64,000 nt of DNA from the IMG/VR virus record IMGVR_UViG_3300028569_002824, positions 1 to 64,000 of that record; one strand, written 5' to 3'. The notes under the pieces were generated by a model. That model was not told the origin of the DNA and made no database searches. It saw only the letters and a program-made list of their open reading frames with translations. Of the stretch, positions 1-64,000 are shown piece after piece (within the stretch, counting starts at the first letter, position 1; each line of letters opens with the position of its first letter). A program made the position numbers and the translations under genes. Source of the stretch: a virus.

Positions 1-262
1 CCTACAGTCACTCCAACAGAGACTCCAACACCAACAGAGACTCCAACACCAACAGAGACTCCTACAGTCACTCCAACTGAGACTCCTACACCAACAGTTA
101 CACCAACAGAGACTCCTACTCCAACAGAGACTCCTACAGTCACTCCAACAGAGACTCCAACACCAACAGAGACTCCAACACCAACAGAGACTCCTACAGT
201 CACTCCAACTGAGACTCCTACACCAACAGTTACACCAACAGAGACTCCTACTCCAACTCCTA
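1..262 (+). repeat. Coding tandem repeat of ccaacagagact-type units with a higher-order 132-bp duplication
   Basis: cctacagtcactccaacagagact starts at 1 and again at 133; ~120 bp of identity at period 132. Confidence 0.85.
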
Positions 263-273
263 CCTCACCGTAA
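1..273 (+). CDS. 3' end of a protein with a Pro/Thr/Glu-rich ([14 protein letters not shown])n tail, probably a virion or surface protein linker
   Basis: Frame 1 reads [14 protein letters not shown]...PTSP, stop TAA at 271-273; open at the window edge. Confidence 0.75.
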
Positions 274-302
274 TTTTAAAGCCGTTACTATTAAATAACA
301 TT

Positions 303-746
303 ATGAAACCTTCAGATTCCTACTTGCTAGAAAAAGCATATCTATCAATTAACCAAAAATTACCATCCGTCCCCTCTGATGATATAACGGAAACTGATGA
401 AGACGACGAGGATGGCGAAGATGGCGTTGAACAACCGGAAATTGACTCTGACTTTGGTTCTGGAGAATCTGATGATAAGATTTTACACATATCCTCAGCA
501 GGAATATCAAGTGCTGCTGAAACTCCAATGGGTCACGAAAGCGAAATAGAAGCACTTCAGTTGGGTGATGACTGTTGTGAAGAAGAAATTCATGATATGA
601 ATGTGGATAATTTAAATTCTATTCGTGAAAGTATAGCAAAAATTGCTGGAGTGTGTGTACAGGGCGGTTCACTTGAACCGTGGCAGCAACAAAAAATAGC
701 AATTGCTATGGATAATTTAGCTGAAGTTGCTAGAAGAATTCACTAA
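303..746 (+). CDS. Acidic hypothetical protein, likely late or virion-associated
   Basis: 147 aa; TAAATA at 292-297, 5 nt before the ATG. Confidence 0.7.
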   Translation: MKPSDSYLLEKAYLSINQKLPSVPSDDITETDEDDEDGEDGVEQPEIDSDFGSGESDDKILHISSAGISSAAETPMGHESEIEALQLGDDCCEEEIHDMNVDNLNSIRESIAKIAGVCVQGGSLEPWQQQKIAIAMDNLAEVARRIH

Positions 747-758
747 ATCTTTTTAGTT

Positions 759-1139
759 TTATTTAGAGTCCAAATTAAAGGCTTTAATTAGCACGTCCTC
801 CATTACTGAAAGTATAGACAAAAATAACTTACACGGCTTTTTGTTTACGGTCTTGTCGTTTAAAGCGTCAAGCAATCCGTCTGACAGACTATTCGTATAT
901 TCCTTTACAAATTGACGCGTGTCCCTTGCAATTTCGCTAAAAATCGAATCTGTGTATTCATCTAATCGAGAAATGTCGAATGATTCGGGGTTATCTGTAA
1001 CTGTACTTTCAAACTCATCCATGTAAAAATCTTCTCTTGACTGCTGAAATGATTCTACGTGACTAAACAGATTCGCACATATCTCGTCAATTGTAGTATG
1101 TTTGTTGTTGATTAATGAAATTGCTTCTTTTGTAGTCAT
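759..1139 (-). CDS. Hypothetical protein
   Basis: 126-aa ORF. Confidence 0.6.
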   Translation of the reverse strand: MTTKEAISLINNKHTTIDEICANLFSHVESFQQSREDFYMDEFESTVTDNPESFDISRLDEYTDSIFSEIARDTRQFVKEYTNSLSDGLLDALNDKTVNKKPCKLFLSILSVMEDVLIKAFNLDSK

Positions 1140-1242
1140 GTATAAGTACGGTTTAATTGATTGCTACAGACGTTACTTATAAAAAACCTGAGTTATTTTA
1201 TGCAAACCGTGTTTTATGACACGCAAAAAAAAGCAAAGTTAC

Positions 1243-1329
1243 CTAATAACCCATCAAATAAAAATATACAAGAGAAGCTACCAAGAAAATTACACCAGAC
1301 AGAATTAATTTTTTGTTATTTGTATCCAT
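1243..1329 (-). CDS. Putative 28-aa membrane peptide MDTNNKKLILSGVIFLVASLVYFYLMGY
   Basis: Manual translation; TAATTA at 1335-1340, 5 nt before the ATG; one hydrophobic segment. Confidence 0.4.
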   Translation of the reverse strand: MDTNNKKLILSGVIFLVASLVYFYLMGY

Positions 1330-1383
1330 ATACATAATTAGTTTAGGATATTTATACCAAAAAACCAATATTTTTAATATTAA

Positions 1384-2085
1384 CTAAGAATCTCTAGATT
1401 CCCAAATCTCATTAATCCCTAACAATCTGTGTACACAGTTATTAATTTCTTCGTTTCGAGAGGAGTGAAAGTGACCATAAAGATGTAGAGACGGCTGACA
1501 AACTTTAAATATTTCATCCATTACTGCTCGCTCGGTCGTGAGTTCTTCTAATAAATATGCGTCTTCTCCAGCCCAACTATAAACTATTTCGTTAAATCGT
1601 TGCGGAAAACACCAAGAAGGAGCAGTATGTGTCACTAAAACATCAACCTTGCGGAGTTTAGCTTCATTAAAATTTAACCCTTCTCCACTCCAATATGAAA
1701 CTCCTTCTTTTCTCATTGTTCTATCAATCGAAGTTGCTCCACCAATAAACTGAAACATCTTACTGTTGTGCTCCATTACAGTGTAGTCTTCAATTAATTC
1801 AAAGTTGCTTAAAGCAATTCTATTGTCTCCATTGTAGTAAGATGGGTCATCGTGATTCCCTCGAATTGACAGGAATTCAATGTTAAGCTTTTTAAACTTA
1901 TCGTTTAAAGAATTTATATCATTAATTTGTTGCGGTTTTGGTGTAAACCCTACTCCCGAATCTCCTACGCTAATCAAATAACAGTTTTCCAACTTTCCTC
2001 TATTAATAAACCAAAACATTTGCTTCCAATCACCGTGGTGATCTCCAATATACAATATAGGTTTATTTTTATTTAAAGTTTTCAT
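1384..2085 (-). CDS. Calcineurin-like metallophosphoesterase
   Basis: Motifs GDHHG, VGD, RGNHD, THTAP, GHFH. Confidence 0.9.
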   Translation of the reverse strand: MKTLNKNKPILYIGDHHGDWKQMFWFINRGKLENCYLISVGDSGVGFTPKPQQINDINSLNDKFKKLNIEFLSIRGNHDDPSYYNGDNRIALSNFELIEDYTVMEHNSKMFQFIGGATSIDRTMRKEGVSYWSGEGLNFNEAKLRKVDVLVTHTAPSWCFPQRFNEIVYSWAGEDAYLLEELTTERAVMDEIFKVCQPSLHLYGHFHSSRNEEINNCVHRLLGINEIWESRDS

Positions 2086-2107
2086 GAATCTTTACTCCAT
2101 TATAATT

Positions 2108-2233
2108 TCAGTATGATTTAATTTTAATCGAACTAATTAAGGACAGCATAATACACCCAATAAATAGAAACATCAACACGAAAACCCACGTAGCACCAAC
2201 TACAAACTGCTTAATTTTTTTAGACAAGCTCAT
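2108..2233 (-). CDS. Putative 41-aa membrane peptide MSLSKKIKQFVVGATWVFVLMFLFIGCIMLSLISSIKIKSY
   Basis: Manual translation; fills the gap; TAAATA (minus strand, 2239-2244) 5 nt upstream. Confidence 0.5.
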   Translation of the reverse strand: MSLSKKIKQFVVGATWVFVLMFLFIGCIMLSLISSIKIKSY

Positions 2234-2249
2234 TTCTCTATTTATTTCA

Positions 2250-2831
2250 TCAATGCAAAAACCAATTCCAGTCAGGATTTTTCTCTGTGTTCTTAATAAA
2301 GAACGATACAGGCATTGTTTTTGGTTTAACAGGTTTTCTAATTAACGTGAGTCCTGCTTGTTCTGGGGTTTTATCACTTTTTTTGTCGTTTACTTCCCTG
2401 CATGCTATTACACAGTTTTCCCAAGTAGTTTTTCCACCCAAACTTCTTGGAATAATATGATCAATGTTTCCGGTTGTCTTGTTTACTTTTACACCAGTAT
2501 ACTGGCATGTAAAATTGTCTCTTTCCCATAAATTGTTTTGAGTTAACTTGACAGCTTGTTTTGGAATTTTGTCGTAAAAGCACAATACGATAATATTGGG
2601 AATTTTGATTTTATTATTAACCGTGCTGATTGTAATATCGTTGTTTAATAATTTGACGTTCTTCCATTCATTCCATTCGAGCGCGTTAATTTTGCCGTCT
2701 TCTAATAAAATTCCCTTTGCTTGACCTGCAAACATCAAAGATAAAGCGTGTCCAGCTATTGAAGTATTAATTGCTTGCCAGTTTTTATTCAACACCAGCA
2801 CTCTTTTTTGTAAAATGCTGCTAGTCGACAT
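2250..2831 (-). CDS. HNH endonuclease (McrA-like)
   Basis: RDNFTCQY, IDHIIPRSLGG, WENCVIAC. Confidence 0.9.
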   Translation of the reverse strand: MSTSSILQKRVLVLNKNWQAINTSIAGHALSLMFAGQAKGILLEDGKINALEWNEWKNVKLLNNDITISTVNNKIKIPNIIVLCFYDKIPKQAVKLTQNNLWERDNFTCQYTGVKVNKTTGNIDHIIPRSLGGKTTWENCVIACREVNDKKSDKTPEQAGLTLIRKPVKPKTMPVSFFIKNTEKNPDWNWFLH

Positions 2832-3510
2832 TTAATTGAAAGGGGGTTGGTTGAGACGCTGCTTTATCGTATGTAAGAGTGTCTCTACGTCCCAAATTAG
2901 ATTTGAGGTCAGCCAACGTTAAAGGAAAAGGAGCTCTTTCCACCCCTATATCTAGAGTTTTAGTTTTATATATCATTTGTCCGATTTCGCTAGAATGTAA
3001 ATTTCCATGACAATGCCCGTGAAGCATCCATGCCCCCTTTGATTGCCCGTTAAATGAAGCAAGAGGGTAGTGACTAGCAACGATTGGTTGACCATTGGCA
3101 ATGATTTCAACATAATTTGGAATAAAAATTACCTTTTTGTGTTCATCTACATCCCAAATGTTGCCTCTCAACTCTTCAAATATGTGTCTCCATCCTGAAT
3201 GATGGTTACCTGACATCACGTAGAGAATATTAAATGACATTCTTTTAATAATTTCTTTAAACCGTTCTGTAGCAGAATGTCCAAAAATAAAATCTCCTAA
3301 GTGAAATGCTGTAGAATTTATTGAATTCTTTTCGTTCCACCTACAAATAAGTTCTTCGTCGTGTTCTTCAACAGATTCAAACCCTCTCATTTTCCACAAT
3401 GGAGTTTCCCAATGATAACATGCGTGTCCAAAGTGCGTGTCTGACCAAAAACAAATATCTTGGTCGTGCTTAGATTGAATAATGATTGGTTTAAAGAATA
3501 AAAACTTCAT
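2821..3510 (-). CDS. Metallophosphoesterase
   Basis: SDTHFGH, LGDF, GNH, HYP, HGHCH. Confidence 0.9.
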   Translation of the reverse strand: MKFLFFKPIIIQSKHDQDICFWSDTHFGHACYHWETPLWKMRGFESVEEHDEELICRWNEKNSINSTAFHLGDFIFGHSATERFKEIIKRMSFNILYVMSGNHHSGWRHIFEELRGNIWDVDEHKKVIFIPNYVEIIANGQPIVASHYPLASFNGQSKGAWMLHGHCHGNLHSSEIGQMIYKTKTLDIGVERAPFPLTLADLKSNLGRRDTLTYDKAASQPTPFQLNVD

Positions 3511-3540
3511 TAAAAAATCTTACGACATCAAATCAACAAA

Positions 3541-4380
3541 TCAAGGATGATTTCCGACTAAATCAACATACAGCGCGGCAAGTTTTTCTTTAAGTTTTTT
3601 CCAGTGATATTCAGATTTACTGATTGCTTGTATAAAGTCTGCATGAGTGGAAAAAAAGTATGGAAGAGGAAGTTCTTTATATTGAGTATATGATGGAGCG
3701 TCCGCTTTAATAAAAAGTCTAAATTCTAGTAAAAATTTTGCTAACTTTATTTCTAATATCTTTTTGCTCTCTGGCATTAATGTTTTTTCTATGTCTGTTT
3801 TCTTTTTATTGTATTCTTCTTTAATTCTAAACGCAAGCTCGGTTAGATGTGCATCAAACTCTATTGGTTCTAAAAAATATACATGCGGTTTAAACGGTTT
3901 GCCTTTAGCAATTTTTTTCGCCTCCTTTTTATATTCTTCTGATGAGTCCTTGTATTCTTGCATCCCATGAGTAAGTTCGTGATAAATAACAGATCCTAAC
4001 TCAATTTCTGATAACTGTTTAACGTTGTCGTTGTATATAACCATTAAATTGTTGACATCATCGTAAAATGCTAACGATGTTTCTGATCCACCATAAGCTA
4101 CGAGTATATTAACCTTAACTGGTTTTTTTGAGGCTAGATCAGTAAATTTAATTTTAGATAAATTTGCAATTTTTGTTATTCCTTCCTCTTTGAAATAATC
4201 TACTAGTGTAGGATCATCAGCAACGTTTTTTAATAATAATTTAGTAGTACTGTCTACTTTTTTGTAAACAGCGTTGTAAGTTAATACAATCTTGTATATG
4301 CTGCTTATTAAGGATGTGTCAATCTCTCTGAATTTTGATTCTGATAAAGATTGTTTAAAATAGTTTAAAAAATTGTCCAT
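3541..4380 (-). CDS. Putative zincin-like (HExxH) protein
   Basis: HELTH followed by EPIEFDAH. Confidence 0.55.
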   Translation of the reverse strand: MDNFLNYFKQSLSESKFREIDTSLISSIYKIVLTYNAVYKKVDSTTKLLLKNVADDPTLVDYFKEEGITKIANLSKIKFTDLASKKPVKVNILVAYGGSETSLAFYDDVNNLMVIYNDNVKQLSEIELGSVIYHELTHGMQEYKDSSEEYKKEAKKIAKGKPFKPHVYFLEPIEFDAHLTELAFRIKEEYNKKKTDIEKTLMPESKKILEIKLAKFLLEFRLFIKADAPSYTQYKELPLPYFFSTHADFIQAISKSEYHWKKLKEKLAALYVDLVGNHP

Positions 4381-4492
4381 TTAGAATAATTATCTATTAT
4401 GTATCATAAACACACCGATAAAGATTGTTTAAAATAGTTTAAAAAATTGTCCATTTAGAATAATTAACCATTATGTATCATAAACACACCGA
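4343..4492. repeat. 74-bp tandem duplication spanning a divergent promoter and both start codons
   Basis: gataaagattgtttaaaatag...taaacacacc starts at 4343 and 4417; copies differ at tatctatt versus taaccatt. Confidence 0.9.
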
Positions 4493-6263
4493 CAAAGACA
4501 TCTTTTCTGTCTATAAACATAAAATTTTAACCAAGACTGAATCTATTATGATATCAGAAGCTGCAGAAGATGAGCGAAGCAAATCGAACATGATGAGTGA
4601 AGCGTTGTTTAAAGAGTTTGACTTTCGTTTGACTCGATGTAAAACAATATTATATAGAGATTACCCGTGGTTTGGAATTATGTTGGCAAAGTTAAAAACT
4701 GTACCGACAACTAGTGTTGTTACAATGGCTGTAGATAACCATGGCAATATTTACATGAATCCAAAGTTCACTATGAGTATGTCAGAAGATGAGACGGTTG
4801 GGGTTTTAGCTCATGAATGTTTGCATATTATGACTTTGTCGTTTTTTAGACAAAATGGAAGAGACATGGGGCAGTGGAATATAGCAACAGATTTCGTTAT
4901 GAATAAAGATATTGTTGAAATGAATATGTCTCTGCCTGCTGGAGGATTAATTCCTGAAAAGAGGGGCAGTCAAACGTTTGCTGTGTTAAAGGACCCAGCT
5001 ACAGGCCAACTTGTGTTTGAAGTAGACATTACAGACATGAGTGCAGAGGGGTTATATGACGAGATGCAAAAAGCAATGGATGCTGATAAGAAAAAACAAA
5101 AGAAAAACGGCAAAGGAGGAGATGGAAAAAAAACTTTTGCGGTTGATGACAGAGTTCAATCCAGAAAAGATGGCAGGAACGGAACCATAACTAAAGTAAC
5201 AGGAAGCCAACCTGGCAAACAAACTCTTGAGATCGATTGGGATGATGATCTTAAAACTGAAGCAAAGGAGTCTGGAATTTCTTCGTCTGACGTCATGCCA
5301 CTATTGTCCGGAAAGGTTAAGCTAGGTAAAGGTGGCTCAGGCGGAAAAGAAGGGGAAGATTTTGCATTGGATAAAGACGCTGAAGTAGAATTCGAGGACG
5401 AAGAGGAATCTAAACCGACACCAGGAGATGGAGGAGTTAAAATAAAGGGTAGTTTGTCAGACATAATAGATAAAATTGCTAAACAGCGAGATAAATTTGA
5501 TCAACACATTACAGATGGAGACCCAATGCCGGTCCCTATGGATACACCAACAGATGATCCTGATTACAAGCCAGATATAGATAAAAATTCAGCTTCTAAA
5601 TTAAAAGACAAGGTTCAATCTACTCTTACCGCAATAGCTTCCAGAGGACTATGGAAAGGTGGTCCTAGATCACTATCTAAAAAGGTGTTTGAAACTAAAA
5701 CTAATTGGAAGCAATTACTTAGAAATTTCGTAAGCGGAATGGAAAAAACCAAGTCTACTTGGATGAGGCCAAAAAAACGCGCTTTTGCTGCAGGATATTA
5801 TGCTCCTGGAACTAGAAATGAATCTACTAAAATTGAAACCATAGTAGCGTTAGATACCAGTGGGTCTATTTCGGAAAACGTCATAGCGTTATTCATTTCA
5901 GAGTTATTAAACATTGTAAAAGCCTATCCCAAAGTAAAAATGAAGGTTATATTATGGCATACTGACGTATATGGAGATATTGATATAGATTCAACAAAAG
6001 CAAGTTCACAACAAATAATGCATGCTTTACAAAGCTTGCCTTATGAAGGAGGAGGAACTACTTTGTCATCAGTTGCACAATATCTCAAGAGAAAATATCC
6101 AGTTAAAAAGTTTGAAGGGTTTATTGTTTTTACAGACGGGCACATAGAACCCACTCCAGAAATGCCTCCAGTAAAGAACAAATTGTTCTTAATAGTAGAA
6201 AAAGGGTCAAAGTCCCCTCTCGATAAATACGGTCTAGTTCACGAAATTGACGTATACCATTAA
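4473..6263 (+). CDS. VWA-like protein with an N-terminal HExxH metallopeptidase domain (DUF2201 type)
   Basis: TMAVD...GVLAHECLH...WNIATD; MIDAS-like LDTSGS; GGGT; VFTDG. Confidence 0.85.
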   Translation: MYHKHTDKDIFSVYKHKILTKTESIMISEAAEDERSKSNMMSEALFKEFDFRLTRCKTILYRDYPWFGIMLAKLKTVPTTSVVTMAVDNHGNIYMNPKFTMSMSEDETVGVLAHECLHIMTLSFFRQNGRDMGQWNIATDFVMNKDIVEMNMSLPAGGLIPEKRGSQTFAVLKDPATGQLVFEVDITDMSAEGLYDEMQKAMDADKKKQKKNGKGGDGKKTFAVDDRVQSRKDGRNGTITKVTGSQPGKQTLEIDWDDDLKTEAKESGISSSDVMPLLSGKVKLGKGGSGGKEGEDFALDKDAEVEFEDEEESKPTPGDGGVKIKGSLSDIIDKIAKQRDKFDQHITDGDPMPVPMDTPTDDPDYKPDIDKNSASKLKDKVQSTLTAIASRGLWKGGPRSLSKKVFETKTNWKQLLRNFVSGMEKTKSTWMRPKKRAFAAGYYAPGTRNESTKIETIVALDTSGSISENVIALFISELLNIVKAYPKVKMKVILWHTDVYGDIDIDSTKASSQQIMHALQSLPYEGGGTTLSSVAQYLKRKYPVKKFEGFIVFTDGHIEPTPEMPPVKNKLFLIVEKGSKSPLDKYGLVHEIDVYH

Positions 6264-6293
6264 AAAAAACACAATAATTAATTAAATAACCGT

Positions 6294-7757
6294 ATGGAAT
6301 TAAAAAACGTAAAAAAGGGAAATTTCACAAAATTGTATAAAGATATACTGATGTCTGAAGCTTCTAAACGAGATCAAATTGCAGATGACATGGTGCAAGG
6401 AGTTACTGATACTGTCGGAGAGCTGAACGATGAAATCGATCCAGCATACCAAGACATGGAATGGGATGACAGTACAGTTGTAGAAACTGACGAGAAAACA
6501 ACACTGCCTACATGGGACTATATGAGAATGCATGATTTTATATCTCTTTCTTATAGAACTAAACAGCCCCTATTAATTTACGGAGATCCCGGTATTGGTA
6601 AAAGCCAGATGGTTCAGTCGTTTGTAAAAAGCCTTGGGACAGCAAAAGGCAAAGAATCGGTTGATTGGGATGAACTCTCACAAGAAAAACAAAGAGAAGT
6701 TATTAAAGATCCGTCAAAATATTTCTTATATGTTGACGTAAGAGCAGATTCGCTTGATCCGACTGATTTAGCAGGTATTCCTAGCATGGCAAATAAAGAA
6801 GAGTGGTTAGAAACTCAAATGCCCAAGTGGTTGTATGTTATGGCCCAACCAAAAGCTGACGGAATTCTCTTTTTGGATGAATGCAACAACGCTTCTGATG
6901 CAATGATCAAGGCGTTATATAAAATTGTTGATAAAAAAGTGGGAAATATTAAATTGTCTGACGACTTTGGAGTAATTGCTGCTGGAAACCTCGGAGCTGA
7001 ATTCGGTGGGAACCCGTTACCGTTTGCGTTCACTAATAGATTTGATCAAGGAATATTAATTGCTGATGCTGAGCAGTGGCTTGATTATGCTGAGAAAGTA
7101 GGAGTAGACAAGCGCATAATCGCATTTATTAAGTCTCATCCGGAAGAAAATTTCAATCCGAAACCAACTGGTGGGTTCGGAGCGGCTGACACGCATAAAC
7201 AATGGGCTTCACCAAGAGCTATAATGAACTTGTCTAGAAAAATTAAAGAATTAGATCAACATTATGCAGAAGCTAAAGCTCAAGGACAACCAATATCAAC
7301 TCCAAAGATAGTAGCAATTAAACAAAGTGCTGCTGGAATGTGTGGTGATACGTGGGCTAGAGGATTTGATGCGTTCATGAAGCATTTCAAATCATTTGAT
7401 TATGCGACAATTGTAGCTTCTGCTGAAGACAACTCGCTACTAAGTACTGATAGAGATAAATTACATGCGTTGTTGATGTTTGTGTTAGCAAAGTTAAAAC
7501 CCGTATTAGCTCGAGCTGAAAAGACAGAAGCTCTTTCAGAGGCTGATCAAGGAGTTTTGATTGGAATTGCAAAAATCACAAATGCATTTAAAGATGAGTG
7601 GAAAACAAACTTGTTCTCACATTTCAAAAAAGATTTCTCAGTTGAACAACTTGACAAAATGATGACTTTCTTGATAAAAGGTGATTACGACGCAACAGTC
7701 AAAAAAACATTTTTAGAAGATTCACTACCAAGAATTAAACGAGTATTAAAAAGATAA
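6294..7757 (+). CDS. MoxR-like AAA+ ATPase
   Basis: Walker A GDPGIGKS, Walker B ILFLDE, IAAGN, NRF, SPR; next to the VWA gene. Confidence 0.85.
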   Translation: MELKNVKKGNFTKLYKDILMSEASKRDQIADDMVQGVTDTVGELNDEIDPAYQDMEWDDSTVVETDEKTTLPTWDYMRMHDFISLSYRTKQPLLIYGDPGIGKSQMVQSFVKSLGTAKGKESVDWDELSQEKQREVIKDPSKYFLYVDVRADSLDPTDLAGIPSMANKEEWLETQMPKWLYVMAQPKADGILFLDECNNASDAMIKALYKIVDKKVGNIKLSDDFGVIAAGNLGAEFGGNPLPFAFTNRFDQGILIADAEQWLDYAEKVGVDKRIIAFIKSHPEENFNPKPTGGFGAADTHKQWASPRAIMNLSRKIKELDQHYAEAKAQGQPISTPKIVAIKQSAAGMCGDTWARGFDAFMKHFKSFDYATIVASAEDNSLLSTDRDKLHALLMFVLAKLKPVLARAEKTEALSEADQGVLIGIAKITNAFKDEWKTNLFSHFKKDFSVEQLDKMMTFLIKGDYDATVKKTFLEDSLPRIKRVLKR

Positions 7758-7760
7758 ATT

Positions 7761-8255
7761 ATGAAAGAATATAGAAAAGCCAGAGAATTAGCTGAAGTTT
7801 ATGTATTTGGAAACAAAAATAAATTAACATCAGAAGATTTAAAAACAATTAAACAATCTCCATTTTCTGACGTAATAGTAGAAAATATTGAATCCTCGTT
7901 TCTTCAAATGGTTGAAGCACAATTAAAAAAAGTAAATGAGCAAAGCTTGCCTGTTGAAAAAGATGAATCCAAGGCACCAACCACCTCGATGTCTACTCAA
8001 AGAAATAATAGATTTTACAGTGGTGTATCAAGAGAAGAAATCATTGAGCTTATCAGAGCAATCGAAGAAAAGTTCGAATTAGGTGTTCCTTACAATTATT
8101 CCAAATTAAATGGAGAGGAACTAAAAGAATTCGTTAAAACATACTCTCAGCGGCATATATTTGATGAGGCTACGTTATCATTAGTTCTCAGAATAGCAGA
8201 AAAACAGCACCCAGAAGAAATTATGGGTGGATTACGAGTTAATATTGGACGTTAA
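7761..8255 (+). CDS. Hypothetical protein co-transcribed with the MoxR/VWA genes
   Basis: Starts 3 nt after the ATPase stop. Confidence 0.65.
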   Translation: MKEYRKARELAEVYVFGNKNKLTSEDLKTIKQSPFSDVIVENIESSFLQMVEAQLKKVNEQSLPVEKDESKAPTTSMSTQRNNRFYSGVSREEIIELIRAIEEKFELGVPYNYSKLNGEELKEFVKTYSQRHIFDEATLSLVLRIAEKQHPEEIMGGLRVNIGR

Positions 8256-8271
8256 CTCGTAATTAGACTAT

Positions 8272-8700
8272 TTAAGATTCTATTTGTTTGCATTCGATTC
8301 CATTAAAATCGAATATATCGAGCGCTTTCTCATCTCTGTGATACACGTCTCTGTATATAACCTTTTTAATTCCATACGAAGAGATCATAGCAGCACAACT
8401 TGAGCACGGCAACAACGTGCAAGCCAATACACCGCATTCTCCTCGCTTAATTAATGACAATAAGTTTACCTCAGCGTGAACTATATACGGTCTGCGGCCA
8501 TCTCGGTTTTTCCAGAACTCTTCTGAGCCAGTAACACCACTAGGTAATCCATTATAAGCTACTCCAATTACTCTATTAGAATGATCTAAAGCACACGCTC
8601 CAACTTTAACAAACGGATCTTCACTCCGCAAAGCCCCAACTTCAGCAATCCGTAACGCATACTCATCCCAAGAAATTCTATTACAACTCTTCGTCGTCAT
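8272..8700 (-). CDS. dCMP deaminase
   Basis: RSED..KVGA, HAEVN, PCSSC. Confidence 0.9.
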   Translation of the reverse strand: MTTKSCNRISWDEYALRIAEVGALRSEDPFVKVGACALDHSNRVIGVAYNGLPSGVTGSEEFWKNRDGRRPYIVHAEVNLLSLIKRGECGVLACTLLPCSSCAAMISSYGIKKVIYRDVYHRDEKALDIFDFNGIECKQIES

Positions 8701-8959
8701 CAGGATACTTGATTGTTACATCATAGTCAAACCGTTCTTTCATAAGAACGGTTAGTGCTTCATTAAATCTTTCTTCAAAAAGAATTTGATGATTATCAGG
8801 AACTGTTCTCATCACGGTTTCAAACAAAACAGTAACAAATGAAGCCAACACTGCTGGGCAAATACTACATTCGTCTAAGACTTTTACGGCCGGATCGCTT
8901 TCGTTGAAAAATCCTAGCTCAAATAGCGGTTGATAATTTTTAAAAGAATTAGTCGACAT
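8681..8959 (-). CDS. Hypothetical protein
   Basis: Overlapping-operon ORF. Confidence 0.6.
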   Translation of the reverse strand: MSTNSFKNYQPLFELGFFNESDPAVKVLDECSICPAVLASFVTVLFETVMRTVPDNHQILFEERFNEALTVLMKERFDYDVTIKYPDDDEEL

Positions 8960-9230
8960 TATTATGATTTAAATACTGTTCAAGAATATCTACTACGACA
9001 TCATTAACAGAAATGTCTTTATTAATAGACTCTTCAATTAACCACACCAGTAATTCTTTTGGCCATTCAGATATGTCAAAATCAACACTAACGTATTTAG
9101 TTAAAATAATTGAATCTCCGTCTGGTTTCCAGGAAAACTTGTCTCCAGGCTTGATATCAAGCTGTGCTAGCTCATCTTCAGTGAACTGAATAAAACACTC
9201 TTCTGATCGCTGTACGGTTTTTTTAATCAT
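8949..9230 (-). CDS. AbrB/MazE-like DNA-binding protein
   Basis: FIQFTEDELAQLDIKPGDKFSW..IILTK swapped-hairpin pattern. Confidence 0.55.
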   Translation of the reverse strand: MIKKTVQRSEECFIQFTEDELAQLDIKPGDKFSWKPDGDSIILTKYVSVDFDISEWPKELLVWLIEESINKDISVNDVVVDILEQYLNHNNVD

Positions 9231-9441
9231 GGCTTTCTACAATTCCAATCCTTTCATTTGAGTTTAATCTAAATCCACAAGCTAACAAAAAATTTTCGAA
9301 CGATTGGCATATTTCGCTTATGCCAATCTCTGCATCAATTTCATAATCAAGTTTGGTTTCCGGAGAGCAAACAGTTTCACAAGAAACCCCTTCGTGGTAA
9401 TAGGAGAACTTAATGTAAGACTCGGGGCGAGTGGGTGTCAT
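9223..9441 (-). CDS. Hypothetical protein
   Basis: Preceded by TTGAAC-N16-TATTAT-N6-ATG. Confidence 0.6.
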   Translation of the reverse strand: MTPTRPESYIKFSYYHEGVSCETVCSPETKLDYEIDAEIGISEICQSFENFLLACGFRLNSNERIGIVESHD

Positions 9442-9496
9442 GACAATATAATATAGGAATGTTTCTTTTGTTCAACTAAAATGTATCACTAATACC

Positions 9497-10099
9497 TTAC
9501 ACCAAATGTCTAATAATAAAAGTTTGGATTGAAGCAAATAAGCTTGACGCAGAATAGCAACATTTTGACATTTTATGCCAAAACCAACGCCAACCAACAT
9601 ATCTTAATAAGCGCTTAACTCTATTCCAAAGTTTACTGTCTTCGATTCTTCTCTGCTCTTCCCACTCTTTGTGATAAACTGTTCTCGATTTTTGCTTCTC
9701 ACACTTGAGTAGTTCTATCCTATCTAACTTCCCGTAAATGAAATATGCGTTAAATTCAACCCAAAATTCCTCTTCATCTGTATAATCTACACCAGTATAA
9801 AAATTAACAACTCCGTGGTGATGAACTTCTTTATCGTATTCATTTTTAATTATTACTTCTTTGTATAGATCCCAAGGTCTTCGACCCTTTTGCTTTCTTT
9901 CTTCTTCTGTGTAATGAACATATTCTTGTTCCACAACATGCTCCAGCAAACGACCATCTTCTGAAATAGTGTAATGCAACAGGCAATTTTCGAGGTCTTT
10001 GGTCTGAAAACCGACTTCTTCCCATTTAATTGAAAGAGTTTTTAATTCTTCGTTTAACGGAAGCTCTTTTTTACATGTAATATCATCAAACATTCCCAT
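9497..10099 (-). CDS. Conserved phage hypothetical protein
   Basis: MGMFD...FQTKDLEN.L..Y.I..DGRL pattern. Confidence 0.65.
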   Translation of the reverse strand: MGMFDDITCKKELPLNEELKTLSIKWEEVGFQTKDLENCLLHYTISEDGRLLEHVVEQEYVHYTEEERKQKGRRPWDLYKEVIIKNEYDKEVHHHGVVNFYTGVDYTDEEEFWVEFNAYFIYGKLDRIELLKCEKQKSRTVYHKEWEEQRRIEDSKLWNRVKRLLRYVGWRWFWHKMSKCCYSASSLFASIQTFIIRHLV

Positions 10100-10104
10100 A
10101 ATTT

Positions 10105-11009
10105 TTATTTTTCTTTCTTAATTGTTTTTATCCACTGCTTAGAAAATTCATCTACAGCGCGAAACAAACTATCTTTTACGTTAGGCAAACCTAAGCCAAT
10201 TGACTTAATTTTGTCGATAGAAAGTATACAGTTGCTTCTACACACTCTGAAGTTAGCTTCTTCTGTTGATATAAAATTCCATTTTTTATTGTTCACACCT
10301 TTTGCTTTGAGCATATCGACTAAATCAAAATTATCAACAGAACCTTCGTTAACCACATTATAAGTTCCGTAATCAATTCTGTGCTTTTGTTCGATAAACT
10401 TTTTAATAAAAACCATCAAATCGTCAACACATGTAATCGAATTTTGCTTTGATACTAAATTGTCATATTTAACGAGTTTATATATGTAGTTTTTAGGCTC
10501 ATAAACACCGTTAAACGGAATTCTAATTCTAAATATATATCTCTCCATGTGAGCACTCAATCTCTCAAAGCAATCTTTTGTTTTTGAATAAAACGACGAG
10601 TTAAAACGATCTACACCAAAATTAGGAATATCTTGTTCTGTATAAATCCTGTCGTATCCAGTATACAGACAACCACTTGAAATGTGTATAATTGGCGTAC
10701 ACAAAGAATTGCATACCTTGGTTATGTACAGAGGCACTAATACATTATAGTTATAACAGTCTTCTTTATAATCTTCGCAACTATCAATATTAGGAGAGCC
10801 AGTAAATCCTGAGCAATTAATTACCCAATCAACTCTTCCGTGATAAGTGGAGTTATATTGTCTGATTTTTTGTTCTAACAATTCTGGATTAGTATAATCA
10901 ACATCTTTTTTAGAGAGATGATATACGTCAAAATTCTGCTGTTTTAAATATACAGCTAAATAATTTCCAATGTACCCTTTACCTAAGATTAAAACCGTAT
11001 TCATCTTCA
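10105..11009 (-). CDS. NAD-dependent nucleotide-sugar epimerase/reductase (RmlD-like); start probably near 11009/11003
   Basis: ILGKGYIG, INCSGFTG, HISSGC, YSKTK. Confidence 0.85.
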
Positions 11010-11354
11010 TTATTCTGAAATAAACCTCATTAACTCCATTGAATTCGACAAATACTCGCAATTAGACCAATCTCGACCTGAGACACTATCATCATAAGAG
11101 TCTTCCATTATCCCCAGTTGTTGTTTTATGCCAACTTTAAACTCCGTAGAGAGTTTTTGTTTAAAAACTCTTAATAATTCTAACGATTCTGTATCTGTCA
11201 GATGAAAGTGTAATTTGGACCCATCAAACTTAGATCCGTAATTAAATTCGACACTTATTTCAACCTCTGGACCACATTGATCAAAAATTTTGCCCGAAAC
11301 ATCAGAATAATATACGGATTCTTCACGCTCTGCTGGTTTGGTAATCTTTTTCAC
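11010..11354 (-). CDS. Hypothetical protein
   Basis: TTGATT-N16-TAATCT-N6-GTG upstream. Confidence 0.65.
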   Translation of the reverse strand: MKKITKPAEREESVYYSDVSGKIFDQCGPEVEISVEFNYGSKFDGSKLHFHLTDTESLELLRVFKQKLSTEFKVGIKQQLGIMEDSYDDSVSGRDWSNCEYLSNSMELMRFISE

Positions 11355-11404
11355 TAGCGCAGATTACAATATTTTATTTAAAAATCAACTTGTAGTGGCA
11401 TATA

Positions 11405-11800
11405 TTAAAAATCACTCCAACAAAAGATTACATTGTCGAAGCTAGATAATACTCTTACGAGATTGTGTCTAATAAGCCGTTCCCAGATTTTATATCTATT
11501 AGCTAAGCCACCACCGAGCTGTGAAATATAAAAGATTTTATCGGGACGTTTTTGTATTATTGTTTTTAATTTAGTTAACTCTTCAAAGAACACTCCTGAG
11601 TATTCCTCTGGCTTATAAAAAGATTCGTCTTTATTATCAGGAAACTTTTTCGTGATGAACCCAATAGAGTGAGGATGATCTCTCAATTTTGCTGCTCCAC
11701 CGTGTCCGCGTCTTTCTAAATTATCTCCAAAGACAAAATATGAATTTGGATTAGTATCCAAAAATTCCATCGTCATTACTCGTTGTTCGTACATAGCCAT
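11405..11800 (-). CDS. Conserved phage hypothetical protein
   Basis: NP..YFVFGDNL..RG.GGAA..R pattern. Confidence 0.65.
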   Translation of the reverse strand: MAMYEQRVMTMEFLDTNPNSYFVFGDNLERRGHGGAAKLRDHPHSIGFITKKFPDNKDESFYKPEEYSGVFFEELTKLKTIIQKRPDKIFYISQLGGGLANRYKIWERLIRHNLVRVLSSFDNVIFCWSDF

Positions 11801-11837
11801 TTGTTTTAATTATCAAATAACAATAAAAGTTTACAAC

Positions 11838-11868
11838 AAAAAAAAGCCCAGATTGCTCTGGGCTTTTT
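11838..11868 (-). terminator. Rho-independent terminator after the tail tube gene
   Basis: Stem agcccaga/tctgggct, GCAA loop on the minus strand, followed by a T run. Confidence 0.85.
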
Positions 11869-11893
11869 AATAATTTTATTGAATAGTATCGGA

Positions 11894-12535
11894 TTAAACG
11901 TTGCCTGGCTGTGGTGTCTTTTGTGTTCCGAGACTTGGAAGCGGAGCAGCAACTGTGATTCCTCTGATTTCTGCACTGCTGTTTGAACCGCCTTCAACTC
12001 TCCAATATTGATAGGCAATTGTGGCGTTGATTGTTGCTATGGCACCTGTGTCTTTGATGTCATACGGAGCGTCTGCTAAATTTTGAACGTACATACCCAC
12101 GAATGTGTAAATTCTAATAATTCTTCTGTCTCCATCCATTGGTCCTTTATTGAAAAGCCCCAACTTCATTATTGATGCTTTACTAGGTATGCCGTATTCA
12201 CCTGTTGAAGATTCGTCGTCAAACGTTTGTCTGAGAGCCTCTTCGAGTTGTCCGCGGAGTTGGTAATCAGCATCGCAACGGAAGACAATATTATATGCTG
12301 CTGATCCAGGATATGAGGTTGTTCCCGGAACGTTGAAGCTAAGTCCCATATATGGAACAGCAACGTTGTTGATTGTTTTACCTGGAAGTGAAGCGGTTTC
12401 AACGTATACTAATTGATCGTGACTCATGAAACTCGTATTGCCTATTTGCATGAGGCAAAATTGGAAGTTTCTGGCGAAATCTCTAGTGACTGCTACGTTG
12501 TAAAAGTCTTGTATGTTTCTTTTAGATTGTGACAT
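11894..12535 (-). CDS. Tail tube protein (T4 gp19-like)
   Basis: TASLPG..VPYMG..PG, IAYQYW; downstream of the sheath; TATAAATA upstream. Confidence 0.8.
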   Translation of the reverse strand: MSQSKRNIQDFYNVAVTRDFARNFQFCLMQIGNTSFMSHDQLVYVETASLPGKTINNVAVPYMGLSFNVPGTTSYPGSAAYNIVFRCDADYQLRGQLEEALRQTFDDESSTGEYGIPSKASIMKLGLFNKGPMDGDRRIIRIYTFVGMYVQNLADAPYDIKDTGAIATINATIAYQYWRVEGGSNSSAEIRGITVAAPLPSLGTQKTPQPGNV

Positions 12536-12570
12536 ATATTTTATTTATAGTTGATTGTTTAAATTGCGGG

Positions 12571-14733
12571 TTAGATTAACTCAGTGAATGCTTGTCCTGT
12601 TCTCGTAGCTATGAAGTTGACTAAGATGAACTCTGCTGTTCTGACAGGTTTGATATAAATATCAACTATTAGTTCGTTTTGGTCAATCGTGTCTGGAGTA
12701 TTGTTTCTCGAGTCCGCTACGATTAGATAATCATAAACGCCTTCCGAGTTTTTTGCATATTCAAATATTGGTGAAATTACTGAAACAAGTGCTGATCTCG
12801 TAAAGTCTGTATTTGGTTCAAACACATAGTATTTGACTGTTCTTTGAACTGCTCTTTCGAGGAATAAGAATAATCTACGAACGTTTAATCTATCAAACGC
12901 TGATGGTTTTTTCTGTAATGTTTTTTGTCCCATTACCACGTAACCATCGCCATTGAAGAATACTACAGGGTTTACGCCAATTTCGTATAGTCTATCTCTC
13001 TGTTTTTGATTTGGATTGAAAGCAAGATCAAGAGCCAAGAAAGTTCCTCTTGTTAGACCTGCTGGAGCTGCCCATGGATTTGCAACGGCGTCCGTGCGAG
13101 CAAAAATTGCTGCAGCGTAGCCTGAAAAAGGAGCCCAAAATTTTCTCTGTGAGTACATATCTACAATCTTCACCCAGTTGCCATACATCGTAGCGTAACT
13201 TGACTCTATAGATGCTTGCTTTCTTAGTGGAGTGTATATGTCTTCTGTGAATGTTTTTGTTTTAAGATCAATTGTCTTTGAATCTCTTCCATTAACGAAC
13301 GTTTGACGAAGCGGATCGATAATAGCAACACAGTCTTTTCTGATGTTTTGAGCAAAATTGACCAACATGGTTGCAACTTGATTCCAGTCTTCGTTTAAAT
13401 CATCTCCGGCTGGATCAGCAACGAATAGCTCATCATTGAAAGAGGCACCACCAGATTTTATTGTTGTTGCATTTATAGTAGAAAGACCGCCGTCAACGAC
13501 AACATCGACTGTAATATCATCTATAGCTTCTAACGTTCTGAACGCTCTATCAATCTTCAGTGGAACTGATCCTATTTTCTTGGTCTCTTCTGCTGAGCGT
13601 GTGTCAGGTGAAAATGTTCCTATTGGATATAATGATTTAGCTGCGTCTAATACAGTAATTCTTGCTGTAGGACTTGAAGAATCGAACGTAGACCAAACAA
13701 ACTCCTTTGAAACAGCTGGGTTAACAAAGAATTTAAATGTTGGAGATGAATTGTTGATAACGTCTTCGATAAACGCATTCGCAAGTTTTCCGCCGCTTTG
13801 GCTTGCTTGTTTTCTGTTGTAATCAAACGATCCGATGTATCTTTCGGTCGTTCCAACTGAGAGGTATACAGGATCTAGTGTTGAACGTCTGATCTTAAAC
13901 ATGCCAGCAGAGACGTGATCTCTAAATTCGTCTGATTCAAATCCAACAAATCCTACTTTTTCCAAAGATTCAGAAATTGATGAAACACCCTTTTGACTGT
14001 CATCAGAAGTTGCTGAAAGTGCAAAATCCAAGCGAGTGTCTGGAAGTAGACCTAAAACAGGAAGTCCGGTGCCTGGATCGTTACTTGTGATGGTATACAT
14101 TCTTTTGACGGATTCAAAATCTGGTGATGTAGAAGATAATACTGCAAGGTTATCAGTCAATCCAAAATAATATCCTTCAGACATCTCGTTGATAACTGAA
14201 TGGACATCGTTTAATACCATGAATCCTGCATCGAATGTTCTATCCCCTATTGTTCCGTTAGCTTGTGCAGCGCCTCCAGCGTTTGTGTCACCCCAGGAGA
14301 TGTTTCCTTTTTGGATTAATTCGTACTCATCGTCTGACAAATTGACAGCTAAAGGCACTCCAACAGACCATTCTGTATATGTTCCTAAATTTGGATCAGT
14401 TACAACAGCATCAGTCATTGGGTAGAAGAGTGCTGTGTGCACTGATGTGGTTTCACTGCCTTCTCCCTCACCGTATGGTAAACGTATTGTAGTTAACACA
14501 CCTGGTGAATTTAATACTTCCTTACATGTATAGTAGAAGTATCTTTCAGCAGCTGTTGTAGGAGTACCGTAAATTGATTCCAACTCTGAAGTTGATGTAA
14601 CCATGATTGGTTCACTTACGGGTCCTTGATTTGCATAGCCGGTAACAACAATAGTTGTGCCGGCTGGCATGTTAGCTCTTAATGATAAATCTTTTTCTGT
14701 GATTTGTACGCCTGGTGATTGAATGATTCTCAT
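12571..14733 (-). CDS. Contractile tail sheath protein (T4 gp18-like)
   Basis: SPGVQITEKDLS, PWAAPAGLTRG, GQKT..SAFDRLNVRRLFL, FEPN, IKPVRTAEFI. Confidence 0.95.
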   Translation of the reverse strand: MRIIQSPGVQITEKDLSLRANMPAGTTIVVTGYANQGPVSEPIMVTSTSELESIYGTPTTAAERYFYYTCKEVLNSPGVLTTIRLPYGEGEGSETTSVHTALFYPMTDAVVTDPNLGTYTEWSVGVPLAVNLSDDEYELIQKGNISWGDTNAGGAAQANGTIGDRTFDAGFMVLNDVHSVINEMSEGYYFGLTDNLAVLSSTSPDFESVKRMYTITSNDPGTGLPVLGLLPDTRLDFALSATSDDSQKGVSSISESLEKVGFVGFESDEFRDHVSAGMFKIRRSTLDPVYLSVGTTERYIGSFDYNRKQASQSGGKLANAFIEDVINNSSPTFKFFVNPAVSKEFVWSTFDSSSPTARITVLDAAKSLYPIGTFSPDTRSAEETKKIGSVPLKIDRAFRTLEAIDDITVDVVVDGGLSTINATTIKSGGASFNDELFVADPAGDDLNEDWNQVATMLVNFAQNIRKDCVAIIDPLRQTFVNGRDSKTIDLKTKTFTEDIYTPLRKQASIESSYATMYGNWVKIVDMYSQRKFWAPFSGYAAAIFARTDAVANPWAAPAGLTRGTFLALDLAFNPNQKQRDRLYEIGVNPVVFFNGDGYVVMGQKTLQKKPSAFDRLNVRRLFLFLERAVQRTVKYYVFEPNTDFTRSALVSVISPIFEYAKNSEGVYDYLIVADSRNNTPDTIDQNELIVDIYIKPVRTAEFILVNFIATRTGQAFTELI

Positions 14734-14785
14734 ATAAATTACTTATCTATTTCATTGATATTTTTTTTTTCTTGACTGCAAAAAA

Positions 14786-15376
14786 TTAAATTGTCGGACG
14801 CTTCATATCTAATTGACCAAATGAGAAATCAGCTGATGTTTCAGCTATTTCTCCGTCTCTATAAGAGTATGTAATTCCTTTTAATCCTGTAATAAACGCA
14901 TTATAATAATGAAATTCCATTGAAATTTGATTATATTCATTCATTGCTTGTATTACAAAATTTGTTTGGTATTCGGCGTTATTTCCTGATTCACGTTGGT
15001 CTTGACGTGTGGTTCCTAGTCTGTTTGCTTCATATGTACTAGTGCGAGGATCGTTTAAAATTGCAAGCCATTTCCACAGTACATAGTAATTTTTAAATCC
15101 GTTGTCTATAATAAAATTGACACTTAATGGTGCATAGTTTGGTCTCGAATATGACGAAAAGTTAGCGCTTTGTCCGCCGTATCTTACTTCGACTGCTGGA
15201 ACTGAAATGTCTGGCACGATTGCTCCGTGGACGGTCATTTGCAAAAAATCTACGTCTAATGCTGGATCTAATCTGCTCATCTTTCTCAAAGCTTGAGGTA
15301 AAGTCAGTATCAATATAAATTTATCTTTTGATGATAAATTTAGAGATGATTGCAGTTCAGGATTTGCGCAGTCCAT
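14786..15376 (-). CDS. Tail completion/tube-like protein (T4 gp3-like)
   Basis: YAPLSVNFIIDNGFKNYYVLWKWL; located between terminase and sheath. Confidence 0.6.
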   Translation of the reverse strand: MDCANPELQSSLNLSSKDKFILILTLPQALRKMSRLDPALDVDFLQMTVHGAIVPDISVPAVEVRYGGQSANFSSYSRPNYAPLSVNFIIDNGFKNYYVLWKWLAILNDPRTSTYEANRLGTTRQDQRESGNNAEYQTNFVIQAMNEYNQISMEFHYYNAFITGLKGITYSYRDGEIAETSADFSFGQLDMKRPTI

Positions 15377-15388
15377 AATAGAGTATTG

Positions 15389-17437
15389 TTACCGATTTGG
15401 TGTAAAAAACTGATATCCAGATTCTAACAGTTCATACACGTCTAACTTATACTTATCAAGATCGTCCAATTCTTTGTGTGAAACACCGAGTGCTGGAAAT
15501 GCAGTCGCTTCTGCTATTTTAAATTCGGTGATGTAATGATGTGCGTCTGTCAATTCCTTTAACAAAAACTTTTCATCAGAAATTTCCCAATATCCGTTGG
15601 ATTCTATCTTGAGCGGTCTTTGCTGATCATCTAAATCCACTATTGAAAAATATTCTTGACAAATTTCTGGAGTTAAAATAAAAAGTGCCCAAACTAATGC
15701 CATGATTCTATCATCAAAGAACATATCATTTTTCTTTCGAAATTTTCCGTTAGGAAAACGAACAAACGTTTCAAACTCTGAAATAGTAGCATCATCATTA
15801 ACTGACACTGTTTGTAGATGGTTTATCCAATATCTCATATTTTGAATGCCGTCAAATCTGATATTGGTATGTGACAATACTCCAATGTTTCTAGTTTTGT
15901 TGTACCGATCTTGTTCAGAAATTTTTGAATAAGACACGAGCTTTTCGTATTTATGTGCATGAAATAACGCGTCTATGAGTTGAGCTCCACAATTATTTCT
16001 TTCGATTAACATCGGAGGTGTTCCCCACGAATTAGCTAATACTAACAATTTGTTCGCAAACTGAAATGGTTCTATTTTAGCTGATCCAAATACAGCAACT
16101 TGCTTGATATTTTGAACATCTGTTACGTCTAAGACTTGAGCCACTGAAGAAGCTCTACCAATACCTTCTCCAACGTCAACTCCTATTACATACAAATGGC
16201 TCTTGTTTGGCACTTCATATACTTTGTAGTCGCCGTTTTCAGAAGTCCATATTGGTTCTGTTTTATTCTGTTTAAACGACTCTATAATTGATGCTCCAAC
16301 AGCAGATGAGGCTTCATCTAAAAAGGTATTATTGTATTCTTCTAAAAATTTATCTTCAGAGCCCAACAATTCAATCTGTGTGGCTTTCCAAGCTTCGTCT
16401 CTACCTGGAACATCCCACCAATCGATTCTTTCGTGCTTCCACTGTTTAAGTCTTCCTGTCTCTGCACCAGAATAAATATCGTAGAATTTATTGCCTATCC
16501 CATTCGGAGTACTGACTACAAGAATTTTAGAGTTTTTTCCAGAAGATACAGTGGGGATAACAGATGACCAAAAATCTTCAAGAAGATGGCTTTCTATATA
16601 AGCCGCCTCGTCCAATAAAACACAGTTAAGAGAATCACCTCTTATCGAAGTGGCGGTCGTGGTTGATACTATAATACAAGAATCATTACCCAACGTCATG
16701 CCAGTCTTTCCGTAATCCTTTACACCAGGTTTAATAAAATTTGGAAGTTGTTCGTATGCCATTCTTATTCTTTTGAATATATTAATAGCTGTTGTTTCTT
16801 TGTTGGCTACGATTGCTGCTCTGTAATCCGTATTAAAACACACCATCCACAACGAAAACACAGTAAGCATCGTAGATTTCCCAATCTGCCTTGAAGAACA
16901 CACTACTGCATGTCTCTCTCTAACAAATGTTCTTAATACTCTTTTTTGAGCTTCATAAAGAGAAATTTTTTCTTTACCTCTATCTAAACTAACAATGTAA
17001 AAATAATTTTCCGCAAAATAAGTGATGTCCGCTCTACATTTTCTTATTTCTTCTATCATGTCTGCAGTGAACTCGTATTGAGCTCCTGCCACAGGAACTG
17101 TTTTTGACCCCCTATAATAATATGAGGCGCTTATAGGCTCTTTGTTTATTATTTTGACGGAGTCAATGTTGAATCCTTCTTCAGTTAGTTTCCGGTCATC
17201 TAATAGAGAGTCGAGTGATGATTCTTGTGAAAGCGTGCCTTCCATCAAATCGAATTGATTTGATGGAAGCGAAACTGTTGATTGTATCTCAGTCAATACG
17301 CTCCGTTGAGTTTTTTTAGGTTGTTTTTTTGTTGTTCCTTTTGGTCTGCCTCTTTTTGGTTTGTTTTTTGAACCTTTTGGTCTTCCTTTACTAGGAGAAA
17401 TATGTTGAGTGTCGTTATCCATAACAACATTAATCAT
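15389..17437 (-). CDS. Terminase large subunit (T4 gp17-like) with an AT-hook-like N-terminal extension
   Basis: SSRQIGKS, VLLDEAA, STPNG, IGVDVGEG, IERNN, DDRIMA. Confidence 0.95.
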   Translation of the reverse strand: MINVVMDNDTQHISPSKGRPKGSKNKPKRGRPKGTTKKQPKKTQRSVLTEIQSTVSLPSNQFDLMEGTLSQESSLDSLLDDRKLTEEGFNIDSVKIINKEPISASYYYRGSKTVPVAGAQYEFTADMIEEIRKCRADITYFAENYFYIVSLDRGKEKISLYEAQKRVLRTFVRERHAVVCSSRQIGKSTMLTVFSLWMVCFNTDYRAAIVANKETTAINIFKRIRMAYEQLPNFIKPGVKDYGKTGMTLGNDSCIIVSTTTATSIRGDSLNCVLLDEAAYIESHLLEDFWSSVIPTVSSGKNSKILVVSTPNGIGNKFYDIYSGAETGRLKQWKHERIDWWDVPGRDEAWKATQIELLGSEDKFLEEYNNTFLDEASSAVGASIIESFKQNKTEPIWTSENGDYKVYEVPNKSHLYVIGVDVGEGIGRASSVAQVLDVTDVQNIKQVAVFGSAKIEPFQFANKLLVLANSWGTPPMLIERNNCGAQLIDALFHAHKYEKLVSYSKISEQDRYNKTRNIGVLSHTNIRFDGIQNMRYWINHLQTVSVNDDATISEFETFVRFPNGKFRKKNDMFFDDRIMALVWALFILTPEICQEYFSIVDLDDQQRPLKIESNGYWEISDEKFLLKELTDAHHYITEFKIAEATAFPALGVSHKELDDLDKYKLDVYELLESGYQFFTPNR

Positions 17438-17829
17438 GGTCTATTGCTAGCCAAATCAACAAACGTAGCTCTCAACAAGTCAACTAAAGCCGCCTCATCT
17501 TTTGGTGTAGGCATATTAATAACTACAACCTTTTCATTCTGAAGAGAATAACCAATCAACGCAAAACTACTCAAATATTCCTCAGCAATTAGTGCTAGGT
17601 GACCCACCTCTTTAAAATTTCTCTTCCGATCTAATAAATCATCTTGCTTGTGTCTCGACAAGGCTTGTTCTATCAACTCTTTAGTCAACAAATCTTCCTT
17701 CAACGGTTTATTGTTAGGCTTGGTCTTTACTTTAGGTTTAATTAGATTGGATTTTGGCTTAGTGGCTACGTTGGCTTTTATTTCAGACTTATTCACTCTT
17801 GAGTCTTTGGATTTTTTTGAAAGCGACAT
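17434..17829 (-). CDS. Hypothetical protein with a basic N-terminus
   Basis: ATGA overlap with the terminase start. Confidence 0.6.
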   Translation of the reverse strand: MSLSKKSKDSRVNKSEIKANVATKPKSNLIKPKVKTKPNNKPLKEDLLTKELIEQALSRHKQDDLLDRKRNFKEVGHLALIAEEYLSSFALIGYSLQNEKVVVINMPTPKDEAALVDLLRATFVDLASNRP

Positions 17830-17841
17830 ATTAAAAAATAA

Positions 17842-18174
17842 TTAATTTTTATAAAGATAATCCAGATTAATTGGACTAGTTCCGATGATACCTAACTTAA
17901 TCAGTTGTTCTATAATAACTTCAAACGATGATGTTTGAATTTTAAGTCGAGTTGGAATGAATTGGTTTCCATCAAATAATTCAAAAAACGTTTCTCCTAT
18001 ATAAGGATCGTTAACATAGCATGTACAAAAAACCGAAGCTCCACCAGGATCAATTACAATAGTCCATGAGCGAGTATCTGATTCACTATAATCAGAAAAC
18101 AACTTATGTGCAATATATCCTGAATCTCTCAGCCTTTTTAAAATGTACCCAAGCGTCGTAAGTTTGTTTGCCAT
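17842..18174 (-). CDS. Hypothetical protein, first gene of the late packaging/tail operon
   Basis: TAAATA (18180-18185) 5 nt upstream. Confidence 0.65.
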   Translation of the reverse strand: MANKLTTLGYILKRLRDSGYIAHKLFSDYSESDTRSWTIVIDPGGASVFCTCYVNDPYIGETFFELFDGNQFIPTRLKIQTSSFEVIIEQLIKLGIIGTSPINLDYLYKN

Positions 18175-18223
18175 AAAGTTATTTACCTAACTGCGTAGGT
18201 AAATCTATAGCAACTTTTTGACT

Positions 18224-18940
18224 TTATTTCACTAATCCAAACGCAATATAGCTAACAGCTTCTGTTTTAAATTTATATACTTTTAATTTATGATTAACGC
18301 TTACCTCAATATCCTGATCAGCAAACGACATCAATAACATATTTTGAATGCTGATTGGTGCATCAATAGTTGGAGGCAACCCCGAAAATCCCGTAGAAGC
18401 CACCATGGTCATTTGATTTGTATTAGCTTTCTGTTCATCACCAATTTTAATTGATACCGCACCATCTTTTGCGAAAAAATATAATTTTTCTGAATCAGGA
18501 AGAATTGAATGGAATTTAGATATTTCCGAAAAAACTTTTTTTGAAATAGTGAAAGTAGTATCAAACTCAAGTTTGTTTATCTTGTCTTCACTGAGAGATT
18601 TTTTATTAATAACATAAGACTCGTCCAACAAATGATATTTAAAAGTAATGTCCTTTCCAACATATTCAATATAGTTGTCGTGAATATTTAGCGTTAGAGT
18701 ATCTTCAGTTATTCCAGAAAACAATCTTAAAAAAGTTTTACAATCAGGAATTACACATTTGACACTACAATCAGTAGTGCAAGGCAATCTGACAAGTAAA
18801 ACAAGAGAGTTGTCTGAAGACGTCACGATTGTTTTGAGACAACTCGTTCCATCAAACGTAATACATACGTTATCTGAAATTTTTGAAACAGGTCCCAACA
18901 AAGAGTCAATTAGATCACTCTTGGAAATAGTTAATGTCAT
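18224..18940 (-). CDS. Sliding clamp (T4 gp45/PCNA-like)
   Basis: 238 aa with two-domain clamp-like periodicity; replication-gene context. Confidence 0.6.
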   Translation of the reverse strand: MTLTISKSDLIDSLLGPVSKISDNVCITFDGTSCLKTIVTSSDNSLVLLVRLPCTTDCSVKCVIPDCKTFLRLFSGITEDTLTLNIHDNYIEYVGKDITFKYHLLDESYVINKKSLSEDKINKLEFDTTFTISKKVFSEISKFHSILPDSEKLYFFAKDGAVSIKIGDEQKANTNQMTMVASTGFSGLPPTIDAPISIQNMLLMSFADQDIEVSVNHKLKVYKFKTEAVSYIAFGLVK

Positions 18941-19365
18941 TTAGAAAATAAATTTCTCTTACGGCTTGTAGCAGGTTCGTTACTACAAATGTTGTCTGCA
19001 ATGCGTTTTAAACTGTCACTTATTGACTTTAACATCTCAATTGTTCCTGTGTCAGTAAGCATGTTCGTTTGAACATGGTGATGAGTGTGAACTCCTCCTT
19101 GAGGCTCATCTGGACCTAGTGGTTGAGAGTAAGTGATGGGATGAGCTGCTTCTGCTTCCTTTTGAAGCATTTCTATCAATCGTCGCTCCTTGTCAGAAGT
19201 TGCCCCGGGCTTATTAGAGCCTTCCATAAGTATTTTTTTGGGATCAATTCTGGTGGCAGGCATTCCTTGTCCTTCACCCACCATTGTGGATTGATCTACT
19301 CTCAGTAACTCACTTCCAAATATTTTAGCCATCGTTGCAGCTGCCAGTTGCTCATTTGTAATCAT
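18937..19365 (-). CDS. Hypothetical protein
   Basis: TTGAAC-N16-TATAAT upstream. Confidence 0.6.
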   Translation of the reverse strand: MITNEQLAAATMAKIFGSELLRVDQSTMVGEGQGMPATRIDPKKILMEGSNKPGATSDKERRLIEMLQKEAEAAHPITYSQPLGPDEPQGGVHTHHHVQTNMLTDTGTIEMLKSISDSLKRIADNICSNEPATSRKRNLFSK

Positions 19366-19410
19366 ATATGGTTATTATAGCTGAGTTTAATTTAAGTTCA
19401 ACTAAAGTGT

Positions 19411-20433
19411 TTATTGCAACCCTCCAATAATACCTTTTCTTAATACAGCGGTTGCAGACCAAGGGTGTAACGATTCAATGTGATCTGTAACAATACTGAA
19501 GTCAAAAATCTTACCTGCAGCAAACATTTCATCCAATCCCTGATAAAACAACCGAATGGCATCCTCAGTAAACAAAAGATTTGATCCATTTAGTTCCGCA
19601 AAAGCTTGTTCGTCTCTGCGTTTGCATACAATAACAACCTCAGTCGGAACTTTCAATCTTGCCATTTCAACAATGTCTTCAATAAAGACTACATTATTAG
19701 GATCAAATTGCACAGTAATCTTTGCGATGGATCGTTGACTGTGACCATTTGCTGCTCTCCCTCTTCTAGTAACAGCGTCTTGAGATAATTCAAATGAACA
19801 AGGACAAGTAGAACTGTAAATATAATCAACAGTCAAAAAGAATTTATATTGTTCGCCATGCTTCTGGCCTTCCAATACGCAATCGTAAAAAATATATCCC
19901 TCAAGCTTTTCGTGACTCAATTTAACCCCATCTGCAATTTTGAATACCTGATCATCAGGAGCATCATTAGGAAGTTCTTTTCTTGTTCTTAAAGCTTTCT
20001 GAGTCCATGGATATTTAAACTTCATTTTGCAATAAATGTCTTTACAACCTTGCTTTAATTGCAATTCATCTAAAATGAGTTTCATTCCTTCTATTGATAC
20101 ATGATTAGCAATCTGTTCATGCATAACTAACGGAAACCTACTCAAGTTCAATCCTTTAACATCAGGGTTATCCAAAGATCCATACAACGATACTGATGTA
20201 GTAAGTCTCTCCATAGTTCCATCTCGTCTAATAAAGTTTACAGGAAGATCTACTCCAGAAACACCAACCTTATTAATTGGAACTCTAGCTCCAGGAATCA
20301 CAGGATTAATTTGAGGATCAGGAAGAGCTGTATCGTCTGGATAATAGTCTGCGTCATACACAAACTTTAAGTGAGGCATGTGTTTCGAATAGTCTGACAA
20401 CTTATTGGAGGTCGTAATTATGTTAATGGACAT
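19411..20433 (-). CDS. folE2: GTP cyclohydrolase IB (FolE2)
   Basis: INKVGVS, KGLNLSR, SSTCPCS, HSQRS, KRRDEQ, FTEDAIR, ESLH. Confidence 0.9.
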   Translation of the reverse strand: MSINIITTSNKLSDYSKHMPHLKFVYDADYYPDDTALPDPQINPVIPGARVPINKVGVSGVDLPVNFIRRDGTMERLTTSVSLYGSLDNPDVKGLNLSRFPLVMHEQIANHVSIEGMKLILDELQLKQGCKDIYCKMKFKYPWTQKALRTRKELPNDAPDDQVFKIADGVKLSHEKLEGYIFYDCVLEGQKHGEQYKFFLTVDYIYSSTCPCSFELSQDAVTRRGRAANGHSQRSIAKITVQFDPNNVVFIEDIVEMARLKVPTEVVIVCKRRDEQAFAELNGSNLLFTEDAIRLFYQGLDEMFAAGKIFDFSIVTDHIESLHPWSATAVLRKGIIGGLQ

Positions 20434-20482
20434 AGCGTATATGTTACTATGTTTTGATGGGTTGTCAACTCGAAATGGAAAT

Positions 20483-20521
20483 AAAAAAATGCCTCGACCA
20501 CTATTTGTGGTCGAGGCATTT
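20483..20521 (-). terminator. Strong Rho-independent terminator after groEL
   Basis: Perfect stem aaatgcctcgaccac/gtggtcgaggcattt with a T run on the minus strand. Confidence 0.9.
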
Positions 20522-20544
20522 ATAGTGTGTAATATTATATTATT

Positions 20545-22215
<1,671 letters not shown>

Positions 22216-22512
22216 TTAGTTAATAATGCCAAGAATGTTATTTTCGCTTGTGATCGTAAAGGTTTCCCCCTCGACACAAACTTCGGTTCCGCTGTGTTTG
22301 GAAATGATTACTCTATCTCCAACTTTTACCGTGAACTCAACAATGTTATTATTAGAGTCACGTTTGCCAGTACCTAAAGCTATTACTTGAGCTTCTTGTG
22401 GTTTTTCTCTTGCGGAATCAGGAATGATAATTCCGCCCTTTGTTGTGTCACTCTCAGGCAGTGGCTTAAGAAGCACACGATCATCAAGTGGTTTAATATT
22501 AGGTGTTATCAT
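22216..22512 (-). CDS. groES: Co-chaperonin GroES
   Basis: [30 protein letters not shown]. Confidence 0.97.
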
Positions 22513-22550
22513 ATATTTTGTTTATTTGTTTGTTTGGGTTATTGGAGTTG

Positions 22551-24434
22551 TCACTTGACAACTTCAAAATCTGCGTCTACGACGTCTTCGTCGGTTTTAG
22601 TTTGAGTAGTAGAGGATTCAGAAGAAGCAGCTTGATATGCAACAGATATTGCTTCTTGAATCTTTGATTGAAGTACGTCATGTGATGTCTTAATAAGATC
22701 AATATCATCACCTTTTAGTGCCTCTGAAACTTTTGAAGATGCATCTTTAATAGATGATTTTACATCCTCAGGAATTTTATCTCCGATGTCTGCTAGCTGT
22801 TTCTCGCTTTGATATATTAGATTATCAGCACTGTTACGAAGCTCAATAGCTTCTTTGGATTTACGATCTTCTTCAGCGTGAGCTTCAGCTTCCTTTTGCA
22901 TGCGTTCAACCTCTTCGTTACTCAACCCACTAGATCCAGTAATTGATATTTTTTGCTCTTTTCCACTACCGAGATCCTTGGCCGACACACGTAAAATGCC
23001 ATTTGCATCAATATCAAACGTAACTTCAATTTGTGGAACTCCTCTAGGAGCTGAAGGAATGCCGTCCAAATGAAAGGTTCCGAGACTCTTGTTGTCTCTG
23101 CTGAGAGGACGCTCACCCTGAATTACCTTAATTTCAACACCAGGTTGGTTGTCAGCATAGGTAGAGAAAATGTTAGATTTTCTCGACGGAATAGTAGTGT
23201 TTCGTGGAATCATCGGTGTAGCAACTCCACCAGCTGTCTCTATAGCTAAAGTCAATGGGGTTACATCTAACAGCAGAACATCCTTTACGTCACCTCTGAG
23301 AACTCCACCTTGAACTGCAGCACCGATCGCTACAACTTCGTCAGGATTGACTCCTTTATTCGGCTCCTTGCCAATAAGATCACGAGCAGTATTAATAACT
23401 CTTGGCATGCGTGTCATCCCACCAACTAGTACGAGCTCGCTTATATCCCCAACATTTAATTTAGCGTCTTTAAGACAATCTCGTACAGGAACAGTCGTGC
23501 GTTCAAATAATCCATCGGTAATTTGCTCTAATTTAGATCTACTAAGTTTCTTTTGAATGTGCTTGGGTCCTGTTGAATCAGCAGTAATAAACGGTAAATT
23601 TATTTCGTACTCCTGTGCAGAAGAAAGTGCAATTTTAGCCTTTTCTCCTTCTTCTTTAATTCGTTGAATGGCATCTGATTGTGTGGATAAATTAATTCCA
23701 ACATCTGTCTGAAATTCTGAAATAATCCATTCGACTATTTTGTTGTCCCAGTCATCTCCACCCAAATGTGTATCACCATTCGTAGAAAGCACTTCAAACA
23801 CCCCTTCGTTAATTTCAAGAGCAGAAATATCAAAAGTGCCGCCACCCAAATCATAAACTACAATCTTTTCATCCTTTTTGGCGTCCAAGCCGTACGCCAA
23901 TGCTGCTGCAGTAGGTTCATTGATTATACGTTTTACGTCAAGCCCAGCAATTTTTCCTGCGTCTTTAGTAGCACTTCTTTGAGAGTCATTAAAGTAGGCT
24001 GGCACAGTGATGACAGCTTCTGTGACAGGTTCACCTAATTTAGCTTCTGCATCAGATTTAAGTTTAGACAAAATCATTGCTGATATTTCTGGTGGAGAAA
24101 ACACCTTATCTTCATCGTTGACTGTAACTTGAATGTGAGCGTCACCATTCGCTGCTCTAACAACTTTGTATGGAACCTTTTTAATCTCATCTGTTACTTC
24201 ATCAAATTTCATTCCCATGAATCGTTTGACAGAATATATTGTGTTAGATGGATTAGTAACGGCTTGTCTTTTAGCAGCCTGTCCAACAAGCCGCTCTCCA
24301 GCTTTTGTAAAAGCAACTACCGAGGGAGTAGTTCTTGCTCCTTCTGAGTTTTCCAACACTGATGGCTGATCCCCGTCAATTACTGCTACGCATGAATTTG
24401 TAGTACCTAAATCAATTCCGATAATTTTTCCCAT
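22551..24434 (-). CDS. dnaK: Chaperone DnaK (Hsp70)
   Basis: [33 protein letters not shown]. Confidence 0.99.
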
Positions 24435-24451
24435 AGTTAAAAATATAAATA

Positions 24452-25393
24452 TTACAGATCAGCGAGAAGTTTCTTCAATGCTTCGTCGGTGGATTCATCC
24501 GTTTCGTTAACAACCTCTTTAGCAGCTACGTTGACTTTTGGTTGAGGAATTTCACCAAAAACTGTTTCGATCATTTCTGCAGACCGTTTAACAGCGTCTG
24601 GCTTTTCGTGCCTAATCGAGGTATAATCATCATCGGGATCTACAGATGATCCCGTAGTTAAATTGAAGAAATGTTCGTCAAGCAATCGCTGCATCTCTGC
24701 TGATGTGGTTTGCTTGTTTAGTGACTTGAGATCGTGGACTGAACTGTATATTTGCTCAATTTGTGCTTCAGATACTCCAGCACTACTCGGTGCAAGGAAT
24801 TTTGAAGAAGCATACGTTACATACTGTTTAGATCCCTTGTTTGCACCAGTTCTACTTTCACATTTAATCCTAAGTGTTGCTCCATTAGCAACATCAAAAA
24901 CTTTTTCTACACCGAACTCATCGGAATCTTCTCCTGTTAGTGCTCCTTCAATAATTTTAGTTAATTCTTTTCCGTAACGGAGAATCTTTACTTTCCCTTC
25001 GTTCTCTGGTGTTGTTGGATCTGAAATTACATAAACGTTTACCAACCAACCTTCTTTACGAGACAGCACAGCTGCAGCCATTTTTTCTGACTCCGAGCCT
25101 GTCCTGTAAGTTTTGAGATAGTAAGCATCAATTGGACAAGTCTCCCCAAAAGTAGTAGGACACAATGCTGTGACAAACTTGCCTGTGGAATTTGATGTCC
25201 AAGCATGATTGTAGTAATGAAAGATTGTTTCCTTTGGAGCATTTGGATTAGGAACCAAACGAACTTGGTATGAATTTCCGGGAACAAATTTCAGTACCTC
25301 TTTATATAGACCATTACCTCCACCTGTATCCTTCTCAGACGTAAGTGAGGTTTTGATTGCATCAAACATTGATTTAGTGTTAATATTACTCAT
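24452..25393 (-). CDS. Single-stranded DNA-binding protein (T4 gp32-like)
   Basis: [29 protein letters not shown], acidic tail. Confidence 0.9.
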
Positions 25394-25403
25394 AATTTCG
25401 ATT

Positions 25404-26084
25404 TCAGGATATACTGTTTTTAACGGTAGTCAACTCTCTTTGAATAAAATTTTCTAAGACAGGAAACGCTTTTTTGAGGTATGGCTTAACCTTAGTTGAA
25501 TTGTTATATAGATTATGCAAACTTTTGAACTGACCAATAAAATCGCTAACAAAAAATCTCTGAACATCCTCTGTGAATGTTTGCATTGAAGAAAAAATAT
25601 TAGGAAATTCAAACATCACGTACAAATTTATTTTGTTTTGCTTATAATGAGTCATCCAACTAAATAAATCAGAGGTCTGATGAGTTGAATATTGATGCAA
25701 TAAAATATTGTTTGATATACAAAATTTAGAAATAAAAGCTAGCGATTCTTTTATGTGGTCTAACTGACTGTCAGGATCTTGTAAGAATATTTGCTTTTTA
25801 TATGTAGTATAGGCTTTTACTGCTCTCATTGAAGAGAAGTAATCTAGCCCAAAATAATTCACGTCGGGATACAATTTATACGGTGCTTGAAAAAAAGTTT
25901 CTGGAAGTATTTCGGGATGCTTTTGAAACAACACAGACAAACGCTTTAAGAATTTATGCTTGTCTGTATCGCAAATATCCGAAAAGTCTTTTTTAAGACG
26001 AAATGGTTTACCACCATTTGATCTAGTGACAGCCAAATGTTTATTGTAGAGATGCTTTTCGAGTTCCGTTAGTTGATTTGCCAT
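25404..26084 (-). CDS. Hypothetical protein (position matches T4 gp59 helicase loader)
   Basis: 226 aa, directly upstream of gp32; no diagnostic motif. Confidence 0.5.
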   Translation of the reverse strand: MANQLTELEKHLYNKHLAVTRSNGGKPFRLKKDFSDICDTDKHKFLKRLSVLFQKHPEILPETFFQAPYKLYPDVNYFGLDYFSSMRAVKAYTTYKKQIFLQDPDSQLDHIKESLAFISKFCISNNILLHQYSTHQTSDLFSWMTHYKQNKINLYVMFEFPNIFSSMQTFTEDVQRFFVSDFIGQFKSLHNLYNNSTKVKPYLKKAFPVLENFIQRELTTVKNSIS

Positions 26085-26385
26085 TAATTTGTCTTAGTGC
26101 AGACTTTGTAAATTTAGATTTTACAAGAGTTGGGTATAAAAACAACAATGAAAGAAGAGCGTCTTTAAAATTAACAGAAGATGTAATTTCAGTAAAAAAT
26201 TCTCGATAATCTTTACTCTCTAATAGCAACACAAACAAAAATGTAGAATTAATTTTTTTATTTTCTAACATCGAAATAAGAGCTCCTGCTTTATGCAATC
26301 CCACAATAAATTCTTTTGCGTTTATTAATTCGGTTGGAGATGCTGATGACATGTTACTATCAGAGAAGATTGAAGATACCATCAA
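26041..26385 (-). CDS. Hypothetical protein
   Basis: 114-aa ORF in the operon. Confidence 0.55.
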   Translation of the reverse strand: MMVSSIFSDSNMSSASPTELINAKEFIVGLHKAGALISMLENKKINSTFLFVLLLESKDYREFFTEITSSVNFKDALLSLLFLYPTLVKSKFTKSALRQINGKSTNGTRKASLQ

Positions 26386-26400
26386 TTTAATTAAGCTGAA

Positions 26401-27285
26401 TTATGATTGTCTCAACAATTTAGTAAACTCTATGAATTCGTCTGTTAAATTTCCTCCTGCTGCTGATTCGTGTCCTCCTCCTGAAGCAATGCGTTGAACA
26501 AATTTAGAGACATCAATTTTATCGTTTGTGTTACTTCTTCTCACAGCAATTCTCTTTTGTTCAACCATTACTGCAATTGCTACGTCTACTGAATATTTAG
26601 TAAACAAAAAGTCACAACACTCCTGAACAAATTTGTCGCAAAATACAGCTCCAACCCTAACATCTTTAATGCCATTAAATTCAATGTTCCCAAAAAAGGG
26701 ATTTGCTTGCTTTATATATTCAGAACAATGTTTTTTGTATAGTTGTATTGTGTTTGTTTTAAACTTATCAAAAGGACCAAACCCATTATAGTAATCGTCT
26801 ACAAACGAGTTAAATTTATTTGACATCGAATGATACACAATATTTAAGCTCTCTGATAATGGAGTAGCTTTTGTGTTTGAGTCCCAATCATCAGCTAGTG
26901 CAATAAGCGTTTTTTGAGCATTTGAAATTTTTTTGCCAGTTTCTTTAAAAAACGTATCGTATATTAATTTAGCACAACTTGTCTCATTGTAAATACGAAC
27001 TATTGCATTTTTAAATGGATATATGTTTGTTTTGTGGTGATCTAAAACAACGGTTGATTTCTGATCAATTTTTTCCCCGATTTTTGAAACATCTAAATCC
27101 AAAAAATACAATTTGTCCCACGTTTTTCCAGAAGCAACAAGTCTATCAAAATCTTGCTCGAGTTTCATTGGAGTAGTTCCAACAACATCTAATTTTTTTC
27201 CATAAAGCCAGCAGAGAACCAGATAGCTTACCACACCATCTAGATCAGTATGTGTTACCACTTGTATTTTTTGTGAATTATTCAT
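26401..27285 (-). CDS. DHH/DHHA1 phosphoesterase
   Basis: THTDLDG, LDL, DHH, GGGHESAAG. Confidence 0.9.
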   Translation of the reverse strand: MNNSQKIQVVTHTDLDGVVSYLVLCWLYGKKLDVVGTTPMKLEQDFDRLVASGKTWDKLYFLDLDVSKIGEKIDQKSTVVLDHHKTNIYPFKNAIVRIYNETSCAKLIYDTFFKETGKKISNAQKTLIALADDWDSNTKATPLSESLNIVYHSMSNKFNSFVDDYYNGFGPFDKFKTNTIQLYKKHCSEYIKQANPFFGNIEFNGIKDVRVGAVFCDKFVQECCDFLFTKYSVDVAIAVMVEQKRIAVRRSNTNDKIDVSKFVQRIASGGGHESAAGGNLTDEFIEFTKLLRQS

Positions 27286-27805
27286 CAGACAAGCTGTTTA
27301 GGACTTCTTCAGCATTTTTTACAGTGTCTTCAGTAGAATCTCCGTCTGACTCAAAATAGTCTGAGTTAGTCTCTTTCAGAGTCAATGTATTATAATTACA
27401 TTTAAACGCTGCAGTTCCGAAGTTGGGACCAAAGCGATTTTTCTGCATCCCCATGTTCATGATTCCCAATTCTCTATCCTCCTCTTCTTGCCACAAAGAA
27501 CAAATCACATCACAAGTTGCAGCAAGACCAATTGAGTTTTTAGTTAAAATCCCATTACAATAAAACAAACTATCCCCAGTAACCGAAATGTCTATTGTCT
27601 CCCTTTCTCCAATATATTCTATTTCAACTATTTCATCATTGTAACAAATTAAACTGTCACTGATTTTTGTTTTTTCTTCTTGTTCTTCAAAAAGCTTGGT
27701 AACTACCTCCATATACTTCTCATCGGAAGTTTCTCTGTCGGTCATTCCCAAAAGTTTCATGAATTCGACTCGTTTCGAGATGAAGTTTAATATGTTTTGG
27801 TTCAT
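27278..27805 (-). CDS. Split-intein C fragment (90 aa) fused to the C-extein of the gp41/DnaB helicase (85 aa)
   Basis: DEIVEIEYIGERETIDISVTGDSLFYCNGILTKN|SIGLAATCD...KNRFG; junction at 27536/27535. Confidence 0.92.
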   Translation of the reverse strand: MNQNILNFISKRVEFMKLLGMTDRETSDEKYMEVVTKLFEEQEEKTKISDSLICYNDEIVEIEYIGERETIDISVTGDSLFYCNGILTKNSIGLAATCDVICSLWQEEEDRELGIMNMGMQKNRFGPNFGTAAFKCNYNTLTLKETNSDYFESDGDSTEDTVKNAEEVLNSLSDE

Positions 27806-28908
27806 TTTAAAATTAATTTTTTTAGATAGCTAACGTCTGGTAGATTATCTGACCAAACATAAAGAATGTCAAACCCTATTTTGGATGCAACACTTTTTTT
27901 GTTTTTATCTCGTTCGTGTGAATCTTCGTATTTTACCATTGGATTTTTCCATTCTTCTTTATTTCTAGCGTGCCAAAATGGATCATTATATTCTATTATT
28001 ATTTTTTTTGACTTTATAACAAAATCAAAAGCGTAATTTTTGTTTGTTTCTTTATCAAAGGTAGTAAATTCTCTTTTATTTCCAATACCCCAAATTATAT
28101 CCTCTTTGGCAATTCCGTTTTTTCTTAATGCTTTATATAAAGGTTTAAAGTATTTTATTGAAGCTTTTGACACGTAACCATTTAATACAATCGAACCGTA
28201 TTTTTCAATTTTTGTGTCTCTTTGTTTTTTATAACACTTTTGATGTTTTTCTTTACCAACTTTTTCTCCATGTCTTTCAATAAAACTTTCCAACGTATGT
28301 GATGGAGGTATGTATTTTTTAATCTGTTTTGTTGCTTCCTCAACAGAATATCCCTTTTGAATCCAATAGTCCAAAGCTCTTCTTTTTTGTTTTGTTTCTG
28401 ATACGTTTTGATATTTTTTTCTTTTTTTGTCTAAATCTTTAGAAAGAGCTATCAATGAGGCAGCATTACCTTTTTTGCTTAATTCTGCATAATGTTCTTT
28501 TTTTTGTTTTTCTGCTTCTTCTAACGTCAACCCTTTGTTGAGCCAAAATTCGATTTTGCCAAAAGAAATTTTAGTTTTAGCTTTGTCTTTTAATAAATTA
28601 GAAAACGTTGTGCCTGATCCTTCTCCGTACCTTATATCCAATTGCCTCAACCTTAAAGTGTTAATGTTGTGATATTCTTTAACCAGGCTCTTAAAAACTA
28701 ATTTGTCAACATTTGAATTAGTTTCAAATAAATTATGTAATAGTTTTAATCTGTTTTGGAATTTAGATTGTGTTAGAGGATACAAATTGAATTCCAAACA
28801 ATACCATTCAAATAGATCATTTAAATAAAAGAATTTTTTGCCCCATCTTTTGAAAAAAAGCTCAAAATCTTTTTTATCGTCGCATTTAATATAGTTTCTT
28901 TTTTGCAT
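27802..28908 (-). mobile_element. Free-standing putative homing endonuclease (Vsr-like/DUF559-type C-terminal nuclease)
   Basis: Repeats FWLNKGLTLEEA / YWIQKGYSVEEA; FDFVIKSKKIIIEYNDPFWH; sits between the two intein halves. Confidence 0.8.
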
Positions 28909-30278
28909 ACTATACTATTTAATCTATCCCCTACTCGAATTCCCTCGACTATAGATATTCTTCCTCTATTTGTTGGAAATTTGTGCTTGTCACTTACAAT
29001 AATCTCCTTGCCAGTTTTAAGCTTAATTCTATAGCAAGGTTTAATTTTTTTGTGATGAACTTGCGTTACGGTTTTAAATCCATCATTAGCTGTCACTTGA
29101 TCTCCAAATTCAATATCTCCTATTCTTTTTTGTGTTCCGTCTCTTAGAGTTACGATCTGATTTACCTCAATGCACTCAGATATTCCTTCCATTCCAGGTG
29201 ACGCTGTATTAAAGCTTCCTCTATTTAACTGAGTAGCTGAAACAATCGGAATATTATATTTAAACGACATTGCCCTTAAATGTTCTGCAATCTCCTTGAC
29301 TGACTCGTACGAATTTAAATTTTTTGCAATCGGGTGTATAAGATTGATATAATCTATCACTACAATATCTGGAACAAACCCCTTGTGTTTTAATTTAGTA
29401 ATAAATGAATCAATTTGTCTGACAGTAACAGTTTTAGGAGGATATTCCTTAACGACGAGCTTGCTGCTAATGTTTTTTCTAATGTGACTTAATTGTTCTT
29501 TGAGCTCCTCAGTGAAAGTTTTAAGATCTCCATGTGGAATTTGAGTAAGCTGAGTACTAATTCGCTTAGAGTACATAAATTCTGACATCTCAAGTGTGAT
29601 TAGTAACACATTTTTATCAGCTAAAAGCATGTTGGTTGAGATGTTTCCTAACACAATTGATTTTCCTACGTTAACTTGCCCAGCAAACACAGTTAGCGTT
29701 TTTGGAAATAAGCCACCTTCTGTTCTGTCGTCAAAAAACTTCCAACCGGTTGGAATTGGGTTATATGTTGTAGTTAAGTCTTTTATATGTTTTTCTACAT
29801 CCTCGAAATACCAGTGACCGAGATTTTCCTTTAATGTAATATTATATGCTTTTTCAAAATCGACTAAAATCTCCTCAATATTGAGTGTTTGCTCTGTAAA
29901 TTTTTCTGCTATATTTACTATAGTCTTGTATACATAACGTTCCTTGAGAAAACGCTCAGTATTTTGTATAAGTTCATCTTTATTGAAAGGACCTTCAAGC
30001 GCGGCTAACTTCGGTTTAATTTCAGATAGTGCTTTTTTATCTTCATCGGAAGTAAGTCTTGCTTTAATTTCTGAAATAGTAGGAACACTTCCCCTTTCCG
30101 TAAAAAAGCTACTTATTTGCTTAATAATTTTACCTATATTTTTGTCATTAAAGTGAGACTGATCAATATACCCTATAATTGAACTTAAATATTCTTGATC
30201 TAAGAATACATTATATAATAAAATATTTTCGAAGAAATCTAAATCTAGTTTTGCTGGTTGAGCGAGTTCTTTAGCCAT
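28821..30278 (-). CDS. gp41/DnaB helicase N-extein (368 aa) fused to the split-intein N fragment
   Basis: GQVNVGKS, ITLEMSE, VIDYIN, SATQLNR, then GISE|CIEVNQIV (Cys at 29174) and block B IIVSDKHKF. Confidence 0.93.
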   Translation of the reverse strand: MAKELAQPAKLDLDFFENILLYNVFLDQEYLSSIIGYIDQSHFNDKNIGKIIKQISSFFTERGSVPTISEIKARLTSDEDKKALSEIKPKLAALEGPFNKDELIQNTERFLKERYVYKTIVNIAEKFTEQTLNIEEILVDFEKAYNITLKENLGHWYFEDVEKHIKDLTTTYNPIPTGWKFFDDRTEGGLFPKTLTVFAGQVNVGKSIVLGNISTNMLLADKNVLLITLEMSEFMYSKRISTQLTQIPHGDLKTFTEELKEQLSHIRKNISSKLVVKEYPPKTVTVRQIDSFITKLKHKGFVPDIVVIDYINLIHPIAKNLNSYESVKEIAEHLRAMSFKYNIPIVSATQLNRGSFNTASPGMEGISECIEVNQIVTLRDGTQKRIGDIEFGDQVTANDGFKTVTQVHHKKIKPCYRIKLKTGKEIIVSDKHKFPTNRGRISIVEGIRVGDRLNSIVCKKETILNATIKKILSFFSKDGAKNSFI

Positions 30279-30298
30279 TAATGTGATAACTGATGCTG

Positions 30299-31093
30299 TT
30301 AGTGTTGATTATTATTGGCATTACAATTGGCCATAATATCCAAACAAGTATCTACATAACCATCTTCCATGTCTACTATATTAAAATCCGTTTCGAATAA
30401 AATAAATGGAGAGTGAGTAGCAATTATAAATTGGATGTTAGTTGATTGCTGTCTCAGTGCTTTAAATAAATTTATCTGTTTTGGAATTGAGAGGGATTTT
30501 TCAGGTTCGTCTAAAATAACAGTCACTTTACCGTTTCTCGGAAGAGACTTAATATAAGAAACTTCCATTTGTTCGTAACTATTATTCTTATTAGGTGTTA
30601 CTGACGTAAAATCTGGTGGAATGTGAGCAGTTTGGATTATTTTATTGAGCACATCTAGTCTAGTTTGACCAGAGGACGGCTTATCCGCCATACGCTGTAA
30701 TTGTTCGGCTTCAGTTGTGAATCCTTCTCGTTTAAGTACGTCAAAATTATAGAACCAAGTTATGTCATCGCTGCTAATTTCTTTATCGTAAAAAAGAGTC
30801 GGGCTTCCATCCCAATGTACTAACGAGTCACATTCTTTAGATGGAGTATAAGCTCTATACACAAAAGGAAACTGGGAGGAGGAGCTTGCCCCGAGCGTTA
30901 AAAAATTTCCAATTTTGCTCCAACCACCATGTTCTATAGCACAGTATGATTTAATACACTTAAGCAGAGTGGATTTTCCACATCCATTGCTACCAAACAA
31001 CACGTTTATTCCATCCGTGAATGTGAATGTTTTATCTTTTAGAGCAGGAAGCGTTGATGCAAAACCATTTAAAATTTTTGCCTTATAAATCAT
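30299..31093 (-). CDS. Standalone ABC-type ATPase
   Basis: GSNGCGKST, SSGQ, ILDEPE, ATHSP. Confidence 0.8.
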   Translation of the reverse strand: MIYKAKILNGFASTLPALKDKTFTFTDGINVLFGSNGCGKSTLLKCIKSYCAIEHGGWSKIGNFLTLGASSSSQFPFVYRAYTPSKECDSLVHWDGSPTLFYDKEISSDDITWFYNFDVLKREGFTTEAEQLQRMADKPSSGQTRLDVLNKIIQTAHIPPDFTSVTPNKNNSYEQMEVSYIKSLPRNGKVTVILDEPEKSLSIPKQINLFKALRQQSTNIQFIIATHSPFILFETDFNIVDMEDGYVDTCLDIMANCNANNNQH

Positions 31094-31101
31094 ACTAAAG
31101 T

Positions 31102-32244
31102 TTATTTGGTTTTGCTGTTGATGACTACATCGTCTGCGTCAATCTCTTCGTTTTCGTCATCATCTTCAGAGAGATCATCGTCTACGTTATCAACAGAAGA
31201 GTTAGCTGCACCATATTTGAGTTCTTCGTTTAGCTTTTGTTCTATTACTGGACAAATTTTTTCCCAAAAACTAGGGTCCTTTTCGATGTTTTTTCTGTAT
31301 CCGAGTTTTTCTCCATTAAATTGATACGTGCTTCCAGTTTGTTCTAAAACTCCAAAAGCAACAGCTAAATCAAATACGCCAGTATTGACATCTAATCCTG
31401 TTCTGAAATTTAGATACAGTTCAGTCTTCAAGAACGGAGGAACAATACGGTTTTTTACTGTCATTGCACTCATTGTTACTCCAGACACATTGTTAGCTAT
31501 TGCTATCGAACTTTCATTCGGATTTTCTGATGTTTTTTCTTGTCTTGTTGCAAGTTGAACTAGAATTGAGGCAAGATAAACTGGCCCTTTTCCTCCTGCC
31601 TGGTTTTTAATAAGACTAGGAAACATCTCCATTCCTTCGTAAATGTGATTTGAAAACAAAATAGGTACACCCGCCTTGGCTGCCTTGTACGTAATCGATC
31701 TCATCATACTCTTAGTTGCTTTTGCTCGCTGACCTACATCAGCTGCATCTTTGCCTTTTCTTGCATCTTCTATTTCCTTTGATGAGGCAAGGTTGCCAAG
31801 AGAGTCAATCGATATAATGAATTTTAATTTCGGATCATTAGCAGCAATAACTGCATCAAGGAACGTGCTGATTTGATTTCTGCAATCCTCAATTGTTTCA
31901 ACAGGATAATATTTGGTTTTTTTTAAATCCATACCAACATTTCTAGCACTATCCTTATCCACTGCAACTTCTGAATCCCAGATTACAGCAATGTATCCCT
32001 TCTTCTGAGCATTAGCCAATATTTTGTTGATAATGAGCGTTTTACCTGCTCCAGATGGACCGGAAAATCCTGTAATACGTCCTACCGGAATTCCTTTATA
32101 TAAGGATCCAGAAATAATAGCGTTTAAAGCCTTTGATCCAGTATCAATCCAGTCAGATGGAGTTGAAATACAATTGTCATCAAGAAGACCGCCGTCTGGA
32201 TTCATCTTGTCTACATCACCAAAAATGTTTTTTAAATTATTCAT
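31102..32244 (-). CDS. uvsX: RecA-like recombinase UvsX
   Basis: DTGS.ALN.IISG, GPSGAGKT, DSE, IDSLGNL, GGKG. Confidence 0.92.
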   Translation of the reverse strand: MNNLKNIFGDVDKMNPDGGLLDDNCISTPSDWIDTGSKALNAIISGSLYKGIPVGRITGFSGPSGAGKTLIINKILANAQKKGYIAVIWDSEVAVDKDSARNVGMDLKKTKYYPVETIEDCRNQISTFLDAVIAANDPKLKFIISIDSLGNLASSKEIEDARKGKDAADVGQRAKATKSMMRSITYKAAKAGVPILFSNHIYEGMEMFPSLIKNQAGGKGPVYLASILVQLATRQEKTSENPNESSIAIANNVSGVTMSAMTVKNRIVPPFLKTELYLNFRTGLDVNTGVFDLAVAFGVLEQTGSTYQFNGEKLGYRKNIEKDPSFWEKICPVIEQKLNEELKYGAANSSVDNVDDDLSEDDDENEEIDADDVVINSKTK

Positions 32245-32286
32245 GTCTTATGTAGTTTCAACCAACTTTAGTTATTATCAACAAAC

Positions 32287-32318
32287 AAAAAAGGAGAGGA
32301 ACTAAAACCTCTCCTTTT
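32287..32318 (-). terminator. Rho-independent terminator
   Basis: Stem aaggagagg/cctctcctt with flanking A/T runs. Confidence 0.8.
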
Positions 32319-32342
32319 CTGGTTTCTTCTGTTTACTTAAAT

Positions 32343-32699
32343 TTATTCTTCATCAAATAGTTTCACTACAGATGGAGACTCGACTGGAGGAGCTTCTTGA
32401 ACAGCAAAGAGCTGATTATATTGAGCGATGAGTTGAGGAGACAAAGATAATCCACTCGTAGTGGTAATATTATTTTTCTTAAAGTGCCAAACCGTAGGAG
32501 ATTGCCTGTCAGCTTGAAACTCTTTAAAGAAAAGAGGAATAATTTGAAGTTGTAGTTGATTGCTTTGTGCATTGGGTTGAATGAGAATTAATGCTGGATT
32601 TTCCACGATTAATTCTTCTGAGGTGTCTTTTTTAGATACACCTAAAATAGTTCTTCCGATATTGTCTAAGAAGATAATTGGAGTTTGTATATTGCTCAT
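32343..32699 (-). CDS. Hypothetical protein (Sm-like pattern common in T4-like phages)
   Basis: RTILG...LIVENPALI...QYNQLF. Confidence 0.6.
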   Translation of the reverse strand: MSNIQTPIIFLDNIGRTILGVSKKDTSEELIVENPALILIQPNAQSNQLQLQIIPLFFKEFQADRQSPTVWHFKKNNITTTSGLSLSPQLIAQYNQLFAVQEAPPVESPSVVKLFDEE

Positions 32700-32701
32700 A
32701 T

Positions 32702-32962
32702 TTAGATACTAAGTTTCTCACAATTTTTTGATAAGGCAACAGATTTAATTAAATGATCAAATACCTTTCCGCCCTTTTGTGTTATCAACAATCTTCCGTC
32801 CGACGTAATCCAAATTAAATCATACATTTCCAGTAGATACACAAACTCTTCTACATTACCAGCATAAAGACAATCATCCAAATAAACATCCTCTTCTGTG
32901 ATAGACTTTAACGTAAGATACATTTCTTTGTAGCTTATATGATTAAAGAGCTGCTCAGCCAT
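32702..32962 (-). CDS. Hypothetical protein
   Basis: 86-aa ORF in the operon. Confidence 0.55.
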   Translation of the reverse strand: MAEQLFNHISYKEMYLTLKSITEEDVYLDDCLYAGNVEEFVYLLEMYDLIWITSDGRLLITQKGGKVFDHLIKSVALSKNCEKLSI

Positions 32963-32967
32963 GGGAG

Positions 32968-35520
32968 TTAATTATCTCCAAATAACTCGAATAAATCTGT
33001 TTGTGTGTCTTTTCCTATTACCGGAAGATGCCATCCAATAGCTTCATACAGTCTTTCTGTTGGCTGAGTAACTAATTTCGAAAACATCTTATCCCAGTCA
33101 ATTTTTATATTAAACTCGGAAGGTAACACTGAAACATATGAAATAGCATCCAAACCGTATTTATTCTTTGCACAATATAGCTTTTTAACCTTCTGGGACG
33201 ATTGGATCGCTTCAAATTTATCGTCTATTTTTAACTCTTTTATTAAAATGTTATAAGCAATTGCCCCTTTTACGTGTGAAGGAGTACCTTTCTTGTATTT
33301 GTATAGAGAGGACTCTTTTGCATATTTTTCTAAGTTGTTAATAGAGGTCCTTGCAGCAATGTCATTAGGATCAAGTTTACAAAATTCTTCGTAACTGTTC
33401 TTGTATATATCGTTGGTTTGCTTGATATTTTCAGTAAGGAGAGCGGTTTTAATAATGCTTTCCAAGAATTTTTTAACCCTTTTAGGAGTAGTTGACCTCA
33501 CCAATTCAATTCCAGTATATTTAAATTTGTCGACCGAAACACCCTCGTCATCTAATACATGGAGAATGTATCGTTTCTTCTGTAAAAAAATACCAACATC
33601 TGAAATGACTTCTCTTTTAAACACATATCTTGGATCTACGGAAAATAATTCCTTTCTGGCCCAATTTAATATTTCAACATTAACATACTCATCGAGCTTA
33701 TTAACTATAGTGTGAACTTCATCGTTAATTTTACCGTCTATTACTAAAGGGATTTTTAGTTTTTGTAATACTGAGTTTATTGACACATAGACTGAATCTG
33801 TATCACCGTATTTTGTAATTGTTTCTAAAATACCAAAATTATTTCTAACAAAATCATCTAATATGTTACCACCAGCTCTTGCAACGTTTTGACCAGTTGT
33901 GGTAATTGATGTCGCATTATCTATATCCATTAACGAAGAATGCTTATTTGCAAATGTTCCGTAAATAGAGTTAAGCAAAATTTTAAGGGTATATTGTAGC
34001 GTATCGTAATATGTAAGCTTTAACAAAGAATCTCTATCCTTTTTTCCTGTTTTTTTAAGCTTTGAAAGTTGCGTTTTAGTGTCAACCCGTTCTTTATATA
34101 TTTGATCGATAAGATTCGGAATTACACCCTTTTCTTTTTGTGAATATAATACTCCAGCAGACGAAATGGATACCTTTTCACTAGTTAAAAATTTCTTTAA
34201 CTTTTCTGTGGTTAGTTTGTGGGTCTTGTTATTTATTAAACGTAACGTGACTTCTGGAGTGACTCCAAATTCTCCCTCTACAATCTTGCCTATTTTAGTT
34301 TCAGGAGAAATGTTTAGGGTTATAATGGTATTTGGATACAAGGAATTCACGTCAAAACTAACTATAGCCTTTTGTATACCCTTTTCTGGATCTCTTACAA
34401 ATCCTCCTTCGTATGACTCTCTTTCCTGTTTATTCGGAAATGTCGGAATAATAAAACCTTGTTTTGATGCTTGGATGGATACTGCTCCAGTAACAATAGA
34501 GACCTTTCCAAGCGCTGCCTCAAAGTTAGTACAACCTTTATACGAAAGAACTCGTGCAATTTCCAAAAACTTTAACTTCTCTTCCAATTTAACCAACAAA
34601 TGTACGTCTTGGATGTTGTAATCTACAAACAAATTCCAATCTGTTTGAGCGAGCTCTCCTAAGCTGACTGCATTGTGAGCAATTTTACCTTCCCCTAATT
34701 CTAGTTCAGAAATATAATTTAGACTAAAGGACTCCTTTTCACCTGGAGAAAAAGTCTTATACAAGTCCATATAATCAATTAATGAAATTCCACTAATTGA
34801 CCACACAGTAACCTCTCTTCCCATGTCTGTGAATACTTTCCTTCCTCTCACAACGCCAACAGGAGAGAGTTGATTTACAAATTCCTCTCCAAATAACTTT
34901 ATAAATCTGTTAATAATATACGGAAAATCAAATCCGCTACTGTTCCAGCCAGAAGCGATGTCTGGGTAGTCAAATTTCCAAAAATCAACAAACTGTAAGA
35001 TTAATTCTCGCTCATCTTTACATCTATGATAAATGCAATTGGGCAATGTTGGATTATATTGCTTCTCCAGTCCCCAGGTATGAGTGGACTTAGTCAGTGT
35101 GTCATATACTGTAATTAAATTTATTGGAACCGCGGCTTTTTCTGGTACGGGAAACGCGGAGTCAAATGTTGTGTCAACTTCAATGTCCAACAAAAATATC
35201 TTGAGCGGAAATTTAGAAAAATCTGGATCATTATTAACATCCTTATACATCTCAATAAGAAACTGTTGCTCTGGTCCTAAATTGTGAAAAATCCTATTAA
35301 TAGACGAGTTGTCTACAAATTTTCTTCGCTCAATGCTGTTTTTAAATATTTTTTTAACAAGAGACGTTTTGAAGATGGAAAGTGCGTCTTTTGAACCTTC
35401 CTTTTCTACATAAATGTACGGACGAAAGGGAATTTCAGAATCTATTCGAGTTCCTTCTTGAGACCACGTGCGAAGAAAAACGGACTCGTTAAAGGGATTG
35501 TAGGTTGCTGATCTATACAT
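32968..35520 (-). CDS. Family B DNA polymerase (T4 gp43-like)
   Basis: DIEVD, WNS.GFDFPY, YNIQD, SFDVNSLYP, KILLNSIYG, YGDTDS, KKRY. Confidence 0.97.
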   Translation of the reverse strand: MYRSATYNPFNESVFLRTWSQEGTRIDSEIPFRPYIYVEKEGSKDALSIFKTSLVKKIFKNSIERRKFVDNSSINRIFHNLGPEQQFLIEMYKDVNNDPDFSKFPLKIFLLDIEVDTTFDSAFPVPEKAAVPINLITVYDTLTKSTHTWGLEKQYNPTLPNCIYHRCKDERELILQFVDFWKFDYPDIASGWNSSGFDFPYIINRFIKLFGEEFVNQLSPVGVVRGRKVFTDMGREVTVWSISGISLIDYMDLYKTFSPGEKESFSLNYISELELGEGKIAHNAVSLGELAQTDWNLFVDYNIQDVHLLVKLEEKLKFLEIARVLSYKGCTNFEAALGKVSIVTGAVSIQASKQGFIIPTFPNKQERESYEGGFVRDPEKGIQKAIVSFDVNSLYPNTIITLNISPETKIGKIVEGEFGVTPEVTLRLINNKTHKLTTEKLKKFLTSEKVSISSAGVLYSQKEKGVIPNLIDQIYKERVDTKTQLSKLKKTGKKDRDSLLKLTYYDTLQYTLKILLNSIYGTFANKHSSLMDIDNATSITTTGQNVARAGGNILDDFVRNNFGILETITKYGDTDSVYVSINSVLQKLKIPLVIDGKINDEVHTIVNKLDEYVNVEILNWARKELFSVDPRYVFKREVISDVGIFLQKKRYILHVLDDEGVSVDKFKYTGIELVRSTTPKRVKKFLESIIKTALLTENIKQTNDIYKNSYEEFCKLDPNDIAARTSINNLEKYAKESSLYKYKKGTPSHVKGAIAYNILIKELKIDDKFEAIQSSQKVKKLYCAKNKYGLDAISYVSVLPSEFNIKIDWDKMFSKLVTQPTERLYEAIGWHLPVIGKDTQTDLFELFGDN

Positions 35521-35553
35521 ACGTTTAGAATGTACACTAACAAAGCAAAGAGA

Positions 35554-36774
35554 TCAACGAATGAATTTTCGTTCAGTTGAACCGAATGGAGTAAAGTAAC
35601 TCTCATAAAATTTCATGAGATTTGTATCATCGTCTAACCAAAACTGTTCTGCGTGTTGTCTTGATTTTTTGCAAAAGTCTAAATATGTCGTTTGATTTTT
35701 GAGTGCGGTTTTAATGCAGTCAATAAATTCATTTGCAGTAGAGTATTTTAAGAACGCATCTTTATATGTAACCATGTCCGGACATACGCACGGAATGCCT
35801 AATGCACCAGACTCAATTAATTTGATGTTTGATTTGCATCGATTGAAAGTGTTGTCTTGAAGACAAGCAAATGTCAATTGAGCACCAGAATTTGCCATAG
35901 TATTAGGAAAGTTGGTAAGCTGAACCCAAGGAAAAAATTTCATTTCCTTTCTGTCTATATACGGTTTAAGTGCTTGTGGAAAAGATCCGTAAAAATGCCA
36001 CTCAAATTCAGTCTTGGTTTTAATTATATGAGAGGTAACTGATGAAAAATCATCTTGCTGGTTATTTCGGTTAGCTACATCAACATGGGTTCCTGAAGCA
36101 AAAATAGCAATTACAGGTTTCTTTTTGTTTTTTTCAAATTTTTTATTTAGATCTCCAAGATTATAGTATCGATCGAACCACCACTTCATTAGATAATTTG
36201 GAATAGCTGTCACGTTTTTATTTCCGGATTGACTAATCATATAATCCCTAAAATATTCAGAGGTTACTGTGATTTCATCCATAACAGATAGTATCTCTCT
36301 GATTGAACTTTGTATAACGGGATCTATAAACGCTTCTCTGTTTTTGTTATATAATGGAATATCCTCAGCAAACACCACATCGTCTACTTCATATATAAGC
36401 TTTAGTGGTCGCTTGGTTTTTAATTGATGTAAGAATTTAACAAAATCCCTCTGATACGGTGTTGCTTGCCTTTGGAATTTGACAGCTTCAACTGTTTGAT
36501 AAAAATTAGGATCTAATATCATAGCAGTAGATTCGGTTATGACTGCTTTGCTGTTCAAATTTAACAACAAATTTGGAGCAATACATCTATAATAACCACA
36601 ACCGCCATGATCTGCTAAATAATTCATTGCTCGTTTAAGTCCTGAACCAGGAATGCTCGGAGGTTGATGAGAACTAGGAACAACATACGAATGTCCTCCG
36701 ATTGGGGATCCTAATGGAATTCCAACAGGGGCTCCTATAACTTGCTTTATTCCATACTGGACAATTGAATTCAT
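35554..36774 (-). CDS. GT-B fold glycosyltransferase
   Basis: GCGYYRC, YEVDD, FNRCKSNIKLIESGALGIP; TAAATA 5 nt upstream. Confidence 0.75.
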   Translation of the reverse strand: MNSIVQYGIKQVIGAPVGIPLGSPIGGHSYVVPSSHQPPSIPGSGLKRAMNYLADHGGCGYYRCIAPNLLLNLNSKAVITESTAMILDPNFYQTVEAVKFQRQATPYQRDFVKFLHQLKTKRPLKLIYEVDDVVFAEDIPLYNKNREAFIDPVIQSSIREILSVMDEITVTSEYFRDYMISQSGNKNVTAIPNYLMKWWFDRYYNLGDLNKKFEKNKKKPVIAIFASGTHVDVANRNNQQDDFSSVTSHIIKTKTEFEWHFYGSFPQALKPYIDRKEMKFFPWVQLTNFPNTMANSGAQLTFACLQDNTFNRCKSNIKLIESGALGIPCVCPDMVTYKDAFLKYSTANEFIDCIKTALKNQTTYLDFCKKSRQHAEQFWLDDDTNLMKFYESYFTPFGSTERKFIR

Positions 36775-36782
36775 AAATATAT

Positions 36783-38609
36783 TTAAACTAATTTTTGTAA
36801 ATATCTATCCGGAGTATTTTTAGAAATAGATGATATTCCGTTTTGTTTTACTACGTGGATTGTGTGATTAGACTTAAATGTACCATGAAGTCCTCTGTGA
36901 GTAATAATATAACAAGACTCTTCACATTCTGTAAAGCGGTCTTGTAATATTTTCACCGTTAAATTTACACCTCTGTCGTCTAATGAAGAATCAAAAAGTT
37001 CGTCGTAAAAAATAGTGCTAAAATTAACATCTCCTTGTAATCTGCGAATGTCAGCAAATGCAAACAAACAAGCTAAATCTATCCTTTTTCTTTCTCCTCC
37101 CGAAAAATTAAAATACGACTTTTGAGATTTTTTTTCGTCTATTATTTCTTCCTCAAAAAATTCATTAAATTTACATAAACAGTTCGCTTCTAATTTTTTT
37201 AAATACAAAGCCAACCTATCATTTAAAATTGTTAGTATCTTTTTTACAATAAAAGATTTAATGCCTTCTTCGGATAGTACAAATTTAACTGATTCTAACA
37301 CATTTAACGTATTATTTAAAGCATTAACGTTTTTGTTTTTAGAATTAATTGTAATCAAAAGCTCATCAATTTTCTGTTTTAGTCCATCGTTTTGTTCTTG
37401 TTTAATTAAATCAATTTCTTTAAGGGTGTCGTTTAAATTTGATTGCAAATGTTCCAGTTTTGCTGAAACTAATTCATTAGCAGTTTTGAAGTTATTAATT
37501 ACGTTTAACTCATTTTGAGCATTTTCTTTATTTTGTTCTAAAACTCTTAAGCCTTGTTTGATGGAGATCAATTCTTTGCTTAATTTACTAATCGCTTGAT
37601 TGTATAAAAACAAATTACTATTAAGCTTTGAAAGAGATTCGTTAGCATGTGTAATATGTTCATCAGAGTATACTCTATTGCATGTGGGACAATTATCTTT
37701 ATTTTGATTTATTCGCTCTATTTGTCTGGTTAATGATTTTGATTCAGATTCTGCTTTAATTGATTTGGAAAGTGTTGCGGCCTTCTTTTCTTGTAATTCG
37801 TCAATATTTTTATTAAAAGTTAAAATCAACTGTTCTACTTCCGAAGAATCCTTTAAATTTTCATGTATTAATTTATTTGCGGATACAATTTCCTTAGAAA
37901 TGCATTCCCTCTTTTCATCTAATTTATTAATTCTGTCTTCTTTTATTCGTTCGTAGTTGTTTAATTGAGCGTTATTGAACGCTAACTCGGATTGCATTTG
38001 CTCTAATAATGAATATTCTATTTCGTATTCTTTTTTGCTGCTATTGTAATCATCTCTAGCTCTTAAAACCATAGCTGAAAAAACTTCCAACCCCAAAATA
38101 CTTTCGATAAATTTTCTCTTATCCACCTTAGATAAAGCCATGAATGGAAGAGTGGAGTTTGCAGCCATTATGACAGAATTTTGGAAAACGGTTGCTGACG
38201 TGTGGATTATTGATTGGATTAATTCATTAGTCTTTGCTAAAGTCGATCTAGTAATCTCTTCGTTGTTTTTAAAAATCTGACATTTCGTCGGATTTAGCTT
38301 TCTTGTTATAGTGTATAAGTCAATTACTCCGTTTGAGGATATACTAAAGTCAAGAGATACCTCCATCTTTTTTTGGGTTACACTGTTTTGAATGTTGTCT
38401 TTTGATATTTCTCTCAGCGTAGATCCATATAAACAATAATATAGTAGTTCAGTAATGCTGGATTTGCCAGCACCATTCTTAGAGTCTTCTTTATCGAGAT
38501 TAGTTCCGATTATTGTATTAACCCCTGAACACAAATCCACACAGACAGGAACATCTCCAAATGATAAAAAATTTTGACCCTGAAGTCTTTTGAAAGTAAT
38601 AAATCGCAT
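36783..38609 (-). CDS. Recombination ATPase subunit (T4 gp46/SbcC-like)
   Basis: NFLSFG, NGAGKS, CPTC zinc hook, FSGGE, DELFD. Confidence 0.95.
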   Translation of the reverse strand: MRFITFKRLQGQNFLSFGDVPVCVDLCSGVNTIIGTNLDKEDSKNGAGKSSITELLYYCLYGSTLREISKDNIQNSVTQKKMEVSLDFSISSNGVIDLYTITRKLNPTKCQIFKNNEEITRSTLAKTNELIQSIIHTSATVFQNSVIMAANSTLPFMALSKVDKRKFIESILGLEVFSAMVLRARDDYNSSKKEYEIEYSLLEQMQSELAFNNAQLNNYERIKEDRINKLDEKRECISKEIVSANKLIHENLKDSSEVEQLILTFNKNIDELQEKKAATLSKSIKAESESKSLTRQIERINQNKDNCPTCNRVYSDEHITHANESLSKLNSNLFLYNQAISKLSKELISIKQGLRVLEQNKENAQNELNVINNFKTANELVSAKLEHLQSNLNDTLKEIDLIKQEQNDGLKQKIDELLITINSKNKNVNALNNTLNVLESVKFVLSEEGIKSFIVKKILTILNDRLALYLKKLEANCLCKFNEFFEEEIIDEKKSQKSYFNFSGGERKRIDLACLFAFADIRRLQGDVNFSTIFYDELFDSSLDDRGVNLTVKILQDRFTECEESCYIITHRGLHGTFKSNHTIHVVKQNGISSISKNTPDRYLQKLV

Positions 38610-38641
38610 CAGTTAGTACAGTACTACGTTGAAAATGTTTG

Positions 38642-39985
38642 TCAAGCAATTGACAAAATACCTATTCCACAATTGTTGTTATATGGATGTTTGTACTCAG
38701 CTTCAATTTTGTGGAGTTTGCTTACTTCATTCCAACATTGTGCAACTCCTGTATTTGTATTGCTGATATCGTGAAAGATTAAATAACCAGGCTTGTTAAC
38801 AAATCTTAAGCTGTTTTTATAATCTTTCATAACTCCATCATAAGAATGATCCGCGTCAATAAAAATACAATCGTACGTTAAGGTATTTTGATCAAAAAAA
38901 TCATCTGTAGTACTGTTAAAAAAATTAAATTCCTTTTCTGGAAAAAATTGTTTGAGACGATTTACTTTGTTTAATATTTTAACATCAGTTTGCTTTATGT
39001 GGGAGAAGTCTTTATATGTCAGACAATCAACACAGTGTATTATTGAAGCAGATTGCTGCATAAAAATAGAATTTACGAAAAAACTTCCCCCATTAGCAAC
39101 ACCAAGTTCCAAATATGTTTTGATATCTGTATTTTTAAAAAAAGTTAAAAGATTACAATATTCTTCTGGAATTTGTTGGACTTCAAGATTGCCAACAAAA
39201 TTTGCATCAAAATAATTTGCGTCCGACACTCCAACTTCATTTCTTAAAAATTCAACCAATCTTTTTTTAGGCATTTGTATTAAACAACTTTTATAAAACT
39301 CAAAAGCAAGTTCTTTTAGTTTTTGTCTATTAAAAGATGTAAGATTTTTACCGTGAAAGCCAAAGCAATCGGTATTAACGTCAACATTTAAATCTTCGCA
39401 ATACTCCTCTTGAGCAAAATATTTTGCTATCTCTAGTGGTGCAATTTTTACTCCTGCATTTTCAAGTAACTCTCTCGAGGCTACGCATATTACCACATCT
39501 TCATTTGAATAAAGTGGAAGGTTTGGCGTTAAGTTTAGCAGTTTTTTACTTCTTAACGAGAATCCGCCATTGCCTACTCTATACTTTTCAGGCTTATTAA
39601 AATTAAACCATCGATTAGATGGCCACGGTGCACCCACGTAATCGTAGTTTAAAAACCTATCACTCCACTTGTTATGATTAGATATAAATCCATCTGCTTG
39701 TATGATGAGACAGAAGTCAGTCTTAATGTATTTGTTTAAATTATTAAGAATAAACGTATTGTATTCGTGTATATTTGAAATTTTAGAGATTTGTTGAAAT
39801 GAAATTTCATTTGGACAATTGAATGGTCGCTCATTGCTTAATAATAACACATCACTAAACCTAATGTGTTTGGATGATATTTTAAGAGCTTCTGTAGCCA
39901 TTTCAGGATTAATACAATCTATTGATACAAGTGTAATTTGAGGAAGTTGTTTATCTTTTTTCATGTGTTTTAAATTATTGGGCAT
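38642..39985 (-). CDS. Fusion of a DUF5672-like GT-A domain and a class I SAM methyltransferase
   Basis: IIQADG, YDYVGAPW, VGNGGFSLRS, NED, FGFH; then LELGVANGGS, FIDADHSY, FHD. Confidence 0.8.
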   Translation of the reverse strand: MPNNLKHMKKDKQLPQITLVSIDCINPEMATEALKISSKHIRFSDVLLLSNERPFNCPNEISFQQISKISNIHEYNTFILNNLNKYIKTDFCLIIQADGFISNHNKWSDRFLNYDYVGAPWPSNRWFNFNKPEKYRVGNGGFSLRSKKLLNLTPNLPLYSNEDVVICVASRELLENAGVKIAPLEIAKYFAQEEYCEDLNVDVNTDCFGFHGKNLTSFNRQKLKELAFEFYKSCLIQMPKKRLVEFLRNEVGVSDANYFDANFVGNLEVQQIPEEYCNLLTFFKNTDIKTYLELGVANGGSFFVNSIFMQQSASIIHCVDCLTYKDFSHIKQTDVKILNKVNRLKQFFPEKEFNFFNSTTDDFFDQNTLTYDCIFIDADHSYDGVMKDYKNSLRFVNKPGYLIFHDISNTNTGVAQCWNEVSKLHKIEAEYKHPYNNNCGIGILSIA

Positions 39986-40817
39986 TATTAAGCCGTGACT
40001 TTAAACAGCCGTTTCGTAGTTGTTTAATATATTGTATTGTGATTGCTTCAACTTCACTTACTTTTAAAAAACTTCCCTTGTCAGCTCTGGTCCAAAAGGT
40101 ACTATTGCAGAGCTCACTCCAGAGACTCTCAAATTCAGGATAATATTTCAATTGATTACAATTAAACACAGAATATGGATTCGAGCCGTCCATAGTCCAC
40201 TGTCGTTCATGCATCACATGAAAGATATAGTTATTATTACTCAAATATATATTTTTTGAATTCATTAACATCAACAACGTATATAGCACATCAAATCCAG
40301 GCTGTCCTATCAACATGTCGTGAAATAAATCTTTATGTAAAATCCACCATTTTTTGCTGACAACCCAACAATCAAATCCCGCAGGTTCGTTTCTCACAAC
40401 TGTAGCTTGTTCGTAAATAGATGTAATAGGTAAAATTTCAGTTCTTGTAATTCCGAATGCTTCAACGTCAGTATTATTTATGAGATCTATTAACTTTTGA
40501 CTAACTATAATATCACTATTACAAAACACAAAAATATCTTCAGCTAAATCACACGCATGATTTAACAAATCGTTAACAAACGAAAGGTTTTTGTCTCCCT
40601 TAACAACGCAATTAGAATTTCTTTTTATTAAATTGAAAACCGGAATGTCAATATTCGCATTTACATCTACGGGCATGATAAAGCCTATTTTGACGTTGTC
40701 GTTTTTTCGTTCAATATGTTTAAACGCATCTACACACAGCTCAACTCGCTTATTAGCTCCGACATGAGTGTATCGATCATCTGATGAACACAGAAAAATT
40801 TGTTTGTTATGTGTCAT
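39975..40817 (-). CDS. Putative GT-A glycosyltransferase
   Basis: VFCNSDI, GFDCW, IGQPGFD, HVMH. Confidence 0.6.
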   Translation of the reverse strand: MTHNKQIFLCSSDDRYTHVGANKRVELCVDAFKHIERKNDNVKIGFIMPVDVNANIDIPVFNLIKRNSNCVVKGDKNLSFVNDLLNHACDLAEDIFVFCNSDIIVSQKLIDLINNTDVEAFGITRTEILPITSIYEQATVVRNEPAGFDCWVVSKKWWILHKDLFHDMLIGQPGFDVLYTLLMLMNSKNIYLSNNNYIFHVMHERQWTMDGSNPYSVFNCNQLKYYPEFESLWSELCNSTFWTRADKGSFLKVSEVEAITIQYIKQLRNGCLKSRLNNAQ

Positions 40818-41550
40818 ATTTTAGATATAATTCATCTTTAATTGAAGGAAACACCTTATACTGATGAATGATATTGTTGTCTATAGATGTTTTGATTTGT
40901 TGTGCCATATTATTTACATTGCAAGAATCAAGAAAGCACTTCGCGCTGTCAAAATACACCAGTTTATTCACGATTGCTTGCTCTACTATGGGGTAGTTTA
41001 TTTTGCCTAAAATCACAGACATTTCCTTTACCATTAATTGCATAAATTCTAACAATTCAGAGTAATTTGACAAATATATACCAGCATTTACAACAATTTT
41101 ATCTAACATCGAATTTAATACAACTGGTCCATAACATATGTTAATCCAAGTTGAATTACAATCACAGTGTCTAAAGTTTTTATCTTCTAAAAATAATGTA
41201 AATTGACCAGTAAACAAGTCAAATGGATTACATTTAAAATAAATATCACTTATATCACACAACAATATAGTATGATTTTGCAATACGTCTTTATTTTTCC
41301 TTAAAAACAAATAAGAATAAATGACTTTATTATTATATGGAGAGGTGTTGAAAGTAACTTTATATTCTGAACAATCAATACAATTAACGTTTTGACTACG
41401 TAAAAAGGTCAATAATTTTTCGTCTACACTTTTATATAAAACGGTAATTAGATCATTATAATGTTCTCTTAAACTCTTAAACGTAACTTTAATTCCGCTT
41501 AAGTCGTAATTGGTCCCCTCTATATAGCAAATACAATTAGTATTTTTCAT
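40807..41550 (-). CDS. Putative GT-A glycosyltransferase
   Basis: LLCDISDIYFKCNPF, VNAG, EQAIVN, HQY. Confidence 0.65.
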   Translation of the reverse strand: MKNTNCICYIEGTNYDLSGIKVTFKSLREHYNDLITVLYKSVDEKLLTFLRSQNVNCIDCSEYKVTFNTSPYNNKVIYSYLFLRKNKDVLQNHTILLCDISDIYFKCNPFDLFTGQFTLFLEDKNFRHCDCNSTWINICYGPVVLNSMLDKIVVNAGIYLSNYSELLEFMQLMVKEMSVILGKINYPIVEQAIVNKLVYFDSAKCFLDSCNVNNMAQQIKTSIDNNIIHQYKVFPSIKDELYLKYDT

Positions 41551-42332
41551 CCGTTTTTTATTGCCTTTAATGTTTGTGTAACAAAATCCTTACTTACATC
41601 GGGGATTTGGTTTGTGAACTTTCCCCATTTTTTAATAAAATATGCAGCTGAATTATTCACATTCTGGTTATACTGATCTTTATTTGTAATAGTAGAAAGA
41701 GCAGAACTTGTTGGAATGCTTTCTAAATAATCAATGCTATTATGAATGTCTGGAAAATACCAAAATGGAGGCATTACATTTTTGCTAATTAAATTGTATG
41801 CAACGTCAATGTGTTCGAATGCATTCTGATATTGTTCGTCAAACACACAATCTTCTTCGTCAATAAGATTTAAATTAAAATACATCAACCCTCCTTGAGG
41901 ATTATGATACAAATCTACTCCTAGTGTCGTTGAATACATGCACGTCAATTTAAGATTGGTTTGATACTTTTTTGTTATTTCAACAGGACCAAAACATAAA
42001 TGAGGGATATTAGATATGTCAGAAACATCTATGTATTGTTGAAACACATCAGGGTTTTTAACGAACACGTCATCTTCAAACAAAAAGAGATCTGTACATC
42101 TGTGTTCGATTAGACATCGAATCGCACGGTTTTTTGTTTTTGATACTCCCAATTGTGAGTCGTTAAATATTACAGTGTCTGCATCAGACGTCAACGCATA
42201 CCGATTAACACCATCATTTACTACTACTGAGTGGTATGAAGTATTCTTAGGCAAGGATTCAATTACCTTTCGGTAAAATTCTGGTCTGTTATACGTAATA
42301 ACTCCTATTCCAATTTTACGAGAATTTACCAT
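41547..42332 (-). CDS. GT2-family glycosyltransferase
   Basis: GVITYNR, VVNDG, KN, FEDD, FEHID. Confidence 0.8.
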   Translation of the reverse strand: MVNSRKIGIGVITYNRPEFYRKVIESLPKNTSYHSVVVNDGVNRYALTSDADTVIFNDSQLGVSKTKNRAIRCLIEHRCTDLFLFEDDVFVKNPDVFQQYIDVSDISNIPHLCFGPVEITKKYQTNLKLTCMYSTTLGVDLYHNPQGGLMYFNLNLIDEEDCVFDEQYQNAFEHIDVAYNLISKNVMPPFWYFPDIHNSIDYLESIPTSSALSTITNKDQYNQNVNNSAAYFIKKWGKFTNQIPDVSKDFVTQTLKAIKNG

Positions 42333-43135
42333 GTTGTTTGTTGTTTTAAATATTTAATTACTTCTTGTTCTGTTGCTTCAGGAACAGCAAAAATATCTTG
42401 TCCATGCAACGCTTTGAATGTGTTTCTGGCATCATTAAAGCGCTCTTGAAACGTATTAACATCTCTTACTGTTGAATCCGTGGTGAAATCACTTAAATTG
42501 TGTAACATATTCCAACTTCCGTAAATATCAGCAAACCACCAAAACGGAGTAGTGAACCCATGCTTAGCCGCCCTATAAGTTAACTCGAGATGGTCACCGT
42601 GTCCTTTATTAAATAAATGGTGATGCAATCCTATTGTTTGTAATGCGCTTCTTGTGTAAAACGTAAACGCTCCTAAAATATTTTTAGTTAACACAATTTT
42701 AATATTGTCTTTATATTCAACAATTTTTCTATAAATTGGCTTCAAATCTGAGTTTAAATTTTCTCTTTGTGAAAATCCAAAATTGAAATGTTGAATGCCA
42801 GTTGCAAGTGATGTGTTTATATAGTGTTCAAATATGTTTGAGTCGGTTATCATTACATCATCTTCTAAAGTGAAAATATAATCACAACCTAAATCCAGCA
42901 AACAAGTCATTAATGTGTTTTTGCTAGCTCCTACGTGCATATTATCCACGTTTTGGATAATATTTACATCTCTATAATCGTTGGTTAATTTTAATCCATC
43001 ATTAACAACAACTAACTCGTCAATACAAGAAAGAGTGGGCAAAACAGAATTAATACATTTTTCAAAAAAATGTTCTCTGTTACACGTTACAATTCCAACG
43101 CCGATCTTTTTTCGTTTAGATATAATATTACTCAT
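42326..43135 (-). CDS. GT2-family glycosyltransferase (paralog of the adjacent gene)
   Basis: GIVTCNR, VVNDG, LEDD, PFWWFADI (versus PFWYFPDI). Confidence 0.8.
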   Translation of the reverse strand: MSNIISKRKKIGVGIVTCNREHFFEKCINSVLPTLSCIDELVVVNDGLKLTNDYRDVNIIQNVDNMHVGASKNTLMTCLLDLGCDYIFTLEDDVMITDSNIFEHYINTSLATGIQHFNFGFSQRENLNSDLKPIYRKIVEYKDNIKIVLTKNILGAFTFYTRSALQTIGLHHHLFNKGHGDHLELTYRAAKHGFTTPFWWFADIYGSWNMLHNLSDFTTDSTVRDVNTFQERFNDARNTFKALHGQDIFAVPEATEQEVIKYLKQQTTW

Positions 43136-44237
43136 TTAGTACTTGTGACGTTCTAAACAATTCAATACATTTATTTAGAACTTCTTGTTTGGTTGCTCTT
43201 GTTTCAATGCGATCAATAAATTCTGAAAACGCAGTCTCCACATCCAATGACAGTTTTTCAATTTCATTAACTTGAGGTTGAGCTTTGTCCAAAATATTAA
43301 ATTCGGTCCTGAGTTGAAAAGGTTCGTATTGAGATAATTTTGTTATTAACAGATCAACAGTTAATGCATCAGTTTCCACATCAACATAAATGCTTATTAT
43401 ATTTCCCTTCACTATTTGAGGTAGATTTTTATATTTTTTTTGAATTAAATCGGTGATGGATAATCTATAATGTTTTGGTGTTGTGTCGTTCTGTATAAAT
43501 TCTACGCTAAGATCGATTAAATTTAATACAGATACTCCTTTCGGTTGTTCTCTGTCACTGAAATCCATCTCATATGGTGAGCCTAAATACAAGACAAATT
43601 TATCTTCGTATTTTCTGTGATCTCTACAGTGAAAATGTCCGGTTATAACACAATTCGAATTTTTGAGTAGTTCAGCAGCTGTATCACCATGGTCACAAAT
43701 TTTGTTAGCATTCATTTTGAAGTTAATAATTTCAAAATGTCCTACTATAACGTCAACCAGCTGAGTTGGAGGTTGATCTAATATCTCGTTAACATGAGCT
43801 TTCCATGGACAAAATAAAATTTTACGATTACCTGCATTGATGATGGTTAGTTTTGAGTGAACAAATATATTTTGATTAGCTAAAATTTCAACCGAATTAA
43901 CTTCTGCTGAAGTAGACAAGAAGGCGTCGTGATTTCCTGGTATTATATGTATATAAAAGTCGGATAACTTATCAAAAAACTTTTTAGCAACATGTAAGGT
44001 ATTTACACCAATTTCATGCCTGTCGTGAAACGTATCTCCTGCGAAAATAATAGTATCCAAATCTTGACTGATCATTGTATTTTTAATGAAATCAGCAACA
44101 GAAAGACACGTGTCGTGCCACATTGAAGAATTTTGATGTACACCAAGGTGCAAATCAGAAAAAAACAATATCTTGTTATTTTTAGGATTAACCTTCAAAG
44201 TGTCCACCAGATGTATAGTCGTCGCACGATTCGACAT
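43128..44237 (-). CDS. Recombination nuclease subunit (T4 gp47/SbcD-like); start may lie slightly downstream
   Basis: SDLHLG, GDTFHDR, GNHD, GHFE, GHFH, YLGSP. Confidence 0.93.
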   Translation of the reverse strand: MSNRATTIHLVDTLKVNPKNNKILFFSDLHLGVHQNSSMWHDTCLSVADFIKNTMISQDLDTIIFAGDTFHDRHEIGVNTLHVAKKFFDKLSDFYIHIIPGNHDAFLSTSAEVNSVEILANQNIFVHSKLTIINAGNRKILFCPWKAHVNEILDQPPTQLVDVIVGHFEIINFKMNANKICDHGDTAAELLKNSNCVITGHFHCRDHRKYEDKFVLYLGSPYEMDFSDREQPKGVSVLNLIDLSVEFIQNDTTPKHYRLSITDLIQKKYKNLPQIVKGNIISIYVDVETDALTVDLLITKLSQYEPFQLRTEFNILDKAQPQVNEIEKLSLDVETAFSEFIDRIETRATKQEVLNKCIELFRTSQVLNE

Positions 44238-44835
44238 GTGTATTTTTCTTGGATGGTATTAGCCCACTACAAATGTAATTTTCGTACATTTCCTCTTGAT
44301 ATCGTTTGATGGTATCAAAGTCCTTTTTATTTTTTTTAATGCAGTTTTGAAAAGCATGATAAGCTACTTTAGTAAAATACGAAAATGGATTATACCCCCC
44401 ATCACATTTAAACCTTTTTCTTCTAAGGGCTGTCATCATTTTAACTATAGCGTCACCTTGCATTTCTACCTTAAAGCTATATGAGTAAAAATTTCTAGCT
44501 AATCCAAGCCGTACAGCTATCATTTGAACCATTCCTGCGAGATTTTCAGACAATATACCAGTTTCATAGAACTCTTTGATTTTTTTTTCCATTTCTATAG
44601 GATCTATATACACATCCTTAAGCTCCTCCTTTGTTCTCCTAACGCGTTTAATTGGAGAAGAGGATGTTGTAACAACATTAACAGAATCATCTACTGCGCT
44701 CTCCTCTGGATTATTATTTGATTCCCTGCTGTCGTTTTTTTTGCTAGGAGGTTTTGAATTAGTTGTTTGTTTGAGTTTGCTGGTTTTAGCAGCAAGCTTA
44801 ACAACTTTTTGTTTGGTAGGTAAAGTCTTTTCCAT
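44188..44835 (-). CDS. Late-transcription sigma factor (T4 gp55-like)
   Basis: IAVRL..NFYSYSFKVEMQGDA...NPFSYFT; TTGATT-N16-TAATAT supports a start at 44835. Confidence 0.85.
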   Translation of the reverse strand: MEKTLPTKQKVVKLAAKTSKLKQTTNSKPPSKKNDSRESNNNPEESAVDDSVNVVTTSSSPIKRVRRTKEELKDVYIDPIEMEKKIKEFYETGILSENLAGMVQMIAVRLGLARNFYSYSFKVEMQGDAIVKMMTALRRKRFKCDGGYNPFSYFTKVAYHAFQNCIKKNKKDFDTIKRYQEEMYENYICSGLIPSKKNTHVESCDDYTSGGHFEG

Positions 44836-44896
44836 GGAAAAGTACATATTAAGCCATAATAAGATTAAATCAACTAACGGCAACTAAAATAACCGT

Positions 44897-46336
44897 TTAT
44901 TGCTCATTGAGTTTTGATGAAATTACTGGAATTGACTCTGAGTTATATAATCTCAATCTTTCTTCGAAATGTTTTTGACCATACACTAAACAGACGTCAG
45001 CTATATCAAATATAGTAGCCATTTGCTTTGTGTGATGTAATCGCAAACTTCTGCCTATTGATTGTATGATCTTAATTCGAGCCTTTCCTATAGCAGCAAA
45101 AACTATATTATGTAAATTTTTAATGGAAATTCCTGTCGAAAATATTTTTGAAATAGCGATGCAAACAACTCCCGACCTTTCCTCCATGAGTTTTCTCATG
45201 TTTTCTCGTTCTTCAAGCTCAACTGATCCCTGAATAAAATATATTTGTTTATCGGTAGTCGTTTGTAAATGTTGTAGTAAGTGTTCTCCGTGAACTATTC
45301 TATCTACCAAAATCAATGTGTTTGTTTCTAGTTTATTAACCAACTTCGAAATAACCGAATTTCTATATTCGTTGGTATGCAGCCACGTAATCTCTTCTTC
45401 ATAACCAGCTGTCGGTTCCGACATAGAGGGTTTAGTAAAAGTTGGAACATTTTTATATGTTAATTCTAACGAAACTACTCTTACTTTAGAAATATATTTG
45501 TCTTGTCTTAGTTCTAGTGATTTTTTTTGATATATAACCGGCCCGAATATTCTATTAATAGACCAAACATCAAAACTGCACTCCGGTAAAGAGCCGGTAA
45601 ATCCAAACATTCTGTTGCATTTTACGTTTTTAATGAGCTTTGATATCTTTTCAGCTGTAGCAAACTTGTGACACTCATCAACAATTAATGTATTGAATCG
45701 TTCCAACGCGTGTTTATCTTGTTTTTCTGATAACAATATTTGGTTATTAGCAATAACTATTTTAGTATCAGTTAATTCATATGAGCCTGTCCACTTAGAG
45801 ATAATATTTTCGTTTATTCCATAATCCAAAAAATCTTGATAAGTCTGTTGAACAAGTTGTATGTCAGGAACCAATATTAAAATATTATCACTTGTGTGTT
45901 TCAACACAGTAGATGCTATAATTGCAATGACCAACGTTTTACCAGCAGAAGTCGGAAGAACTACAACACCACGACCGCGCTGAAGTGCTTTTTGTGCAGA
46001 TTCTTTTTGGTAGTCTCTGGGATCAACCATTAATTCAACCATGTCTCCTGTAATTGAATCATTAAGAATCCGCTTAGATAGTTCTTGTGAAACATTAATC
46101 CGGACAGAAGGAAATTTAATTTTTAGGTTTTGACAAATACTATCAAAAAACGGTAAATCAAAATATCCCTTGCTGGTAATTGCATACTTTCTCACCGGCA
46201 TGTTTCGCCCCAATCTCTTTCGTAAAAAAACTAAAGCCTTATCTTCAATGGAGAAAAATTCTCTAATTTGATCCAAATATTCAGAGACTATTTTTGGTTT
46301 TCTCGAAACCGTATCAAAATCAAATAAAACAATCAT
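44897..46336 (-). CDS. uvsW: SF2 helicase UvsW
   Basis: PRDYQ, LPTSAGKT, DECH, GFTGS, STGISI, QSIGRSLR. Confidence 0.93.
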   Translation of the reverse strand: MIVLFDFDTVSRKPKIVSEYLDQIREFFSIEDKALVFLRKRLGRNMPVRKYAITSKGYFDLPFFDSICQNLKIKFPSVRINVSQELSKRILNDSITGDMVELMVDPRDYQKESAQKALQRGRGVVVLPTSAGKTLVIAIIASTVLKHTSDNILILVPDIQLVQQTYQDFLDYGINENIISKWTGSYELTDTKIVIANNQILLSEKQDKHALERFNTLIVDECHKFATAEKISKLIKNVKCNRMFGFTGSLPECSFDVWSINRIFGPVIYQKKSLELRQDKYISKVRVVSLELTYKNVPTFTKPSMSEPTAGYEEEITWLHTNEYRNSVISKLVNKLETNTLILVDRIVHGEHLLQHLQTTTDKQIYFIQGSVELEERENMRKLMEERSGVVCIAISKIFSTGISIKNLHNIVFAAIGKARIKIIQSIGRSLRLHHTKQMATIFDIADVCLVYGQKHFEERLRLYNSESIPVISSKLNEQ

Positions 46337-46758
46337 TTTAAAATATCATCCAACACTTTTTCGAATCTCCAAAATATTTTAGGTTTGCACTCCAATTTTG
46401 TCAAAAACCCAGCCCAGTCAATTTCGTCAAGCTGCAGTTGACTAGTTGGAATCACTTCGCTTACTAAATTAATATCACTGAGCTTTTTTACAGTAACTAA
46501 AAATAAAGTAACTTGCTTTGTTATATTGGTTCGTTTTTTATTAAAGTAATTTACTACGTAATTTGTTGATAATTTATTTTTATGAACTTTGATTCCCGTT
46601 TCTTCCCAACATTCTCTTATAGCAGCCTCCATTAAATCTTCTCCTTCTTCAACACCGCCTTTAGGAAACGAAAAACTGTTGGTATAAGAAGCGTTGGTTG
46701 GATGACAGAGTAATACTTTATTGTTATACTGAAGAATAATGCCTGCAGCGATCTTCAT
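46333..46758 (-). CDS. Nudix hydrolase
   Basis: PKGGVEEGEDLMEAAIRECWEETG. Confidence 0.93.
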   Translation of the reverse strand: MKIAAGIILQYNNKVLLCHPTNASYTNSFSFPKGGVEEGEDLMEAAIRECWEETGIKVHKNKLSTNYVVNYFNKKRTNITKQVTLFLVTVKKLSDINLVSEVIPTSQLQLDEIDWAGFLTKLECKPKIFWRFEKVLDDILK

Positions 46759-47162
46759 GTTGTTTCGAGTGTAATAATTTTTGTTAAATTTGTCATACCA
46801 TATTGAGCATCTCTCAGATTTGACTCTACTTTATTTAAGTATTCTACTACGAGTTCGTTGTTGTTAATTTCTTCGTCTATTTTAATAATAACATCATTAG
46901 ACAAAATAGAGTCATTAATAGTTTTAATGTTGAGTGACACTGGAGATTCCGCCTCTAATTTTTGCTTGATTGTTTTTGCAGCCTTATCTTTTGCTTTCTT
47001 GAGCTTTTGTATTTGTTGTTTGTGAAACATTAGTCTTCCAACCCAGTAATGTCTTACTGAAGGCAATGCCATCTGAGCGTCCTTGATGTTGATTTCATCA
47101 AATTTCAAAAACGTTTCGATTTTTTCGTGATATTCGTACATGAGGTTTGATGAGTCAGTCAT
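46755..47162 (-). CDS. Recombination mediator, UvsY-like (start probably 47162)
   Basis: Helical ~135 aa near uvsW; DEINI....LPSVRHYW pattern. Confidence 0.6.
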   Translation of the reverse strand: MTDSSNLMYEYHEKIETFLKFDEINIKDAQMALPSVRHYWVGRLMFHKQQIQKLKKAKDKAAKTIKQKLEAESPVSLNIKTINDSILSNDVIIKIDEEINNNELVVEYLNKVESNLRDAQYGMTNLTKIITLETT

Positions 47163-47224
47163 AAAGAGATGTAATTTATAGTATAACCAAACAAAAATAA
47201 AACAACCCAAATAGGCTTTAAATG

Positions 47225-47541
47225 TCTTTAAGTTCCGGTTATTCAGATTGAAGGAGGGAGGTTCCCCATTGCTGAGAAAACCTCCCTGTCTTTGAAATTC
47301 CGTTTAAAACGAGTCTCAGTCGGGGTAACAAGCTTCAAAAAATCCTGTGATTAATATGCCCCCTCGGTTGTCCTGTAAGGGCTGGCTTGAGTGGTCCTGG
47401 CAAATGCCAGACAACGGTCACGCAAATAGCGCACATCGAGAAATGTTTTTAATTTATTAATCGCTGATTCCTGTTTTTTATCTTCCTACGAAGACCTACG
47501 CAAATGCGCTCCGGCTAGTCCTAACAGCGATGTTGTTAATA
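47225..47541 (-). ncRNA. Candidate structured non-coding RNA of unknown class
   Basis: ORF-free, GC-enriched, nested helices; G-U pairs and a GCAA tetraloop work only on the minus strand; TAAGTA at 47547-47552. Confidence 0.65.
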
Positions 47542-47616
47542 TCGTTTACTTAGTATATTTGTCAACCATATTAAGAAATTATTTTTTTTTTTTATTAATT
47601 TACATTAAATAACACT

Positions 47617-47859
47617 ATGGAATTTCACGAGTTAGTAGAAAAAATCCTACAAGAAGACAATGTATCAGGAGGATCTGGATCAGCGTTCGGTCCAAATGTT
47701 GGATCTACATCTACCACATTTAGCGGAGATAACTATGCCAAGGGTGATGCTAGACGAATAACCGGTGTATTTGATGGAATTTTAACTCGCAATGGAATGA
47801 ATAAAAAAGCAAACAAAAGGAAAGCCAAAAAACGTAAAAAGGACAAAAAATGGAATTAG
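47617..47859 (+). CDS. Small late protein with a basic tail
   Basis: TAAATA 5 nt upstream; MEFHELVEKILQE leader. Confidence 0.7.
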   Translation: MEFHELVEKILQEDNVSGGSGSAFGPNVGSTSTTFSGDNYAKGDARRITGVFDGILTRNGMNKKANKRKAKKRKKDKKWN

Positions 47860-48290
47860 GGCACTGGAGATTAGCAGAGGGGATACAACTTAATCTAAGT
47901 GCATTTGGGTTTATTTATGAAATTACAAATAATGCTACGGAACGTCCTAAAAAGTATATAGGCAAAAAGCAATGTGTGTTTAAAGTAAGAAAAAAACCTC
48001 TAAAAGGCAAAACTAGAGCCAGATTAGGAGTTAAAGAATCGGATTGGAAAACTTACACAGGCTCATCTAAAGAGTTAAACGATGATATTAAAAAATACGG
48101 AAAAGAAATGTTCGATTTTGTAATTTTAGAGTGGTGCGATTCAAAATTTGAGTTAGGATATAAGGAAATCAAAAAACAAATAATGGAAGACGTTTTATTA
48201 AGTGAAGATTATTATAATGGAATAATAAATTGTCGCTTGGGACGCGTTCCTAAAGCATTTAATACACGTGAAAGTAAAAGTATTTCCTAA
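47850..48290 (+). CDS. GIY-YIG family endonuclease
   Basis: GFIYEITN...KYIGKK...SDWKTYTGSS...YYN. Confidence 0.85.
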   Translation: MELGHWRLAEGIQLNLSAFGFIYEITNNATERPKKYIGKKQCVFKVRKKPLKGKTRARLGVKESDWKTYTGSSKELNDDIKKYGKEMFDFVILEWCDSKFELGYKEIKKQIMEDVLLSEDYYNGIINCRLGRVPKAFNTRESKSIS

Positions 48291-48708
48291 ATCCAGAGTC
48301 TGTGCCATTGACGCCTATCCTTCTTTTGAAACCAGCTTATCTAAGGCGATCCAATTCACCAAAAAGCACGATATAGCAATTAACTCAGCTGACGGAAAAC
48401 GACTAATTTTAGGATTCTTTTTAGATGAAATTGCTAAACACGTCAACGATACAACAAGTTTGTTTCCAAAAGTATTGTTTATGTCTACCAAATATGCAAA
48501 TTCAAAAACAAAGTCTTTTATACATAAACATGTAGTAAAAATATTAGAGCGATTGCCTATTCACTATTGCGGAATTTATGAGCCAACGTCTCCTGATTTA
48601 GAGATGGCTGCTTCGAGTAGCTTAAGTCACACAAAAAACAGTAAGAATTTTAATAGAGCTGTAAATAAATTGAGAATTAAAAATTCCCAACATTTCAGCA
48701 CATTATAA
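48268..48708 (+). CDS. Hypothetical protein
   Basis: Overlapping ORF in the operon. Confidence 0.55.
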   Translation: MKVKVFPKSRVCAIDAYPSFETSLSKAIQFTKKHDIAINSADGKRLILGFFLDEIAKHVNDTTSLFPKVLFMSTKYANSKTKSFIHKHVVKILERLPIHYCGIYEPTSPDLEMAASSSLSHTKNSKNFNRAVNKLRIKNSQHFSTL

Positions 48709-48709
48709 T

Positions 48710-49354
48710 TTAAACTGCCGACGGGTCAATTAACGTACCGTCTTCTTCTCCGTATCCACAACCATTATCTTTAATGTATAATTTCATTTGCGGAACTCTC
48801 ATGTCGGGCGGACCATCTAACCGTATTACTGCTGGACAGTCTTCTCTAGGAAAGAAAGCTCCTGTATTTTTCTCGTATGAAGCGATCATTGCATCAAAAA
48901 TGTTATCAATTTCTTCTCTGAATGCTGGATCAGATTCTCTTCCTTCTCTTGATACAATAGGAATTTCAGGTCTTGCTGGAACGTAAAAAATAACATCTAT
49001 GTGTTTTAACGATAGTGCAGCAATTGTTTTACATTCCATCACAAAATCTGTTGTAAATCCTTTTGTTTCTTTAACGTGATGCCATAAAGTATAAGCAATA
49101 TTATCAATTGGACATCTATCGAAAATAACAAACTTGTCATCTGACGTACTTGCTAATTGAGTTTCATCTATAAGAGCATTTAGTATAGCTTTTTGAGAAT
49201 CTGGATCACCATCCTTGTTTAATTTAATTTGTTGTTCTTTAATGATGTCTCTGTACGTTTTTTGAGGCTTTTTGTACATTGGCCATTGTTTAATAAAGTT
49301 GTCTATTAGAGTGGATTTACCTACACAATGGGCTCCTATTAGGGCAATACGCAT
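48710..49354 (-). CDS. P-loop nucleotide kinase-like protein (dNMP kinase/NadR-like)
   Basis: GAHCVGKST, FDRCPID..AY. Confidence 0.75.
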   Translation of the reverse strand: MRIALIGAHCVGKSTLIDNFIKQWPMYKKPQKTYRDIIKEQQIKLNKDGDPDSQKAILNALIDETQLASTSDDKFVIFDRCPIDNIAYTLWHHVKETKGFTTDFVMECKTIAALSLKHIDVIFYVPARPEIPIVSREGRESDPAFREEIDNIFDAMIASYEKNTGAFFPREDCPAVIRLDGPPDMRVPQMKLYIKDNGCGYGEEDGTLIDPSAV

Positions 49355-49384
49355 ATATTTTAATTACTACTATCTTGAATTAAA

Positions 49385-50155
49385 TCAAACTTTTAAAGCT
49401 AAATCCCAAATTAGTAAATGAAGACGAGGACTAAAATTAACATGCATGGCTTTTGCATATTCTGCTACAGCTTGTGCTCTGTCAATATGTTCTTGTCTTG
49501 AACCACAGCATGGCATAAACCACACTCGTTGGAGAGGTACGTTTATTCCCTCGTAATCATTAATATATTTTCTCCAAATTTCCTCTATGTCTCGATCTGA
49601 GGTTATGACAAACTTGAATCCCGAATTGTGATCAACATGCCATCTAAGCACTTCTGGTTTATATGTTTTTTCTTCTGGATCGCCATTTGTAGTCAACTTT
49701 GGAGATGTAGTAAAAGTTGCGCAAAATTCTGTTACCCAACGTTCATCAGGCTGAAGAGTAGCATTAGTTTCAAAGTCAATTCGTGGATTGAATCCGTATT
49801 TTTCGTTAAAGGCTTCTATAAACTTAATAAGCTGCTTTTGCTGAATTAAAGGTTCGCCTCCCGTCAACTTGAAAATTGCTCTGTTTCTTAGATGTTCTAC
49901 ATAATTCTTTTCTTCCATCATCTGGAAGATCTCCGCAAAAGTCATTTTATTTTTAACTGACCAGGAAATAAAAGAATCACAACCGTTCGGACTGTTTTCT
50001 GATGCGAACCCCTTGCATGTAAGGTTGCACATCGACATTCTCATGAAAACTGAAGGTTGTCCGACAAATTCTCCTTCCCCCTCCACAGTGTAGAACGTTT
50101 TATCATCTGATAGAATTAACGTTTCTGTTTGTATATCAATATTATTAGTTTTCAT
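49385..50155 (-). CDS. queE: 7-carboxy-7-deazaguanine synthase (radical SAM)
   Basis: FYTVEGEG..G.PSVF.R, CNLTC-x-CDS, LTGGEP, ETN, SPK, KFV, PRLH. Confidence 0.88.
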   Translation of the reverse strand: MKTNNIDIQTETLILSDDKTFYTVEGEGEFVGQPSVFMRMSMCNLTCKGFASENSPNGCDSFISWSVKNKMTFAEIFQMMEEKNYVEHLRNRAIFKLTGGEPLIQQKQLIKFIEAFNEKYGFNPRIDFETNATLQPDERWVTEFCATFTTSPKLTTNGDPEEKTYKPEVLRWHVDHNSGFKFVITSDRDIEEIWRKYINDYEGINVPLQRVWFMPCCGSRQEHIDRAQAVAEYAKAMHVNFSPRLHLLIWDLALKV

Positions 50156-50615
50156 CTTCTTCGTCTTTTGGTTCTGCGTAAATTGCTGAATTTTGTTCAT
50201 GTTCCCAAACCTCCACTTTAGATACCCAACATCTATGTCTGGTTTCTTCGTTACATTCGAGAAATAATCTTGTTGTATTAAAACACCACTCTGCTGTTTT
50301 CTCAATTCCTACACTACTCATTACTCTAAGATCACAACCTCCTTTTTTGTGTAGATCTTGAAATTCAGCTATTAGTGGATCGTCTGCAGCTATACACAAC
50401 GTGTGATCAAATTGGTGTTGAAGTAGTTGCTTTAGTTCTTTCAAACCACCAAAATTTACTGCCCAATTGCGGTGATCTAATTCAGAACATTCAAACCAAA
50501 ATTTTGCCATCAAGCGGTATCCGTGAACAAATCTACAGTGTGTCCCATCAGCCTTCCATTGCCTAAACGCACACGATCCCAATTCTATTACTTTAGTTGA
50601 TGTATAAGTCCCCAT
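50145..50615 (-). CDS. queD: 6-carboxy-tetrahydropterin synthase
   Basis: HCRFVHGY, NFG.LK, FDH, EVWE...NSA. Confidence 0.88.
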   Translation of the reverse strand: MGTYTSTKVIELGSCAFRQWKADGTHCRFVHGYRLMAKFWFECSELDHRNWAVNFGGLKELKQLLQHQFDHTLCIAADDPLIAEFQDLHKKGGCDLRVMSSVGIEKTAEWCFNTTRLFLECNEETRHRCWVSKVEVWEHEQNSAIYAEPKDEEDEN

Positions 50616-50620
50616 ATTTC

Positions 50621-50902
50621 TTACATGTGATCAAATGACGTTACCTCAATATTTGATTTAAATTCTTTCAACAACTCTTCTGAGATTTCCTCTTCGTAGT
50701 TTTCCTCTTGAAGAAATTGAATGTCGCTAATTTTAATATCAGGCTTTAAGCTCTTGATGCGTTTCGCTAGCTGAAACAATTTATGTTGATACTCTTTACC
50801 TGTATTTGATAACACATTTATCGAACAAGAAAATAGCAAGGCGGATAAAATCGAAGAGAACTCATCTTCTGATACTGAAATATTTAGAGAGCTTTTAGGC
50901 AT
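50621..50902 (-). CDS. Hypothetical protein
   Basis: TTGACA-N16-TAAGAT-N7-ATG. Confidence 0.65.
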   Translation of the reverse strand: MPKSSLNISVSEDEFSSILSALLFSCSINVLSNTGKEYQHKLFQLAKRIKSLKPDIKISDIQFLQEENYEEEISEELLKEFKSNIEVTSFDHM

Positions 50903-50971
50903 GAAAGTAATCTTAACACAATTTTACTTTATGTCAAGAACATGCAGGTAAAAAATCAAAGATTACAACAA

Positions 50972-51601
50972 TCAAGCTTTTACTAAAGTAGCTACTTCTT
51001 CAAGTGTGAGACCGTCATTTTTTGCTTCGTCCAAAACACGATACAGCTCATTAACTACGTCGCTAATTTTGTCTTTATGCTCAGCAATCTTATTATAATG
51101 AAAGGCGCGTAGCTTATTATGAGTGTTTGTTTCTTTTAGTAATTCAGAGGCTTCTATCAAGTCGACTTTTGGTCCTAAAAATTTCTTAATTTTTATTATT
51201 GTTTTAACTAACGGAGAAAGTGAATTGGTTTCTTCTTCAGTTATAGGGGATTTTATTTTTTGTCCGGATTCGTTAATAAGTCCTAATTTGAAAGCATCAA
51301 ATTGTGCAAATGGTTTTTTAAGCTCTTTGATTAAAATCTGATTATCAAGAAAACTTTGTATAGTTTCTCTAAACATATTGTTATAAGACACTCCGTGTAC
51401 ATGCATGTCGTTATTAGGGTTGTGTTTGCAACCTCTTCCGTAACTTGAAGACCCGCAATAAGAACATTTTGTAGAATCATCAGGATGAAAGTGCACTCCA
51501 TGAGGACCGTGCCTACAACCTTTTCCTCTGTTTAAAGAACCACAATACATGCAGCGGCTTTTTTGTGGGCTTGGCTTATTAGTAGCCTGCATGTTATTCA
51601 T
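50972..51601 (-). CDS. Hypothetical protein with two Cys/His repeats (putative zinc binding)
   Basis: CMYCGS..RGKGCRHGP..VH.H and CSYCGS..YGRGCKHNP..MH.H. Confidence 0.65.
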   Translation of the reverse strand: MNNMQATNKPSPQKSRCMYCGSLNRGKGCRHGPHGVHFHPDDSTKCSYCGSSSYGRGCKHNPNNDMHVHGVSYNNMFRETIQSFLDNQILIKELKKPFAQFDAFKLGLINESGQKIKSPITEEETNSLSPLVKTIIKIKKFLGPKVDLIEASELLKETNTHNKLRAFHYNKIAEHKDKISDVVNELYRVLDEAKNDGLTLEEVATLVKA

Positions 51602-51609
51602 ACTGTTCG

Positions 51610-51954
51610 TTAGAATTTCTTTACGGGATTATTTTGCTGATTGTTGTTTTGTGGCTGTTGCTGTCCTGCTGGTGCTGGTTGTCCTGCTGGCACTGGTGCT
51701 GGTTGTCCTGCTGTTACCGGTTGCCCTGGTGCTGGCTTTTGAGCGTTCGTTTTAGCTGCTTGTTGTGCAGCAAGTTGTGCAGCCTTCATTTGTTTTTCAA
51801 GCTCTGCCAACACAGCTGCTGGATTTTGACCGTGTTTTTGAAGCAATCCTTGAAGATCTTTAGCTAAATCTTGTGGATTAGATGTTGGAGCAGCTGGTGG
51901 AACTGTGTTTTCAGCTAATGTAGCCTTATAAATATCATCGAATGTTAGTTTCAT
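51610..51954 (-). CDS. Q/P/A-rich late protein
   Basis: TAAATA 5 nt upstream; GQPAP repeats. Confidence 0.7.
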   Translation of the reverse strand: MKLTFDDIYKATLAENTVPPAAPTSNPQDLAKDLQGLLQKHGQNPAAVLAELEKQMKAAQLAAQQAAKTNAQKPAPGQPVTAGQPAPVPAGQPAPAGQQQPQNNNQQNNPVKKF

Positions 51955-51986
51955 ATTTTTATTTAATCAAATTAATTTTTAAATCA

Positions 51987-53312
51987 TCACTTCATTTTTG
52001 TTTGAAATGGGTTTGCTCCTTGCAAATTACCTGCACCTGGAATATAAAGAATTAACAGTAATCGTTTTAAGAATTTGTCTATTGTGTAAAATATTTTTTT
52101 GTCAGCTGTGCTCTGACCATATTTTCCCATTTTTCTTACTTTATCGTAATTATCAATAAATTGCTCGCATTCACGTGTAAATTGTTCAAAAAACTTCATA
52201 ATTTGAACAACTAGTGGTTTCGATCCATGAAATCTAACATCTTCTCCCTCTCGATTAGCTCCATCAATCACGTTTTTTGGTATTTCCTCTGCTAAATTAG
52301 GATCCTCATAAGTAACCTCAAATAATAATTTCATTCCAGCATGAGAGGACATGAAAAGATTTGCAAACGATTCAACTTGTTTTTCTACTGAGCGCGGTGG
52401 CGTTGATGTGCTAAGTTTAGTGGACGCAATGGCTGATTTGATGCGGTCCGCCTCATCTTTGATAGGATCGCTTTTGGGGCTTACTGTAGGAGCGGGAGCC
52501 GGATCCGGCGCTGCAGAAGTTAACTTATCTACGATTCGTTGTCTTATTGAATCCAACATTTTTACCACTCCAGGGTCTGTTGAGTTAATTACTTGATCAA
52601 GTAATTGTTCGAGTTCCGTTGATATTTCTGGACTCATCTTTGGGTTGGCCACTAATATCTGTAAAATTTTTGTTAAATCATCAGGGTTTTGCTGAAGATG
52701 TTTTTTGATATTTTGGTTTTCAGCGTTCGTCGTGGGATTTGTTGCTTTGGTATCACTGACTCCAGATAAGGATCCGAGTCTACTTGGAGGAACCTCAGAA
52801 GACCCTCCTCCCCCTCCTCTAGTTGATGTAGTTTTATTATCTGATGACTCAACATCAAGACCACCACCACCACCACCACCACCACCTGAAGATCCACCAC
52901 CACCACCTGATTCTGGGGATCCGACAATTGGTTTAGCTGTTTGTAGATAACTCGGTGGGTCTTGTAAAAATTTTTGGGCCTCTTTTATAGCAGCAATTTG
53001 TTTTGATATAACGGATTTATCACTCATTTCATAATCAATGAGTTTCGCTTGGCTTTTTAAGTATTGCTCAATAGCGCCAAGGGTTTTTGTGCGAAACGAA
53101 TTCCATAAATGTTGAACTTGAGCTTCAGTTGGATTCTTTTGGTTTTCTGGAGAACGAACGGTATTTGCCAATCTATTGCCAACATTTGCTGCCATACCTC
53201 CCAGTCCTTTACCAATAGTGCCAGCTTTGTGAGCTATTTGATCCCAAACGCCTTCCCCAAACACTTCACTTTCGTAAATAGATTCTAGCTTTTTCTGATC
53301 GCTATTTTTCAT
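51987..53312 (-). CDS. Late hypothetical protein with a Gly-rich linker (putative internal virion protein)
   Basis: TATAAATA upstream; (cca)n run at ~52861-52905. Confidence 0.7.
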   Translation of the reverse strand: MKNSDQKKLESIYESEVFGEGVWDQIAHKAGTIGKGLGGMAANVGNRLANTVRSPENQKNPTEAQVQHLWNSFRTKTLGAIEQYLKSQAKLIDYEMSDKSVISKQIAAIKEAQKFLQDPPSYLQTAKPIVGSPESGGGGGSSGGGGGGGGGLDVESSDNKTTSTRGGGGGSSEVPPSRLGSLSGVSDTKATNPTTNAENQNIKKHLQQNPDDLTKILQILVANPKMSPEISTELEQLLDQVINSTDPGVVKMLDSIRQRIVDKLTSAAPDPAPAPTVSPKSDPIKDEADRIKSAIASTKLSTSTPPRSVEKQVESFANLFMSSHAGMKLLFEVTYEDPNLAEEIPKNVIDGANREGEDVRFHGSKPLVVQIMKFFEQFTRECEQFIDNYDKVRKMGKYGQSTADKKIFYTIDKFLKRLLLILYIPGAGNLQGANPFQTKMK

Positions 53313-53368
53313 TGTATTTATTTATACAAAACCTTAACTTTTTACACATTAACTAATAAATAACCAAT

Positions 53369-54628
53369 ATGTTAAAGTTTAAAAACTTAATTCTGTCGAT
53401 AATAAACGAGGGACCTGCTGTTGCAGTTGCTCCTGCAACAGGTACTTCCACTACACCAGCTGCACCGAGTACTTCTACTGCACCTGTTACAGCACCTAGT
53501 AGCGGACAGCCACTATCTTTGAGAGATTTGTTTTTTACTCCTCTATCTAATACGACGAGTGGAACACCAAACCCGCCAACCAACATCACACAAGCAATCA
53601 AAGATTTAGAAACTCCATACAACAACGCATATGGTCCCGGTTCAGCTCCAAGCGCTGATGACTTAATTAAAATTTTTAATATTTGGAAGAAGTGCTGGTC
53701 AAGAACATCAGCATCTCAATTTTTTGAATATGGGCAATATATGCCGTATATAGAATTTATGGCTCAAGTAGCTCATTTGGCCGGCAATGTAACAAACGTA
53801 GATGCCCGCTTCGAGACTGAACTTATACAACCGGCAGCATTTATGGCCGCTATAACTACATTTAAAGCCGCTCTCGTTAATAAACCAACCGCAAACCCCA
53901 TAGACTTTCCAGTATCAACAGCAGAAGGACAATACATTGCGACTCAGTTAAAAAAACACATACAAACAAATTTTGTAGGGCAAATTACTCTCGATAAGTA
54001 TGCTGGAAAAAGCATTAAAGATGCTATATTTTACATCTTAGAAGCTAGAAAGAAAGCTAGACTAGCTACACTTTCAATAGGAACTGTTCCCAATCAAGGC
54101 AAGGAAGTATTACAAATATTATTGAAACCAGATAACTTTGCTGGAGGCAACTATGCCTTCAGCAACAAGGTAAGTAGTGATAAAATCTATACTAGAGCAA
54201 TACATACCGAATTGTTAGGTATAGGTTTGTCAGCCAGAAGACTGTTTGATGCGGAGTGTACGAGGTTATTTGAAAAAGATCCAACAGGCAAAGGTTTTAT
54301 AGATCCAGGTCCAGAAATGGGCGATTCTGCTTATGAAGTATTTCTTAACAATGGGTCTCTCGATGGACAAAATTGCTTTGCATTTGCTGATGATGGAGGA
54401 GGAACTGTATCAGCTACTGATGTTGGAACTGGAGGATATATTGTGGGAAACCTCAAGGCAATTTCATCTAAGAACGAAGCGGCTAAAGATCTTTACGATA
54501 AGCTTACTGAATTAGCTAATTATGTTAGAGAGGGTGAAATAGTTGATTGGTTGGCAGTAATTGGCGGAGCAACAAAAATTGCTGGAGGATTGAGCATGGG
54601 AGCTCCCACAGTCGGAGGTAAGAGATAG
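53369..54628 (+). CDS. Late hypothetical protein with a P/T/A-rich N-terminal linker
   Basis: TAAATA at 53357-53362. Confidence 0.7.
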   Translation: MLKFKNLILSIINEGPAVAVAPATGTSTTPAAPSTSTAPVTAPSSGQPLSLRDLFFTPLSNTTSGTPNPPTNITQAIKDLETPYNNAYGPGSAPSADDLIKIFNIWKKCWSRTSASQFFEYGQYMPYIEFMAQVAHLAGNVTNVDARFETELIQPAAFMAAITTFKAALVNKPTANPIDFPVSTAEGQYIATQLKKHIQTNFVGQITLDKYAGKSIKDAIFYILEARKKARLATLSIGTVPNQGKEVLQILLKPDNFAGGNYAFSNKVSSDKIYTRAIHTELLGIGLSARRLFDAECTRLFEKDPTGKGFIDPGPEMGDSAYEVFLNNGSLDGQNCFAFADDGGGTVSATDVGTGGYIVGNLKAISSKNEAAKDLYDKLTELANYVREGEIVDWLAVIGGATKIAGGLSMGAPTVGGKR

Positions 54629-54633
54629 AATTA

Positions 54634-55650
54634 TCATAGCTTCATTAGTTTCTGTTTAACTATAGCTTCACTGCCTTTGAGGCTATTTTTAACAATAAAT
54701 TTCCACGAAATTTCATCTAACTCAAGACTACAGCACACTTCATTGATGTCTTTAAATCGTCGAAATTCCTTGGGCCAAATGAATACACGCTTTCCACTAC
54801 GAATTGTTTTTTCTATTTTCTTTGCGGTTTGCTCGTTGTTTTTATCGTTATCAAACACATAAATCTGCTCATATCCAAGAAGACTATTAAGCTCGTCTAT
54901 TTGACATTCAGTTGGTGAAAGAGCAGCAATAGCAACACCGTTTTTGACAAACATTGAATCAATAGGTCCCTCAAAAATAAAAACAAAAGGAACCTCTGGA
55001 ATTATATTGTTAATACCAAAAACATGCTTCTCTCCAAATTTAGTCAAATATTTAGGAAATTGATCTCCAGTTAAAGCTCTGGTTTGATAACAAATAACCT
55101 TATTTGCATCATTAAAGAATGGGAGAACCAATCTATTCTTATGAATCTTGTCTTCAAGCGAAATATAAAACGTCTTGCATCTATTTACTGCAGAAAATAA
55201 TCTCCTTGACTTACAACACTCCAGTGCAGTTTGGAGCATTTGGTTCTCTTTAAAGAAATTAACTTGCGTTAAATCACACAAATCTATACTATTCTCAGGA
55301 AGATCAGGAATTTCGGTTGGTAATGCAACATTTTCTTTGTGCGATGCTTTAAATTTTCTAGGATTAATAATCTCGGATTTATTCTTTTCGTTATTCTTTT
55401 TAATTATTTCAGTAACAGAAAGTCCAGAAACCTCCTTAACCCATTCAAACGGTTTCCACGATTTAGAGCAATTATGACAAAAGAAATACTGTTTATTAGG
55501 AAAGTAAAATAGTCTTCTCGTTCTTCCGGCTGACTTTCCCTCTTTGCATACAGGACATTCTGCATTGAATACATTTTGATATCGTTTATGTATAGGCCTT
55601 TTGCAGTGCACATACATCATCTCGATCAAAAACTCTTGCGTTAGTTCCAC
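54634..55650 (-). CDS. DNA primase (T4 gp61-like)
   Basis: CPVC..CHNC zinc finger, KY, FEGPIDSMF, FDND, KDINE. Confidence 0.93.
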   Translation of the reverse strand: MELTQEFLIEMMYVHCKRPIHKRYQNVFNAECPVCKEGKSAGRTRRLFYFPNKQYFFCHNCSKSWKPFEWVKEVSGLSVTEIIKKNNEKNKSEIINPRKFKASHKENVALPTEIPDLPENSIDLCDLTQVNFFKENQMLQTALECCKSRRLFSAVNRCKTFYISLEDKIHKNRLVLPFFNDANKVICYQTRALTGDQFPKYLTKFGEKHVFGINNIIPEVPFVFIFEGPIDSMFVKNGVAIAALSPTECQIDELNSLLGYEQIYVFDNDKNNEQTAKKIEKTIRSGKRVFIWPKEFRRFKDINEVCCSLELDEISWKFIVKNSLKGSEAIVKQKLMKL

Positions 55651-55696
55651 GAATGAAACTATACAAGGTAGTAATCCAAATTCAACCTAATATTAA

Positions 55697-56128
55697 TTAG
55701 CGCTTGACTGCGTTGATCATGAAGCTCTTGAGCTTCTCAGAAATAGATAGAAGTGTTTCTGCGACGCTTACGATGTCAACTTTTGTTCTGGATGAAATTC
55801 CGTCAAATGGCGTTCCTGGTCTATCTAATGAAGACACAAGGCTCTGTAGGGAAGTACCTTCTAAGCCGTTGATTTTTTCAGCAAAATCTTCTAGTTGAAA
55901 TATATAATCTTTTAATGTTGCGCCTGTTGGAGCAGTTGCTTCTGAAGTTGTTCCTTCAGTTTCTCCTTCTGCTTGCTCTCCTGGAGCTTGAGGAATTGGT
56001 TCCACATCATCAAAATCTTCAGGCATTGGAACAGTCGAACCGCCACTTTCTGCTGGAGCTTCTTCAGTCTCTTTGTTGGCTTCGTCTTCCTTCAAGTATA
56101 CACTATTATAAAGTTCTTCAAATCTCAT
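55697..56128 (-). CDS. Acidic late protein
   Basis: TAAATA 5 nt upstream; MRFEELYNSVYLKE leader. Confidence 0.7.
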   Translation of the reverse strand: MRFEELYNSVYLKEDEANKETEEAPAESGGSTVPMPEDFDDVEPIPQAPGEQAEGETEGTTSEATAPTGATLKDYIFQLEDFAEKINGLEGTSLQSLVSSLDRPGTPFDGISSRTKVDIVSVAETLLSISEKLKSFMINAVKR

Positions 56129-56138
56129 AATTATATTT

Positions 56139-56516
56139 ATGATTTTACTGGAGTTTTTCTATAGTATGTGTTGGATAAATCTGATTATGTTAACGTGGTT
56201 TATTACTGACGCGGCATATTCCTACTTAACGTTGTTTAATTGTCTTACTAAACTTCGGTTACGTTTTGCTATTTATTTGATCACAAATGAAGACGGTACC
56301 TTTATAACATTTTTAAACCACGAGAGTACCGACCCTAACATAACTCCGCTGCATAGATTTTTATTGAAACTAATAACGTGTCCCTTGTGTTTAGCGATGT
56401 GGCTTTCAATTACGTGTTGCTTATTGTGGTTAGACGTTGGAAATATAGCTCCACTTTATATTATATCTATTGTAACATTTTTGCTTCTGCGGAAATTGAT
56501 TCAAATACTTCTGTAA
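56139..56516 (+). CDS. Putative membrane protein
   Basis: Hydrophobic segments; LITCPLCLAMW motif. Confidence 0.6.
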   Translation: MILLEFFYSMCWINLIMLTWFITDAAYSYLTLFNCLTKLRLRFAIYLITNEDGTFITFLNHESTDPNITPLHRFLLKLITCPLCLAMWLSITCCLLWLDVGNIAPLYIISIVTFLLLRKLIQILL

Positions 56517-57267
56517 TTTCCTGTTGTATGTTTTCAAGTTCGAACACCTTGTATGTATCGTTATTAACGTTTAACCAAACAATCTTAAGACCTGAAATTT
56601 TAATACTCGTGTATTTCTCTATTATGTATTTATACGCGTTGAGTTGTATTGTGTAGTGAGTAAGTTCACAATCCGGCATTAAATCAAATGGAGCTTTGAG
56701 CTTGGTTTTATATTTAGCTTTTGTGTTAATATTTTTGTTTGTCTTGAAATCTACAATCTCGTAACTATCCGTAGCACAATTGTAACAAAGCAAATCAACC
56801 ATTCCACAAATTCGTGTATCGTCCAAGTCACCAACAACCAATTCTGTTCTAGCACAAATTAAGTCGGAATAATCTGAATAAAATTGTTGAAAATACTGCA
56901 CCAACACAGGCAATCTTTCAAGCAATTCAATCTTTTGCTCTGTTTTGAGGATGGACGAAACCAGAGACTGATCAACAGCGATTTTTTTGTTTGCATAGAA
57001 ATTTTCTATGTATTTGTGCACAATGCTTCCCAACGTCGTAGACAGCTTATTTTTAAGTTCCCATTCTTCTTTAATTGATTCTTGGCTTACTCCGTTTTTT
57101 CTTGCTACTTTTAAAGATACGCTTTCAACATCAAATACGGGTTTAACTCTTTTAATCAATCCGGTTACTGAGAACCCATGAGATTGTACATTATCAATAA
57201 AATAGGTATGTGTTTTTTCTACAAACGTAATTTTGTTGAAGATTGAAAGCTCTTTAAAAATATTCAC
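56467..57267 (-). CDS. PD-(D/E)xK exonuclease
   Basis: HTY, SVT, LGSIVH.YIE, GMVDLL, IVDFKT, QLNAY. Confidence 0.85.
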   Translation of the reverse strand: MNIFKELSIFNKITFVEKTHTYFIDNVQSHGFSVTGLIKRVKPVFDVESVSLKVARKNGVSQESIKEEWELKNKLSTTLGSIVHKYIENFYANKKIAVDQSLVSSILKTEQKIELLERLPVLVQYFQQFYSDYSDLICARTELVVGDLDDTRICGMVDLLCYNCATDSYEIVDFKTNKNINTKAKYKTKLKAPFDLMPDCELTHYTIQLNAYKYIIEKYTSIKISGLKIVWLNVNNDTYKVFELENIQQEITEVFESISAEAKMLQ

Positions 57268-57488
57268 TAATTAGAGGATACATTATCTATAATAAAAAGC
57301 TCCCCATTTTGACCAAGTTCCTTTAATATGCCAAACATTTTATTGCCTTCCCACAACCATTTAATACTATCACCATGCTCGAATCTCAGCGATTTATCGA
57401 GGTATATACTACCTCCTTCGTCATATTTTTCCAAATCGAGATAAAACCGATTGCCTTCTTTGTAAATAAAATTTGTTAAATTAATCAT
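57267..57488 (-). CDS. Hypothetical protein
   Basis: Overlapping-operon ORF. Confidence 0.55.
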   Translation of the reverse strand: MINLTNFIYKEGNRFYLDLEKYDEGGSIYLDKSLRFEHGDSIKWLWEGNKMFGILKELGQNGELFIIDNVSSN

Positions 57489-57927
57489 TCGTTTGTGTAT
57501 TGTAATTTGCTAACCATGCTGAAAGCTGAGTTTTTTTTGATTTTGGATATCTAAATTTGTAGCCTCCCCAGCTCTTTGTGTCAACGTATTTAGTCCAAAG
57601 GGTTTTTGCTATGATATCAACCCGGTTCTCAATATCAAATTGCCTTTCAGGAGAGATGTTTCTGTCTGCTCCTGTATGATAACCTAACCACTTTTTTTGT
57701 TGAACGGCAACGTGATGAGCTAACTCATGAAAAAACACGAACATCATCATAATCCTTTGTTGTTTATTATTAATAAAAATATTACCTGTATCGAAATTAT
57801 ATGAACCATCAACACGTGTTGATTGATTGTTAAAATATATTTTATTTACATTATGTTCTAATGCAATAAGACTCATTAAAAATCTTATTTGTTTTTTTGG
57901 AATTTTTGAGTCAATAAAAAGTTTCAT
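57481..57927 (-). CDS. HExxH metallopeptidase-like protein (ImmA/IrrE-like)
   Basis: IFINN...FFHELAH...E..VD. Confidence 0.6.
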   Translation of the reverse strand: MKLFIDSKIPKKQIRFLMSLIALEHNVNKIYFNNQSTRVDGSYNFDTGNIFINNKQQRIMMMFVFFHELAHHVAVQQKKWLGYHTGADRNISPERQFDIENRVDIIAKTLWTKYVDTKSWGGYKFRYPKSKKTQLSAWLANYNTQTND

Positions 57928-57940
57928 AATAGACAGTTAA

Positions 57941-58156
57941 TTACGTAGCTTCATTTTTATTTTGTGTTTGTAAAATCAATAACTCAGCAAGCGCGTCCTC
58001 GAATGATACGTGACGAATACTATTAGTGCCAACCGACTTTGAAATTGTGTGGGAAGCAGGATCAATTTCTCTTACGATATTATACAGTTGTGTATTGACC
58101 TGTCGGGCCAATGTATCAGAATTTGGATCCTTTATTATACAACTCCTAAAATTCAT
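57941..58156 (-). CDS. Hypothetical protein
   Basis: 71-aa ORF in the operon. Confidence 0.5.
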   Translation of the reverse strand: MNFRSCIIKDPNSDTLARQVNTQLYNIVREIDPASHTISKSVGTNSIRHVSFEDALAELLILQTQNKNEAT

Positions 58157-58157
58157 A

Positions 58158-58565
58158 CTATTTCACTTTAAAATATACAGCAACAATTTGTATTATAATA
58201 TTTAATGCAAACATAATAACCGATCCATACAAAGCCAACGTAGCTTTACTTTTGGTTTTATGGTGATCCGACATGTCTATTTCTCTCTCAATTGTGGATA
58301 TTCGCTTATTAAACCCACTATCTTCATAAAGCTCTACATCTAAATCCTCCTGGATGGACTTTAAACTCAAATTTATCTGCGTATTCCATATCTTTGCTTC
58401 AGCTTCAGATACAGCAATAGTTTGTTTAAGTTCAGCAGTTTCCTTATTAAGATTTTGGAGAACCAAATTATGATCATTTAATTGTTGTAAAACAAGCATT
58501 TGATACTTGGACCACCCATTGCCTTCGTAACCGTTACCTACAGAGTTATCAATGTTTTGATTCAT
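58158..58565 (-). CDS. Coiled-coil protein with a C-terminal transmembrane helix
   Basis: Heptad region, then LALYGSVIMFALNIIIQIVAVYF. Confidence 0.7.
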   Translation of the reverse strand: MNQNIDNSVGNGYEGNGWSKYQMLVLQQLNDHNLVLQNLNKETAELKQTIAVSEAEAKIWNTQINLSLKSIQEDLDVELYEDSGFNKRISTIEREIDMSDHHKTKSKATLALYGSVIMFALNIIIQIVAVYFKVK

Positions 58566-58567
58566 GA

Positions 58568-59467
58568 TTACGTATGTAAATGCACAAAGCCACTTTCAGA
58601 ATTTGGAGACCACTCGTATTTGATTCCGATTTTTTCTGTAATGTCTCTTAATACTCCAATATAATGTGCAACAATTCCTTCTTCTTTGACCGAAGAAATT
58701 GCAAATCGGTTATAAAATATTTCACCGGTCTTTCTTTGGCACTGGAGAAGCACATCACAATTGTCTCCAGATCCTAAACAGCGTTTTAGGGTAGACATCG
58801 CTCTTGATTGATGTGATTCATCAGTAACAATATCCAAAAATGATTTTCCTAAAGCCTCTTCTGTAATATATCCTGTAATTAGTTCGAATGATTTGTTGGC
58901 ATATACAATTGTTGGAGTGCCGTGTTGCAATTCCATTACTACAATACCGTCCGTAGAAGAATTTACTGCATTTTGCAATAATTTAAAATTATATCCGTGG
59001 TTATTTTTAAATTGTGAAATATCAGACGCAACACCAATAACTCGTTCTTCGCGATCATCACATAAGGAAAACCTCCAAACTAAACGAACGTGATTTCCGT
59101 CCATAGAAATCCACCTATTTATGAATGCGTTATTGCCCAAAAAACGCGTAATTTTTCCTGATTTAATTTCATTGAACTTATTCTTAGACTCTTCTACATC
59201 TTCTGCGCTTATAAAGTCCCATAACGATTTACCAATTAAATCAGCTCTAGTATATCCCAAGATAGTAAATGCAGCATCGCTAATTTTAATAATTGTAGCG
59301 TCTTTGTCCAAAAAAACAATAATGTCCGGTGATGCAGCAAAAATTAAAGCTAGCTGACTTTCTAATTCAGTCAAATATGCTGACAAATTGTTTAAACTAC
59401 CTTGTCTGGAATGTATAGCCTCTAGTAGCTTTTCATTTTCTGTAATCAATTGGCTTTTTGTGATCAT
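58568..59467 (-). CDS. Tandem PAS-PAS sensor protein with no output domain
   Basis: PAS1: IFAASPDII..ILGYT..DLIGKS..DF..ED..GVASDIS; PAS2: DGIVV..IVYANKSFELITGY..EEALGK..RKTGE..YIGVLRDITE. Confidence 0.88.
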   Translation of the reverse strand: MITKSQLITENEKLLEAIHSRQGSLNNLSAYLTELESQLALIFAASPDIIVFLDKDATIIKISDAAFTILGYTRADLIGKSLWDFISAEDVEESKNKFNEIKSGKITRFLGNNAFINRWISMDGNHVRLVWRFSLCDDREERVIGVASDISQFKNNHGYNFKLLQNAVNSSTDGIVVMELQHGTPTIVYANKSFELITGYITEEALGKSFLDIVTDESHQSRAMSTLKRCLGSGDNCDVLLQCQRKTGEIFYNRFAISSVKEEGIVAHYIGVLRDITEKIGIKYEWSPNSESGFVHLHT

Positions 59468-59496
59468 ATTATGTTAATATGTGAGTTGGCTATTTA

Positions 59497-60111
59497 TTAA
59501 CACGACTCAATTAGTTTTGCTTCTGATTCTCTTCTATCAAGCAATCCATCAAGTCCTTTACCCAACCAAATTCGTTTCATGCTTCTAAATTCTTTAGCTA
59601 TCTTTTTATAGTCTTTTTTAGGAATCAAATTTTTAATATTAACCATCTCTCTTCTTGAATCTCCTTTAAGACTCGTGCCTCTATTAAACACTAAAGAAAC
59701 AACTGCACCATATGCATCAGGATGCAAGTCAGACAACCCAGGAAAGGTTTTTTCCGCAAGCTTACTAAATTTAGGCCACGTGAGAGTATTAAAAATAGTT
59801 AATGCTTGTTCCCAATTTATATTAATTCCGAAAGCTCTTAATTTTTTAGTATACTCTTTTCCACGCGCTCCTGTTTTTCCAGAAGCTTCTTGAATCTGGG
59901 ATAGTTGATTAGATGGCAAGAAGTCAAAAATTTTAGCAAGTTCCGTCTCTGTATAGTAAGCACAGTCGACACCAATTGCTATCGTTGGTCCAGAAGCTCC
60001 TCCGGGCCATGTAAACTTGGAAAGATATTTTTCGTAATACGATTTGCCTCCTCCTACCTCATACTGGAGAAGCAAGCTTAATGTGTTGTTGGACGGTTTA
60101 CTTGAGTTCAT
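59497..60111 (-). CDS. Endolysin, lysozyme-like (pesticin-type muramidase)
   Basis: EVGG..WPGGASGPTIAIGVD, AVVSLVFNRG, GLLDRRESEA. Confidence 0.8.
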   Translation of the reverse strand: MNSSKPSNNTLSLLLQYEVGGGKSYYEKYLSKFTWPGGASGPTIAIGVDCAYYTETELAKIFDFLPSNQLSQIQEASGKTGARGKEYTKKLRAFGININWEQALTIFNTLTWPKFSKLAEKTFPGLSDLHPDAYGAVVSLVFNRGTSLKGDSRREMVNIKNLIPKKDYKKIAKEFRSMKRIWLGKGLDGLLDRRESEAKLIESC

Positions 60112-60526
60112 AATCGTCTTCTTTAGCGTTTGTGTGAATAACTGTTATGTTTTCTGTTTTTTCGGTGCGAGTCATTCCCTCCAATGATGCACTCGAAGCA
60201 CTGTTGTATTTTAAATCAACAACTGCTTGAGCACCAACGTACGCAGCAATAATAATAGAAAGTATTTCAATTGTTTTTGAAAACATTGTGACAAAACCGC
60301 TCACAAATTCAGGTTTAGCAGGAATTAAAAACATCATGCCAATACTTGCGAAGTAAAAAAATGCAAGAATAATTACCGAAGTCATTACAATATAAAACTT
60401 TTTAGACTCTAAATGATTAGTAGATTTCAAGCGATCATATTTGTTAGAAGCTGTATTTGGAGGTACACGATCACTGCTTAAAAACGAGACACCATTCATT
60501 ACAGCGTTTTTTATTAAAGCTATCAT
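60098..60526 (-). CDS. Putative holin with 2 TM helices (start at ATG 60526)
   Basis: SKKF + TM1, TM2 IIIAAYVGAQAVVD; overlaps the endolysin start. Confidence 0.65.
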   Translation of the reverse strand: MIALIKNAVMNGVSFLSSDRVPPNTASNKYDRLKSTNHLESKKFYIVMTSVIILAFFYFASIGMMFLIPAKPEFVSGFVTMFSKTIEILSIIIAAYVGAQAVVDLKYNSASSASLEGMTRTEKTENITVIHTNAKEDDYELK

Positions 60527-60627
60527 AATAGTGAAACAAAAGCAGCTCCAGTTAAAAATCCTAAAGTAAATACAATCTTTGTTGGGTGATTCCAAAACAA
60601 TTCTGTTATTTTCTCTTTAATATCCAT
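60523..60627 (-). CDS. Unannotated 34-aa membrane peptide MDIKEKITELFWNHPTKIVFTLGFLTGAAFVSLL
   Basis: ATG 4 nt after the upstream stop; its TGA overlaps the holin ATG (ATGA). Confidence 0.6.
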   Translation of the reverse strand: MDIKEKITELFWNHPTKIVFTLGFLTGAAFVSLL

Positions 60628-60631
60628 AATT

Positions 60632-61252
60632 TTATAAAATTCCTTTAATTCGCAAATACGTCGCTCCGCCTATTGCTATTAACAACCCCACAATAATTAA
60701 GTTTCTCTGGAGAAGAGCTAGATCTTTTTCGACTAACTTTTTTTGCATTATATTGAGATCGTTTATCATTTTATCTCTATTTTCAGCTTGTCTGATTAAT
60801 TCTTCATCAACCTGCTTTTTAGCATCAATCAGTCCGATAGTATCTCTCTGAATTTGAGCAAACGTTTCTTTATCCTTTAATAATTGTTGGTACTCTTCAG
60901 TATTAACAACTACGACAGTATCATGTCTGTATCTTTCTGGAATTACAATCATTCGTTGTTTATTAACAGGAACTGAGTCAAACTTACTACCGCTCGATAC
61001 GGTGCTTATGTGTATGTCAATTTTTTTATAAACAGCTTCTATAGGAATTCTGTTTTTTGGGGGTTTTACAATTCTCGTAGCTTCTGTAATATATTTGTCC
61101 GTTAAATCTATCCTCGCTACTTCTAAAGAATCTTTAGACGCATATACAACTTTCGACAAAGCTTCGGACTGTTTTTCAGTGTATACAGTACAGCTAGATG
61201 TTATTAACAACACCATTATTGCCATGCAAAGAGTCTTGTGATATTTACTCAT
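60632..61252 (-). CDS. Lipoprotein with a C-terminal TM helix (unimolecular-spanin-like topology)
   Basis: Signal ending LLITSS-C21; coiled coil; LIIVGLLIAIGGATYL; TAAGTA 6 nt upstream. Confidence 0.65.
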   Translation of the reverse strand: MSKYHKTLCMAIMVLLITSSCTVYTEKQSEALSKVVYASKDSLEVARIDLTDKYITEATRIVKPPKNRIPIEAVYKKIDIHISTVSSGSKFDSVPVNKQRMIVIPERYRHDTVVVVNTEEYQQLLKDKETFAQIQRDTIGLIDAKKQVDEELIRQAENRDKMINDLNIMQKKLVEKDLALLQRNLIIVGLLIAIGGATYLRIKGIL

Positions 61253-61306
61253 TACAAATACTTATGCTAAACTGTAAATTTAACTTAGATGAAACTTAAA
61301 ACCACG

Positions 61307-61510
61307 TCACATCGTACCCAACTCTAAGTTCGTGTCAATAATTTTTTGCAGTTTTTCCTCATGCAACTCAACAAGAGCGTCAATTGATTGTCTTTTAGAC
61401 CACATTTTAAATCTAAACTTTTCAACGATTGCTGCTAAATCATCCGTTAGTTCGTCAAGTGGAGGTTTAGTTAGCAAAAAATGAGCGACTTCTTCTATTG
61501 TCATGTGCAT
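61307..61510 (-). CDS. Hypothetical protein (start may be 61504)
   Basis: TTGACA-N16-TACTAT upstream. Confidence 0.55.
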   Translation of the reverse strand: MHMTIEEVAHFLLTKPPLDELTDDLAAIVEKFRFKMWSKRQSIDALVELHEEKLQKIIDTNLELGTM

Positions 61511-61554
61511 ATAGTATAATAATAATTTGAGTTGTCAATACAGCAGTTTTAAAA

Positions 61555-61996
61555 TGGTGGAGGTGAGGGGATTCGAACCCCTGTTTTTATAATCTCTGCT
61601 AAAAGATACTACATGCTTTAATGAATTTGACATTTGTTGACTAAAGGCTGTCTTGGCTCATTGACCATGCTTTTTAAGTCTGCCTGTATGTGTGAATAAA
61701 GATCACATACTACCTATGACTAGTTTTACCGCGTTAGTCATCTCACGCAAGAACCTCTGCGTTTCAAAATACTTTTAGAGGATCCAGTATTAGGCTCTTA
61801 AGCTTCGAGAGAATAAGCTTCATCAGCGGTAACGAGAAACTCGCTAGCGTTGTTAAAGATATACTCCGCCTCAGCAAAGAGGTCAGAATTATCAAGTTCT
61901 GCATTTAGGTTTTTAATAGATGTTTAAAGAGGCCAACTATTATCCTCTACATGCACTTTTAGTTTTTAATTATAAATCGAAAACCAGTACACCCCC
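61555..61996 (-). ncRNA. ssrA: tmRNA (442 nt)
   Basis: 5' GGGGGTG pairs with 3' CACCTCC-ACCA (G3-U alanine determinant); T-arm AGGGGTTCGAATCCCCT; internal tag ORF at 61902-61798. Confidence 0.92.
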
Positions 61997-62000
61997 AAAA

Positions 62001-62046
62001 TTTCAAAGATCTGTTTTTATTGTATTACTTAATCTAAAACTGTCAA
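62001..62046 (-). promoter_or_regulatory. Sigma70-type promoter plus a boxA-like element for the tmRNA
   Basis: TTGACA-N16-TACAAT, then AGATCTTTGAAA before the mature 5' end. Confidence 0.7.
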
Positions 62047-62055
62047 CAGCTAATG

Positions 62056-62538
62056 TTATTGGACGTGAGTTGGAATGTGTAATTGCAAAATAGTATCATC
62101 ACCATATTTCTCAAATGCTTCGTCAACATCCTTATTGTGTGCAGTTATGGCGTCATCAATAACAGAAAGCGTTTCACTTAAATCGCTTACTGATGGATGG
62201 CTCGTGCTAAACAATGACTCGATTCCGCATCTGTTTATTAATAATTCCTCTAAGAAGGAGCTAGTGTGTTCATCGAATTCAAAATTCCACCCAATTACAA
62301 TCGGCCATTCACCTACTCCTCTCCACGAACACTGCAAGCTAACCAGCCGCGGAATATTTACGTTTATTGGACGTTGAGTATCCATCAATAGATTACTTCT
62401 GGACTTCTGTAACGTCGTAACAAGAGCGGTAAATTCTGGGTTTTGCTCTTCAAGCACACGAACTTCTTGTTGTATACAGGCTATTTGCGCAGCTAACTCT
62501 TCGAGTTGTTTTTGCTTCTGTAGTATATTTAACTGCAT
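62056..62538 (-). CDS. Hypothetical protein with an N-terminal coiled coil
   Basis: 160-aa ORF. Confidence 0.6.
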   Translation of the reverse strand: MQLNILQKQKQLEELAAQIACIQQEVRVLEEQNPEFTALVTTLQKSRSNLLMDTQRPINVNIPRLVSLQCSWRGVGEWPIVIGWNFEFDEHTSSFLEELLINRCGIESLFSTSHPSVSDLSETLSVIDDAITAHNKDVDEAFEKYGDDTILQLHIPTHVQ

Positions 62539-62607
62539 ATCTTGATCATTGCTTATAGCAAAACTACAAAAAATTCAACTGGTACACACAAAACATTAAA
62601 TAACATT

Positions 62608-63159
62608 ATGAAGTTTATTGATACATTACTAGCAAATAGCTCTCAACAAGAAGCAAAATTATACGGACCCTCAGAAAAAGCTGCTGTTAAACCTGATACA
62701 GGAATAACAATACAAAATCCTGGAGCATTTCATGTAATAAAAGATTGTGCAAGACTTGCTCATGGTTATATTCCGTTGTTTGTATTCGAATACTTTCCAT
62801 CTCCATTTGATACATTAAAAGGAAAATTTACAAAGGAAGATATAATAGAATTAGTTGACGCAGCAAAAACAGATGTGTTTATAAAACATTTAATAACAGT
62901 TATTGTGATTAAAGCCGCTCAAATATTTCCAGAAGTCATCTTAAACTCTTCTGGTAGTTATGTGCCACCACCGGTTCCAGCACCGTTAGATTACATTCCT
63001 TTTAATCAAACCGATAATGTTAATTTAGACGAAATTCATGATCCGTACGGAGAATATAGTGTAAGCGAACAGAAGACCGTTTCTATAGGAACTCCAGAGG
63101 TATTGGACAATACACAAGCTAATATAGCTCTTTTAGTGAGAGCGTTTGATTGCAAATAA
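62608..63159 (+). CDS. Late hypothetical protein (start at 62608)
   Basis: TAAATA at 62597-62602, 5 nt before the ATG. Confidence 0.65.
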   Translation: MKFIDTLLANSSQQEAKLYGPSEKAAVKPDTGITIQNPGAFHVIKDCARLAHGYIPLFVFEYFPSPFDTLKGKFTKEDIIELVDAAKTDVFIKHLITVIVIKAAQIFPEVILNSSGSYVPPPVPAPLDYIPFNQTDNVNLDEIHDPYGEYSVSEQKTVSIGTPEVLDNTQANIALLVRAFDCK

Positions 63160-63852
63160 TCAGGGTTGCAACTTATTATAACCAAACAATGTAAAATCGT
63201 CGTGGTAAAGATCATTAATCAGTTTTATTGATTCGCTGTCAAGAAAATTAAAATAGTTAGGAGATTCCCTTTGATGTTTTACTGGGTGACTTTGATTCCA
63301 AAAACGATTAAATTTGGAAAACACACACTCAAGTTGTCGCAAGCTATCTGTTAATGCTTCGGTTTTTAATACAATAAACCGATCATCGATTGTGTTTTGT
63401 TGATTTAATAAAAATACATATTGAGGGAAAACATGATATGCTCCCCAATTTGGTGTTTTAAGCAATATACGTAATTGTTTGTTTATTACGTCAACTGAAT
63501 CTGTAGGAACCGCACTTTTTCTCCAAAATAACTCACTAATAGCTCGATTGTATGGGTTTCTAACAACACTTAAAAATAGATCTACCTCGTCAATTTTTAC
63601 GTCAAGTTGCTTTTCGTGGGTAATGATTGTATTAAATGACTGATGCTGTGAATGAATTTTTTTTAAATTACAATCTGAAAACTCACGTCTTTCTGAAAGG
63701 GGCGTTCCGGCCGGAGTAAATAAAGTCTCTGTGTATTTGCCTGTACTTCTTATGTGAGACTCAATAGAAGTTCCTCCTGTTTTTGGAATATGTATAAATA
63801 ATATTTTATTAAACTTAACATCAGAGTCAGCAATTGACGTATAACAAGGCAT
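63160..63852 (-). CDS. Sulfotransferase family 2 protein
   Basis: FIHIPKTGGTS (PAPS loop), VRNPYNRAIS, YHDDFTLFGY. Confidence 0.85.
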   Translation of the reverse strand: MPCYTSIADSDVKFNKILFIHIPKTGGTSIESHIRSTGKYTETLFTPAGTPLSERREFSDCNLKKIHSQHQSFNTIITHEKQLDVKIDEVDLFLSVVRNPYNRAISELFWRKSAVPTDSVDVINKQLRILLKTPNWGAYHVFPQYVFLLNQQNTIDDRFIVLKTEALTDSLRQLECVFSKFNRFWNQSHPVKHQRESPNYFNFLDSESIKLINDLYHDDFTLFGYNKLQP

Positions 63853-64000
63853 ACTTTATTTACCACCCCTCATCAAACCATCCAGCTTCTTTTCCGTTCT
63901 CCAAGCACGGTGAACACACAGCATATTGATTATTATTTATTAATGAGCCGCACATTGTGCATAGAGTATCATGCTTCGTGGAGTTCTGTTGTTGTGTGTG

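What the first reader, a model, noticed from the sequence alone, without database searches (positions are those of the whole stretch)
47225..47552. Unannotated ~320-nt multi-domain structured RNA with three repeated GC(U)AUUUGC hairpins
Seen: this is a ~400-bp gap with no ORF in the track, clearly more GC-rich than its flanks. On the minus strand it folds into nested helices: 47525-47531 with 47460-47466; 47437-47440 with 47363-47366, enclosing 47410-47415 with 47367-47372; 47333-47338 with 47248-47253; and a long hairpin at 47255-47287 capped by GCAA. Three hairpins share nearly the same loop: GCGC-AUUU-GCGU (47498-47509), GCGC-UAUUU-GCGU (47420-47432) and CUGGC-AUUU-GCCAG (47397-47410). The G-U pairs and the GNRA loop only work on the minus strand. 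A late-type TAAGTA (47547-47552) predicts a 5' end near 47541. Inference: a phage ncRNA, possibly a protein-sponging RNA with repeated loops (CsrB-like logic), a scaffold or a ribozyme. I could not match it to tmRNA, RNase P, 6S, SRP or intron cores.
Basis: partly seen in the sequence, partly recalled or inferred. Interest (0 to 1): 0.8.

Follow-up and report, generated by a model that had tools for sequence, protein, structure and literature searches.

The report
New knotted RNA in lake phages
A gene for a roughly 300-base RNA with a conserved, knotted fold sits in a group of uncultured T4-like lake phages; it matches no known RNA family and what it does is still unknown.

Summary
Window 47232-47531 (minus strand) is an ORF-free, G+C-enriched stretch. 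It is conserved in 41 distinct sequences from viral and metagenome contigs.

A 69-pair model is 93.9% paired, against 36-48% when partners are slid. 29 pairs change on both sides, and 0 of 500 shuffles reach that. The model includes a pseudoknot (47415-47410 with 47372-47367) with compensatory changes.

A sigma-70-type promoter (TTGACA-16-GATATT, 47565-47538) puts the 5' end at the first helix. TTGAC is exact in 33 of 40 relatives. No Rfam family matches it in the window or in 8 other members.

The RNA is more conserved than both flanking genes. It occurs in one phage subclade only and is absent from the sister clade, including a complete 218-kb genome. Contigs from four RNA libraries cover its core.

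The three-AUUU-loop sponge idea and the late promoter are not: those loops vary and TAAGTA lies in the promoter spacer.

Best reading: an independently transcribed, early, trans-acting structured RNA of a new family. Its biochemical role is unresolved.

The parts
47538..47565 (-). Sigma-70-type promoter of the RNA: -35 TTGACA (47565-47560), 16-nt spacer, -10 GATATT (47543-47538)
   Evidence: Consensus scan, 10 of 12 matches. Exact TTGAC at a fixed distance from helix P1 in 33 of 40 distinct relatives; the other 7 have near-variants or none.
47232..47531 (-). The conserved structured RNA, about 300 nt. The 5' end is inferred from the promoter. The 3' end is where conservation stops and has not been mapped.
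   Evidence: nhmmer and CM matches; alignment A4 of 41 distinct sequences; structure test.
47460..47531 (-). 5' domain (72 nt). It is closed by helix P1 (47531-47525 with 47466-47460). Inside are GCC/GGU (47515-47513 with 47496-47494), a GCGC hairpin (47509-47498), the hairpin CUUC-GUAG-GAAG (47493-47482) and an A-rich return strand.
   Evidence: P1: 4 of 7 pairs change on both sides. GCC/GGU: 2 of 3. The 47493-47482 hairpin: all 4 pairs change on both sides, in 5-17 sequences each.
47441..47459 (-). Conserved A-rich single-stranded linker (UAAUAAAUUAAAAACAUUU)
   Evidence: Conserved columns 111-128 of A4. No pairing partner found.
47420..47432 (-). Hairpin P3 (GCGC-UAUUU-GCGU)
   Evidence: 3 of 4 pairs change on both sides, 100% paired; the loop varies.
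47410..47415 (-). Pseudoknot, 5' strand (GUUGUC). It pairs with 47372-47367 in the loop of P6.
   Evidence: 99.6% paired. Two pairs change on both sides (U-A to C-G in 2 sequences; C-G to U-A in 4). The rival nested pairing with GAC at 47396-47394 is broken in those 2 sequences.
47397..47410 (-). Hairpin P4 (CUGGCA-UUU-GCCAG)
   Evidence: 3 of 4 pairs change on both sides, 99.4% paired.
47385..47389 (-). Long-range helix P5, 5' strand (CAAGC). It pairs with GCUUG at 47333-47329.
   Evidence: G-C changes to A-U in 9 of 41 sequences; 98.5% paired.
47358..47382 (-). Hairpin P6 (GCCCUU ... GGGGGC). Its 13-nt near-invariant loop carries the pseudoknot 3' strand GACAAC (47372-47367) and CGAG (47366-47363).
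   Evidence: 3 of 6 pairs change on both sides (C-G to U-A in 13 sequences), 100% paired. CGAG/CUCG is invariant in 41 of 41.
47334..47357 (-). Variable hairpin P7 (AAUC-ACAG-GAUU in the window). It differs in length and sequence between members and is deleted in one.
   Evidence: 6 of 7 pairs change on both sides, 72% paired because of length changes; deleted in L012.
47329..47333 (-). Long-range helix P5, 3' strand (GCUUG)
   Evidence: See the P5 5' strand.
47297..47328 (-). Near-invariant junction (UUACCCCGACUGAGACUCGUUUUAAACGGAAU). No pairing shown.
   Evidence: Conserved columns 257-292 of A4. The candidate CCG/CGG pairing shows no covariation.
47256..47286 (-). 3' hairpin P8 (GGGAGGUUUUC ... 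GGGGAACCUCC)
   Evidence: 9-11 pairs, 95% paired. Changes are one-sided only (G-U to G-C or A-U). The loop varies.
47232..47255 (-). Conserved 3' tail (CCUCCUUCAAUCUGAAUAACCGGAAC) with invariant GAUCU and CGGA
   Evidence: A4 and A5 conservation lines. Partners unresolved.
47178..47207 (-). Second promoter-like element, in front of the downstream gene (GGTTGT-18-TACTAT in the window; GT(A/G)GA(T/C)-17-TAnnnT in most relatives)
   Evidence: Pattern found in 29 of 41 RNA-bearing sequences, 5 of 37 sister-clade upstream regions, and 4.8% of random 150-nt pieces. I wrote the pattern after seeing these sequences.
46755..47162 (-). Downstream 135-aa gene in the uvsY position (label unconfirmed)
   Evidence: ORF. 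No Pfam, PHROG, PDB or tblastn match. The order uvsY - small ORF - uvsW is seen in cyanophage S-SM2.
47617..47859 (+). Divergent gene for an 80-aa protein with a Lys-rich tail. Its start lies 51 nt from the RNA's -35 box.
   Evidence: ORF. The family is found next to the RNA in 78 loci and, without the RNA, in 43 loci.

Best explanation
Window 47232-47531 (minus strand) is the gene for a roughly 300-nt structured non-coding RNA of a previously undescribed family. It is carried by one subclade of uncultured T4-like phages from lakes.

Shown:
- A three-part fold: a 72-nt 5' domain closed by a 7-bp helix; a central core in which the long-range helix CAAGC/GCUUG and the pseudoknot GUUGUC/GACAAC cross each other; and a 3' hairpin domain.
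- A conserved sigma-70-type promoter that places the 5' end at the first base of the closing helix.
- Stronger conservation than either neighbouring gene.
- A single genomic position, between a small basic-protein gene and the gene in the uvsY position.

Inferred:
- Host RNA polymerase makes it early in infection as a unit of its own.
- It folds into a compact particle and acts in trans, most likely by binding a protein (phage or host) as a scaffold or decoy.
- The long invariant unpaired stretches (junction 47297-47328, P6 loop, 3' tail) form the binding or active surface.

The partner and the chemistry are unknown.
For: Fold:
- 69 pairs in 15 helices, 93.9% of cells paired against 36-48% when slid.
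- 29 pairs change on both sides, against 7-15 when slid. Covariation score 0.221 against 0.045-0.082. 0 of 500 shuffles reach these values.
- Pseudoknot compensations are seen in L065, L091, L016 and L027.

Family:
- 41 distinct sequences, collected by two independent DNA patterns and by neighbour-gene loci.
- All 18 full-length hits of pattern 1 also carry the pattern-2 core unchanged.

Selection: mean pairwise nucleotide identity is 0.789 for the RNA, 0.695 for the downstream gene and 0.605 for the upstream gene, in the same 25 loci.

Promoter: (TTGAC exact in 33 of 40).

Its own unit, not a gene-specific leader:
- In 6 of 24 distinct members another gene (at least 4 different kinds) comes first downstream.
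- A second promoter-like element follows the RNA in 29 of 41 (pattern written post hoc).

Not coding: no ORF under three codes; 1-2-nt indels in loops.

Found in RNA libraries: contigs of 4 runs from 4 studies cover 47313-47527. Two whole contigs of 206 and 196 nt lie entirely inside the RNA.

No known family.

Clade-specific gain: present in 32 of 35 loci whose downstream protein is at least 65% identical to the window's. The 3 others either have too little upstream DNA or carry the RNA elsewhere on the contig. Absent from 45 sister-clade loci and from 4 sister-clade records, one of them 100% complete.
Against: - No intrinsic terminator was found after the RNA, so it may be read through into the downstream gene.
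- One 151-nt RNA-library contig (depth 2) runs from the 3' hairpin into that gene.
- Neither the 3' end nor the strand of the transcript is mapped. The RNA-library records are assembled contigs, which can include DNA and cannot show ends.
- No partner protein was identified. The neighbouring small basic protein also occurs in 43 loci without the RNA.
- The P-loop NTPase gene seen only in RNA-bearing loci may be no more than a clade marker.
- The sequences come from one shallow clade (effective number of sequences 1.67). Shuffle controls therefore overstate significance; the slid controls are the fairer test.
- Helices P8, P10 and P11 have no double-sided changes.
Confidence: 0.45

Rival explanations
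1. A cis-acting leader. The RNA is the structured 5' part of an early mRNA for the downstream recombination genes (uvsY-position gene, NUDIX, UvsW). It would control their expression, stability or processing, as a riboswitch or a protein-binding leader does.
For: - Same strand as the downstream gene and 70-110 nt upstream of it in 18 of 24 distinct members.
- No terminator between them.
- One RNA-library contig bridges 47282-47132.
- A pseudoknotted core with invariant unpaired bases resembles an aptamer.
Against: - In 6 of 24 members the first downstream gene is a different one, of at least 4 kinds, yet the RNA is unchanged.
- A second promoter-like element lies between the RNA and the gene in 29 of 41.
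- There is no expression platform: no terminator, and these phage genes do not use Shine-Dalgarno sites that a hairpin could mask (6 of 64 genes, background 7.8%).
- The sister clade expresses the same genes without the RNA.
- At about 300 nt with three domains it is larger than known riboswitches (established knowledge).
Confidence: 0.2
2. A ribozyme. The compact pseudoknotted core with invariant junction nucleotides would be a catalytic centre, either self-processing or acting on another RNA.
For: - Size and complexity.
- Crossing long-range helices.
- Long invariant unpaired stretches (47297-47328, the P6 loop).
- Large, intricately folded bacterial RNAs are often catalytic (established knowledge, recalled).
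Against: - No match to any ribozyme family in Rfam.
- No conserved site that looks like a processing junction.
Confidence: 0.12
3. An origin-of-replication primer RNA. As at T4 ori(uvsY)/oriF, a promoter just upstream of the uvsY position would make a transcript that forms a persistent R-loop in the A+T-rich DNA downstream and primes leading-strand synthesis. The fold would control hybrid formation, as in ColE1 RNA II.
For: - Position and direction match T4 oriF (recalled from the T4 literature, not read here).
- UvsW, annotated in relatives as an RNA-DNA helicase, lies two genes downstream.
- A G-run of 4 or more follows the RNA in roughly 24 of 41 sequences (my count by eye on the listing). 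It precedes a very A+T-rich stretch.
Against: - No GC-skew inflection at the locus. This is a weak test for T4-like phages.
- The sister clade lacks the RNA at the same position.
- The G-run is absent from about 17 of 41.
- An R-loop primer does not need a pseudoknotted fold kept by covariation.
- The promoter is of the early sigma-70 type, not the activator-dependent middle type that T4 origins use (recalled).
Confidence: 0.1
4. One reading: a CsrB-like sponge that titrates a protein through three repeated GC(U)AUUUGC hairpin loops.
For: - The three hairpins are present in the window.
- The window RNA has 6 AGGA motifs.
Against: - The first hairpin has another form in 33 of 41 members.
- The loops of the other two vary in length and sequence while the stems covary.
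- Only 2 of the 6 AGGA positions are conserved, and one of them is in the pseudoknot.
- Conservation is highest in junctions, not in repeated loops.
Confidence: 0.03
5. Not an RNA gene: a DNA-level element (protein-binding sites, divergent promoter region), a recoded or degenerate protein gene, or chance structure.
For: - The single-sequence fold energy is unremarkable (z = -1.9 and -1.3).
- The region lies between divergent genes.
Against: - Compensatory changes and G-U pairs are strand-specific and follow helices.
- No ORF under three codes.
- The sister clade has only a gap of about 190 nt, A+T-rich, in the same place.
Confidence: 0.02

Closest known systems
Orphan large structured RNAs linked to phages (GOLLD, ROOL) and OLE
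   Same: - Hundreds of nucleotides long.
- Intricate fold supported by covariation.
- Found in uncultured or phage DNA.
- Function unknown when discovered.
- Invariant palindromic tetranucleotides in the 3' tail (GAUC, CCGG) could in principle mediate self-association. Self-association was reported for these RNAs (abstract of 10.1101/2024.12.08.627333 in the listing).
   Different: - No Rfam match to any of them.
- Half their size or less.
- Not next to tRNA genes: 0 tRNAs in the window.
- Different host range.
- Self-association is pure conjecture here.
phi29 packaging RNA (pRNA)
   Same: A phage-encoded structured RNA made from an early promoter that works in trans within a protein machine (recalled).
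   Different: pRNA is about 120-174 nt, is found in phi29-like podoviruses and has a different fold. There is no Rfam match. T4-type packaging motors need no RNA (recalled).
T4 ori(uvsY)/oriF origin transcript and ColE1 RNA II
   Same: A promoter firing towards the uvsY-position gene. ColE1 RNA II is a structured primer RNA whose fold controls hybrid formation (recalled).
   Different: The T4 origin transcript is not known to need a conserved fold and starts from a middle-mode promoter. No origin signal was found here. The sister clade lacks the RNA.
CsrB/RsmZ-type protein sponges
   Same: Multi-hairpin RNA. A few AGGA motifs are present.
   Different: There is no array of conserved GGA loops. 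The hairpin loops are the least conserved parts.
Phage-borne tmRNA
   Same: A structured, pseudoknotted RNA gene carried by aquatic T4-like phages behind an early promoter (passages of PMC9004378). This window carries one at 61555-61996.
   Different: The RNA at 47232-47531 has no tRNA-like domain and no tag frame. Neither the tmRNA clan models nor ARAGORN hit it.

Membership tests
Any Rfam 15 family (4227 models) | Covariance-model score at or above the family's gathering threshold | tested here: not met
   Window at gathering threshold: only tmRNA at 61555-61996. Region 47000-47800 at E up to 10: four hits of 14-18 bits, against thresholds of 39-80. Eight other family members at E up to 5: nothing on the RNA.
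CsrB/RsmZ-type sponge | Many repeated, conserved GGA-containing hairpin loops | tested here: not met
   2 of the window's 6 AGGA motifs are kept in at least 37 of 41 sequences; the rest are kept in 5-9 of 41. The AUUU loops vary.
CsrB/RsmZ-type sponge | Binds CsrA/RsmA | not testable with these tools
   The host is unknown and no binding assay is available.
Group I intron | Interrupts a host gene (exons join to a continuous gene) and has the P3-P9 core | tested here: not met
   A promoter abuts the first helix. No ORF or RNA gene is interrupted. No hit to the intron models.
tmRNA (one- or two-piece) | tRNA-like acceptor/T-arm domain plus a tag reading frame | tested here: not met
   No tmRNA-clan hit at this locus. 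ARAGORN found nothing. A separate complete tmRNA lies at 61555-61996.
Riboswitch / cis-regulatory leader | Constant association with one downstream gene family | tested here: not met
   In 18 of 24 distinct members the uvsY-position gene is next. In 6 of 24 another gene comes first, of at least 4 kinds.
Riboswitch / cis-regulatory leader | Expression platform (intrinsic terminator or ribosome-binding-site sequestering helix) | tested here: not met
   No terminator-like site. The phage's genes do not use Shine-Dalgarno sites (6 of 64). The start codon in the P8 loop is not conserved: about 17 of 41, my count by eye.
T4 oriF-type origin transcript | Promoter upstream of uvsY, firing into an unwinding element | tested here: inconclusive
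   The promoter and an A+T-rich downstream stretch are present. The uvsY identity is unconfirmed. No skew inflection.
T4 oriF-type origin transcript | Persistent R-loop that primes replication | not testable with these tools
   Needs infected cells.
GOLLD / ROOL | Family covariance model; usual position beside tRNA genes in phages | tested here: not met
   No Rfam hit. 0 tRNA genes in the window.

The most novel reading that the evidence does not exclude
This is a new class of catalytic or self-assembling RNA that a lineage of lake phages acquired and deploys early in infection. On this reading the crossing helices and the invariant junctions form an active site, or the invariant palindromic GAUC/CCGG tail forms an oligomerisation interface. 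A variant of the same bold reading: it is a folded primer RNA that fires a T4-oriF-like origin, the first structured origin RNA in a T4-type phage.
Probability: 0.2. Interest if true: 0.9.

Novelty: categorically new. Interest (0 to 1): 0.68.

Why it matters
Complex, pseudoknotted RNAs of 300 nt are rare, and many of those that have been characterised are ribozymes or cores of RNA-protein machines. This one is kept under stronger constraint than the genes on either side of it. It is made from what looks like a strong early promoter, and it belongs to a deep-branching group of T4-like lake phages with no cultured relative: the best UvsW match among isolates is 32% identical.

It gives a defined, testable object. 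The boundaries, fold, pseudoknot, promoter and 41 natural variants are all in hand for asking what phages use large structured RNAs for. That question is still open for GOLLD and ROOL too.

The clean presence/absence split between two sister clades also offers a natural comparison for finding its partner.

Caveat on novelty: "new" here means no Rfam 15 match and nothing found in four full-text searches. A catalogue of 8,495 candidate viral structured RNAs from IMG/VR exists (PMC10690425). Its supplement, which I could not open, may list pieces of this RNA.

Tried and rejected
1. Single-sequence folding. z = -1.9 (minus strand) and -1.3 (plus strand), so it is not informative alone.

2. blastn against 50,697 phage records. 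The 401-nt region gave only two chance 43-nt hits to a Sulfolobus virus; the 8-kb surroundings gave no match.

3. Identity of the downstream gene as UvsY. There was no Pfam, PHROG, PDB-profile or tblastn hit, and hhalign against cyanophage S-SM2 UvsY gave probability 0.1. Only gene order agrees. I therefore write "uvsY-position gene".

4. The small basic protein as an RNA-specific partner. Rejected, because it is present without the RNA in 43 loci.

5. A bacterial source. The exact-pattern scan of 185,579 species' genomes gave 2 stretches.
- One (L137, G+C 0.66) is a chance match with no profile hit.
- The other (L138) is a 4.4-kb, 33% G+C contig binned into a Melainabacteria MAG. It is probably a phage contig.
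- The scan finds only copies with the 25 specified core bases unchanged.

6. Diverged copies in the sister clade. nhmmer with filters off and the covariance model R1 found nothing above 11.7 bits. The one long gap there (L093) reads as a longer form of the small protein gene.

7. Ribosomal protein bS21 as a possible partner of the anti-Shine-Dalgarno-like CCUCCUU. No bS21 gene lies in the 124 kb held (58% complete), so no conclusion.

8. A short ORF in the P8 loop (M-G-N-L-P-P-S-I in the window). Its start codon is present in only about 17 of 41 (by eye). Rejected.

9. Other pairings.
- UGAAGC with GUUUUA conflicts with P5 and has C-A mismatches in 2 sequences.
- AGAU with AUCU at the base of the 3' domain is only 69% paired.
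- Partners for the invariant CUCG, CCCGAC, ACGGA, GAUCU and CCGGA cannot be told apart, because they never vary.

10. RNA-library contigs. The flanking genes are not covered at 85% likeness in X16, X17 and X20. Because relatives' flanks are less conserved and contigs cannot show absence, I draw nothing from that. The loose letters after 47527 in one X20 contig look like sequencing adapter (recalled), which would put a fragment end near 47525. That is a hint only. The 31-nt pieces at 47576-47610 lie on an A-run and were ignored.

11. GC skew. No inflection at the locus.

12. Literature. Four full-text searches found no description of this RNA.
- I saw passages of PMC9004378 and of PMC10690425.
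- All other papers were seen as search listings only.
- Supplements were closed.

14. Gene-content comparison of RNA-bearing and RNA-free loci. A P-loop NTPase (window 48710-49354) occurs in 18 of 32 RNA-bearing loci and 0 of 48 RNA-free loci. A Cys-rich 203-aa protein occurs in 0 of 32 RNA-bearing loci and 41 of 48 RNA-free loci. With a single gain event this is clade marking, not evidence of partnership.
Full report
WHAT IS THERE

The window is part of a 124-kb viral record estimated at 58% complete. Most of its genes lie on the minus strand. Between the start of a 135-aa gene (46755-47162, minus) and an 80-aa gene on the other strand (47617-47859) lies a 406-nt stretch with no ORF of 38 aa or more. 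Reading TGA or TAG as sense opens only frames of 76 aa or less. G+C is 0.457 over 47232-47531, against 0.351 for the window. Folding the single sequence says little: z = -1.9 on the minus strand and -1.3 on the plus strand.

RELATIVES

The downstream protein found five related viral contigs. Four of them carry a similar stretch upstream, with visible compensatory changes.

Two DNA patterns taken from different conserved cores were then scanned:
- Pattern 1: 19 viral stretches.
- Pattern 2: 27 viral stretches, 22 metagenome stretches and 2 stretches in genomes of 185,579 species.

All 18 full-length pattern-1 hits also carry the pattern-2 core unchanged, so that core's invariance is not an artefact of the search. 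Pattern-2-only hits do vary within pattern 1.

A profile of the downstream protein brought 80 more loci. A nucleotide profile found 81 full-length copies, which collapse to 41 distinct sequences. Two pattern hits were chance: L049 and L137 have no profile or model match.

THE FOLD

RNAalifold on 24 and then 41 sequences gave the main helices. I added a pseudoknot and tested a 69-pair model on alignment A4:

| Measure | Model | Partners slid by 1-3 columns |
|---|---|---|
| Cells forming standard pairs | 93.9% | 36-48% |
| Pairs changed on both sides | 29 | 7-15 |
| Covariation score | 0.221 | 0.045-0.082 |

0 of 500 shuffles reach these values. The sequences are closely related (effective number 1.67), so the slid controls are the fairer comparison.

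Helices with double-sided changes:
- P1 (47531-47525 with 47466-47460).
- GCC/GGU (47515-47513 with 47496-47494).
- The hairpin at 47493-47482, where all four pairs change.
- P3 (47432-47420).
- P4 (47409-47398).
- Long-range P5, CAAGC/GCUUG (47389-47385 with 47333-47329). G-C becomes A-U in 9 sequences.
- P6 (47382-47377 with 47363-47358). C-G becomes U-A in 13 sequences.
- The variable hairpin P7.

The pseudoknot pairs GUUGUC (47415-47410) with GACAAC (47372-47367) in the P6 loop.
- L065 and L091 change two adjacent pairs on both sides.
- L016 and L027 change one pair.
- The rival nested pairing of GUC with GAC after P4 is broken in L065 and L091.

P5 and the pseudoknot cross, so the core is knotted.

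The 3' hairpin P8 (47286-47256) is kept, but only through one-sided G-U to G-C or A-U changes.

- CUCG/CGAG never varies (41 of 41), so it is neither supported nor refuted. If real, it would stack on the pseudoknot.
- UUGAAG/CUUCAA is 81.6% paired with no covariation.

The many G-U pairs fix the minus strand.

PROMOTER AND ENDS

A consensus scan finds TTGACA (47565-47560), a 16-nt spacer and GATATT (47543-47538) on the minus strand. In 33 of 40 distinct relatives with enough upstream DNA, TTGAC sits at the same distance from P1, followed by a -10-like hexamer. A start about 7 nt after the -10 box falls on 47531, the first base of P1 (inference).

No terminator-like site follows. Conservation ends near 47232. 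After the RNA, 29 of 41 sequences have a second promoter-like element in front of the next gene, against 5 of 37 sister-clade regions and 4.8% by chance. I wrote that pattern after looking at these same sequences.

IS IT MADE?

Six metatranscriptome runs hold 5-12% of the sampled words of a 1.1-kb query. I laid four of them, from four studies.
- Contigs of 206, 196, 162, 132, 104 and 88 nt lie on 47313-47527. The 206- and 196-nt contigs lie entirely within the RNA.
- One 151-nt contig of depth 2 runs from the 3' hairpin into the downstream gene (47282-47132).
- These are assembled contigs from RNA libraries. They show presence, not strand, ends or level, and DNA carry-over cannot be excluded.

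NOT A KNOWN FAMILY

- Rfam 15 at gathering thresholds finds only a tmRNA at 61555-61996 in the window.
- With permissive filters on 47000-47800, four hits of 14-18 bits appear, against thresholds of 39-80.
- Eight diverse family members give nothing on the RNA.
- ARAGORN finds nothing.
- Four full-text searches found no description.
- A 2023 catalogue predicts 8,495 candidate structured RNAs from IMG/VR, averaging 67 nt (passages of PMC10690425).

DISTRIBUTION AND ORIGIN

The RNA is present in 32 of the 35 loci whose downstream protein is at least 65% identical to the window's. Of the other three, two have too little upstream DNA or another gene at the contig end. In the third the RNA lies elsewhere on the same contig, as L030.

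In the 45 loci of the sister clade (45-58% identical), neither the profile with filters off nor covariance model R1 finds it. That clade has only a gap of about 190 nt, A+T-rich, between the same two genes. Four whole sister-clade records lack it, including one of 218,400 nt rated 100% complete. Cyanophage S-SM2 lacks it too; the best score anywhere was 11.7 bits. The window's own record holds one copy.

The small basic protein upstream occurs with the RNA in 78 loci and without it in 43, so it is not an RNA-specific partner.

The simplest history is a single insertion of the RNA gene into a divergent promoter region in the ancestor of one subclade (inference).

No bacterial copy was found at the level of an unchanged 25-base core. 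The closest cultured phages are T4-like cyanophages, at 32% UvsW identity. DNA runs that hold most of the query come from lake and freshwater metagenomes. The phage's genes show no Shine-Dalgarno use: 6 of 64, against a background of 7.8%.

CONSTRAINT

In 25 loci that have all three features, mean pairwise nucleotide identity is:
- 0.789 for the RNA,
- 0.695 for the downstream gene,
- 0.605 for the upstream gene.

The highest conservation lies in unpaired segments: the A-rich linker, the P6 loop, the junction 47297-47328 and the 3' tail. Hairpin loops and P7 vary.

WHAT IT MOST LIKELY IS

It is a gene for a stable, compactly folded RNA. It is probably transcribed early by host polymerase and probably acts in trans. 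The case for a unit of its own rather than a leader of one gene:
- In 6 of 24 distinct members a different gene (at least 4 kinds) comes first downstream.
- A further promoter-like element follows the RNA.
- There is no expression platform.
- The sister clade runs the same genes without it.

I commit to a protein-binding scaffold or decoy as the most likely mode, at about 0.45 for the whole statement. That a real structured RNA is encoded here I put at about 0.95.

Rivals:

| Rival | Confidence |
|---|---|
| Cis-acting leader | 0.20 |
| Ribozyme | 0.12 |
| Origin primer RNA in the T4 oriF position | 0.10 |
| Not an RNA | 0.02 |

The sponge model fails because the three AUUU loops are not conserved and only 2 of 6 AGGA motifs are kept. 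The origin model is attractive because of position and the nearby UvsW helicase. It has no direct support, and GC skew shows nothing.

LIMITS

- The ends, strand and abundance of the transcript are not measured.
- The host is unknown.
- No partner is identified.
- The family is shallow, so several conserved segments cannot be assigned partners.
- The "uvsY" name of the neighbour rests on gene order alone.

Noticed in passing
window 61555-61996 (-), and 61253-61554: A complete one-piece tmRNA gene (Rfam RF00023, 98.5 bits) is carried by the phage. ARAGORN did not call it. The roughly 300 nt of ORF-free DNA next to it (61253-61554) is unexplained.
   Followed up: partly
window 47617-47859 (+): An 80-aa protein with a conserved GGxGSAFGP...FSGDNYAxGDAR core and a Lys/Arg-rich tail, with no Pfam or PHROG match. 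The family sits divergently upstream of the uvsY-position gene in both phage clades (71 of 80 loci).
   Followed up: partly
window 47850-48290 (+): A SegE-type GIY-YIG endonuclease gene (Pfam PF19835, E = 2.6e-29) is kept at the same place in 72 of 80 related loci of both clades. That is unlike the sporadic distribution expected of a free-standing homing endonuclease.
   Followed up: partly
window 48710-49354 (-): A 214-aa P-loop NTPase (thymidylate-kinase-like PHROGs) occurs in 18 of 32 RNA-bearing loci and 0 of 48 RNA-free loci. A Cys-rich 203-aa protein takes its place in 41 of 48 RNA-free loci. This may be no more than clade marking.
   Followed up: partly
window, all genes of 120 aa or more: Only 6 of 64 genes have a Shine-Dalgarno-like motif upstream (background 7.8%). 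Upstream regions are A/T-rich, for example TAAATAACATT. This suggests a host that initiates translation without Shine-Dalgarno pairing.
   Followed up: no
window 47178-47207 (-) and the same place in relatives: A promoter-like element GT(A/G)GA(T/C)-17-TAnnnT lies directly before the uvsY-position gene in 29 of 41 RNA-bearing sequences. Its -35-like box differs from TTGACA, so it may be a phage-specific (middle-type) promoter. In the window a TATAAAT motif overlaps the -10 part.
   Followed up: partly
20-60 nt after the RNA in relatives (e.g. L014, L009, L032, L091): A run of 4 or more G (such as GGGGCGGGG) follows the RNA in about 24 of 41 sequences of these 33% G+C genomes. It is complementary to the conserved CCUCCCUCC of the RNA's 3' part. 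Its meaning is unknown.
   Followed up: no
L138 (CALBDR010000091.1, 4461 nt): A full copy of the RNA lies on a 33% G+C contig binned into a 'Candidatus Melainabacteria' MAG. This is most likely a phage contig binned with a bacterium. At best it is a weak host hint.
   Followed up: partly
Only its size and its position two genes before uvsW agree with cyanophage S-SM2.
   Followed up: yes
L048:2993-3345: One family member carries a 19-nt insertion inside the covarying hairpin of the 5' domain. This shows that the tip of that hairpin tolerates expansion.
   Followed up: no

Follow-up and report, generated by a model that had tools for sequence, protein, structure and literature searches.

The locus described here raises the question of why a phage should carry, directly behind its endolysin gene, a PAS-PAS protein without an output domain together with a membrane-anchored helical protein, and whether this pair takes part in lysis. 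The window, i.e. the whole stretch of 64,000 nucleotides that was analysed, derives from a phage with replication and packaging genes of the T4 superfamily, and the run of genes ahead of the pair is the lysis cassette of this uncultured freshwater (lake) jumbo myophage. The features of the locus are listed in the direction of reading.

61259..61264, minus strand: TAAGTA motif ahead of the cassette, 6 nt from the start codon (ATG) of its first gene, as read in the sequence.
60632..61252, minus strand: 206-aa lipoprotein-like protein with a C-terminal TM segment, an architecture like that of a u-spanin (ORF, hydropathy).
60523..60627, minus strand: 34-aa single-TM peptide, TM segment at 16–34 (ORF, hydropathy).
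60098..60526, minus strand: 142-aa holin-like protein with two TM segments, at about 42–71 and 85–106 (ORF).
59497..60111, minus strand: 204-aa soluble endolysin of the T4-lysozyme type (Pfam Phage_lysozyme, PF00959).
58568..59467, minus strand: 299-aa helix-PAS-PAS protein, cytoplasmic (Pfam, AF2 model, PDB and NCBIfam matches).
58158..58565, minus strand: 135-aa tail-anchored, all-helical protein (ccTM), TM segment at 107–135 (ORF, hydropathy).
57941..58156, minus strand: 71-aa soluble protein, 1 nt after the ccTM gene (ORF).

The first-pass annotation had described six minus-strand ORFs as an extended lysis cassette; the ORFs and the lysis cassette are both confirmed. All six ORFs (lipoprotein-like protein, TM peptide, holin-like protein, endolysin, PAS-PAS protein and ccTM, from 61252 to 58158) lie where they had been placed, and the ORFs, Pfam, PHROG and hydropathy data combine a Phage_lysozyme endolysin with genes for TM segments alongside. 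TM-like segments were called by hydropathy, which found none in the endolysin or the PAS protein. The endolysin assignment is based on Pfam Phage_lysozyme (E 3.5e-6, 27.8 bits against a cut-off of 22.3) and on PHROG matches to endolysin families (E 6.6e-4 and 8.5e-3). Its gene overlaps that of the holin-like protein by 14 nt, and gaps of 29 nt and 2 nt follow between the endolysin and PAS genes and between the PAS and ccTM genes, respectively.

The holin-like protein was listed as an ORF at 60098–60595. Two points make the ATG at 60526 its most likely start, giving 142 aa: the codon overlaps, as ATGA, with the stop codon that ends the 34-aa ORF, and the relatives measure 143 aa. It is a small TM protein beside an endolysin gene, as expected of a holin, and lesion formation is putative; N- and C-termini would both be cytoplasmic. 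No known holin family matched it in Pfam, PHROG or NCBIfam, and in the Atlas its matches were limited to viral hypotheticals and DUF6450 (0.88). Of the 19 loci with enough upstream sequence, 18 have a homologue immediately ahead of the endolysin gene, the exception being L024, where other small TM proteins replace it. Across the relatives, homologues are paired with endolysins of three different types. Homologous small TM ORFs occupy the place of the 34-aa peptide in L007 and L025, and related TM ORFs of 35–43 aa do so in L005, L010, L013, L017, L018 and L031.

The first gene of the run encodes an N-terminal signal-like segment up to Cys21 and a TM-like segment at 184–203 (hydropathy). The cysteine is conserved in all five homologues read and followed by T-V/I-Y-TEK, albeit within an imperfect lipobox (T-S-S-C, with Thr at −3 in the window copy). 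Homologues lie before the holin-like gene in the relatives. With the unimolecular spanin of phage T1 (gp11) the protein would share a lipoprotein-type N-terminus with Cys, here putative, a C-terminal TM segment and a place in a lysis cassette. It has no sequence match in Pfam, PHROG or NCBIfam, and some relatives carry a two-gene spanin-like pair instead.

A late-type TAAGTA had been noted ahead of the cassette, and this motif is real: it stands at the same position in five of seven aligned relatives (L007, L002, L003, L025 and L042), with TAAATA in L005 and neither form in L012, while the flanking sequence diverges. TAA[AG]TA ending 4–6 nt before a start codon precedes 13 of the 78 genes of the window, the tail sheath gene included, and may be either a promoter or a translation signal. 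The second motif reported on first pass, a TAAATA inside the 29-nt gap between the endolysin and PAS genes, finds no support as a promoter. It lies 23 nt from the ATG, outside the 4–6 nt register, and the gap itself is missing in the relatives, where the two genes abut or overlap. This abutting or overlapping arrangement was counted in favour of co-expression.

The 299-aa protein consists of a long N-terminal helix, a first PAS domain (PAS-A), a LOV-derived second domain (PAS-B) with a degenerate flavin site, and a conserved C-terminal tail. Pfam places PAS matches in two stretches (PAS_9, E 1.9e-28) and finds neither a kinase nor a GGDEF or HTH domain; the AF2 model shows a helix at 4–45 and two PAS folds, with PAS-A at about 49–149. 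The lack of an output domain, first seen in this one protein, extends to its relatives: all 120 listed are 186–322 aa long, and none of the 69 longer matches, which are generic multidomain PAS sensors at ≤36% identity, is a family member fused to a longer protein. The family was seen only on phage-like and metagenome contigs, and a scan of 185,579 prokaryote species genomes yielded no relative with its N-terminal motifs.

Judged from its sequence, PAS-B is LOV-derived. The best PDB matches of the window copy are Pseudomonas short LOV proteins (E 4e-17), and a relative with the canonical motif, L004, reaches E 1e-26, with LOV proteins making up all 60 matches listed. PAS-B has a PAS fold with LOV proteins as its closest relatives. 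The best specific NCBIfam model is that of the YtvA family of blue-light photoreceptors (YtvA_fam, NF052652; E 1.6e-17 for the window copy, 8.9e-36 for L004), matched over model positions 1–120, the LOV part. The scores of 63.9 and 123.7 bits, respectively, stay far under the 250-bit cut-off since the STAS output domain is absent. Given this LOV descent, the ancestral signal was most likely blue light and not redox or nutrients. This changes the first-pass annotation, which had listed ligands, redox and light as the signals of PAS domains.

In the bacterial short LOV proteins (Pseudomonas putida PpSB1-LOV and PpSB2-LOV and relatives; PDB 3sw1, 7a6p, 7yx0, 7r5n), which are the best sequence matches of PAS-B, an effector domain is likewise absent; the phage ORF stops at 58568, ahead of a separate next gene. 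Relatives also carry GxNCRFLQ, the Arg/Lys on the F helix and both Asn residues. Unlike a short LOV protein, in which short helices alone flank a single LOV core, the phage protein adds the N-terminal helix (4–45) and PAS-A, ends in a conserved beta-type tail and not a J-alpha helix (AF2 model), is phage-encoded and is paired with a membrane protein. A further difference concerns the active-site Gln of the last beta-strand: column 273 holds S, V, I, L or other residues and Q in none of 113 full-length rows, one of which has Q one position later. As this Gln is never present at the canonical position, even the “canonical” members are atypical LOV domains.

The window copy departs further. Its residues 207–214 read G-K-S-F-L-D-I-V, with SFLDIV at the motif, in place of GxNCRFLQ and its adduct-forming Cys. 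At the flavin-contact columns it has L211, V214, K228, C243 and N253 against a family majority of R, Q, R/K, N and N, so that N253 alone is retained, with K228 as a conservative substitution; the substitutions at the site are Cys to Phe, Arg to Leu, Gln to Val and Asn to Cys. With the Cys and most flavin contacts lost, a light or flavin role is not to be assumed for this phage. Among the 113 rows, 46 carry NC[RK]xxQ, 19 N[GAT][RK]xxQ and 48 another motif. The canonical motif occurs in all five rows of the divergent clade that roots the tree and in basal ingroup rows, and probably represents the ancestral state.

The partner protein, ccTM, begins with an invariant GWS-YQ--VLQ-L-DH block, followed by a long helix and the C-terminal TM segment, after which three residues remain. 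A profile search gave 243 homologue clusters, with no precomputed Pfam domain in the 120 listed; dN/dS is 0.073 against L007. Its architecture resembles that of XhlA (PF10779), a membrane protein associated with the holin in PBSX and encoded in the xhlA-xhlB-xlyA lysis cassette. Both have an N-terminal helical or coiled-coil domain, one C-terminal TM segment and a place in a lysis cassette; ccTM is longer (135 aa) and has its own invariant N-terminal motif. By score, no match reaches any cut-off. PF10779 is weak in 4 of 21 ccTM family members (best E 0.085), none of which reaches the cut-off of 34.7 bits, and the L005 homologue has weak “hemolysin” matches (phrog_1193, 8.6e-5; phrog_937, 2.8e-4). 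The window ccTM gave no match to PF10779 at E ≤ 1, and in the search of its own genome 9.4 bits at E 0.18, a level at which the same model matches all 14 control genomes. The 71-aa protein that follows matches no family in Pfam, PHROG or NCBIfam. Weak homologues (34–40% identity; 64% in L007) lie directly after ccTM in L002, L003, L006, L007 and L014, a similar ORF does so in L042, and the protein is a possible further member of the unit.

We tentatively read the pair as a sensor and membrane partner added to the cassette, tuning holin triggering, ancestrally gated by light and light-blind in this phage; this seems to us possible, if somewhat short of probable. ccTM would be anchored in the inner membrane, its helical domain facing the cytoplasm, and would modulate holin triggering, perhaps in the manner of XhlA with the holin XhlB in PBSX or of the T4 antiholins. 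The PAS protein would dimerise via its N-terminal helix, dock either onto ccTM or onto the N-terminal, cytoplasmic end of the holin, and adjust the activity of its partner in response to a signal. Where the NC[RK]xxQ motif is intact (about 40% of the family) that signal could be blue light, through a flavin–Cys adduct; in the lineage of the window the light-blind sensor may act constitutively, or via PAS-A and a ligand. The concept resembles that of T4 RI and RIII, accessory proteins beside the holin or acting on it, through which lysis timing is coupled to a signal. Like the PAS protein, RIII is cytoplasmic, whereas RI senses in the periplasm and the PAS protein and ccTM are predicted to face the cytoplasm (hydropathy). 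No sequence similarity to either was found in Pfam or PHROGs, and the signal domain in the window is of the PAS/LOV type.

Whether the pair belongs to lysis at all can be judged from its neighbours. The synteny proposed as a check on the first-pass annotation is borne out: the endolysin gene lies directly upstream of the PAS gene in 21 of 23 loci with upstream sequence (Phage_lysozyme in 12, Peptidase_M15_4 in 9), and ccTM is the next gene in all 23 with downstream sequence. This linkage persists through changes of endolysin (three unrelated types) and of holin (two types), and in one rearranged genome. Most relatives (L002–L018) are, however, collinear all the way from the spanin-like gene to that for the primase, and the adjacency could therefore reflect general T4-like gene order. 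The tight run also extends beyond 58158 to 56467, first across gaps of 1 and 13 nt and thereafter with overlapping genes, and includes a metalloprotease-like gene and a PD-(D/E)XK exonuclease gene without a break. The pair might thus be unrelated to lysis and kept by gene-order conservation. It could then serve in host takeover, for instance by forming heterodimers with PAS/LOV sensors of the host as a decoy tethered to the membrane, or regulate phage gene expression; a decoy, one that poisons host PAS kinases, had been the second idea of the first-pass annotation. PAS domains commonly heterodimerise, and Foldseek with the AF2 model returned tandem-PAS proteins, the best matches including the HIF/ARNT and CLOCK/BMAL1 heterodimers. 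We consider this rather unlikely: at least three times unrelated genes have replaced the neighbouring lysis genes, with the pair remaining next to them, and ccTM survives where the PAS gene is deleted, which speaks against a PAS decoy. Only one locus, L019, separates lysis linkage from conserved gene order; there the pair lies beside capsid genes, away from the replication block, and converges on a homologue of the holin-like gene, here accompanied by a GH108 endolysin.

The sensor reading must also be weighed against one in which ccTM itself is a lysis effector or a second holin or antiholin, and the PAS protein a decaying passenger, lysis-related without sensing. All 24 loci whose sequence covers the ccTM position have the gene, including L042, where the PAS gene is a 62-aa stub; L006 and L027 retain PAS-A only, and the LOV motif was lost repeatedly, by at least 4–6 changes on the tree. 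The PAS-LOV part is dispensable in some phages. Decay is not what the window copy shows, though: dN/dS against L007 is 0.053 for the PAS gene and 0.068 for its LOV-like half, and the protein, degenerate half included, is under strong purifying selection. The full NC[RK]xxQ motif is moreover kept in 46 of 113 members, and the N-terminal helix and C-terminal tail hold invariant residues across 20 sequences of 38–71% identity. We regard this reading as improbable. Least plausible is that the pair senses membrane state or superinfection, for exclusion or for lysis inhibition after secondary infection, and not environmental light or redox: T4-type phages do time lysis via superinfection-sensing antiholins, and this phage has T4-superfamily replication and packaging genes, but the pair has no periplasmic domain such as that in which T4 RI senses (no signal or TM segment in the PAS protein, an end 3 residues past the TM segment in ccTM) and no similarity to known antiholin families in Pfam or PHROG.

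The sensor-and-partner reading has a bolder extension, which we regard as doubtful: a clade of freshwater jumbo phages with its own LOV photoreceptor in the lysis cassette, light-gating the holin through a tail-anchored partner and timing bursts to the day–night cycle or to depth, of which the window phage would be a light-blind, still selected derivative. A sensor descended from a blue-light receptor and its membrane-anchored partner, placed right behind the lysis genes, raise the possibility that light sets the time of host lysis in this group of phages, even though the window copy no longer has the light-sensing site. A literature search found no description of such a PAS- or LOV-controlled phage lysis system, and holin accumulation or superinfection is the input of the lysis-timing controls known to us, lysis inhibition in T4, N4 and Vibrio phages among them. 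If true, a PAS/LOV-class sensor built into the lysis cassette would be a new kind of input to lysis timing, and in the canonical members phages would have their first candidate photoreceptor. Light gating, if real, would be the first case in nature of a photoreceptor controlling a step of the phage life cycle, and through a phage photoreceptor the diel patterns of viral lysis seen in surface waters would become accessible at the molecular level. In addition, the family forms a natural series, from intact LOV through Cys-less LOV and degenerate site to PAS-A only and stub, which could show how a photoreceptor is repurposed or lost.

The cassette combines lysis genes with an output-less PAS-PAS protein of LOV descent whose flavin site is lost, and with a constant tail-anchored partner, ccTM. 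Its genes, as given by the ORF listing, are:

60632-61252, minus strand: lipoprotein-like 206-aa ORF
60523-60627, minus strand: ORF of a 34-aa TM peptide
60098-60595, minus strand: holin-like ORF as called
59497-60111, minus strand: endolysin, 204 aa (Pfam Phage_lysozyme)
58568-59467, minus strand: PAS protein, 299 aa (two PAS stretches in Pfam)
58158-58565, minus strand: ccTM, 135 aa

An ATG at 60526 overlaps the stop of the 34-aa ORF, and translation from that start gives a holin-like protein of 142 aa, a size matching its 143-aa relatives. The holin-like and endolysin genes overlap by 14 nt, the gap between endolysin and PAS gene measures 29 nt, and that between PAS gene and ccTM 2 nt. Past ccTM, a 71-aa gene follows 1 nt on and a metalloprotease-like gene (DUF6782/M78) a further 13 nt on, and overlapping genes run on to a PD-(D/E)XK exonuclease. 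The packed minus-strand run described in the first-pass annotation is thus real, but its proposed end at 58158 is not, as the gene run continues to 56467. The metalloprotease-like gene (57481-57927, minus strand) encodes 148 aa, matches DUF6782 (E 1.1e-6) and phrog_87 'metallo-protease' (E 1.9e-7), and is kept 3' of the PAS/ccTM pair in most relatives; in many relatives an inserted DUF932 gene separates it from ccTM.

Hydropathy bears out the topology assigned earlier to the cassette proteins. In the 206-aa protein, a signal-like N-terminus closing on a Cys is combined with a TM segment at the C-terminus. A single TM segment occurs in the 34-aa peptide and two in the holin-like protein; ccTM has one at its extreme C-terminus, and by the same measure no TM segment is found in the endolysin or the PAS protein. 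The endolysin scores above the Pfam cut-off for Phage_lysozyme. Two PAS stretches are all that Pfam shows in the 299-aa PAS protein, in agreement with the proposed lack of an output domain. Look-alikes of the holin-like protein in the Atlas are viral hypotheticals, with DUF6450 (0.88) a lead only.

The TAAGTA at 61259-61264, before the first cassette gene, is kept in five loci of relatives (L007, L002, L003, L025 and L042) between diverging flanks; L005 has TAAATA at this site and L012 neither. Across the window, 16 of the 78 genes have TAA[AG]TA in the 40 nt upstream, where about 2.6 are expected from its density, and in 13 of these 16 its end falls 4-6 nt ahead of the start codon (about 0.2 expected). 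Starts in this register include 303, 6294, 12535, 14733, 18174, 36774, 53312, 53369, 56128 and 61252, and the 13 genes include the tail sheath, a glycosyltransferase and a gene adjoining primase. Because the glycosyltransferase and the primase neighbour carry the motif too, the label "late-type" is unjustified, albeit the motif itself is real and conserved. Its fixed register suggests a T4-late-like element that yields near-leaderless transcripts, or else a signal for translation. The next in-register gene downstream of the cassette is 55697-56128; by the motif criterion, the PAS/ccTM pair and the four following genes therefore belong to the lysis-gene unit. The TAAATA within the 29-nt gap, previously listed as another such motif, is not supported: it lies 23 nt off the start and out of register, and the gap is absent in relatives.

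A T4 late promoter was also considered and rejected, since the window contains 28 copies of ATAAATA vs. 29.7 expected; there is no overall enrichment, and the register-specific count alone is enriched. Sigma-70-like sites were likewise set aside as evidence by number (34 in the region vs. 29.4 expected). As this count is not above chance, two minus-strand sites with a perfect TTGACA and 16-nt spacing are leads only: 61338-61311 (TACGAT), ahead of the first cassette gene, and 61538-61511 (TACTAT), ahead of a 67-aa gene. A near-consensus site, TTGACA-16-TACAAT, lies at 62046-62019 right before a tmRNA gene. This gene (Rfam RF00023, 61555-61996, minus strand), just upstream of the lysis cassette, is full-length (model 1-374, 98.5 bits vs. 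a gathering score of 47, E 3.7e-38). An ARAGORN scan found no tRNA in the window and also missed this tmRNA.

A search of 5.8 billion proteins (E <= 0.001) returned 126 relatives of the PAS protein, of which the best 120 are 186-322 aa long, 39-99% identical and encoded on contigs of up to 232 kb. No fused form occurs among the 126 near-length matches, and 69 longer matches are all generic multidomain sensors at no more than 36% identity. In an alignment of 20 relatives (A1), the second PAS carries G-x-N-C-R-F/I/M-L-Q in many, the signature of LOV blue-light domains; the window protein reads G-K-S-F-L-D-I-V at this site. When the window protein was compared with PDB sequences by phmmer, short LOV proteins of Pseudomonas ranked top (E 4e-17, residues 155-285). 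For the relative in L004, which retains the canonical motif, the best match reached E 1e-26 and all 60 matches listed were LOV photoreceptors. The best specific NCBIfam model is the YtvA blue-light photoreceptor family, with 63.9 bits for the window protein and 123.7 bits for the L004 relative; the match covers the LOV part only and, for lack of a STAS domain, stays under the cut-off. On these matches, the second PAS domain derives from a LOV domain. In the AF2 model (mean pLDDT 76), a long N-terminal helix (4-45) is followed by PAS-A, PAS-B and a short tail of beta type, and Foldseek matched the model to tandem-PAS proteins.

The motif was tallied in 113 rows, i.e. the window protein and 112 of the 120 listed matches with at least 280 aa, eight shorter rows being left out; one row, P0001, is the cluster of the window protein itself. 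NC[RK]xxQ was found in 46/113 rows, N[GAT][RK]xxQ in 19/113 and other residues in 48/113. The L004 protein reads GKNCRFLQ at this site, and the Cys-less L005 protein GKNAKFLQ. Further flavin-contact columns were placed via HMMER alignments to PDB LOV proteins. The family majority there is R/K228, N243 and N253, and the window protein has K228, C243 and N253, and also L211 and V214. The column of the canonical last-strand Gln holds Gln in none of the 113 rows, so that even intact members are atypical LOVs. LOV proteins lacking the Cys, or the active-site Gln, can still signal; hence, the N[GAT][RK]xxQ members and the missing Gln leave room for photosensing in relatives. The losses in the window copy are too many for flavin binding to be expected there, and judged by these residues the flavin site is lost in this phage's copy.

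The history of this loss was followed in a FastTree phylogeny built without the motif columns and rooted, as an assumption, on a five-row clade of about 40% identity. All five outgroup rows and the basal ingroup rows carry the canonical motif, and the tree requires at least 4-6 changes to the "other" class. The window protein falls within a well-supported clade of 10 rows, each with Phe at the Cys position. Measured against L007 (91% protein identity), dN/dS amounts to 0.053 for the whole PAS gene, 0.040 for its N-terminal half and 0.068 for its LOV-like half, compared to 0.073 for ccTM, 0.055 for the endolysin and 0.042 for the holin-like gene; values of 0.05-0.07 rule out that the window PAS copy is a decaying pseudogene. 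Elsewhere, the PAS gene is shortened. In L006 (2800-3315) and L027 (1191-1700) it ends after PAS-A, at about 170 aa, and in L042 (1895-2083) a 62-aa ORF takes its place, which aligns to residues 8-37 of the N-terminal helix (hhalign 90.8%, E 1.2e-6). As ccTM is kept in all three, it is the fixed member of the pair, whereas the PAS-LOV protein is a variable addition that loses its N-terminal helix last.

The profile search with ccTM gave 243 relatives (E <= 0.001); the best 120 of these span 131-151 aa and have no precomputed Pfam domain. Their alignment (A2) shows an invariant N-terminal block (G17 W18 S19, Y21 Q22, V25 L26 Q27, L29, D31 H32) and, at the C-terminus, a TM segment with 1-4 residues after it. 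There is no signal sequence, and the helical part is therefore expected to face the cytoplasm, on the same side as the PAS protein. AF2 models ccTM as two long helices, for which Foldseek found no match in BFVD at E <= 0.001; Atlas look-alikes are viral hypotheticals, with DUF2951 (0.93) a lead only. The complex prediction for the PAS protein (A1) with ccTM (A2) scored 0.00, the fold of the partner being uncertain, so that the score says nothing either way on their binding. The PBSX lysis cassette contains XhlA, which ccTM resembles in architecture and location. However, the XhlA profile PF10779 matches only 4 of 21 ccTM family members (best E 0.085), and in an own-genome search the XhlA model reached E 0.18 in the window, a level at which 14 of 14 control genomes match too. 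PHROG 'hemolysin' families gave 8.6e-5 and 2.8e-4 for the L005 homologue and 0.055 for the window ccTM. The relation would thus be one of resemblance, not membership.

Alignment-based scans yielded 5 viral-contig loci and 25 metagenome loci, where a single-protein scan of viral contigs gave none. At least three pairs (L003/L029, L009/L015 and L002/L030) each appear to stem from a single phage that was sampled twice, so some of the 30 loci are not independent. Seven begin inside the PAS gene; in the other 23 (BLASTP table) an endolysin lies directly upstream in 21, confirming the synteny that a role in lysis had been expected to leave. L019 and L028, which lack it, are both members of the divergent clade of roughly 40% identity, and the L028 contig stops at the PAS gene and so gives no information. 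A ccTM homologue is the next gene 3' in 23/23 loci with downstream sequence, the remaining 7 ending in or at the PAS gene. A ccTM-anchored scan added one further locus, L042, with the order spanin-like, holin-like, endolysin, 62-aa ORF and ccTM. A holin-like homologue precedes the endolysin in 18 of the 19 loci with room for one; L024 has other small TM proteins in its place.

The neighbours themselves are exchanged. The upstream endolysin is of T4-lysozyme type in 12 loci and Peptidase_M15_4, with or without PG_binding_1, in 9, and a third type combines Glyco_hydro_108 and PG_binding_3 (examples at L004 4539-5045, L005 6499-6975, L006 2138-2830 and L019 7269-7763, the last on the minus strand); within one phage clade, the endolysin is swapped for unrelated genes. 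Spanin-like genes vary as well: some loci have one gene of 197-226 aa, whereas L004 and L006 encode a lipoprotein together with another membrane protein. In L019, PAS-LOV and ccTM genes come after capsid and protease genes and converge on an opposite-strand Glyco_hydro_108 endolysin and holin homologue, with the replication block not nearby; as a scan with the divergent-clade alignment (A4) gave no new loci, L019 is the sole rearranged example. The pair thus remains next to lysis genes in spite of several gene exchanges and one rearrangement. The main rival reading, in which conserved gene order alone accounts for this adjacency, we consider unlikely: the module swaps and L019 weaken it, albeit the latter is a single case.

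The window covers the opening 64 kb of a virus record of 124,473 bp, with an estimated CheckV completeness of 58%. It encodes a tail sheath, a gp17-like large terminase (at most 37% identical to those of Rhizobium and cyanobacterial T4-like phages) and a replication set of family B DNA polymerase, UvsX, gp32-like SSB, SbcCD-like nuclease, replicative helicase and primase. GroEL (20545-22176, minus strand; phrog_5725, E 1.6e-180) and a DnaK/Hsp70 homologue (22551-24434, minus strand; about 59% identity to DnaK-annotated regions of other records) are present as well. Given this gene set, and the complete 217,182-bp genome with terminal repeats that forms the record of L005, the phage is an uncultured jumbo myophage of the T4 superfamily. 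Its auxiliary genes include a sulfotransferase (63160-63852, minus strand; Pfam E 2.3e-11), a QueE-like radical SAM protein and three glycosyltransferases, with further auxiliary coordinates at 49385-50305, 35554-36774 and 41547-43135, all on the minus strand. Near-identical DNA occurs in lake, freshwater and river metagenomes: the 20 matching runs listed are all DNA and none RNA, and at least half of the sampled words were present in 5 runs from 5 studies, one of them possibly the source sample. Among 50,697 phage records, blastn found no cultured relative of the region; tblastn matched the PAS protein only to 4 small 'Listeria phage' records (26.5% identity, 39% of the query), and ccTM and its L005 homologue to none. 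No relative bearing the N-terminal motifs of the PAS family turned up in 185,579 prokaryote species (one genome each), a scan to which ordinary cellular LOVs are invisible.

Known precedents exist for short LOV proteins and, separately, for accessory regulators in lysis cassettes. The literature search, with subscription journals mostly outside its reach, found neither a natural phage-encoded LOV protein nor a PAS-controlled lysis system, and an earlier description is possible. A passage in PMC4844311 concerns LOV reporters and is irrelevant here. Light-gated phage lysis, the bolder reading, is, in our estimation, rather improbable. The first-pass annotation had proposed that an output-less sensor and its membrane partner couple host state to lysis timing; in the form we tentatively favour, at slightly less than even confidence, the PAS/ccTM pair would tune holin triggering, with light as its ancestral input.
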